A stretch of 32,000 nucleotides of DNA from Candidatus Electronema halotolerans (GTDB taxonomy: Bacteria > Desulfobacterota > Desulfobulbia > Desulfobulbales > Desulfobulbaceae). The stretch is taken from contig OW818675.1 of assembly GCA_942493095.1 (NCBI GenBank), positions 450,001-482,000 on the forward strand, in the 5' to 3' direction. Position numbers and translations under genes: made by a program. Positions within the stretch are counted from its first letter, which is position 1; every line of letters begins with the position of its first letter. Positions 1 through 32,000 of the stretch are shown piece by piece. Below the pieces are notes generated by a model that was not told where the DNA came from, did no database searches, and saw only the letters and a program-made list of their open reading frames with translations.

Positions 1-1107
1 CTGCCGCTCTTCTTCTGGGCCTGCCTCTGGTGGTTCTGCGCGGGCTTCAATGAGATTGACCGCCACGTGGACTTCCACGTTGTCAGGACGGCCAACCTTG
101 TCTTCACCGCCCTGAGCTGCGCAGTTCTCATCCGGCTGGCGGCACGGTTGCACTGGAAGAGCGCAGCTTGGCCGAGTCTGGCCCTGCCCGTGTTCATGGC
201 ATTCATGGCCCTTGCCATGCTCTTCTGGAGCGGACGGCTGCTGACCAACTTAGGCTGGCTGGCCTGGCCGCTGGTATTCGTGCTTCTCCATGACTGCCTG
301 CGGCAGGGACGCGGTCTGCTCCGGCCACACTGCCTGACCATCAACCACGTCATCGGCTTCCTCCTCCTGACCTTCATGCTGGCCTCAGAAAGCGGCTGGC
401 TGATGCGGCAGCTGGCTGGCCACAAAGGGGTGTGGAACTTGATTGTCTGGGGCCTGATCCCGGCTGGCATGATTTTGCTGGTTCACAGCCGCCGCCTGCA
501 AGACTTCTGGCCGCTGTCAGACTATCCTGCTGCTTATCAAAAAACCGCCTCAGCCATTCTCTCCGCCCAGCTCTGCCTCTGGCTGCTGGCAGGCAGCTTT
601 GGCAGCGCAGGCAATGCCGCGCCATTGCCCTACATTCCCCTGCTCAATCCGCTCGAACTGAGCCAGATGGCAGTAGTCCTCGTGTGTGGCTGGTGGCTGC
701 TCCGTCACCGTGATTATGCCGCCTTGCTGCCTAAGCCGCTGCCAATCGCCGCAGGCATCAGCTTCATCTGGCTCAACACAGTCTTGGCCCGCACTGTCCA
801 TCATTGGGCCGGAGTCTCCTTCCGTCTGGAGCCGATGCTCTCCTCCCGCATCTACCAGACTTCGCTGGCCATCCTCTGGGCTTTGCTCTCGCTGGCCCTG
901 ATGGTGGCTGCCGACCGCAGGCAAAGCCGCAAGGTCTGGTTCGCAGGCTGCGCCCTGATCGGGGCCACGGTGCTCAAGCTCTTCCTGATTGATCTGGCCA
1001 AGAGCGGCACCGTCGAGCGGATCGTCTCCTTCATCTCAGTCGGCCTTTTGGTGATTGTGATTAGCTGGTTCTCGCCCCTGCCGCCCAAAAAGGAGGAAGC
1101 TGAATGA
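1..1107 (+). CDS. DUF2339-like polytopic membrane protein, 5'-truncated by the window edge
   Basis: Frame 1 is open from nt 1 to TGA at 1105-1107, so the gene starts upstream. The product is a series of hydrophobic helices (e.g. LALPVFMAFMALAMLFW). The C-terminal LFLIDLAKSGTVERIVSFISVGLLVIVISWF resembles the DUF2339 C-terminus as I remember it. ATGA overlap with the next gene. Confidence 0.6.
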   Translation: MPLFFWACLWWFCAGFNEIDRHVDFHVVRTANLVFTALSCAVLIRLAARLHWKSAAWPSLALPVFMAFMALAMLFWSGRLLTNLGWLAWPLVFVLLHDCLRQGRGLLRPHCLTINHVIGFLLLTFMLASESGWLMRQLAGHKGVWNLIVWGLIPAGMILLVHSRRLQDFWPLSDYPAAYQKTASAILSAQLCLWLLAGSFGSAGNAAPLPYIPLLNPLELSQMAVVLVCGWWLLRHRDYAALLPKPLPIAAGISFIWLNTVLARTVHHWAGVSFRLEPMLSSRIYQTSLAILWALLSLALMVAADRRQSRKVWFAGCALIGATVLKLFLIDLAKSGTVERIVSFISVGLLVIVISWFSPLPPKKEEAE

Positions 1108-2456
1108 AACGTCTGCTCGTTCTGTGCCTGCTGCTCATCGCCGCTCCCTGTCTTGCTGCTGATCAGCCCCTGCACCGCGAGGATTTTGCCTACAGCATGG
1201 ACCTGACGGTCAGCGGCAGAAGCGCGATCTACAGCCTGACCCTTCCAGCCGAAATTTACAAAGGCTGCACCCGCTCTGACCTTGGCGACCTGCGGGTCTT
1301 CAATGCGCACGGCCCAGTGCCGCATCTCCTGCGTCAGCCGCAAGCAAAGCAGACAGAGCAGCCTGCGCAGACCCTGCCGTTCTTCCCGCTTGCTGAATCG
1401 ACGAACACGGGCAGCAAGCCTGCCGACCTTGGCATTGCCATCGGCGGAAATGGCGCGATTATCACCTTTTCGACAGGAGGGGCAGAGCAAAAGGCGCACG
1501 CTGTGAGCACCTATCTGCTCGATGCGTCCGCCTTGGAGCACAGCCCGGACTGGCTCGAATTTGCTTGGACAGGCGGCCAGTTCTCAGCCTCGGTGCGGCT
1601 TGAGAGCAGTGATGATTTGAACAGCTGGCGGCGGCTGGTTTCTTCAGCAGCCTTGGCGGAACTGCGCTTTGGCGGCCATGATCTGCTGCGCCAGCGGATT
1701 GACCTTGGCCAAAGAACGGCGGGCAAATACCTGCGCCTCTCCTGGCCGCAGGGCAAGGACGGCATCCGCCTGACTGCGGTCAAAGCTGGGTATGCCAATG
1801 AAATCCAGAGCCAGCCCCGCGCTCTGCTGACCTTGCTCGGTCAGCCTGATTCGGCAGCAAAGCCGGGCCGAGCTGCTTGGCTCTATGAGACTGAAGGTGT
1901 CTTTCCGGCAGATCAGCTCAATATCCGCCTGCCGGAGCAGAATGCGCTGGCTGAGTTTGCCGTCTTTTCACGGGTGGATGAGCAGGCGGCATGGCGGCGC
2001 AGAGGCTCGCTGCTGGCATGGCGGCTGACTGTTGACGGAACCCAGTTTGACAATGAGGCTCTGCGCTTTGCCCCGGTCGCTGACCGCTTCTGGCGGCTGG
2101 AAAGCGAGGCTGGCAGCAATACGGCACCTGTGCTGGAACTGGGCTGGCTGCCCGGCCAGCTCCTCTTTCTCGCGCAGGGAGAGGGGCCATACAGCTTAGT
2201 CTATGGCAAGACCGGACTGTTGCCAGTGCGCTCACAGGTGGCCCGACTGCTCCGGGATGCCGAGCCGCTCAAGGGCAGCAAGCTGATTGAGGCTGCTCAC
2301 GCCGGGCCGGAGAAGGTGCTGGCTGGCGCGGCAGCCTTGCAGCCGCAGAGGACAATTCCTTGGCGGCTCTGGCTGCTTTGGGCCGGACTGCTGGCCGGAG
2401 TGCTGGCAGTCGCGGCAATGGCCCTCAAGCTGTGGCGGGAGATGCAGAAGCGGTGA
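1104..2456 (+). CDS. DUF3999-like secreted/anchored protein
   Basis: Strong SD (AAGGAGGAAG, 1089-1098) and a 4-nt ATGA overlap with the upstream gene. N-terminal signal peptide (MKRLLVLCLLLIAAPCLAA) and C-terminal TM helix (LWLLWAGLLAGVLAVAAMAL). Size and pairing with DUF2339 fit the DUF3999 family from memory. Confidence 0.55.
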   Translation: MKRLLVLCLLLIAAPCLAADQPLHREDFAYSMDLTVSGRSAIYSLTLPAEIYKGCTRSDLGDLRVFNAHGPVPHLLRQPQAKQTEQPAQTLPFFPLAESTNTGSKPADLGIAIGGNGAIITFSTGGAEQKAHAVSTYLLDASALEHSPDWLEFAWTGGQFSASVRLESSDDLNSWRRLVSSAALAELRFGGHDLLRQRIDLGQRTAGKYLRLSWPQGKDGIRLTAVKAGYANEIQSQPRALLTLLGQPDSAAKPGRAAWLYETEGVFPADQLNIRLPEQNALAEFAVFSRVDEQAAWRRRGSLLAWRLTVDGTQFDNEALRFAPVADRFWRLESEAGSNTAPVLELGWLPGQLLFLAQGEGPYSLVYGKTGLLPVRSQVARLLRDAEPLKGSKLIEAAHAGPEKVLAGAAALQPQRTIPWRLWLLWAGLLAGVLAVAAMALKLWREMQKR

Positions 2457-2469
2457 TCTGCAAGGCTTT

Positions 2470-3303
2470 TCACAGCCCTTGCACAATTTCCAGCACAAGC
2501 TGCTGGAGACGCGGCTCGGCCCGCTGCGCAGCCGCCACAATGTCTTCCAGCAGAATCGGGGCAAGATTGTCCGGGTCATTGACATTGGCAACCACGGACA
2601 GGCCCAGCACTTGCAGGCCGCCGTGCAGCGCGGTGATCACCTCTGGCAGCGAGGACATGCCCACCGCATCTGCGCCCAGCAGGCGCAGCATCCGGGTCTC
2701 TGCCGGGGTCTCCAAACTGGGGCCGGGAATGCAGACGTAAGTGCCGGAGCAGACCTCGTCCAAGCCCAGCTTGCGGGCGGCGGCCTCAGCAAGACTGCGC
2801 AGCTCCGGGCTGTAGGGCTGGGACAAGTCAGGGAAGCGCGGCCCCCAGTCATCGACATTTGGCCCGCGCAGAGGATTGTCCGGCAGCAGGTTGAGATGGT
2901 CGCGGCAGATCATGATCGCGCCTGCCTGCCAGGCCGGATTAAGGCCGCCAGAGGCATTGGTGATGATGGCTGTCTTCACGCCGAGCAGCGACAGCACCCG
3001 CACCGGAAAGCCGACCTCGCGGGCCGAATAGCCCTCGTAATAATGGAAGCGTCCTTGCAGCACGGCAACTGGCTTGCCTGCCAAGCTGCCGCAGAGCAAG
3101 TTCCCGGCATGGCTGGTGACAGTGGAGCGGGGAAAATGCGGTATCTCCTCGTAAGGAATGCTGATGCTGCCGCGCATGGCCTTGGCAAGGCCGCCAAGGC
3201 CGGTGCCGAGTTGGATCAGAATTTGCGGCAGCACAGGCAGCCGGGCACGGAGAAAGGCGGCAGACTCCTCGGCCTGCTCCTTGTGCAGATTGATGGCAAG
3301 CAT
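2470..3303 (-). CDS. punA: purine nucleoside phosphorylase (PNP/MTAP family 2)
   Basis: 277 aa with typical PunA blocks: IQLGTGLGGLA, HFPRSTVTSHAGNLLCG, QGRFHYYEGY, ITNASGGLN, GPRFPDLS, GPSLETPAE, LGADAVGMS. Confidence 0.85.
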   Translation of the reverse strand: MLAINLHKEQAEESAAFLRARLPVLPQILIQLGTGLGGLAKAMRGSISIPYEEIPHFPRSTVTSHAGNLLCGSLAGKPVAVLQGRFHYYEGYSAREVGFPVRVLSLLGVKTAIITNASGGLNPAWQAGAIMICRDHLNLLPDNPLRGPNVDDWGPRFPDLSQPYSPELRSLAEAAARKLGLDEVCSGTYVCIPGPSLETPAETRMLRLLGADAVGMSSLPEVITALHGGLQVLGLSVVANVNDPDNLAPILLEDIVAAAQRAEPRLQQLVLEIVQGL

Positions 3304-3521
3304 GATGGGCTGGTTGTTTCAGTTTATCTCGAAATACACCAAAATGGTGTCATACTGCGCCGGTGGAAATTCATTGGCATTTTTTTGAGAGGCAGCCGCT
3401 GGTCATCATAGCCGTGTTTTGCAACAATTTCAACATATTTTCAACAACCGCCCAAGTCCCGGAGAGCATGGCGGACGACAGCGGCTCACTTGCGGAACAT
3501 GCCACACTGTAGCAAATCGTC

Positions 3522-3550
3522 CTTGACCGCCACGATGCCTTGTGGTATAG
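3522..3550 (+). promoter_or_regulatory. possible sigma70 promoter for the SQR-like operon (TTGACC-17 nt-TATAGC with TG extended -10)
   Basis: TTGACC at 3522-3527, a 17-nt spacer, then TGGTATAGC with the -10 hexamer at 3545-3550. It lies about 140 nt upstream of the ATG at 3690. Motif match only. Confidence 0.25.
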
Positions 3551-3689
3551 CATATTCGTGACAGCATAAAAATATCGCAACGGTGTGCAGCCGCAGAATG
3601 ACATTGCCCATTCCTGCGGATGACAGGCGCAATTGAGCCGGACAGATTCTCTGGCCGGCTATGACAGAACGTTCAAAGGGAGATGCAAG

Positions 3690-4919
3690 ATGAAAAAGCT
3701 GGTAATTCTTGGAGCAGGCTGTGCAGGAACAATGGTTGCAAACAACCTGCGCAAGAAGCTGTCCCGCGATGAGTGGTCGATTACAATCATTGATAAAGAT
3801 GACAGACATATTTATCAGCCCGGCCTGATCTTCATCCCTTTCGGCATGTACAAGCCTGAAGAGATCGTCCGTACCCGCAGCGAGTTTATCGGCAAGGGAA
3901 TCAACTTTGTTGTCGATGAGATTGTCGGGGTTGACACTGCCACCCAGACCGTGGAGACCACAGCGGGCAAATATGAATACGACAAGATCATCGTCTGCAC
4001 CGGCGTGAGTTTGGCCCCGGAAGAAATTCCGGGCATGATGGACGGCTGGCAGACCAAGGTCTTTGATTTTTACACCTTGGAAGGGGCGGTGAACCTGGAG
4101 AAGAAGCTGCGCTCTTTCAAAGAAGGAACGATGGTGCTGAATATTGCGGAGTTTCCCTACAAATGCCCGGTTGCGCCGCTGGAATTCGTCTATCTTGCTG
4201 ACTGGTATTTTGCCGAGCGCGGGGTTCGGGATAAAATCGACATCCATTTTGTCACCCCCATGACCGGAGCCTTTACCAAGCCCAAGGCCTCGGCCTACTT
4301 CACCAAGATGATGATCGATAAGAACATCAAGGTCACTGCGGATTTCATCCTTGCCGAGGTTGACTGCACCAATAACAAACTGATCTCCGCAGCCGGTGAT
4401 GAAATTGCGTGGGATTTGCTGGTTTCCATTCCACCCAATGTCGGAGCGCGCTATTTGGTCAATTCCAAGGTTGCTATGGATGAGATCGGTTACGTGAAAA
4501 CGAACAACCATACCTTGCAGGCGGAAGCGCACGAGAACATGTATGTGCTCGGTGACAACACCACGATCCCCACCTCCAAGGCTGGTTCAGTGGCCCATTT
4601 CTCCGCAGAAATCATGATAGAGAACTTCATGCGCGAGATCAACGGCGAGCCGGTCCGGCCTGACTACGACGGTCATTCCAACTGCTTCATCGAGACCGGT
4701 TATGGCAAGGCCTCTCTCATTGACTTCAACTACGAATACGAGCCGCTGCCCGGTAAATTCCCCCTGCCAGGACTCGGACCCTTTTCTCTTCTCGGCGACA
4801 CCAAGGCCAATCATTGGGGCAAGATGATGTTCAAATGGGTGTACTGGAACAAACTGCTGACCGGTGAGGAGCTGCCGCTTGAGGCCCAGATGTCTCTTGC
4901 GGGCAAGGTTCAGGAATAA
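3690..4919 (+). CDS. NAD(P)/FAD-dependent oxidoreductase, sulfide:quinone oxidoreductase-like
   Basis: Start chosen at the ATG preceded by AAAGGGAG (3675-3682); the track start at 3633 lacks an SD. N-terminal Rossmann motif KKLVILGAGCAGTMVAN. Two SQR-type Cys contexts are present (FPYKCPVAPLEF and HSNCFIETGYG). Followed by a DUF1641 gene, which is a common pairing. Confidence 0.75.
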   Translation: MKKLVILGAGCAGTMVANNLRKKLSRDEWSITIIDKDDRHIYQPGLIFIPFGMYKPEEIVRTRSEFIGKGINFVVDEIVGVDTATQTVETTAGKYEYDKIIVCTGVSLAPEEIPGMMDGWQTKVFDFYTLEGAVNLEKKLRSFKEGTMVLNIAEFPYKCPVAPLEFVYLADWYFAERGVRDKIDIHFVTPMTGAFTKPKASAYFTKMMIDKNIKVTADFILAEVDCTNNKLISAAGDEIAWDLLVSIPPNVGARYLVNSKVAMDEIGYVKTNNHTLQAEAHENMYVLGDNTTIPTSKAGSVAHFSAEIMIENFMREINGEPVRPDYDGHSNCFIETGYGKASLIDFNYEYEPLPGKFPLPGLGPFSLLGDTKANHWGKMMFKWVYWNKLLTGEELPLEAQMSLAGKVQE

Positions 4920-4930
4920 GGGAGAGCATC

Positions 4931-5689
4931 ATGACCAATGAAGAAAAGATTCTCGCCCGCCTCGATGAACTCACCGAGGAAGTGCGGGAAGCTAAACGTG
5001 CTGTCAGACCCTACGTGGAGCTGAAGCAGGAGTTGGAACCCCTGATCCACTCAATGGTTCATGAGGCCACAGCACGCCTGAGTGGTCTGGATAAAAATGT
5101 GGATTTGGAAGATGTCGGGGACATGATCGGCCAGTCCCTGGCATCCAGCGGCAACATTGCCGAAGCTCTCAAAACCCTGAACAGCATTATGGAGTTTAAA
5201 AGGGATTTTGAGCCGCACGGCAAAGACATGTTTCATGAGCTGGCCCTGCGCCTGCAAACCGCTTTCCAGGGCTTTGAGGGAGAAAACCTGCAGGAGCTGC
5301 TCAGGCAGTTCATCATCAATATGGGCAATCTTGCCGAAATGATGAAGCTGCTCGGCTCCTTTATGGACATGAAGCGCGATGTTGCCGAGTTGAGCGGGCC
5401 GGTCGTCAACGACATGATTGAGCGTCTGGACAGCCTCAAGAAACGCGGCCTGTTTGATGATTTTGAACGGATGATGGCAATTGGCGAGCGGGTCAGCACC
5501 AAGATGAAGGCAATTGACCTTGACAAGGCAAAGCCAATCACCGGCATCTTTGGCATGTTGTCCGCTTTGAAACGCAAGGAGGTTCAGGAGGGGCTTGGCG
5601 TGCTGATCGAGCTGTCAACTGTGGCCGCAGCTATGAAAGAGCCGACAGCAGAGCAATCTGGCCAAGCCTGCTGCGCCAAGACGGCCTGA
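4931..5689 (+). CDS. DUF1641 domain-containing protein (helical, internally repetitive)
   Basis: SD AAGGGAG (4918-4924) before the ATG. C-terminal block ITGIFGMLSALKRKEVQEGLGVLIELSTV matches the DUF1641 signature as I recall it. Located 11 nt downstream of the flavoprotein gene. Confidence 0.65.
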   Translation: MTNEEKILARLDELTEEVREAKRAVRPYVELKQELEPLIHSMVHEATARLSGLDKNVDLEDVGDMIGQSLASSGNIAEALKTLNSIMEFKRDFEPHGKDMFHELALRLQTAFQGFEGENLQELLRQFIINMGNLAEMMKLLGSFMDMKRDVAELSGPVVNDMIERLDSLKKRGLFDDFERMMAIGERVSTKMKAIDLDKAKPITGIFGMLSALKRKEVQEGLGVLIELSTVAAAMKEPTAEQSGQACCAKTA

Positions 5690-5705
5690 ATGCTGTTGTC
5701 TCTCC

Positions 5706-5733
5706 GGGACAGGGTTCTCCTGTCCCGTTGTTG
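5706..5733 (+). terminator. hairpin between convergent genes, possible intrinsic terminator
   Basis: Perfect 8-bp stem GGGACAGG / CCTGTCCC (5706-5713 and 5719-5726), 5-nt loop, followed by GTTGTTG. It sits between the DUF1641 stop (5689) and the nif-like stop (5737). Confidence 0.4.
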
Positions 5734-5736
5734 CTC

Positions 5737-7098
5737 TCACATATAGGAATAGCCGACTGGCGAGTCGTCCTGCTTCTTGGCGATCAGGGCATTGGTGACA
5801 CTGTCAAAGAGCTGCTGCGCCCCTTGGTAGCCGAGATGGAGGATGCGCTGGCCGCCGACCCGGTCATGAATCGGGAAGCCGACCCGGATCAGCGGGATGT
5901 CCAGCTTGCGGGCCAGCGGATAGCCCTTGGAATGGCCGATGATGATATCCGGCTTCAGGACTTCGGCCTGCTCGGCGATGTCAAAGAAGTCCGCGCCCTC
6001 ATGCACGTCCGGCTGTTCAGCAAGGATGCCGTCTGTCACCTCGGCAATGGCTCCGGCCAGCTTGCCCGACGTGCCCCCGGAAGCGCAGAGCACTGGCACG
6101 ATGCCGATCTCAGCCAAGAACGCAGTCAGCCCGACCACCAAATCCTCCTCGCCATAGATGATGGTCCGCTTGCCAAACACGTACTTGTGGCCATCCACAT
6201 AAGCATCCACCAGCCTGCCCCGTTCCTTCTGGTATTTTTCCGGCATTACCTGGCCGCTCAGGTCTGAGAGCAGGGCAAAGAAACGGTCAGTCTCCTCAAT
6301 GCCAATGGGCATGCCGAGCTGATGCCGCCGCACCTTGAACTTGTTGTCCAAGGTCAGCGCCCCGCTCAGGCCGCTGCTGATGGTGCGGCTGAACTCAATG
6401 GTCGCCTGACTGCGGCCCATTGCGCTGATCGCGGCCAAGGGCGTGCCGCCAGGGGCAATCTTCTCGTAGTCGAGCTGGGCCGGGCCGTCCATAGTCTCGG
6501 ACAAATCCGGCAGCATGGTGTAGGTCAGGCCAAATTCGGCCATGATCTCGTGCAGAAGGCGGCAGTCTGCTGAGGAGACAAAGCCGGGCAGCAGGTTGAC
6601 GGTCTCGGTGCGCGGGCCGCCGCCAGCCCGCTGCGCAATCACGGCCTGCACTGCTCCGTGAAAGCCCTCGATATGAGTGCCGGAGTAGCTCGGCGAGGCG
6701 ACGTGGACAAATTCCGGCAGCCCTTCTGATCCCTCGGTGTCCTTGGCATACTCATGGAGATAGCGGGCCACGTCATCGCCGATTGTCTCGGTCAGGCAGG
6801 TGGTGGCAATGCCGATCAGAGCGGGCCGGTACTTGGCCGCCACATTGGTCAGGCCCAGCTTGAGATTGGGGCCGCCGCCGTAGATGGCGTTCTTCTCGGA
6901 CAGTGACGACGAGGCAATGTCTATTGGCTCATTGTAATGGCTGATGATGTAGCGGCGCATGTAGGTGGCGCAGCCCTGCGAGCCGTGCAGGTACGGCACT
7001 GCGCCCTCAATGCCCTTGAAGGCCAGACATGCGCCCAGCGGGCGGCAGAGCTTGCAGGCATTGGTGGTTGAGATGTAGTTGGGATGCGGCTTGCTCAT
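5737..7098 (-). CDS. nitrogenase component 1-type oxidoreductase, NifK/NifN-like (orphan)
   Basis: Start set at the ATG at 7098, preceded by AAGGAG (complement of 7104-7109). Motifs: CRPLGA (Cys18), LHGSQGC (Cys43), ATTCLTETIGDD (Cys101). The Cys spacings of 25 and 58 aa equal those I recall for the NifK P-cluster ligands Cys70/95/153. The 453-aa length is NifN-like. Confidence 0.8.
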   Translation of the reverse strand: MSKPHPNYISTTNACKLCRPLGACLAFKGIEGAVPYLHGSQGCATYMRRYIISHYNEPIDIASSSLSEKNAIYGGGPNLKLGLTNVAAKYRPALIGIATTCLTETIGDDVARYLHEYAKDTEGSEGLPEFVHVASPSYSGTHIEGFHGAVQAVIAQRAGGGPRTETVNLLPGFVSSADCRLLHEIMAEFGLTYTMLPDLSETMDGPAQLDYEKIAPGGTPLAAISAMGRSQATIEFSRTISSGLSGALTLDNKFKVRRHQLGMPIGIEETDRFFALLSDLSGQVMPEKYQKERGRLVDAYVDGHKYVFGKRTIIYGEEDLVVGLTAFLAEIGIVPVLCASGGTSGKLAGAIAEVTDGILAEQPDVHEGADFFDIAEQAEVLKPDIIIGHSKGYPLARKLDIPLIRVGFPIHDRVGGQRILHLGYQGAQQLFDSVTNALIAKKQDDSPVGYSYM

Positions 7099-7134
7099 GA
7101 TCACTCCTTGGGGATAAGTTGACAAGGCTGCCGC

Positions 7135-7151
7135 TGCAAAGGCTGTGCCAC
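7135..7151 (-). promoter_or_regulatory. sigma54 (-24/-12) promoter of the NifK/NifN-like gene
   Basis: The reverse complement of 7135-7151 reads GTGGCACAGCCTTTGCA, i.e. TGGCAC-N5-TTGCA with canonical GG/GC spacing. The -12 element is about 38 nt upstream of the ATG at 7098. Confidence 0.6.
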
Positions 7152-7168
7152 GCCAAGGCTTCCTGTTG

Positions 7169-7181
7169 TATCAAGGGGTTG
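7169..7181. promoter_or_regulatory. IHF-consensus-like site (WATCAANNNNTTR)
   Basis: TATCAAGGGGTTG at 7169-7181 fits WATCAA-N4-TTR. It lies roughly 50 bp upstream of the predicted sigma54 transcription start. Single low-information match. Confidence 0.2.
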
Positions 7182-7255
7182 TCTGCTGCCGGACAGGAAA
7201 GCCTCAGACAACATTCCTGTTGCTGGTGTGACAAAATTGCAGGCAGCGACGTTTT

Positions 7256-7271
7256 TGTCGGCAATGTGACA
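7256..7271. promoter_or_regulatory. TGT-N10-ACA element (NifA-type UAS consensus)
   Basis: TGTCGGCAATGTGACA at 7256-7271, about 105 bp upstream of the -24 element. The motif carries only 6 informative bases, so a chance occurrence in this region is quite possible. Confidence 0.2.
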
Positions 7272-7346
7272 TGCTCCACTCATGGCGCCAGCTTGACGCG
7301 CCCTCAGCATGCTCACCGTTTGACCGACAGCATGGTGTCGTGTCTG

Positions 7347-7438
7347 TCGAATGCATGCATTCGTGCTGATCAAATGCATGGTTTCGATCCAATCAAATGC
7401 ATGCATTCGTGCCGATCAAATGCGTGGTTTCGTGTGAA
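7347..7438. repeat. four phased 23-bp repeats (two 46-bp tandem units) with core TCRAATGCRTG
   Basis: Units start at 7347, 7370, 7393 and 7416: tcgaatgcatgcattcgtgctga / tcaaatgcatggtttcgatccaa / tcaaatgcatgcattcgtgccga / tcaaatgcgtggtttcgtgtgaa. The 46-bp units match at 37 of the first 40 positions. 7348-7363 (cgaatgcatgcattcg) is a perfect 16-bp palindrome. Confidence 0.85.
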
Positions 7439-7683
7439 AGGGAACAGGCTCAGATTGCGGATAAAAAAGGTGTTGCGGAAGAGATTATACTCAGGGGATT
7501 GCATCTGTGTCACCGTCACAATGACACTCCGGGGCGCCCTGGGTTATTATAACCAGCATCGCCTGTTGAGCATCCTGCCGCGCCCGTCTGCACCCAGCTT
7601 GAGCCGTCAAACTGCATCACGCTGGAATGCTGTCCAACGCCACGGTGTCAAGGTGTAAACGCGGGCACCTTACCGCAAAATTC

Positions 7684-7712
7684 TTGACAGAAGCCCCCCT
7701 GCTGTCTAATCT
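7684..7712 (+). promoter_or_regulatory. possible sigma70 promoter of argGH (TTGACA-17 nt-TAATCT)
   Basis: TTGACA at 7684-7689, exactly 17 nt of spacer, TAATCT at 7707-7712. About 110 nt upstream of the argG ATG. Confidence 0.4.
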
Positions 7713-7823
7713 CCTCACAGAGTCCGCGCAGCCGCAATCACCTGCTTTTCGATGCCAAACCGCCGCTGATGTGCTATGCTGCGTCGAAAGCAGTTTCCAA
7801 TCTATATTTATCGATACAAGATC

Positions 7824-9020
7824 ATGAACGTGAACAAGATTGTGCTCGCCTATTCCGGCGGGCTGGACACCTCGGTCATTCTCAAATGGCTGGCCGAGGA
7901 ATATCAGTGCCCGGTGATTGCCTATGCGGCAGATGTGGGCCAGCAGGAGGACTGGGAGGCGGTGCGGAAAAAGGGCATGGCCACGGGTGCGGAAAAGGTC
8001 ATTGTTTCTGACCTGCGCGAGGAGTTTGTCCGCGACTACATCTTCCCAGCTTTCCGGGCCAATGCCATTTATGAAGGCTCGTATCTGCTTGGCACCTCGC
8101 TGGCCCGCCCGGTGATTGCCAAGGAGCAGGTGCGCATTGCCGAGCAGGAGGGCGCGGATGCGGTCAGCCACGGCGCGACTGGCAAGGGCAATGATCAGGT
8201 GCGCTTTGAGCTGACCTATCTGGCCCTCAATCCCAAGCTGCACATCATTGCTCCGTGGCGGATCTGGACGCTCAACTCCCGCACCAAGCTGATGGAGTTT
8301 GCCGAGCAGCACGGCATTCCAGTGCCGACCACCAAGAAAAGCCCGTACAGCTCAGACGAGAACCTGCTCCACATCAGCTTTGAGGGCGGTATTCTTGAAG
8401 ACCCGTGGAACGAGCCAGAAGAGTCGATGTTCAAGCTCTCGGTCTCGCCGGAAAAGGCACCTGATCAGCCGACCTATCTGGAGCTGGATTTTGAGCAGGG
8501 CAGTCCAGTGGCCATTGACGGCGAACGGCTCAGTCCGGTTGCGCTGTTGAGTAAACTGAACACGCTGGGCGGCGCGAATGGCATTGGCCGCTTGGACATG
8601 GTCGAGAACCGCTTTGTCGGCATCAAGTCACGCGGGGTCTATGAGACACCGGGCGGCACCATCCTCCGGGCCGCGCACCGCGATTTGGAAACCATCACCC
8701 TTGACCGCGAGGTGCTGCGCCTGCGCGACAGCCTTGTGCCGGAATATTCGCGCCTGATCTACAACGGCTTCTGGTTCTCGCCGGAGCGGGTGCTGCTCCA
8801 GCAGCTCATGGACGAGAGCCAGCTACCGGTCAACGGCACGGTCCGGCTCAAGCTCTACAAGGGCAATTGCACGCCGGTCGGGCGCAAGTCGGCCAACTCG
8901 CTCTATTCCGAAGCCCATGCCACCTTTGAGGCGGATCAGGTCTATAATCAGGCGGATGCGGGCGGCTTCATCCGCCTCAACGCCATGCGCTTGCAAATCC
9001 AAGCCCTGAACCGGAAATAA
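7824..9020 (+). CDS. argG: argininosuccinate synthase
   Basis: Start set at [18 protein letters not shown] (canonical N-terminus with the PP-loop SGGLDTS). Also [14 protein letters not shown] and [19 protein letters not shown]. Confidence 0.95.
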
Positions 9021-9023
9021 GCG

Positions 9024-10439
9024 ATGGCAGATATGACGTGCAACCCGGAGCGGCACAGCTCCGGCAAACTCTGGGGCGGCCGCTTTGCCGAGCAGACCGC
9101 CGCCTCAGTGGAGAGTTTCAGCGAGTCGATCAGCTATGACTGGCGGCTTTACCGGCATGACATCATGGGTTCCAAGGCTCATGCCAAGATGCTGGCCAAG
9201 CAGGGCCTGATCAGCGCGGCAGAGCGGGATGCGATCCTCACCGGCCTGAGCGAGATTGAAGCGGAGATTGCAGAGGGCCGCTTTCAGTTCCGGGTGGAGC
9301 TGGAAGACATCCACATGAATATTGAAAAGGCACTGACTGACAAGATCGGCGCGGCAGGGGCAAAGCTGCACACGGCCCGCAGCCGCAATGATCAGGTGGC
9401 CTTGGACATCCGCCTGTATCTGCGTGACGAGGCCGTCTGCTTGGATGGGCTGCTGGCTGAGGTGCAGCGCGGCTTTGTCCGCCAAGCACGGGCTAATTTC
9501 GGCGCAGTCATGCCGGGCTACACCCATCTCCAGCGGGCGCAGCCAGTCCTGCTTGCCCATCATCTGCTCGCCTACGTGGAGATGTTCAGCAGAGACCGGG
9601 ACCGGCTGACTGACTGCCTGAAGCGGCTCAATGTGCTGCCGCTTGGGTCAGCAGCCTTGGCTGGCACCGGCCTGCCCATTGATCGGGAATTTGTCGCCCA
9701 CGAGCTGGGCTTTGCCAAGGTCTCGGCTAATTCGATGGACAGCACGGCTGACCGCGACTTTGCCTTGGAATTCCTCTTCTGCCTGAGCCTGACCCAGCTC
9801 CACCTCAGCAGGATGGCGGAAGAGTTTGTCCTTTGGTCGTCCAAGGAGTTCGGCTTTCTCAAGATCGGCGATGACTACTGCACTGGCTCCTCGATCATGC
9901 CGCAGAAGAAGAACCCAGACATCCCGGAGCTGATCCGGGGCAAAAGCGGGCGGGTGGCAGGTGCGCTGGTTTCTCTGCTGATGACCATGAAGGGCCTGCC
10001 CATGACCTATAACCGGGACATGCAGGAGGACAAGGAGCAGCTTTTTGATGCGCTCGACACGGTCAAGGCCAGCCTGAGCATCTCTGCCGAGCTGCTGGCG
10101 CACAGCAGCTTTAACCGCGAGCGGATGCAGGCGGCCACACGCGGCGGCTTTGTCACAGCCACGGATCTGGCGGATTATTTAGTCAAGAAGAACCTGCCCT
10201 TCCGGCAGGCGCACCGGGTGGTGGGCGAGATCGTCGCCTATTGCCAAAAGCGCGATGTTGAGCTGGACGAGCTGCGCCTCGATGAGCTGCGCCGCTTCTC
10301 TGATCTGATTGACGAGGATGTCTTTGCAGTTCTTTCTGTGGAAGGCTCGGTGAGCAGCCGGGTTTCTGCTGGCGGCACTGCCGGGGCCAGAGTGGCTGAG
10401 GCCCTTGCGCGTGCGGAACACCAACTGGGGATAGCATGA
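9024..10439 (+). CDS. argH: argininosuccinate lyase
   Basis: KLWGGRF N-terminal block, TARSRNDQVA, PGYTHLQRAQP and the fumarate-lyase signature GSSIMPQKKNPD. The start could be 9024 or the ATG at 9033. Confidence 0.95.
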   Translation: MADMTCNPERHSSGKLWGGRFAEQTAASVESFSESISYDWRLYRHDIMGSKAHAKMLAKQGLISAAERDAILTGLSEIEAEIAEGRFQFRVELEDIHMNIEKALTDKIGAAGAKLHTARSRNDQVALDIRLYLRDEAVCLDGLLAEVQRGFVRQARANFGAVMPGYTHLQRAQPVLLAHHLLAYVEMFSRDRDRLTDCLKRLNVLPLGSAALAGTGLPIDREFVAHELGFAKVSANSMDSTADRDFALEFLFCLSLTQLHLSRMAEEFVLWSSKEFGFLKIGDDYCTGSSIMPQKKNPDIPELIRGKSGRVAGALVSLLMTMKGLPMTYNRDMQEDKEQLFDALDTVKASLSISAELLAHSSFNRERMQAATRGGFVTATDLADYLVKKNLPFRQAHRVVGEIVAYCQKRDVELDELRLDELRRFSDLIDEDVFAVLSVEGSVSSRVSAGGTAGARVAEALARAEHQLGIA

Positions 10440-11476
10440 TGAAGACAATGATGCAGGCGGTTTCTCTGTTCTGCTGCTGGACAGCGGCCCTGCTGCTGGG
10501 CGGCTGCGGCTACAAGACCCTGCCCGTGGCTCCGCAGGCCAGCACGCCCCGGCCTGTGACCGACTTGAGCTGTGAGCTGACCGGCACAGGAGCGGTTCTC
10601 CGCTGGACCTATCCAAAAGAAACTGCTGGTGGTGAAGATTTGCAGGAAATCGGTTCGTTCCAGCTTTACCGGGCCGAGCTGCCGGAAGATGATTACTGCG
10701 AGACCTGCCCAATTCCCTTTGGCAGCCCGATCAGTCTGCCCGGCGGCATCCTGCCGGACAAGGGCAGCAGACAGGGCAGCTGGGAAACAGACTCGCTGCG
10801 ACCGGGCCGGATGTACTTTTTCATGCTCCGCAGCCGAAGCGGCTGGCTGGCTGAGTCAGGGGACTCCAACATTGTTTCTTTTGTCTGGGAGACTCCGCCT
10901 GCCGCGCCAGGCGACCTGACTGCCAAGGCTGGAGACGGCCAGATCAGTTTGCGCTGGCAGCCAGTCACCACCCGCTTTGACGGCAGCCCGCTGCGGTCGC
11001 CAGTCAAGTATCAGCTTGCCCGCAGCACGGACGGCGGCCCGTTCGCTCAGATCGGCGGTCAGCTTGTCACACCGTACTACACAGACAAGGAAGTGCAAAA
11101 TGGCCGCAAATACGCCTACCGGGTGCAGGCTCTTGCAGGCGCAGTGGGCGGCGGCTACAGTCTGACTGTTGCAACTGGCGTAATTGACCGCACTCCGCCG
11201 GAGCCGCCGACCAATGTCAAGGCAGTGCGCACCGCTGCTTCGGTCAAGGTCTATTGGGATCAGAGCGAGGAAAAGGATGTGGCTGGCTATCGCGTTTATC
11301 GCCGTCTTGACCAAGGCGAGCCTGAACTGCTCGGCAAGGTTATGGAGCCATACAACCTGTACGAAGACAAGAATCCGCCTGCCAAGGGCAGCAAGGCGTG
11401 GTACTCGGTGAGCAGCTTTGATCTGAGCAGTCCACCCAACGAGAGTCAGCGGTCTGACGAGGCCAGCCTGCGCTGA
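10436..11476 (+). CDS. lipoprotein with fibronectin type III-like repeats
   Basis: ATGA overlap with the argH stop. Lipobox LLLGGC. Repeated FN3-like segments (VTDLSCELTGTGAVLRWTYP, PGDLTAKAGDGQISLRWQPV, PTNVKAVRTAASVKVYWDQS, each followed by a Y.Y.V-type strand). Confidence 0.65.
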   Translation: MMKTMMQAVSLFCCWTAALLLGGCGYKTLPVAPQASTPRPVTDLSCELTGTGAVLRWTYPKETAGGEDLQEIGSFQLYRAELPEDDYCETCPIPFGSPISLPGGILPDKGSRQGSWETDSLRPGRMYFFMLRSRSGWLAESGDSNIVSFVWETPPAAPGDLTAKAGDGQISLRWQPVTTRFDGSPLRSPVKYQLARSTDGGPFAQIGGQLVTPYYTDKEVQNGRKYAYRVQALAGAVGGGYSLTVATGVIDRTPPEPPTNVKAVRTAASVKVYWDQSEEKDVAGYRVYRRLDQGEPELLGKVMEPYNLYEDKNPPAKGSKAWYSVSSFDLSSPPNESQRSDEASLR

Positions 11477-11552
11477 TTTTCTGCTCTCCCGGCAGGATGG
11501 GCTGTCTTGCCATCTCTGCCGGAACAGGATATATTGTCCGGCTGAAGCACTG

Positions 11553-11589
11553 GCAGGGCAGCAGAGGTTCCGCTGCCCTGCTGATTTTT
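11553..11589 (+). terminator. Rho-independent terminator after the argGH-lipoprotein unit
   Basis: Perfect 10-bp stem GCAGGGCAGC / GCTGCCCTGC (11553-11562 and 11572-11581), 9-nt loop, then TGATTTTT. Confidence 0.7.
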
Positions 11590-11626
11590 CCGGCTTGTCA
11601 GTTTGCAGGAGGACTGATTTATCTGA

Positions 11627-11845
11627 ATGCGCCGATCATTACCATTGAAGCCCTTTGCAAAGGAATCGGAGTTGCAGGGCTTTGACAAAGGCAGCAAGGC
11701 GGTGCTGATGTCGTTGGATGAATTCAATTCTTGGCAGGAAATGCTGTATTTGCTTTCCAATCCTGCTAATGCGGAGCATCTGCGCCGGTCGCTTCAGGAA
11801 GCCAGAGAAGGCAAGGGAATTGAGCGGGAGCTGATTGATCCATGA
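11627..11845 (+). pseudogene. Phd/YefM-family antitoxin remnant (N-terminus lost or frameshifted)
   Basis: The C-terminal part KAVLMSLDEFNSWQEMLYLLSNPANAEHLRRSLQEAREGKGIERELI closely parallels E. coli YefM ([28 protein letters not shown]...GKG). The expected APIIT segment is in a different frame (11629-11643), separated by about 45 nt containing a ctttgcaaagg / ctttgacaaagg duplication. No intact N-terminus. Confidence 0.55.
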
Positions 11846-11976
11846 AGCTGCTGTTTATTGAATCTGGCCGCACGAGCAGGATAGTTGCCCAGCTACCTTG
11901 TATTTGGAAGGTGAAGAAATTGATAAAAAATACAGTGTGCTGGTTCTTAGACAATTATACGGTAACAAAGAAATAA
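11842..11976 (+). pseudogene. YoeB/Txe-like toxin remnant (44-codon stub)
   Basis: ATGA overlap with the antitoxin stop (typical toxin-antitoxin coupling). MKLLFIES... and VKKLIKNT resemble the YoeB N-terminus (MKLIWSEES..., VKKINELIKDT). The frame stops at 11974-11976, before any catalytic residues. Weak similarity. Confidence 0.3.
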
Positions 11977-11981
11977 CTACT

Positions 11982-12464
11982 ATGGACGAGAAAATAATTG
12001 CCGCGATTATTGGTGGAGTTGCTGGATTTATAACTTCGTATTTGACTACTAAGTTAAAAAATAAGCAAGAATTGGAGATTTGGAATAGCGATTTTGCTGT
12101 AAATTATTCCAAATTACTTTTTGAGAATCCAAAAGCTGCTGTTCAGCTCGCAAGACAATTCTCAGTTGGACTGATTATCGTTCGCGATGGACAAGGTCAT
12201 ACGGCAAGTAAACACTTTATACCGTATCAATGTAAAGTTTCTATCGGAAGAAAAGAAGACAATGATATTGTCCTAACAGATAGACTCGTCTCACGTGATC
12301 ATGGTGTTTTCTTTTACCGTGGAAATAAAGTAATGTTTCAGGAATTTTATTCTGTAAACAAGACTCTTCTAAACGGGAAACCAATAAACAAGATTTGCTG
12401 TTTAAAATCCGGCGACAAGATAAAAATTGGCAATATTCTACTAGAATTTGAAGAATTAAAGTAA
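11982..12464 (+). CDS. membrane-anchored FHA domain protein
   Basis: AT-rich ORF. N-terminal TM helix [17 protein letters not shown]. The C-terminal FHA pattern is [51 protein letters not shown]...[16 protein letters not shown]. No clear SD; the track start at 11898 (TTG) is an alternative. Confidence 0.6.
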
Positions 12465-12523
12465 ACATTATGCTGAAAAAACATCAAGTTTTTTTGAATC
12501 TCTCCCCGACAAACACAACTCAC

Positions 12524-14308
12524 ATGGACTCACTCGGCGCGCTGCGGCGCACACATAACTGCAACACGCTTGGCCTAGACAACCTGAATCAGGAAGTCGT
12601 CCTCATGGGCTGGGTTCTTCGCCGCCGCGACCACGGCGGGGTTATCTTCATCGACCTTCGCGACCGCCACGGCATCACGCAGGTGGTCTTCAACCCGGAA
12701 ATCAATCCTGAGCCGCACGCCAAGGCGCACCAGCTCCGCTCTGAGTGGGTTCTGGCGGTCAAAGGCAAGGTTGAGGCCCGGCCCGGCGACATGGCCAATC
12801 CCAAGCTGCGAACCGGCCACATCGAGGTGCTGGTCAGCGAGCTGCGCATCCTCAACACCAGCAAGACTCCGCCTTTTCCGTTAGACGAGGACAGCGAGGT
12901 TTCTGACAACATCCGCCTCCAGTACCGCTATCTCGACCTGCGGAGGCCGGAAATCGGGGCCAATCTGATCATGCGGCACAAGGCGGCCTTGGCGGTACGC
13001 AACTATCTGAGCAGCAACGGCTTCTTGGAAATCGAAACGCCGATGCTGACTAAATCCACTCCCGAAGGGGCGCGGGATTATCTGGTGCCGAGCCGAGTTA
13101 ATGCGGGCAAATTTTATGCCCTGCCGCAGTCGCCGCAGCTCTTCAAGCAGCTCCTGATGATGGGCGGCATGGAACGCTACTTCCAGATTGTCAAATGTTT
13201 CCGAGATGAAGACCTGCGCGCCGACCGCCAGCCCGAATTCACCCAGATCGACCTTGAGCTGAGTTTTGTCGGCGAGGACGACATCATGGCCGTTGCCGAG
13301 GGTATGATCAAAAATGTCTTCGCGGCAACTCGCGGCATCGAGCTGAACCCGCCCTTTGCCCGCATGACCTACGCCGAAGCCATGTCCCGCTTCGGCAACG
13401 ACAAGCCCGACACCCGCTTCGGTATGGAATTAGTTGATTTGACCGAAAAACTGCGCGGCTGCGGTTTCAAGGTCTTCAACACGGTGATTGAAAATGGCGG
13501 TGCAGTCAAGGCGATCAATGCCAAAGGCTGCGGCACGTTCTCGCGCAAAGACTTGGACGATCTGACTGATTATGCAGGTAATTTCGGGGCCAAGGGCATG
13601 GCCTGGATCAAAGTCAAGGAAGACGAGTGGCAGTCGCCGATCACCAAGTTTTTCAGCGAGGCCGAGATTGCGGCCATGCGCGATGCCTTGGATGCCGAGC
13701 CGGGCGACCTGATCCTGTTCGGCGCGGACAGCTCAGTTGTCGTGCATCAGGTGCTTTCCGAGCTGCGCCTTGAGCTGGGCCGCCGCCTTGGCCTGATGGA
13801 CAGCAATGTCTTCAATTTCCTCTGGGTTACGGATTTTCCGCTGGTCGAGTACGACAGCGAGCGCAAACGGCACGTCGCTCTGCACCACCCCTTCACCTCG
13901 CCCTTTGAGGAAGACCTTGACCTACTCGAAAGCGAACCGCTCAAGGTGCGCAGTCGGGCCTACGACCTCGTCCTCAACGGCAGCGAGATCGGCGGCGGCT
14001 CCATCCGTATTCACAGCTCGGAGATGCAGGCGCGGCTGCTCAAGGTGCTGGGCATCGGCGCAGAAGAGGCCGAGGAGAAGTTCGGCTTCCTGCTCCGCGC
14101 CTTGGAATACGGCGCGCCCCCGCACGGCGGCATTGCGTTCGGCCTCGACCGCCTGATGATGCTCCTCACCGGGTCCAGTTCCATCCGCGACGTGATCGCC
14201 TTCCCCAAGACCCAGAAGGCCACCTGCCCGCTCACCGATGCCCCGTCCTCGGTTGAGCGCAAGCAGCTTACTGAACTGCATCTCCGGCCGGATTGGAAGG
14301 AGAACTGA
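12524..14308 (+). CDS. aspS: aspartate--tRNA ligase
   Basis: Start set at [16 protein letters not shown]. Motifs: [18 protein letters not shown], class II motifs [25 protein letters not shown] and [10 protein letters not shown]. Confidence 0.95.
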
Positions 14309-14332
14309 GCCGCACTGCCCGCCTTCAAGCCT

Positions 14333-14362
14333 CCCGGTTCCGGTGTTTTTGCCGGGGCCGGG
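14333..14362. terminator. hairpin between convergent aspS and the aminotransferase gene
   Basis: CCCGGTTCCGG (14333-14343) / CCGGGGCCGGG (14352-14362) form 11 pairs if two G-U pairs are allowed; the loop is TGTTTTTG. No clear U-tract on either strand. Confidence 0.3.
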
Positions 14363-14441
14363 TGATAGTCCGTGAGGATGAATTCATCGACCGGGTGAAA
14401 CGGCTGGAGCAGCGCATGGCTGCATTAAGTGCCGCTCATGC

Positions 14442-15641
14442 TCATAGCTGCGCCGCCTTCTTCAGAGCGGCCAGCAGCGCATCCCGTCTGCTTTCGCTTA
14501 ACTTGACCGGCACCTGATAAACTAAAGTCCGGTTCATCAGCTCACTGGAAGCGGGCAGGGCCTGCGGATCATACATCACCCTGCGCTTGCCGTGCGCTGC
14601 AAAGGGCCAGCCGCTCCTGCACAGGGTCCTGCCGTCCAGCAAGTGCTCCCACGAGGGATAGAAATGCCACGTGTTTTCGCCGAAGCAGATTGCGCCCGCA
14701 TTGTTCTCGCGCAGCACCTGATTGATTTGCGCGGCCCGCGCCTTGTCCGGCAGGATGAAGGCAAGGAATGTGGCGGAATCGCCCTGCTCATCGAGCAGCT
14801 CGCGGAAGCTGACTCCGCTGATCTTGGCCGCAGCCTCTTTCAAAATGGCCTTGTTCTTCTGCTGCCCGGCGACAATCATGTCCAATTTTGCCAGCTGCGC
14901 CAGACCGATGGCTCCTTGCAGCTCCATCATCCGGTAGTTGAAGCCGATGAAGCGGCGGCCCTCGCCGCCCCGCCCGCCGGGATTGACGACGTGATCATGG
15001 CCATGATCATGATATTCCGAGCAGTTGCGCCACAGCTCCTCGTCGTTGCTGATTACCATGCCGCCTTCGCCGGTGGTCATGGTTTTGACCGCATCAAAAG
15101 AAAAGGTGCCGAACTGGCCAAAGGTGCCGAGATGCTGGCCGTGCAGCCGCGCTCCGGCAGCTTGGGCCGTGTCCTCAATCACCGGAATGCCGTGCTTGTC
15201 AGCAATCGCCTTGATTTCTTTGATCCGGGCCGGTGCGCCGAGCATGTGAACCGGGATGATGGCCTTGGTCTTTTCGGTGATCTTTTTTTCCAAGTCTGCC
15301 GGGTCCATGTTCAAGGTCTGATCAACCTCGGTGAAGACCGGCTTTGCGCCGACATCAAAAATCGCCTCCCAGGTGGCGACAAAGGTGAAGCCCTGGGTGA
15401 TGACCTCATCGCCAATGCCCACGCCCAGCGCGGACAGGGCCACCTTGAGCGCGGCTGTGCCGGAGGTCACGGCCTGCGCATGAGCCGCGCCAGTGTAGGC
15501 AGCAAAGGCCTGCTCAAATTCGCGCACCTTGTAAATCCCCTTGCGCTGCTCACCGAACTCGTAGCGGAACAGGACTCCAGTGTCAAAGACCTGGAGAGCC
15601 TGCTGTTTTTCCTCTTCGCCAAAGACTTCAAAACCAGGCAT
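14442..15641 (-). CDS. DegT/DnrJ/EryC1/StrS-family PLP-dependent aminotransferase
   Basis: SD AAGGAG upstream. Family blocks: AVTSGTAALKVAL, GDEVITQGFTFVAT, AIIPVHMLG, IPVIEDTAQA and FSFDAVKTMTTGEGG (PLP lysine context). Confidence 0.85.
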   Translation of the reverse strand: MPGFEVFGEEEKQQALQVFDTGVLFRYEFGEQRKGIYKVREFEQAFAAYTGAAHAQAVTSGTAALKVALSALGVGIGDEVITQGFTFVATWEAIFDVGAKPVFTEVDQTLNMDPADLEKKITEKTKAIIPVHMLGAPARIKEIKAIADKHGIPVIEDTAQAAGARLHGQHLGTFGQFGTFSFDAVKTMTTGEGGMVISNDEELWRNCSEYHDHGHDHVVNPGGRGGEGRRFIGFNYRMMELQGAIGLAQLAKLDMIVAGQQKNKAILKEAAAKISGVSFRELLDEQGDSATFLAFILPDKARAAQINQVLRENNAGAICFGENTWHFYPSWEHLLDGRTLCRSGWPFAAHGKRRVMYDPQALPASSELMNRTLVYQVPVKLSESRRDALLAALKKAAQL

Positions 15642-15723
15642 GGTTGCTCCTTGCTGTATGGGTTGTCAGGTTCAAGCCGGGCTTGCAGTGTAAACCCTGT
15701 TCATCTGAAAAGGAAGAGGAATT

Positions 15724-17850
15724 TCAGAGGACTTCCTCTTCGTCCTCTCTCTCGGCATCCGGCAGCAGCAGAACATCCTCCTCCTGATACCGGATCAGCG
15801 GCCAGAGCACATTGCCGATGGACATGAAGCAGCCTAAATAGAAAATGCCCATGGCTGCGGCAATGCCGAAATGGAGCAGCCAGACTCCTGGGATAATAGA
15901 CATTCCCGGCGCGATGCTGATGACAAAGTTGCGCTTCATGGTCGCCTCGAATTCGTCCGCCGCCTCGAACAGGGCGGGCAGCCTGCTGAGGCTCCCATCC
16001 ATGAAGATCACCTGGGCTGTGTCCGTGGCCGCAGTGGAAGCGCCTTTCAGAGAAACCGAGACCTGCGCGGTCTTCAGGGCCACGGCATCGTTGATCCCGT
16101 CGCCGACAAAACAGACAAAACGGCCCTTTTGTTTCAGCCGCCTCACATAATCAGCCTTGTTTTCCGGCAGGACCTCGGCGAAATATTCCTCAATGCCGAG
16201 CCGTTCCGCCATAGCCCGGGTCGGCGCCTCATGATCGCCGGACAGGATGCAGCAGTGGATGCCCCGGTCTTCCAGAAACTGAATCACTTCAGCTGCTTCG
16301 GGACGCACTGTCGGCTCCAGCTCCAGAACACCGGCGACCTGACCGTCAATGCCGACATAGACCAAGGAATGCCCCTCAGCTTCGGCCTGCTCCCGGAGGA
16401 CGGAAGCTGTAGGGGGCATTCTGATGCCTTCGCGTTCCAGGAAACGGGCACTGCCGACTTGAATCACCCGGCTCTCCGTCCGCACCTTGATGCCGTAGCC
16501 CACCTCGTATCCGGCATCTTCCAAGTCCGGCAGAACGGTCTGCTCCGCCTCGGCCTTGGCGACTATGGCCCGGGCGACAGGATGGGGCTGGCGGCGCTCG
16601 GCGGCGGCGGCATAGCGCAGCAGTGTTTTCTGATCAAAACCGTTCAGGACATGAACCGCCTTCACAGTCGGCTGATCAAGGGTCAGCGTGCCGGTCTTGT
16701 CAAAGACCACCGTGTCCACATCCCGGAGTGATTCCAGCACCCTGCCGTCCTTGACCAGAATGCTGCCGCGTGAGAGCAGCTGGAGATGAGTGAGCACGGT
16801 GAGCGAGCCTGCGGGTGCCATTGTTCCGCCTAAGCTCGACCACATGACGGCCAAGGCGGCATCAGTCCCCAGCATGGACAGCGTGATCGCGGCGATGCCC
16901 AGATTGAGCGGCAGCAGACCGTCGGATATTTCTCTGCCCCGGCTGATCATGGTGTTCTTGTAACTCTGCGTCTGGTTGAGAATAGTGCCGATCTGCGCGG
17001 CCATAGTCGTGCTGCCCGCGCCGGTCACTTCGATTTCCAGACGGCCAGAGAGGAGGAGTGTGGAGGCGAAGACCTCATCTCCGACAGATTTTTCCGCAGG
17101 CTGGCTCTCGCCGGTGAGCAGGTGCTGGTCCGCCTGACCTTCACCGCGCCGGATACGTCCGTCCGCAGGAATCACTTCACCGGCATTGACGACCACGATG
17201 TCGCCCTGTTCAAGGCTGTGAAAATCAACCTGAATCTCAACCCCGTCCCTGATCAGCCAGACCTGTTCGGGATGACCGCTGAACACGCTGATCAGCTGCT
17301 GCTGCGAGTCGTCCTCGACCCGGTTGACGATCCCGGCGAAAAAATTCCCCATCACGCCGCCGAAGGCCGCTAAGATCAGATGTCCGGCACTGATCATGGC
17401 CAGCAGCATGAGCAGGCCAAGCAGGTAGATGCTGAAGTAACGTCTGCGCTTGAAATCTTTCCAAATCAGCGAAAAGGTCTCCCGCGACAGATAGAGCACT
17501 GCTAAGACTCCGACCCCGGTCAGTGCCGGAAACCATCCACTCAACACGGCCAGCCCGAACGCGCCCACGGAGAGCCGCATCTCCCGACGGTTCTTCCGCC
17601 GCGTCTTTTCCAGTTCTTTGCGCTGTTCCGGATCAATGTCCATCTGCAGCCGCTGCCGGTCCTCATCCTTCAAGGCTCGATACACATCCCGGAGCAGCTG
17701 CTTGGGACGGAGCGGACGGGCAGCCTTGGGACGGAGATGGCTTGTTCTCACTTTCCTCGTATTCTCGTGCTGTTCCGATTTTTTCGGCAGAGGCCTTTTC
17801 TTGTTCCACAGAGCGGCCCCGCCGCCGAGAAGCAGCATTTCAAGGATCAT
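15724..17850 (-). CDS. P-type ATPase, P1B-like but without the CPx motif (uncharacterised subfamily)
   Basis: TGES (LLTGESQP), DKTGTLT (16681-16704) and GDGINDAVAL are present. There is no N-terminal metal-binding domain; the first 90 aa are a Lys/Arg-rich cytosolic leader instead. The TM segment before DKTGT reads WSSLGGTMAPAGS rather than CPCALGLATP. Confidence 0.85.
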   Translation of the reverse strand: MILEMLLLGGGAALWNKKRPLPKKSEQHENTRKVRTSHLRPKAARPLRPKQLLRDVYRALKDEDRQRLQMDIDPEQRKELEKTRRKNRREMRLSVGAFGLAVLSGWFPALTGVGVLAVLYLSRETFSLIWKDFKRRRYFSIYLLGLLMLLAMISAGHLILAAFGGVMGNFFAGIVNRVEDDSQQQLISVFSGHPEQVWLIRDGVEIQVDFHSLEQGDIVVVNAGEVIPADGRIRRGEGQADQHLLTGESQPAEKSVGDEVFASTLLLSGRLEIEVTGAGSTTMAAQIGTILNQTQSYKNTMISRGREISDGLLPLNLGIAAITLSMLGTDAALAVMWSSLGGTMAPAGSLTVLTHLQLLSRGSILVKDGRVLESLRDVDTVVFDKTGTLTLDQPTVKAVHVLNGFDQKTLLRYAAAAERRQPHPVARAIVAKAEAEQTVLPDLEDAGYEVGYGIKVRTESRVIQVGSARFLEREGIRMPPTASVLREQAEAEGHSLVYVGIDGQVAGVLELEPTVRPEAAEVIQFLEDRGIHCCILSGDHEAPTRAMAERLGIEEYFAEVLPENKADYVRRLKQKGRFVCFVGDGINDAVALKTAQVSVSLKGASTAATDTAQVIFMDGSLSRLPALFEAADEFEATMKRNFVISIAPGMSIIPGVWLLHFGIAAAMGIFYLGCFMSIGNVLWPLIRYQEEDVLLLPDAEREDEEEVL

Positions 17851-18157
17851 TGTTTCCTCAGTTCAGTAGATGTCAGGCCCCGTATGATAATATACAAGGA
17901 GCTGGTCGTTGTTCCGAGCTTGGGAAAGGATCAACGAGATATTGTCAGAACATGAACAGCCCGGTTTGTCATCATGAACATCACTCTGCACAAAAAAAGC
18001 GCGGACGACTCCTGCAATCCATCGGGAAATTCAGCAGTCAACGCTTTCTGAACGGAAGATCGCAGTGAAACATGGGGCATTTTGGCGCATTGACTGACAA
18101 GAGATCATCTGTTCTCAGTCTCTATGAACTTGAATACGGCTGGGCCAATGCGCCTGA

Positions 18158-18183
18158 TGAAAAGAAACCCGCTGTTCGGCGGG
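18158..18183 (-). terminator. probable intrinsic terminator downstream of the PilZ gene
   Basis: The minus strand reads CCCGC-cgaaca-GCGGG followed by TTTCTTTTC. It lies 37 nt after the PilZ stop codon (18220-18222). The stem is short (5 bp). Confidence 0.4.
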
Positions 18184-18219
18184 TAATTGTGTTAAAAAAT
18201 AAATCTGTCCCTTTTTGAT

Positions 18220-18615
18220 TCAGGAAAAGCAGGAGCAGTCGGCATACTGCTCCAGACCGACGTGATGCTCGGCGCGCATCCTTGCTCTGCCGGGCAGAAA
18301 TTGCTGGACAAAGGTCTGCCAGTTTTCCGGCGCGTCAACGATGCTGAAGCCGACATCCATGAGAAAGCCGTTTTTTTTCCGCCAGCGGGGGGAAACCTTG
18401 AGCTTGTAGCAAGGACAGTCCGGCCCGCCGGAGAGCACCACGCTGTACTGCTTTCCCTCCACTGCGAATTTATCCGGCAGATCATTGAGCCGCAGGCCGT
18501 CAAAGGAAATATCCTCGACAATTCCGCCATAAATAAAATGTCCGTCAGCAATGTCAGCAATGAATCCTTTCAATTTCAACCGCACCTGTTTTCTTTTCTC
18601 AACCGCCTCTTCCAT
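18220..18615 (-). CDS. PilZ domain protein (putative c-di-GMP receptor)
   Basis: 131 aa with RKQVR (RxxxR) followed by VEDISFDGLRL (DxSxxG), the two PilZ c-di-GMP binding motifs. Confidence 0.7.
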   Translation of the reverse strand: MEEAVEKRKQVRLKLKGFIADIADGHFIYGGIVEDISFDGLRLNDLPDKFAVEGKQYSVVLSGGPDCPCYKLKVSPRWRKKNGFLMDVGFSIVDAPENWQTFVQQFLPGRARMRAEHHVGLEQYADCSCFS

Positions 18616-18681
18616 CAGCCGCTCCTCCTCGCGTCCTCTCTGACCTGTTTCTTCCCGCTGAAACAGCGGGCCTCTCCTGGC

Positions 18682-19356
18682 TCACATAAGTTCTGCAAAA
18701 TCATCAATTGATGGATATTGTTTCGCATAAACGACAGTTTTCCTGCTGCTGGCCTTGGCAATGTGAATCAGCCAAGCAATGCCGAAATCATCCGCCGCCC
18801 GCAGCACCTTTTCCGTGTCATCGGCAAACAGGGACCGCTGCGGGGCAAAACCGAGCATGTCCTGCAAACGAGTCCAGAACTGTGGCTCCTCTTTGGCAAA
18901 GCCGACCTCATCAGCGCAGATCATTCGGTCAAACCAGCCCCTAATATCCGCTTTGTTGAGCTTGATGTCCAACGTCTGCGGATGGGCATTGGTGACTAAA
19001 TACAGCCGCTTGTCCAGCCTGCGGCAGAAGGCGAGAAAGTCAGGGACATGCGGATGCACAGCGATCAGATGGCTGATGCGCAGCTTCAGCTCTGGGATGT
19101 CCATCTGCAATTCACGCGACCAATGGGCAATATCTGACCACTGGAGCGAGTTTTCCGCCTGCCGGTAGCGCGCCTTCAGCTCTTGGGCCGCCTGCGCCAT
19201 AGGCATGTCGTGCAGCAGGCTGTAATGCTCCGGCAGATAGACCTCCCAGAAGTAGTCATCAAAATGCTTGTCCAAGAGGGTGCCGTCCATGTCAAGCATG
19301 ACCGTGTCAACAGCGTCCCAATCGATCCGTGCGGCTATCTTCCTGCAAGTCTGCAT
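18682..19356 (-). CDS. yrfG: HAD-superfamily GMP/IMP nucleotidase (YrfG-like)
   Basis: IDWDAVDTVMLDMDGTLLDKHFDDYFW, LVTNAHPQTL..KL and LFADDTEKVLRAA are collinear with E. coli YrfG as I remember it. Start set at the ATG at 19356; the track start at 19410 is a TTG. Confidence 0.75.
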   Translation of the reverse strand: MQTCRKIAARIDWDAVDTVMLDMDGTLLDKHFDDYFWEVYLPEHYSLLHDMPMAQAAQELKARYRQAENSLQWSDIAHWSRELQMDIPELKLRISHLIAVHPHVPDFLAFCRRLDKRLYLVTNAHPQTLDIKLNKADIRGWFDRMICADEVGFAKEEPQFWTRLQDMLGFAPQRSLFADDTEKVLRAADDFGIAWLIHIAKASSRKTVVYAKQYPSIDDFAELM

Positions 19357-19542
19357 AATTAAGATTATATCCAGTCCTGTCCGCTTTTCATAGAGTTTTG
19401 TTGCGCCCAAGCTGACGGACTGTGAAGCATCAAGAGTGTTCTTGACAATGTGGCCCAGATGTTCATCGGCCAGACAGGCTGGTCAACCGAAACCGCCAAC
19501 CTTGGGCCTTGCTCAGACCGCAGCCTGCTGACCGGCGCGGCA

Positions 19543-19899
19543 TCAGTGCTTGATGCCGGAAATCACCCCAGGATTCTTGAGTTTGTTCGGCACCGAGCCT
19601 TTCAGCCAGCAGAGCGGGCTGGCATTGTCGCGGCGCGGCATCTGCTCGTGCGGCTTGACAAAGGCAAAGGCGCGGCAGGTGGAATCTTTGACGCAGGCAT
19701 CCATGCAGCTGCCGATATCGCTGACTGGAAAGCCGGGCTGCAAGTCGCCGCCAACCAAGTCGGTGTTGTATTCAATGGTGAAAACCGGCCCCACTGGTCC
19801 GCTTGGCTGCGGGACAACAGCAGCAGGCGGCGCTTGGGCATGGGCGGCGGTGGAAAACAGGGCGGCGGTCACAGCCGCCAAAAAAAGAACAGGTTTCAT
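19543..19899 (-). CDS. small secreted PAN/Apple-like domain protein
   Basis: Signal peptide MKPVLFLAAVTAALFSTAAHA. Cys pattern C..ACVKDSTCRAFAF....CWLK is typical of PAN/Apple modules. Confidence 0.55.
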   Translation of the reverse strand: MKPVLFLAAVTAALFSTAAHAQAPPAAVVPQPSGPVGPVFTIEYNTDLVGGDLQPGFPVSDIGSCMDACVKDSTCRAFAFVKPHEQMPRRDNASPLCWLKGSVPNKLKNPGVISGIKH

Positions 19900-20025
19900 G
19901 ATTCACTCCAATGGCGTTAAATTGACGTTTTTATCTTCTTCCGCATCTTGCCTTAGCAGGCAACGTCAATAAAACCTTTGCACCAAGGCTTTGTCAAACA
20001 AAAAAAGCTGACCGCTTGCAATCAA

Positions 20026-21543
20026 TCACTCTTTCATCACCATCACCAAGCTGCCGCAGATATTGCCGCAGCCTTCCTCCTGCGCTGCCGCAGCCTGCTC
20101 CTTGCGCAGCTCATTGACAGCCGCTGTCATCAGGGCCAAATAAACCCAGAGCGTGGTTGTGTTGTACTCAAAATCAACCAAGCCCTGAATGCAGATGACC
20201 AAGACCCCGCCGCTCATTGCGCTGACCAAGATTTCCAGCGGCGTTTTCTGGCGCAGCAAAGCTGGAACAATGCCTCTGAGCAGATAGAGGGTCAGCCAGA
20301 GCATGAAGAGCAGGCCGATCAGCCCGAATTCAAACCAGACGGAAAAATAAATGCTGTGCGCATGAGGCGCCCGCATCTCCCGTTTCAGATTGCCAATCCC
20401 CAGCCCTTGGAGCGGCACCTCGCTGTAGGCGCGGAAACTTTTGAGCCAGAGCCGTCTCCGGCTGTGCTGCTTGTTGTCAATCTCCGGGTCAATGGCATCG
20501 CCGGATTCAACCACCTTGATGCCCAGCGAGAAAAGCCGGGGCGAAAAATTTTTCTGAATGATCAGGGAAACCGCAATGTTCTGGGCCGTATAGATAGTGA
20601 TGATCAGCAGTGAAAAAACAACCAGCCAGCGGAACAGCCAACGCCGCAGCCTGTTGAGCAGGAAAAACATGGTCACGCCGACAATCAGCAAGGCCCCAAA
20701 ACCGGCCCGGCTTTCCGTGCGCAGGGTGACAAACATGAGCAGGAAGAGCAGGCCGAAGAGCAGGACATTCTGCCGCTTGGATTTGCTGGTCAGGAGCAGG
20801 CCGAGCAGCACTGGACAGGTCATGTTCATCAGCACCGAGGTTTCGTGGTTGTCCTGAAGCCCGGAGGCAACTTGGGGCCAGCCAGAGGGCTGAAGCCAGC
20901 TGGCAAAAAAATGAAAGCCGGTGACAAGGCCGGGCAGAATTTCTTTGCTGATCAATTGGTAATCAAAGAAAAACGAGGCCAAAGCAAAGGCCCCTTGAAA
21001 GGCGATGGACAGCGACCAGAGCCAGAGTGCCAGTCGCAGCTTGGCCGCATCGCTGATCAGGGCGGTGAGGATGAAGTAAAGCTGAACATTGGTGAGCAGA
21101 ATCAGAAACTGAAACAGACTGTGCTGCCAGCTCTCTGACCAGCACACGGTCAGCCCGGCATAGATGGTCAGGACCAGTATGGGAAAACCGAGCGGATTGC
21201 GGCCAAACTCTTTCATAAAGCGGCCCCACCGGTTCAATGTCAGGCCGAGCCAAGTCAGGAGGATGAGCGGCATGGAAACAGAAAAGGCATCAATGTAATT
21301 CATGCCAGTGATGAAATTCCACTGCTCTTTAAAGGCCGCATAGCAGACAAAAGAGGTTACTGGCGCGGTGAAGAGCAGGAGATTCATGCCTGCTGCCGGT
21401 TTGAGAAGGACAAGGCCGGTCAGCAGGAGCAGAGCATTGACAAGGAGAAAATAGAACCAGTGCGCTTGAATGGCAAGCAGGGAGAGCAGGAGGATGAGAG
21501 GCAGCAGCACCAGCAACAGTGCTGCTCTGAGCGCAGGAGGCAT
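20026..21543 (-). CDS. O-antigen ligase/polymerase family (Wzy_C) membrane protein
   Basis: About 12 predicted TM helices. A large loop is followed by APHAHSIYFSVWFEFGLIGLL, matching the H-x-x-x-L...E-x-G-x-x-G Wzy_C/WaaL signature. Confidence 0.7.
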   Translation of the reverse strand: MPPALRAALLLVLLPLILLLSLLAIQAHWFYFLLVNALLLLTGLVLLKPAAGMNLLLFTAPVTSFVCYAAFKEQWNFITGMNYIDAFSVSMPLILLTWLGLTLNRWGRFMKEFGRNPLGFPILVLTIYAGLTVCWSESWQHSLFQFLILLTNVQLYFILTALISDAAKLRLALWLWSLSIAFQGAFALASFFFDYQLISKEILPGLVTGFHFFASWLQPSGWPQVASGLQDNHETSVLMNMTCPVLLGLLLTSKSKRQNVLLFGLLFLLMFVTLRTESRAGFGALLIVGVTMFFLLNRLRRWLFRWLVVFSLLIITIYTAQNIAVSLIIQKNFSPRLFSLGIKVVESGDAIDPEIDNKQHSRRRLWLKSFRAYSEVPLQGLGIGNLKREMRAPHAHSIYFSVWFEFGLIGLLFMLWLTLYLLRGIVPALLRQKTPLEILVSAMSGGVLVICIQGLVDFEYNTTTLWVYLALMTAAVNELRKEQAAAAQEEGCGNICGSLVMVMKE

Positions 21544-21621
21544 GGTTCAGGGAAGCAGGCCGGGGCAGGTCTTTGCAAGCTGAGGACTGCCAAGCATCAG
21601 TTCTTCAGAAAATATCAAGAG

Positions 21622-22701
21622 TCACCTCAACTTCAAGGTGGCCAAGGCCATCAGGCCAAGAATAATTGAAATAATCCAGAAACGCACCACCACTTTCGGC
21701 TCTGTCCAGCCCTTCTGTTCAAAATGATGATGAAACGGCGACATGAGGAAAACCCGCTTGCCGCCGCTGGCCTTGAAATAGAGCACCTGAATGATCACGG
21801 ACAGGGCCTCCATGACGAAAATTCCGCCGACTATGGCAAGCAGGATTTCCTGTTTGATGATGATTGCCACCGTGCCGAGCGCGCCGCCCAAGGCTAAGGA
21901 GCCGACATCGCCCATGAACACTTGGGCCGGATACGTGTTGTACCAGAGAAAGCCGAGACAGGCCCCAGCCACGGCGGCACAGAAGACCGCCACTTCGTCC
22001 GCGCCGACAACATGGGGAATTTGCAGATAATGGGCCACTGCCGCATTGCCGACCGCATAAGCGAAAATCAGATACACTGAGGAGGCGATCATCATCGGCC
22101 CGGCAGCAAGGCCGTCCAAGCCGTCAGTGAGGTTGACCGCATTCGACGCGCCGACAATCACGGCCACAGCAAAGGGCAAATACCACCAGCCTATGTCAGG
22201 CTGCACCCCTTTGAGGAAGGGCAGACTCAGGCCGCCGTCATAAGCTGGATGCAGATGCAGATAGAGGCCGACCAGCAAACCGCCGCTGATTTGCAGCAGC
22301 AGCTTGCATCGCGCTGACAGCCCCTTGCTGCTGCTCCTTGTCACCTTGCGCCAGTCATCGACCATGCCGATCAGGCCGTAAAACAGGGTCAGGAGCAGGC
22401 AGACCCAGACCAGCTCATTGCGTAAATTGGCCCAGAGCAGGGTGGCTACAGCAATGGCGACCAGCATCAGCAGGCCGCCCATTGTCGGCACCCCGCGCTT
22501 GCTGAAATGGCTTTCCGGGCCGTCATCGCGCACCACTTGGCCGATCTGGCGGCTTTTCAGCCAGCGGATGAAGACTGGTTCAAAAAGGAAAAGAATGAGA
22601 AAGGCGGTCAGCGCGCTGCCGATGGAGCGGAAGGTCACGTAGCGGAACACATTGAAAGCACTGTGGTATTCATGCAGCGGGTAGATGAGATTGTAAAACA
22701 T
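21622..22701 (-). CDS. mraY: phospho-N-acetylmuramoyl-pentapeptide transferase
   Basis: Canonical MraY N-terminus (FNVFRYVTFR), PTMGG, NAVNLTDGLDGLA and HHHFE. The ATG is 3 nt after the murEF stop. Confidence 0.95.
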   Translation of the reverse strand: MFYNLIYPLHEYHSAFNVFRYVTFRSIGSALTAFLILFLFEPVFIRWLKSRQIGQVVRDDGPESHFSKRGVPTMGGLLMLVAIAVATLLWANLRNELVWVCLLLTLFYGLIGMVDDWRKVTRSSSKGLSARCKLLLQISGGLLVGLYLHLHPAYDGGLSLPFLKGVQPDIGWWYLPFAVAVIVGASNAVNLTDGLDGLAAGPMMIASSVYLIFAYAVGNAAVAHYLQIPHVVGADEVAVFCAAVAGACLGFLWYNTYPAQVFMGDVGSLALGGALGTVAIIIKQEILLAIVGGIFVMEALSVIIQVLYFKASGGKRVFLMSPFHHHFEQKGWTEPKVVVRFWIISIILGLMALATLKLR

Positions 22702-22704
22702 GCC

Positions 22705-25700
22705 TCAGCAGCCCCCTTTGTTCAGCTTGGCCTGCACAATTTCCAGCACCTTTTCCATCCGCATCCCCCGTGAGCCTTTGAGCAGGAGCCAGTCGCCTGC
22801 CGTGATATGGTTCATGTCGATTTCATTGAGCAGCCAAGCCGCCATTGCCGCAGTGTCAGGAAACACCTGCGTCATCTTGTCCGGCATTCCGCCTTGTCTT
22901 GCCCCTTCAGCAACTTGTTCCGCAAACGTGCCGGTTGCTGCTGCGTGCGCATAACCGAGCTGCGCGGCCTCCCGGCCAAGCTGCTCATGCGCTGCGGCTG
23001 AGGACTCACCCAATTCCAGCATGTCGCCGAGCAGGGCGATATGTTTGCAATTCTTGCCAAAGCCGCGCAAGGTCTTCAGAGCCGCCAACATGGAGCCGGG
23101 ATTGGCATTGTAGCAGTCGTTCAAGACATTGATGCCGTTGGGCAGGGTGACAAGCTGCATCCGCTTGTCCGCACTGCTCTGATAGGCCCGCAGCGTGTCA
23201 GCAATGGTTTCCGGTGCAATGCCAGCCGCATGAGCAATTGCCGCAGCCGCGCAGCAGTTGCTGACGCTGTGCAGGCCGGGCAAAGCAATCTCAACTTCTT
23301 GCTCCCAATCACATATACACAAGTTGAAGCGCATTCCTTTCTCACCGAGATCAGCAATGTTGACCGCGCTGACTTCCGGCGTGCGGCTGAGTCCTGCCGA
23401 CGTGACAGCAAAGCCGATCACCCGCGCTGAATTGGTCGGCAGCTTGCGCACCTGCGGATCATCCAAATTGACCACGCTGACCGTGTCCGCCCGCAGCCCG
23501 GCGAACAGCTCGCCCTTGGCCTTGGCAACGCCCTCAATGCTGCCCAAGCCCTCCAGATGCGCGGCCTGAACGTTGGTGATGCAGGCAATGTCAGGATCAG
23601 CCGCTGCACCAAGGCGGGCAATCTCGCCAGGATGATTCATGCCCATTTCCAGCACTGCCGCCTTGTGCCCGGCAGCCATTGGCAGCAAAGAGAGCGGCAT
23701 TCCAACCAGATTGTTGAAATTGCCCTGCGTCTTCAGAACCGGGTTGATGCCGGTGTTCGCCTCAGCAAAATGGCGGCTGAAAAGTGCCGCAACCAGTTCC
23801 TTGACCGTGGTCTTGCCGCTGCTGCCAGTGACGGCAGCCACGGTCAGCCTCTTGCCCAGCAGCCTGCGGCGATAGGCGGCCAAATCAAGCAGAGCTTGCA
23901 GCGTGTCAGTCACCCGGATAAGCACGGTTCCGGCAGACACCTGCATCTCACGCTGGACAATGACTGCTGCTGCTCCGGCCTCAATTGCCGTCTGCACATA
24001 GTCATGGCCGTCAAATTTCTCTCCGGCCAAAGCAACGAAAATGTCACCACGCTGCAACGTGCGCGTATCTATGGAAACGTTGCCAAACGTATGGGTAGGG
24101 GCAGGCCCCCGTGTCTGCCCTCCTGTTGCCCGAACCAAATGCCCAAAATTCCAGCGCAGCAAACCATTGACCGCCTCAATCCGATCATCAAAAAAATGCC
24201 GCTCCGCACCGATAATCTGATAATCCTCATGCCCTTTGCCTGCAATGAGAACGATGTCCTCCGGCCCGGCCAAGGCGCAGGCCGTATGAATGGCGGTTCT
24301 CCGGTCAGATATGCAGACAAAGCCTTTGGCAGATGCCAGCTCATCCGGCGTAAGCTCGGCCAGCCCAGCGGCCCGACATCCTGCCGCAACCTCGCTGATA
24401 ATGGTCTCCGGGTCTTCTGAGCGGGGATTGTCCGAAGTGACAAGGCTGAGGTCAGCAAATTTCGCCGCAACTGCCGCCATCTGAGGCCGCTTGCCCTTGT
24501 CGCGGTCGCCGCCGCAGCCAAAGACGCAGAACAGCCGCCCTTTAGTCAGCGGACGCAGGGTTTGCAGCACATTCTCAAGAGCATCCGGGCTGTGGGCGTA
24601 ATCGACCAGCACACAAGGCTGTTCCTCTTCGGCCAAGCCGGGTAGCTGCACCCGTTCCAAGCGGCCTGGCACCTGCCTGTCCTGCGCCAAACCAGAGACA
24701 ATCTGATCCGGCGGCAAGCTCAAGGCCAATCCTGCTCCGGCGGCGGCAAGGATGTTGAGGACGTTGTGCCGCCCGGTCAGGCAGGAACGGAATGGCAATG
24801 ATTTTCCGTTGACGCTGAGATTGCAGGAGAAGCCTCGGATGTCCTGCTGCAAATCTGTCGCAGAGACACGGTTTGCCTTTGCCGTGTCAAGACCGCAGGT
24901 GAATTGGGCCAGATCAGGCCGTTCCGCCGCCAGCTCGTGAAAAAGTTGACGGCCCCAGTCCTGCTCCGTGACGATCACCGCCTTGCCGTTCTCCTTGAGA
25001 TAGCGAGTGAAAAGCAGCTTTTTGGCCGCGAAATACGCCGCCATCGTGCCGTGAAAATCGAGATGGTCGCGGGTCAAATTGGTGAACAGGCCGACATCAA
25101 AGCGCAGCCCGGCCAATCGCCTTTGCTCCAAAGCATGAGAGGAAGTCTCCATTACCACGTGGGTCACGCCTGCATCAGCCATTACCCGCAGCATTTTTTG
25201 GAGCTGCACCGGCCCCGGCGTGGTCAGCGGCGCCTTCTCGGCAATCACCCTGCCAGCGCGATCTGTCCAGCGGTAGTTCACTGTGCCGATCACTCCGACC
25301 TGACAGCCGCTGGCAGCCAGCATCTGCTCGATCAGCCACGAAATCGTGGTCTTGCCATTAGTGCCGGTCAGGCCGATCAAGTTCATGTTTTGGGTTGGGA
25401 AGTCATGCAGAGCCGCAGCCAGCCAGCCCAAGGCGGCATGACTGTCCTTGACCTGGACCACTGCTGTGCCTTCCAGCGGGCCGGGATCATTTTCAACCAC
25501 GACGCAGGAGCAGTCTTGCTCCACAACTTGGCGGACAAAATCATGGCCGTCCGCCTTGCTGCCCTTGACCGCAACAAAGATGCTCTCCGGCCCAGCCTCA
25601 CGGGAGTCGCAGGTGATATGGCAGATTGGGCCTTCTGTTGCTCCATGCAGCACCTGCGCTGCCAGCTCTTCCGGCAGAGCGCGGAGCAGTTGATGCAATT

Positions 25701-25707
25701 CAATCAT
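22705..25707 (-). CDS. murE-murF: fused MurE (UDP-MurNAc-L-Ala-D-Glu:meso-DAP ligase) - MurF (D-Ala-D-Ala adding enzyme)
   Basis: Single 1000-aa ORF. The N-terminal half has GLTGTNGKTT, DYAHSPDAL, GCGGDRDKGKRP, DNPRSEDP (DAP-specific DNPR) and AGKGHE. From about aa 515 (near nt 24160) the MurF part begins: SIDTRTLQRGDIFVAL, VTGSSGKTTVKE, NDCYNANPGSM and the C-terminal LLKGSRGMRME. Confidence 0.9.
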   Translation of the reverse strand: MIELHQLLRALPEELAAQVLHGATEGPICHITCDSREAGPESIFVAVKGSKADGHDFVRQVVEQDCSCVVVENDPGPLEGTAVVQVKDSHAALGWLAAALHDFPTQNMNLIGLTGTNGKTTISWLIEQMLAASGCQVGVIGTVNYRWTDRAGRVIAEKAPLTTPGPVQLQKMLRVMADAGVTHVVMETSSHALEQRRLAGLRFDVGLFTNLTRDHLDFHGTMAAYFAAKKLLFTRYLKENGKAVIVTEQDWGRQLFHELAAERPDLAQFTCGLDTAKANRVSATDLQQDIRGFSCNLSVNGKSLPFRSCLTGRHNVLNILAAAGAGLALSLPPDQIVSGLAQDRQVPGRLERVQLPGLAEEEQPCVLVDYAHSPDALENVLQTLRPLTKGRLFCVFGCGGDRDKGKRPQMAAVAAKFADLSLVTSDNPRSEDPETIISEVAAGCRAAGLAELTPDELASAKGFVCISDRRTAIHTACALAGPEDIVLIAGKGHEDYQIIGAERHFFDDRIEAVNGLLRWNFGHLVRATGGQTRGPAPTHTFGNVSIDTRTLQRGDIFVALAGEKFDGHDYVQTAIEAGAAAVIVQREMQVSAGTVLIRVTDTLQALLDLAAYRRRLLGKRLTVAAVTGSSGKTTVKELVAALFSRHFAEANTGINPVLKTQGNFNNLVGMPLSLLPMAAGHKAAVLEMGMNHPGEIARLGAAADPDIACITNVQAAHLEGLGSIEGVAKAKGELFAGLRADTVSVVNLDDPQVRKLPTNSARVIGFAVTSAGLSRTPEVSAVNIADLGEKGMRFNLCICDWEQEVEIALPGLHSVSNCCAAAAIAHAAGIAPETIADTLRAYQSSADKRMQLVTLPNGINVLNDCYNANPGSMLAALKTLRGFGKNCKHIALLGDMLELGESSAAAHEQLGREAAQLGYAHAAATGTFAEQVAEGARQGGMPDKMTQVFPDTAAMAAWLLNEIDMNHITAGDWLLLKGSRGMRMEKVLEIVQAKLNKGGC

Positions 25708-25813
25708 AATAATGCAGAGTTAAAGGGAAGAGGCGGCAGCGACTGGCCTGCCCGGAATCGGTGCAGTATATGCTGTTCGGCAGGGAAAAGGAAGGAAAAG
25801 CGGGCTGGACTAC

Positions 25814-26344
25814 TTACTTGAGTTGCAGAGGAATGCCACAGCAGACTAAGAAAACCTGATCAGCGCGGGCGGCGATGCTCTGGTTGCAGCGGCCTGCCAG
25901 GTCGCGGAAACGGCGGGCTGCCGGGTTGTCCGGGACAATGCCCAGCCCCACCTCGTTGGCAACCATGATGATTTGGCCCTGATGGCGGCGGCTGGCTGTG
26001 CCGAGCTGGTCCGCCAAAAAGGTCATCCGGTCTTCGGTGATTTCATCGCCGCCCTGCTCGGCCTCGTGCATCAGGTTGCTGATCCACAAGGTCAGACAGT
26101 CGATGAGCACGGTTTCCCCGTCAGGCCGACAGGACAGCACCTCGGCCAGATGAAGCGGCTCCTCAATGGTTTGCCAGCCCCGGCCTTCCCGGTCGCGGCG
26201 GTGCCTGCGGACGCGGTCGTCCATTTCCGCATCCAAGTTGGGACAGGTGGCAAGAAAAAGCCGGGGCGCAGCAATGGCTTCAGCAAGCTGCTGGGCAAAG
26301 GCGGATTTGCCGGAGCGGCTGCCGCCGGTGACAAGAGTGAGCAT
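25814..26344 (-). CDS. cobU: adenosylcobinamide kinase / adenosylcobinamide-phosphate guanylyltransferase
   Basis: MLTLVTGGSRSGKSAFAQ P-loop, RVRRHRRDR...GWQTIEEP and IMVANEVGLGIVP. Start set at the ATG at 26344; an alternative ATG at 26371 would overlap the upstream gene by 11 nt. Confidence 0.85.
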   Translation of the reverse strand: MLTLVTGGSRSGKSAFAQQLAEAIAAPRLFLATCPNLDAEMDDRVRRHRRDREGRGWQTIEEPLHLAEVLSCRPDGETVLIDCLTLWISNLMHEAEQGGDEITEDRMTFLADQLGTASRRHQGQIIMVANEVGLGIVPDNPAARRFRDLAGRCNQSIAARADQVFLVCCGIPLQLK

Positions 26345-26360
26345 GTTGCATTGTTGTAAT

Positions 26361-27686
26361 TCACTGAACATATCGAGATAGATTCAATGCAATTCCTTTT
26401 TCATGAGCCTTTTTCAAAGCCTCTAAGCATTCATCTGTTGGAGCAACACATTCCCACGCGACCTCATCTTCATTGAGCAGCGATTTCCAGTTGTCATCGT
26501 TGTCACTGTCATCAAATGGATTGACATCTCCTTCTTTCAATCCAAATGTTCTATCAGCTATTTCCTTCTCAACGTATGCGTTCATCATTAAATAGCAAAA
26601 ACAACACTTGGGACATTTTCCGCACCAAGGTTTCACAAAGTTGCAAGAGTGCGTATAGGTAAGAAGGTTAGCATCGTGAGATATAATATCCTTATATATC
26701 TCAGTGTCATTCTTGTCTTGCAACGAACTGTTGAATCCTGAGAAAACAAAAGATGGAAACAGCCTGCTGAAGAGTTTTGAAATATATTTCCTGTATTCAG
26801 TGCTTTTACAATACTGGTGATTTATTGGTTCATGCAGCTCTATTCCGTCCTGCTCCGCATGTCTCCACCATTGCATTGTCCTGTCCGAAGTGCTTTCAAT
26901 ATTAAATAACACTTCGCTATAGCCATGATGGATAATCAAAGGAAAAAATCCTGCGTAATTAGCTGTATGCCCTACAAAAAAATCTATTTGCTCGCAGACT
27001 GCTTCGGGATTGATTCGCCGTAGTTCTGCCAATGATAAATGCGTGAAATCATCCTCAATAAAAACTTCAACTATGTCATTATGTGCTGCTATTTTGCTGG
27101 TCAGGCGGTCTAAAAGCTTCTTCTGAAGCTGAATGTCACCGCCTAATGGAAGATAGGCTTGGTATATATCGAAACACTCTTTATTTTTTGTTAATTCCAG
27201 CATGGAAAATAATGAATCTTTTCCCCCTCCGTTGGTAAGTAATTTTTTATCATACACCTCATCTGAGCTGGAAATTTTTTCTATAGAAAAATCATAAGCC
27301 TTATCAATGCAGTTGATTTTTGGGTAGTCTGCCGACGGGTATTGCATATTGGAAAAATAACGCCATTCCGCATAGGAATTTCTGAAAATTATATGCCATA
27401 CTTCTTTGACAAATTCCGGTACAGCATATTGCTCAGGCAGAGTTATCTTTTCTGCGCCGAGAGTGAAAAATCTCATGCTGTCAAACAAAATTATTGTTCC
27501 TGTCAGTATGTCAAATTGTTCAGCAGAACATTTCTGCTGAACTTCACTCCATTTCTGTATAGAAGAGTAGGAAATCTTAGACTTAAAAGTCAGATGCTTA
27601 ATTTTGTAATAAATAGAGATGGCGGCTGGAAAGTCTTCTTTTTCAACCTTCACTACGGTGATATCATACTTGCTTGCTGAAATCAT
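26361..27686 (-). CDS. hypothetical protein with a PP-loop-like ATP-pyrophosphatase motif and a QueC-style Cys cluster (AT-rich orphan)
   Basis: 441-aa ORF with AAGGAG 6 nt upstream (complement of 27693-27698). LLTNGGGKDS at aa 149-158 (nt 27213-27242) resembles SGGxDS. C348-x6-C355-x2-C358-x2-C361 plus C362/C364 lie at nt 26595-26645. GC is about 37-40% on sampled lines against 55-75% in the flanks. Confidence 0.7.
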   Translation of the reverse strand: MISASKYDITVVKVEKEDFPAAISIYYKIKHLTFKSKISYSSIQKWSEVQQKCSAEQFDILTGTIILFDSMRFFTLGAEKITLPEQYAVPEFVKEVWHIIFRNSYAEWRYFSNMQYPSADYPKINCIDKAYDFSIEKISSSDEVYDKKLLTNGGGKDSLFSMLELTKNKECFDIYQAYLPLGGDIQLQKKLLDRLTSKIAAHNDIVEVFIEDDFTHLSLAELRRINPEAVCEQIDFFVGHTANYAGFFPLIIHHGYSEVLFNIESTSDRTMQWWRHAEQDGIELHEPINHQYCKSTEYRKYISKLFSRLFPSFVFSGFNSSLQDKNDTEIYKDIISHDANLLTYTHSCNFVKPWCGKCPKCCFCYLMMNAYVEKEIADRTFGLKEGDVNPFDDSDNDDNWKSLLNEDEVAWECVAPTDECLEALKKAHEKGIALNLSRYVQ

Positions 27687-27752
27687 GACTGTCTCCTTTT
27701 TTTAGTTTCAGAGAAAAGCAACTAGTTGAATTGTTATCGCTTAATCGCTGTG

Positions 27753-27797
27753 ACAAAATGACCTGGCCAAGTTGGGAGAAAATCTTGGTCAGGCCAG
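27753..27797 (-). terminator. probable intrinsic terminator of clpA
   Basis: Arms CCTGGCCAAG (27762-27771) and CTTGGTCAGG (27784-27793) form a 10-bp stem with one G-U pair and a 12-nt loop. On the minus strand it is followed by TCATTTTGT. It starts 9 nt after the clpA stop. Confidence 0.5.
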
Positions 27798-27805
27798 GAT
27801 AAAGT

Positions 27806-30106
<2,301 letters not shown>

Positions 30107-30154
30107 GATGGCATTCCATGTGAAGTTTTTAACGTTGAAAGCCGGACGACGCTT

Positions 30155-30469
30155 TCAGGCCCGCTCCAAGGAGCATTTCAGGGGAAACTGGTTCTTCCTG
30201 GCCAACTGATGCACTTCCGCAACCTTGGTTTCGCCGATTTCACGAGGATACACTCCGGCCACGCCTCGGCCCTGATGATGGACGTTGAGCATGATCGCGG
30301 TTGCCTCGGCAGTGTCCTTGGCGAAAATAACCTCAAGGATCATGACCACAAAGTCCATGGTCGTGTAATCGTCATTATGGAGAAGGACTTTGTACAGGGG
30401 CGGCTCTTGGAGCTTTTCCCGGTCTTTGACTGCGGTCTCTTCCCGTGTTCCTGAAAGTGTGGTGCCCAT
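30155..30469 (-). CDS. clpS: ATP-dependent Clp protease adaptor ClpS
   Basis: PPLYKVLLHNDDYTTMDFVVMILEVIF and the downstream HHQGRGVAGVY block are canonical ClpS. Confidence 0.9.
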   Translation of the reverse strand: MGTTLSGTREETAVKDREKLQEPPLYKVLLHNDDYTTMDFVVMILEVIFAKDTAEATAIMLNVHHQGRGVAGVYPREIGETKVAEVHQLARKNQFPLKCSLERA

Positions 30470-30569
30470 TTTCCGGCGGCCTGCTGCTTCGCTTGCTTGA
30501 AGTTCTGCTCCGGCGATCCTGCGCTGCCGGAACGGTGAAAAATTCCTTCCTTCCTGTATTGTATAATGC

Positions 30570-31940
30570 TCAGTTCTGATTTTGCAAGTTCCTATTGCCT
30601 TTCATTTCAAGGAACAGAGCCAGCAGCAGATGCTGGAGCACAGTTTCCGCCGCCACAGGCGAGCCTTTCAGCCGCCGGTCAGCCGCCAGAATCAGGCCCA
30701 GCCATGCTCTGAGCTGGGGCAGGGAAAAGGCGGCGGCTGTCTTGAATTTCATATACAAAGCAAAGGGATGGCCGGATAGCTCGCTCTGCCAGCGCGGATT
30801 GGCCTTGAGCAGCGGCAGGCACTGTTCCTGAAAAATCTTGGGCGACAGATTAGGCCGATATTGATACTGTTCCTGCTCAAGCAGGCTGCGAAAAAGCAGC
30901 AGGCTGCGGGTGAAATTGCGCAGCGTTGCCAGCACCGCCAGCCCGTGAATGCCGTTTTCCTGCAACCGGGCGGCAATAAGCAAGGCTTTTTCCAGATTTT
31001 TACTGCCCACTGCCTCGGTCAGCTCAAACACTGCGTCCTCGCGGGTGCGGCCTGTCATCAGATTGAGGTCATCCAAGGTGATCTGGGGCGCGTCGCCGAC
31101 TGAGAGGGCCAGCTTTTCCGTTTCCGTCACAACAGCGGCAGGATGAAAGCCGACCCGCTCCAGCAGCTCGGCCATGACTTCGCCGGACATGCGCTTGCCC
31201 AAGCTGCGCAAGGTCTGGCTGATTTGCTCGCGCAGCACCCCCTCCTGCGCCTTCCTGGCCTGCGAGGAGGAGCCTTTTTCCACACTCAGATCAAGAACCG
31301 GAAATTTCGCGCTCAAGGCTTTGTAAAGCTTTTTCCGCTTGTCCAAGTCCTCAGCCAGAAGAAGCAGGGTGTTGTTCTTGGGAATGCCCGCCTCCAGCGC
31401 GGCTAAGAGCTGCTCGCCTGCATCGCCGCTGGCGCGGGCGGACGGGCCGCTGTCTGCTGCATCAGCCAGCAGGGTTGCGGTCCAGCTCAGACTGTCTGTA
31501 GGTTTAGCAAAGCCGAAGCATTTTTTCCACTGCTCGCTGCTCAGGCTGGCCGGGTCATCCTGCGCTGTCAGGCCACCCGCCTCCAGCATGGCTCGGAGCT
31601 GACGAGCCGCCTTGTCCGCGTTGCCGTCCGTCCAGGCCTTGACCACTTTTTTCCAAATATTCTCAGCCACATTCTTGGAAAGAAAGAGCCTGCTGCCATT
31701 GACCCGGTAAATCTGGCGGCCACCGAGCAGGCTGAAGCTGCGCAATTTGGCCAAAGTGCTGTTCTGGTCTTCGCTGTCGCCGTCAATGGCGTGAACTGTG
31801 CCCTTGAGCGTTTCGGCAATCTTGTCAGCAGCTTGGCGGCAGAGGGTGTGCTCGCCAAAGAGCAGGACAGCGGACGGAGCAGGTTCCTTGCTGATCTCGG
31901 CAAGCAGCTCGTTCAGTTTGCTGCGGTCGTAAACAGGCAT
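30570..31940 (-). CDS. holA: DNA polymerase III delta subunit, with an inserted segment
   Basis: N-terminal VLLFGEHTL... and SFSLLGGRQIYRV, then LLLLAEDLDKRKKLYKAL, and helical C-terminal domains resembling HolA. At 456 aa it is about 110 aa longer than typical delta subunits. Confidence 0.65.
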   Translation of the reverse strand: MPVYDRSKLNELLAEISKEPAPSAVLLFGEHTLCRQAADKIAETLKGTVHAIDGDSEDQNSTLAKLRSFSLLGGRQIYRVNGSRLFLSKNVAENIWKKVVKAWTDGNADKAARQLRAMLEAGGLTAQDDPASLSSEQWKKCFGFAKPTDSLSWTATLLADAADSGPSARASGDAGEQLLAALEAGIPKNNTLLLLAEDLDKRKKLYKALSAKFPVLDLSVEKGSSSQARKAQEGVLREQISQTLRSLGKRMSGEVMAELLERVGFHPAAVVTETEKLALSVGDAPQITLDDLNLMTGRTREDAVFELTEAVGSKNLEKALLIAARLQENGIHGLAVLATLRNFTRSLLLFRSLLEQEQYQYRPNLSPKIFQEQCLPLLKANPRWQSELSGHPFALYMKFKTAAAFSLPQLRAWLGLILAADRRLKGSPVAAETVLQHLLLALFLEMKGNRNLQNQN

Positions 31941-31948
31941 GATCAGCT

Positions 31949-32000
31949 TCAGCCCATCTGCCGCACGATCTCGCCGATGCGGCGCATCTCGGCCAGAATC
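31949..32000 (-). CDS. 3' end of an unidentified upstream gene (partial)
   Basis: A minus-strand frame reads ...ILAEMRRIGEIVRQMG then TGA (complement of 31949-31951). Only 16 codons are visible and the product is unassignable. Confidence 0.25.
   Translation of the reverse strand, partial: ILAEMRRIGEIVRQMG

Follow-up and report, generated by a model that had tools for sequence, protein, structure and literature searches.

The solitary nitrogenase-like gene in a 32,000-nucleotide stretch of the Candidatus Electronema halotolerans genome (hereafter the window) is, with a probability of roughly 0.88, a relocated and functional nifN, encoding a subunit of the NifEN scaffold whose predicted function depends on pairing with NifE. 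Its orthologues lie between nifE and nifB in related genomes, both nifE and nifB are present in the same genome, promoter elements are shared between the dispersed genes, and the coding sequence is under purifying selection. The value of this assignment is mainly corrective, as the cable-bacterial gene annotated simply as ‘Nitrogenase’ or ‘nitrogenase component 1’ would be nifN. With it, and with the solitary nifE and nifB, nifHDKENB, the minimum of six genes on which predictions of diazotrophy rely, would be complete. The completed set strengthens the genomic case for the predicted nitrogen fixation by cable bacteria.

The gene and its surroundings

The minus-strand reading frame spans 5737..7125 when counted from its first TTG (462 aa). 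Its start codon is likely the ATG at position 7098, which is preceded by an AAGGAG ribosome-binding site and yields a protein of 453 residues (Table 1); a (C)AAGGAGC motif is found 5′ of nifN in all cable-bacterial loci. The 453-aa frame is real and intact, and its orientation, convergent with the DUF1641 gene and divergent from argG, is as the initial annotation had described it. A GC-rich hairpin begins 10 nt past the nifN stop codon and carries a T-run on the plus strand only. It likely acts as a transcription stop common to the two convergent genes. The nifN product is identical to the database entry ‘Nitrogenase [Candidatus Electronema halotolerans]’, and relatives with 74–97% identity occur throughout the Desulfobulbales, several of which have been named NifN by JGI.

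Table 1. Position of nifN, its neighbors, and associated elements in the window.
Feature	Position	Strand	Basis and remarks
DUF1641 gene	4931-5689	+	Convergent with nifN
GC-rich hairpin, 10-bp stem	5705..5727	.	In the gap separating the stop codons of nifN and the convergent DUF1641 gene; terminator scan and sequence
nifN CDS	5737..7098	-	453 aa plus stop; ORF, PF00148, orthologue synteny, tree, dN/dS
Ribosome-binding site AAGGAG	7104..7109	-	5 nt 5′ of the ATG; read from sequence
Sigma-54 (-24/-12) promoter TGGCACAGCCTTTGCA	7135..7150	-	Ends 36 nt 5′ of the nifN ATG
Palindrome GACAAAA-N15-TTTTGT(C)	7230..7259	.	About 80-110 bp upstream of the sigma-54 promoter
argG	7776-9020	+	Divergent from nifN

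Beyond nifN, Pfam scans of the large ORFs show the window to be occupied by housekeeping genes. These comprise DUF2339 and DUF3999 genes, purine-nucleoside phosphorylase, argG, argH, aspS, a P-type ATPase, a type III sulfide:quinone reductase with its DUF1641 partner, cell-envelope genes, cobU, and clpA/B-like and holA-like genes. The scans revealed no homologue of NifH, NifD/E, NifB, or NifV in the 32 kb. They likewise gave no sign in the window of a nitrogenase-like (Nfl) context, such as nflH or a pathway-specific partner. A tblastn search of the window with NifH/D/K/E/B/V queries returned the nifN gene itself as the sole match. The initial annotation was therefore correct in stating that NifH-, NifD/E-, and NifB-like genes are absent from the 32 kb, since Pfam scans and tblastn agree in detecting no other nif gene there.

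Family scores, tree position, and cysteine ligands

The nitrogenase component 1 family PF00148 matches the nifN product end to end (E = 4e-117, profile positions 1–398 of 399). Among the NCBIfam profiles, the nifN, nifK, and NifEN-fusion models all match at E < 1e-84. The target reaches 285.8 bits with the nifN model TIGR01285 (cut-off 326.8), 306 bits with the nifK model TIGR01286 (cut-off 427.3), and 304.9 bits with the NifEN-fusion model, in the latter case on the NifN half. The NifD/E models score far lower than those for NifN/K. The same holds for the models of CfbD (31.8 bits), BchB (67.8), and BchN (23.4), compared with about 290–306 bits for NifN/K. Of the solved structures, short NifK proteins score best (1mio_B, E = 6.6e-85). 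Azotobacter vinelandii NifN (3PDI chain B) aligns with residues 13–447 at E = 1.4e-58, and chain C of 9d9u/9fmg, entries titled only ‘Nitrogenase’, is matched weakly (E = 3.5e-6).

A second NifK, that is, a catalytic β-subunit paralogue pairing with NifD, might be read from these top NCBIfam and PDB scores, the more so as all P-cluster ligands are present and the short NifK of the Clostridium pasteurianum type (1MIO chain B) resembles the target in its length and its lack of an N-terminal extension. However, the 306 bits remain below the NifK cut-off of 427, which a genuine short NifK of the same phylum, encoded in the canonical nif cluster of Desulfosarcina, passes with 442. The NifN of that cluster instead reproduces the profile of the target, with 284.7 bits for the nifN model, likewise below the cut-off, and 300.4 bits for the nifK model. 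Because this operonic NifN scores alike, the sub-threshold nifN score is attributed to a bias of the model toward proteobacterial NifN. For the subtype to which both proteins belong, the nifN cut-off thus has no discriminating power. On these scores, the NCBIfam model appears to be tuned to the Azotobacter type and to under-score the three-cysteine type described below. If three-cysteine NifN of anaerobes is under-called in this way, a ‘nifN-less’ verdict on Desulfobacterota or comparable groups needs care.

The position of the target was determined in a distance-based neighbor-joining tree with 200 bootstraps, rooted on NifD/NifE. The sample combined NifK and NifN labelled by gene context, natural NifN-NifB and NifE-NifN fusions, and diverse representatives at 50% identity. 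One locus (L073) was left out, as its NifN carried a wrong NifK label because the upstream nifE ORF had been called too long at its N-terminus. In every one of the 200 bootstraps, the target joined context-defined NifN while all context-defined NifK remained outside. It clustered with the NifN-NifB fusions in 179 of them, and with NifN as a whole, Azotobacter type included, in 141. It is 54–68% identical to NifN and 33–35% identical to NifK of the same gene clusters. The phylogenetic placement, which the initial annotation had suggested as a check, thus sets the protein inside bona fide NifN. Moreover, its orthologues always follow nifE and never stand beside nifD. Score, tree, and gene order together largely refute a second NifK and leave that reading with hardly any probability.

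The relocated-nifN assignment is compatible with the cysteine pattern. Cys18, Cys43, and Cys101 each fall in the alignment column of one of the three NifK P-cluster cysteines (1mio_B, 9p1x_B, 9hbn_B), so that their location at P-cluster positions, as claimed from the spacing, is borne out by alignment to solved structures. At the fourth NifK P-cluster ligand position, which we take to be β-Ser188 (A. vinelandii numbering), the target has a serine. Cys43, in the motif HGSQGC, corresponds to the single cysteine conserved in all NifN and NifK and is equivalent to Cys44 of A. vinelandii NifN. All three cysteines are found in 53 of 54 NifN from a nifE-nifN-nifB context, in 15/15 NifK, and in 14 of the 15 orphan copies. 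Consequently, the triad is no NifK-like oddity, as had been supposed, but is normal for anaerobe-type NifN, and it cannot tell NifK from NifN because anaerobe-type NifN bears the same set.

Among diverse representatives, the NifN-like group nearest to the target is almost uniformly of the C-C-C type, including NifN-NifB fusions of about 900–1076 aa. Most C-C-C representatives have serine at the putative β-Ser188 position, while the fusions have glycine. Distant NifN of the proteobacterial or Azotobacter type, including a 920-aa NifE-NifN fusion, shows the pattern S-C-G/A together with aspartate at the putative β-Ser188 position. The earlier statement that NifN keeps only one cluster cysteine therefore holds for this latter type and fails for the anaerobe type.

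In its overall features, the target resembles the anaerobe-type NifN of nifENB operons and NifN-NifB fusions, with about 450 aa, the C-C-C(+Ser) ligand set, and membership in the same clade. Identity amounts to 54–86% with the operonic proteins and to 38–43% with the NifN portion of the fusions. The sole difference lies in where the target gene is located, as it is detached and has acquired a sigma-54 promoter and an upstream site of its own. Compared with Azotobacter-type NifN, identity falls to about 31%, serine and glycine/alanine replace the other two cysteines, and aspartate stands where the target has serine. A. vinelandii NifN (3PDI chain B; cryo-EM 9IAN and others) is nevertheless a full-length homologue, for which a like role in a NifE2N2 complex is expected, and it shares with the target the cysteine that ligates its interface [4Fe-4S] cluster (Cys43 in the target).

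Gene order in relatives, partner genes, and constraint

Eighty related genome loci were gathered, their ORFs called and clustered, and the gene orders compared. In 57–60 of these 80, the orthologue lies between genes for a NifE of about 452 aa and a product of about 425 aa, which is identified as NifB by its radical-SAM domain, CNIQCNYC motif, and NifX-like C-terminus. Of the roughly 70 other loci of Desulfobulbales and Desulfobacterales, most carry this nifE-nifN-nifB operon. In Desulfosarcina and two other lineages (L076–78, L081–82), the orthologue is part of a complete cluster with the order nifH-PII-PII-nifD-nifK-nifE-[orthologue]-nifB (nifHI1I2DKENB). In Desulfosarcina and three other loci, a sigma-54 activator gene stands ahead of nifH, and nifD, nifK, and nifE encode 558, 460, and 450 aa, respectively. 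Genes assigned by eye to molybdate transport and a probable homocitrate synthase often follow nifB in clusters of this type.

Detachment of nifN is confined to cable bacteria of the genera Electronema and Electrothrix (the window and loci L001–L005, L007–L012, and L026). A nifB gene lies a few kb from the detached nifN in L003, L007, L009, and L012. By tblastn, neither nifE nor a nifE remnant was found near the detached nifN of cable bacteria, and there is no nifD or nifH within ±10 kb of nifN in the other cable bacteria or in the 32-kb window. The genes flanking detached nifN vary between species, and what is conserved is a module of promoter plus gene.

Electronema sp. TJ carries nifE-nifN-nifB contiguously on an 8.3-kb contig, with an N-run inside nifE. 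The window nifN product is 86% identical to this nifENB-embedded copy, which in turn is 96% identical to the orphan NifN of Electronema sp. JM. The history of the break-up is ambiguous, because Electronema sp. TJ keeps nifENB contiguous and yet encodes a NifN so close to the JM orphan. Either disruption of the operon would be recurrent or reversible by recombination, or the TJ contig would be chimeric.

The partner genes were located in the same genome. NifE of Ca. E. halotolerans is P0124, a protein of 455 aa encoded on the same 3,199,950-bp contig as nifN. It is 93% identical over 287 aligned residues to NifE of Electronema sp. TJ, which served as the search query, and passes the NifE model TIGR01283 (619 vs. 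a cut-off of 505). The nifE locus (L083/L084) is solitary: a hybrid-cluster-protein gene lies divergently upstream and comEC convergently downstream, and no nifN adjoins nifE in this locus. NifB, found within a 90%-identity cluster, is P0527 (CAK8722730.1) and passes the NifB model TIGR01290 (406 vs. 344); its gene is neither in the 32-kb window nor on the 7-kb nifE contig. The protein accessions for nifN, nifE, and nifB (CAK8712815, CAK8718207, CAK8722730) give no measure of the spacing between the genes, since they are interleaved with those of jointly submitted genomes. NifDHK is reported for all cable bacteria by the genome paper, whose KEGG table has entries for K02586, K02588, and K02591 in 10/10 genomes. 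According to that table, nifHDK are thus also present in Ca. E. halotolerans. The window gene appears to be the only nifN of the genome, although a second copy could conceivably be hidden within a 90%-identity cluster.

In essence, these findings correspond to what the initial annotation had set against its own proposals as a simply relocated nifN: the gene falls into the NifN clade, and a lone nifE, nifB, and, according to the genome paper, nifHDK are encoded elsewhere. Of its first proposal, a stray cofactor-maturation paralogue of the nif regulon, the link to the maturation machinery and, given the promoters, to the nif regulon stands; the notion of an extra paralogue does not, as the gene is apparently the sole nifN.

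Its second proposal, a homomeric protein from an uncharacterised clade of nitrogenase-like enzymes, disagrees with the position in the NifN clade, the nifE-nifN-nifB arrangement of the orthologues, and the presence of nifE in the genome. A variant can be framed in which NifN itself has been freed from NifE and forms a homodimer or homotetramer served by a distally encoded NifH-like reductase, identical subunits bridging a P-cluster-like cluster. In almost all cable bacteria, nifN is indeed monocistronic with its own promoter, the full NifK-type ligand set of three cysteines and a serine is present, and a tight NifN dimer forms the core of the solved NifEN structure. Yet the orphan proteins have not diverged from operonic NifN, as the identities to and from the TJ copy illustrate, and the dN/dS values given below show no rate acceleration. 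The genome still encodes a NifE whose ligands are intact and whose gene bears the corresponding promoter elements, the cysteine triad is older than the orphan state, and the similarity to CfbD, BchB/N, and Mar proteins is far weaker than that to NifN/K. We therefore regard a freed, homomeric NifN as very improbable.

Selection on the relocated nifN was assessed by dN/dS according to Nei–Gojobori. The median is 0.057 among orphan nifN copies and 0.122 among operonic ones, and values for the window gene against other Electronema range from 0.09 to 0.15. At 0.06–0.15, the detached gene is at least as constrained as its operonic counterpart, which argues against decay and against any change of rate after detachment. 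These values bear on a further explanation, namely that cable bacteria are losing their nif system and that the gene is what is left of it, decaying and silent or functionless despite its open reading frame. Such a history would suit the fragmented operon, the non-syntenic flanks between species, and the fact that cable-bacterial diazotrophy is a genomic prediction only. It is at odds with an ORF that is intact in every cable-bacterial genome examined, with low dN/dS across two genera, with conservation of both the ribosome-binding site and a sigma-54 promoter at fixed distance, and with intact NifE and NifB that score above curated cut-offs. Only a slight chance is left to it.

Promoter elements and the predicted NifEN scaffold

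The promoter elements suggest how a relocated nifN may remain tied to its former neighbors. Within the 32 kb, only the sigma-54 element in front of nifN fits TGGCAC-N5-TTGCW without a mismatch. The solitary nifE has a corresponding element, TGGCACAGCTCTTGCT (L083 3047–3062), at a similar distance from its start. Every cable-bacterial orphan nifN is preceded by such an element 36–43 nt 5′ of the gene, whereas relatives outside the cable bacteria have it in front of nifE or nifH and not of nifN.

Further upstream, the palindrome listed in Table 1 may serve as the binding site of a sigma-54 activator resembling NifA. Its pattern has three matches in the window compared with 0.00 expected from 100 shuffles, two of the three being this one site read on both strands. 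The palindrome occurs in 24 of 84 loci, mainly about 200–250 bp upstream of nifE in nifENB operons. Further copies precede detached nifB genes (L009, L012) and the nifE gene of Ca. E. halotolerans (L083 2917–2945). Genes for sigma-54 activators of about 540 aa lie alongside nif clusters in 16 loci. Another sequence, TGT-N10-ACA at 7256–7271, fits the classical NifA site pattern and was set aside, as that pattern is too loose.

On the simplest reading of these elements, nifN belongs to a dispersed yet co-regulated nif regulon. In the ancestors of cable bacteria, nifN would have been the middle gene of a nifE-nifN-nifB operon, which genome rearrangement then scattered, so that each of the three genes would now have its own sigma-54 promoter and its own copy of the upstream activator site. 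With separate promoters and activator sites, nifE, nifN, and nifB could therefore still be induced jointly when nitrogen is limiting. Cable bacteria would thus provide a clean example of operon splitting in which the fragments kept or gained the same sigma-54 promoter and enhancer site.

At the protein level, NifN would pair with the NifE encoded elsewhere on the chromosome to form a NifE2N2 scaffold. On this scaffold, NifH would assist in adding molybdenum and homocitrate to the [8Fe-9S-C] precursor made by NifB, which would thereby become the FeMo-cofactor for NifDK.

The ligand sets of the two predicted partners bear on the cluster at their interface. In the A. vinelandii NifEN structure, a [4Fe-4S] cluster is located between NifE and NifN. 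The residues equivalent to C25, C37, C62, C124, and C250 of A. vinelandii NifE are conserved in P0124, the NifE of Ca. E. halotolerans. With three cysteines and a serine contributed by NifN and three cysteines by NifE, NifEN of the widespread anaerobe-type lineage therefore has a full six-cysteine P-cluster ligand set. We tentatively suggest, as a possibility we hold to be rather doubtful, that NifEN of this lineage harbors an [8Fe-7S]-type cluster in place of [4Fe-4S], and that the separate nifE, nifN, and nifB promoters permit subunit ratios other than those of an operon. Such a cluster, if real, would bring the maturase nearer to the catalytic nitrogenase. A partial search of the literature yielded cysteine counts for nitrogenase-like clades and none for canonical anaerobe-type NifN.

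Recognition of nifN and arrangement of nifENB in Electronema

The curated NCBIfam model for nifN (TIGR01285) was run on window 5737-7098 and, as a control, on the NifN of a canonical Desulfosarcina nif cluster (L077, 9968-11341). A genuine operonic Desulfobacterota NifN falls ~40 bits under the cut-off, and Desulfobacterota nifN genes under this cut-off are labelled generically as "nitrogenase component 1". This shortfall could cause genomes to be mis-scored as lacking nifN.

Within Electronema, sp. TJ carries nifE, nifN and nifB contiguously (L006, 264-4307), nifE and nifN being separated by 15 nt, while the nifN of sp. JM is an orphan, preceded by a sigma-54 promoter and an upstream site of its own (L007, 9700-11359). 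The two NifN proteins are 96% identical. The break-up of nifENB may be polymorphic inside this one genus; alternatively, the TJ contig, which has a run of N within nifE, is chimeric.

In Ca. E. halotolerans, the solitary nifE (L083) is divergent from the adjoining genes for a hybrid-cluster protein and a ferredoxin-domain protein, to which it has no obvious functional tie. This context shows nifE relocated amid unrelated redox genes. Among Desulfobulbales loci containing both nifHDK and nifENB, a shorter NifB-family gene of 363-391 aa lies directly downstream of nifK (L015, L063, L064, L069, L073) and falls into the same BLAST cluster as NifB. Together with the nifB of nifENB, it gives two NifB-like genes per genome.

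Features in the window and beside the solitary nifE
Feature	Locus	Position	Strand	Details
Type III sulfide:quinone reductase	window	3633-4919	+	NCBIfam NF049943 "SQR_III_seleno", 629 bits (cut-off 525)
DUF1641 protein	window	4931-5689	+	C-terminal end QACCAKTA
Tandem array	window	7321-7435		four to five 23-bp units, nifN-argG intergenic region
Perfect AATGCATGCATT palindromes (two)	window	7350-7361, 7396-7407		inside tandem array
Sigma-70-like promoter	window	7513-7484	-	strong match, 11/12 positions
Sigma-70-like promoter	window	7521-7550	+	strong match, 10/12 positions
Mur-ligase ORF	window	22705-25707	-	1000 aa; two matches to each of Mur_ligase_M, Mur_ligase_C and Mur_ligase
Hybrid-cluster protein (Prismane, 641 aa) and 4Fe-4S ferredoxin-domain genes	L083	366-2764		upstream of nifE

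Intergenic region between nifN and argG

The tandem array lies upstream of both genes, 220-340 bp from nifN and ~340-455 bp from argG, and looks like a repeated, putative transcription-factor site. Apart from same-strain copies, its palindrome has no further copy in the window or the other fetched loci. Both sigma-70-like matches stand back to back around a small hairpin (7528-7543). They possibly belong to argG, and these predicted promoters may supplement the sigma-54 promoter of nifN or compete with it.

Other genes in the window

The sulfide:quinone reductase and DUF1641 genes form a pair adjoining nifN, which bears on sulfide oxidation in cable bacteria rather than on nifN. In same-strain read-level (Logan) assemblies, the ORF spanning ~4824 is called as two genes, one encoding 378 aa and the other 31 aa, whereas the window version has no in-frame stop; this difference points to a 1-nt indel between the assemblies near ~4824. 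Further, the Mur-ligase ORF comprises two complete domain sets and appears to be two Mur ligases fused into one polypeptide, plausibly MurE-MurF.

Follow-up and report, generated by a model that had tools for sequence, protein, structure and literature searches.

What is the protein encoded by the single AT-rich gene between clpA and cobU, where did the gene come from, and what might it do? In the window analyzed here (the whole 32-kb stretch of DNA), this islet holds one minus-strand ORF (26361..27686, 441 aa, ATG start; hereafter X, a MurL-family protein with a QueC-like PP-loop fold), preceded by a Shine-Dalgarno sequence (AAGGAG at 27693-27698, 6 nt from the ATG), just as the initial annotation had read it. 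The AT-rich character that it had described is also pronounced, with a GC content of 0.380 over 1.4 kb versus a mean of 0.576 (sd 0.036, minimum 0.455) in other 1392-nt windows (z = -5.5), and with a GC3 of 0.38 in X versus 0.66–0.75 in ten neighbouring genes, all within surrounding chromosome of 58% GC. Seen in 60-nt windows, the shifts in GC lie at most about 60 nt from the X stop and, on the upstream side, at ~27750–27810. The AT-rich 5' leader (27687..27752, minus strand), which contains the Shine-Dalgarno sequence, is compositionally part of the islet. A consensus scan found no sigma-70 promoter for X. Upstream, the border is formed by a terminator-like hairpin at the 3' end of clpA (27759..27796, minus strand) that is retained in a variant of the locus, L092. 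This hairpin, placed earlier at 27753-27797 as the clpA terminator, does fold at about 27759–27796 (-20.2 kcal/mol for a 76-nt stretch, z = -2.7), but went uncalled in a consensus scan for terminators. No tRNA, Rfam elements or mobility genes lie at the islet borders, nor are there direct or inverted repeats of any significance. Elsewhere, the window has another AT-rich islet with a toxin-antitoxin remnant.

On compositional grounds only, horizontal acquisition of X from a low-GC donor is supported, in line with the foreign origin first proposed, and X homologues elsewhere match the composition of their hosts. The L092 variant, 96% identical and from a second sample, occupies the same clpA/cobU site. 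An orthologue at the locus with genome-like composition had been named as the sign of an old resident gene; an orthologue is indeed there, if trivially so as this near-identical variant, but it is equally AT-rich rather than genome-like. Scanning genome contigs for MurEF, we found the nearest MAGs to be 40–47% identical, none of them with an X-like gene, cobU or this window's Wzy gene near murEF; related phyla, surveyed at 80 murEF loci, had an X-like gene at none of them, and no close relative with an empty clpA-cobU site came to light. Comparison of X with the L092 variant gave a dS of 0.087 and a dN of 0.019, and because dN/dS at this same locus is thus about 0.21, we interpret X as maintained by purifying selection; an identical protein occurs in two additional samples. 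That X is instead foreign DNA in decay, a remnant without function, as its extreme composition and its lack of partners or a detectable promoter might suggest, is very improbable given the intact ORF with its strong Shine-Dalgarno sequence, the retention of all family-invariant residues (see below), the dN/dS between the two same-locus variants and the protein identity across samples.

Downstream on the same strand, cobU (adenosylcobinamide kinase/guanylyltransferase, 25814..26344, minus strand) has its most probable start at ATG 26344 (MLTLVTGG) and not at 26371, the overlapping start given previously, as the CobU profile alignment begins only at residue 9 and a 10-nt indel in L092 destroys the frame of the upstream ATG. 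From this start it follows that X would stop 16 nt short of cobU, with no overlap. Next come a murE-murF fusion (22705..25707, minus strand, 1000 aa) and mraY (21622..22701, minus strand), and X is probably co-transcribed with cobU-murEF-mraY. After mraY lies a Wzy_C/O-antigen-ligase-like gene (20026-21543), not murD; across its 32 kb the window encodes only the MurE-MurF fusion and no ligase of the MurD type, and tblastn (positive control worked) found no MurD2 or FMO partners there.

Both motifs that the initial annotation had pointed out were located in X. LLTNGGGKDS occupies aa 149–158, with its PP-loop G153-G154-G155-K156-D157-S158 (27213..27230, minus strand) aligning with SGGKDS of TtuA, and HSCNFVKPWCGKCPKCCFCY occupies aa 346–365, where the cysteine cluster H346-S-C348-x6-C355-x2-C358-x2-C361-C-F-C364 (26595..26651, minus strand) contains the spacing C348-x6-C355-x2-C358-x2-C361. 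Because the two motifs are invariant in 105 diverse family members, with C348, C355, C358 and C361 100% conserved, they are not chance occurrences; the cluster is presumed to be a structural Zn site. An E412-C413 pair (26448..26453, minus strand) is likewise family-invariant (C413 100%) and is a candidate catalytic acid/base. More broadly, GGGKD, E264, H290, K294, S320, SCN, the four cysteines, E412-C413 and E419 are kept in at least 90–100% of the 105 aligned members, and every family-invariant residue is present in X. The most divergent part of X is its N-terminal domain (aa 1–145, 27252..27686, minus strand), with a median identity of 15% to other clades and 30% inside its own, which presumably serves substrate recognition. 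What had been taken for an acidic tail turned out to be an internal acidic loop, NPFDDSDNDDNW, at aa 389–400 of 441.

The AF2 model of X (pLDDT 90.5, pTM 0.90) matched, among PDB structures searched by Foldseek, QatC (4e-5), QueC (4e-4) and Cap9 (8.5e-4), then TrmU/MnmA, TtuA and LarE, and its viral matches were led by a phage QueC (3e-6). The modelled fold of the X family is thus that of a QueC-type PP-loop ATP pyrophosphatase, and the QueC-like fold first suspected holds at the level of structure prediction. Membership in the QueC family, also claimed, is not supported and was rejected on the QueC profiles (PF06508 in Pfam, TIGR00364 in NCBIfam), which gave no match to X even at E <= 10; only one distant relative, P0017, touches a QueC profile (6e-4 over the Cys cluster, against the C-terminal part of the Pfam model, profile positions 147–200 of 210). 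A PDB search with the single X sequence found nothing, and one with the family profile gave only a non-significant match to the TtuA PP-loop (E 0.09). Like QueC, X has a Rossmann-like PP-loop core and, C-terminal to it, a Cys4 site (C-xn-C-x2-C-x2-C), superposes on it at TM 0.59–0.65 over the QueC length (Foldseek matches 2pg3, E 4e-4, and 3bl5, E 1e-3; TMt 0.59–0.63), and, by analogy, may share its carboxylate adenylation chemistry. Compared with QueC, X has double the length, adds an N-terminal domain of 145 aa and a C-terminal region of helices, is silent to QueC sequence profiles, and has no queuosine genes nearby (no queD, queE, queF or tgt in the 32-kb window).

The fold also bears on the suggestion that X is an orphan QatC- or Cap9-like anti-phage component acquired as a defence islet. 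These proteins, too, are QueC-like cores with extra domains, QatC is the best structural match to X (9y02_B, 427 aligned columns, full length) with Cap9 also matched, X sits in an AT-rich single-gene islet, and the window carries the toxin-antitoxin remnant in its other islet. QatC aligns with X at a TM of only 0.44–0.46, however, with only 10–12% identity, and PADLOC, including its QatC/Cap9 models, matched X with 0 families at E <= 10. The absence of the usual QueC and defence partners, already remarked upon in the initial annotation, extends further: QatA/B/D, TatD, CD-NTase and TGT-like genes are missing from the window and from the homologue loci examined, where neighbourhoods look biosynthetic rather than defensive, and no relatives of X were found in viral contigs. 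With a sequence family that is MurL and not QueC, QatC or Cap9, a defence role was rejected, and this anti-phage reading, largely refuted, is hardly tenable.

At the level of sequence, X belongs to the MurL family. Precomputed matches assign it Pfam PF26298 MurL_epimerase_C (E <= 1e-5) and, faintly, PF26299 MurL_N, both of which are found on 17 of 17 homologues of X, and the NCBIfam MurL model NF041275 matches X at E 1.1e-8, although its 34 bits (best stretch aa 351–426) fall short of the 700-bit equivalog cut-off of that model. Relative P0017, whose locus is a Mur ligase-NUDIX-MurL-Alr operon, provides a bridge (2e-67) from X to the MurL model. Characterised MurL uses ATP and Mg, forming AMP, for a unidirectional L to D epimerisation (PMC5808125, PMC8788868), and reviews (2018, 2021) call it an ATP-dependent peptide epimerase without precedent, one that 'lacks known conserved domains'; our literature search returned no account of a MurL-like enzyme from a biosynthetic gene cluster, nor of a MurL structure. 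With MurL, X shares the two-domain Pfam architecture, a length of about 440–460 aa, the GGGKD loop, the four-Cys cluster and the E/H/K/S/C residues, and presumably the ATP-to-AMP activation of a carboxylate. It differs in being 20–24% (about 22%) identical to MurD2-linked family members, in belonging to a separate clade, in a barely recognisable N-terminal domain, in having no adjacent or fused MurD2, and in its subclade's 9-aa insertion (aa 275–283) and lack of a ~40-aa C-terminal extension. By these sequence comparisons, X is not an orthologue of characterised MurL; of the MurL reading offered earlier, the family stood (PF26299/PF26298, NCBIfam E 1e-8) and MurL itself did not (34 of 700 bits, separate clade, no MurD2).

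It is accordingly improbable that X is a true, functional MurL whose MurD2-type ligase is encoded elsewhere in the genome. The Pfam and NCBIfam matches, the retained invariants, the position on the cobU-murEF-mraY strand 16 nt upstream of cobU and the known fusions of Mur ligases to MurL-like proteins (P0093, P0094 and P0145, with a MurE-like fusion in P0124) would all fit such an enzyme, but the match to the MurL model is confined to aa 351–426 and far below its cut-off, identity in the N-terminal domain is only 15%, no MurD-type ligase lies within 32 kb, the 80 murEF loci from related phyla include no X-like gene, the partners in the X-like clade are never MurD2, and a compositionally foreign gene is unlikely to serve an essential cell-wall step.

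Neighbour-joining and pairwise identities place X in a discrete and rare clade of 21 members that are at least 37% identical to X, apart from the MurD2-linked members, with all remaining family members at or below 29% and with 32 clade-specific positions. Among its members, P0003 (50% identical, on a contig of ~30% GC) is the closest relative with recovered flanking DNA, and P0002 (49% identical) lies on a 24-kb contig. Fusions within this clade are to Lys/Orn-oxygenase-type flavoenzymes, and those within distant clades to Mur ligases. Neighbourhoods vary across the clade, including NRPS/PKS with Aminotran_4, FMO-ATP-grasp with PCP and condensation-like proteins, AMP-binding, rSAM and PLP genes, and Peptidase_S13 and NlpC/P60; in short, partners that are flavin N-hydroxylase/ATP-grasp/NRPS or cell-wall peptidases, unlike MurL. 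X itself has none of the recurring partners. A metagenome scan for further X-like contexts returned distant clades only (22–31% identity). As side observations, the foreign X lies directly upstream of cobU-murEF-mraY and other clade members have a PBP4-type DD-peptidase and an NlpC/P60 endopeptidase as neighbours, and one clade of the Pfam MurL family adjoins EgtD/OvoA-type genes.

Some of these contexts fit an unlikely alternative, in which X is a ligase or amidotransferase like QueC, Cap9 and QatC, with ammonia or an amine capturing the acyl-adenylate of a small metabolite or cell-wall peptide. The ATP-grasp, PCP and condensation-like proteins found with X-like members handle activated carboxylates, some family clades sit in contexts that do not look epimerase-like (EgtD/OvoA-type neighbours), and among solved structures QatC, QueC and Cap9 come nearest in fold, with phage QueC matching too; yet the sole characterised sequence relatives of X are epimerases, X keeps the residues that are invariant among MurD2-linked members, and the QueC and defence profiles fail to match it.

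Our preferred reading, which we hold with moderate confidence, is that X is a foreign, selected, MurL-family member of a small clade that would act as an AMP-forming carboxylate activator and probably as a peptide epimerase, the epimerase part being drawn from homologues that share only about 22% identity with it. On the model of MurL and QueC, the GGGKDS loop would bind ATP-Mg and the enzyme would adenylate the carboxylate of its substrate with release of PPi, while the four-Cys cluster would hold a structural zinc. The acyl-adenylate would acidify the alpha-proton, so that conserved residues (candidates E412/C413, H290, K294 and E264) could invert the alpha-carbon, and hydrolysis would finally free AMP and a D-configured product. 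Since the Pfam MurL family is functionally heterogeneous, as its EgtD/OvoA clade indicates, adenylation could be followed by another reaction, such as the amidation carried out by QueC/Cap9. The substrate is most likely a peptide or amino-acyl carboxylate, possibly cell-wall related. More speculatively, and with a rather low probability, the X-like clade may represent a second ATP-driven epimerase or modifier of peptidoglycan stem peptides or UDP-MurNAc-peptide precursors that is independent of MurD2.

For the family, these results show that MurL proteins are built on a QueC-type PP-loop fold whose invariant GGGKD loop and Cys4 cluster provide a structural basis for the proposed adenylation. 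They also reveal that the Pfam 'MurL' family extends well beyond the MurD2-coupled enzyme, taking in the flavin N-hydroxylase/ATP-grasp/NRPS-linked clade, the EgtD/OvoA-type-adjacent clade and members linked to cell-wall peptidases, and therefore that calling X 'MurL' would be an over-annotation. Were the MurD2-independent reading true, X would offer a horizontally transferable way to alter the stereochemistry or composition of cell-wall peptides; if the X-like clade acts on such peptides, it would constitute a new transferable route to peptidoglycan D-residues and a possible narrow-spectrum drug target, and if it instead serves natural-product pathways, it would represent a stand-alone type of epimerase outside NRPS E-domains.

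The ORF between clpA and cobU (here X; 26361-27686, minus strand, 441 aa) lies in a 1392-nt stretch (26361-27752) with a GC content of 0.380, which is z = -5.5 relative to all other windows of that size (mean 0.576, sd 0.036, minimum 0.455), and its GC3 is 0.38 versus 0.66-0.75 in ten neighbouring genes (holA, clpS, clpA, cobU, murEF, mraY and the Wzy-like, HAD, P-type ATPase and DegT-type genes). The shift in composition coincides with the X stop codon on one side and with the post-clpA hairpin on the other. A strong Shine-Dalgarno sequence (AAGGAG) stands 6 nt 5' of the ATG, and the protein carries LLTNGGGKDS (aa 149-158) and HSC-x6-C-x2-C-x2-C (from aa 346). The AT-rich, single-ORF islet of the initial annotation was confirmed, except that its acidic "tail" (NPFDDSDNDDNW) is internal (aa 389-400). 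The clpA terminator hairpin proposed there does fold (~27759-27796; -20.2 kcal/mol for the folded stretch, z = -2.7) but was not called by a consensus terminator scan, and the islet borders are marked neither by repeats nor by a tRNA, an Rfam element or a mobility gene. The likeliest start of cobU is 26344; a start at 26371 would make it overlap X. On that basis a 16-nt spacer separates the two genes. This spacer (window 26345-26360; 1472-1477 on L092, the locus of a 96% variant of X) differs in length between strains (16 nt vs 6 nt) through a 10-nt indel, and because the flanking genes are ~96% identical, no other part of the compared stretch varies as much as the junction. Elsewhere in the window, a lone nitrogenase-component-1-type oxidoreductase gene (PF00148, 462 aa, 5737-7125, minus strand) is not adjoined by any other nif-like gene; genes for an FCSD/SQR-like flavoprotein and for a DUF1641 protein lie close by.

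Evaluating the family of X by profile searches, we found no QueC match in Pfam (sole match DUF6395, E 0.035), nothing in PADLOC and nothing in a single-sequence search of PDB sequences, and the single NCBIfam match was MurL_Xanthmoales (NF041275, E 1.1e-8), which scored 34 bits where the cut-off is 700 and covered mainly aa 351-426. Just 17 relatives were present in a large protein database, all pre-annotated (17/17) with PF26299 and PF26298, named MurL_N and MurL_epimerase_C in a second annotation source; on record, X itself has a strong MurL_epimerase_C and a faint MurL_N. The most distant of these relatives, P0017, matches the MurL model nearly end to end (2e-67) and sits in a Mur-ligase - NUDIX - MurL - alanine racemase operon, and therefore serves as a true peptidoglycan-type reference and as a bridge between X and the MurL model. 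Thus the MurL reading, first offered as speculation, named the right family, and membership of the QueC family was not borne out; the searches led to neither QueC nor defence models, and a role for X in defence is poorly supported and extremely improbable.

The motif-based reading as a QueC-like PP-loop enzyme with a Cys4 site proved right at the level of fold. We compared a confident AlphaFold2 model from an 18-sequence alignment (pLDDT 90.5, pTM 0.90) with the PDB and the viral BFVD by Foldseek, and the best PDB match was QatC of the QatB-QatC complex (E 4e-5, 427 aligned columns), yet with a TM of only 0.44 on query length. On target length, the following matches were QueC 2pg3 (E 4e-4, TM 0.59), Cap9 (E 8.5e-4, TM 0.70) and QueC 3bl5 (E 1e-3, TM 0.63), then, in order, YcfA, TrmU/MnmA, TtuA, LarE and argininosuccinate synthase; the top BFVD matches were almost all phage QueC (best E 3.4e-6, TM 0.64 on target length). 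A family-profile search of PDB sequences aligned GGGKDT to SGGKDS of TtuA, non-significantly (E 0.09), and the Cys-cluster region of P0017 (C319 to C335) falls inside a weak match to positions 147-200 of the 210-position Pfam QueC profile. X thus shares the PP-loop fold and a Cys4-type cluster with QueC without matching its profile. QueC adenylates a carboxylate and has zinc ligands in a C-x8-C-x2-C-x2-C pattern, and the modelled fold fits the adenylation proposed for MurL.

Searching 1.84 billion representatives with a profile yielded 2242 family members (E <= 1e-3). A neighbour-joining tree built from 105 near-full-length members groups X first with its 96% variant P0001, then with P0002 and P0003 (51% identity), and next places it in a discrete 21-member clade with at least 37% identity to X, whereas members outside it are at most 29% identical (median 22%). 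X retains every residue conserved in >=90-100% of the 105 (G153-G154-G155-K156-D157, E264, S266, H290, Q291, K294, S320, S347-C348-N349, W354-C355, C358, K360-C361, E412-C413, E419) and has 32 clade-specific residues; median identity to other clades is 15% in the N-terminal domain, 23% in the core and 32% in the Cys/C-terminal part, a pattern that points to the shared family chemistry on a different substrate. Two other sequencing runs contain the identical protein, on contigs that match the window at 100% and 99.95%, and in a third run the L092 variant has the clpA hairpin upstream and the cobU start downstream as in the window, so X was in place here before these strains diverged. Between the two, dS is 0.087, dN 0.019 and dN/dS 0.21, which indicates purifying selection; that X is a pseudogene is poorly supported and very unlikely.

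Horizontal acquisition, as initially suggested, is supported by composition: homologues track host GC (gene/flank 0.56/0.60 at L001, 0.705/0.718 at L007, 0.547/0.547 at L090), X does not (0.381 vs 0.57-0.58 in the window), and its closest relative with recovered flanking DNA, P0003 (L089, 50% identical), lies on a low-GC contig (0.348/0.304), which together support a low-GC donor. Among genome representatives, the closest matches came from Thermodesulfobacteriota or 'delta' MAGs at just 40-47% MurEF identity. These provided no empty site, and 80 murEF loci of other species had no X, cobU or homologue of the window's Wzy gene nearby. A second AT-rich islet (11627-12464; GC 0.32-0.39 over ~11750-12450), between an fn3-domain lipoprotein gene and aspS, encodes a 72-aa Phd/YefM antitoxin fragment (11627-11845, matching only profile positions 35-73), a short ORF overlapping its end that could be a truncated toxin, and a 188-aa FHA-domain protein (11898-12464); AT-rich accessory DNA thus occurs elsewhere in this chromosome.

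Gene order makes it attractive to see X as a genuine MurL feeding the downstream MurE, but we consider this quite unlikely, given that its score is far below cut-off, its clade is separate, its N-domain diverges, MurD2 (the L-Glu-adding ligase that usually partners MurL) is absent and a compositionally foreign gene would have to be essential. In the window, fused murE-murF (1000 aa) and mraY lie outside any dcw cluster, with cobU, X and clpA upstream and, downstream, a Wzy_C/O-antigen-ligase-like membrane protein in the usual murD place (20026-25707 from this gene through murE-murF), a PAN_4 protein and a HAD nucleotidase. No MurD-type ligase was found in any clade neighbourhood examined (P0003-P0006, P0011, P0013-P0015). 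P0004 (L001, L002) neighbours LuxI/R, an FMO-ATP-grasp fusion, a carrier protein, a luciferase-like oxygenase and weak class-II aaRS-like and condensation-like proteins; P0014 (Paraburkholderia) an AMP-binding enzyme, acyl-CoA dehydrogenase, radical SAM, PLP enzyme and MFS exporter; and P0011 (L090) has a class-IV aminotransferase on one side and a 3056-aa NRPS-PKS on the other, plus one more NRPS and B12-radical-SAM genes. P0005 (L173) adjoins a 976-aa Peptidase_S13 (PBP4-type) protein, P0013 (L174) is flanked by an HTH protein and an NlpC/P60 peptidase, and the P0015 and P0003 neighbourhoods were uninformative. The HTH partner (315-326 aa, N-terminal HTH_3), absent from the window, lies upstream of both P0013 and P0006 (L174:1017-1964; L175:3391-4371; 57% identical). 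Three of the clade's contexts are wall-linked (murEF-mraY in the window, Peptidase_S13, NlpC/P60); on a more speculative reading, the clade may modify cell-wall peptides.

Beyond the directly supported family, fold, intact invariants, selection and foreign composition, we infer chemistry and outcome: X is best supported as an AMP-forming, carboxylate-adenylating PP-loop enzyme. It would adenylate a substrate carboxylate, with a structural role for its predicted Cys4 (zinc) site; the alpha-carbon of the C-terminal residue would probably be inverted, given the homology to MurL, and the product then freed by hydrolysis. Capture of the adenylate by an amine, in QueC/Cap9 fashion, is unlikely. The initial observation thus stood and its interpretation did in part (QueC-like fold and MurL family, not QueC family): X is an uncharacterised, partner-less clade member of the MurL family with a QueC-like PP-loop fold.

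Fusion partners tell this clade and distant groups apart, with P0018-P0021 fused to a Pyr_redox_3/Lys-Orn-oxygenase/FMO-type flavoenzyme and the distant P0093, P0094, P0124 and P0145 to Mur ligases. P0124 (932 aa, from the representative search) has a MurL-like C-terminal part and a MurE-like N-terminal half (33% identical across 481 aa to the MurE domain encoded in the window; PF01225 catalytic domain), and by sequence is a Mur-ligase::MurL-family fusion, not MurD2-type. Among 80 metagenomic loci of other clades (L093-L172), none had a Mur ligase within 3 kb, the positive control having worked, and recurrent neighbours were EgtD-type (Methyltransf_33) histidine methyltransferases (12/80), OvoA-type sulfoxide synthases (DinB_2 + FGE-sulfatase + methyltransferase; 12/80), DUF427 (12), OpuAC-fused betaine-type ABC permeases (8) and radical SAM proteins (7), for example at L165:7076-8200, L100:7812-9971, L131:2376-2891 and L101:13701-15278. 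These neighbours suggest that one clade of the family is linked to thiohistidine (ergothioneine/ovothiol-like) metabolism. The Pfam 'MurL' family is thus heterogeneous in function, with MurL in the biochemical sense making up just part of it.
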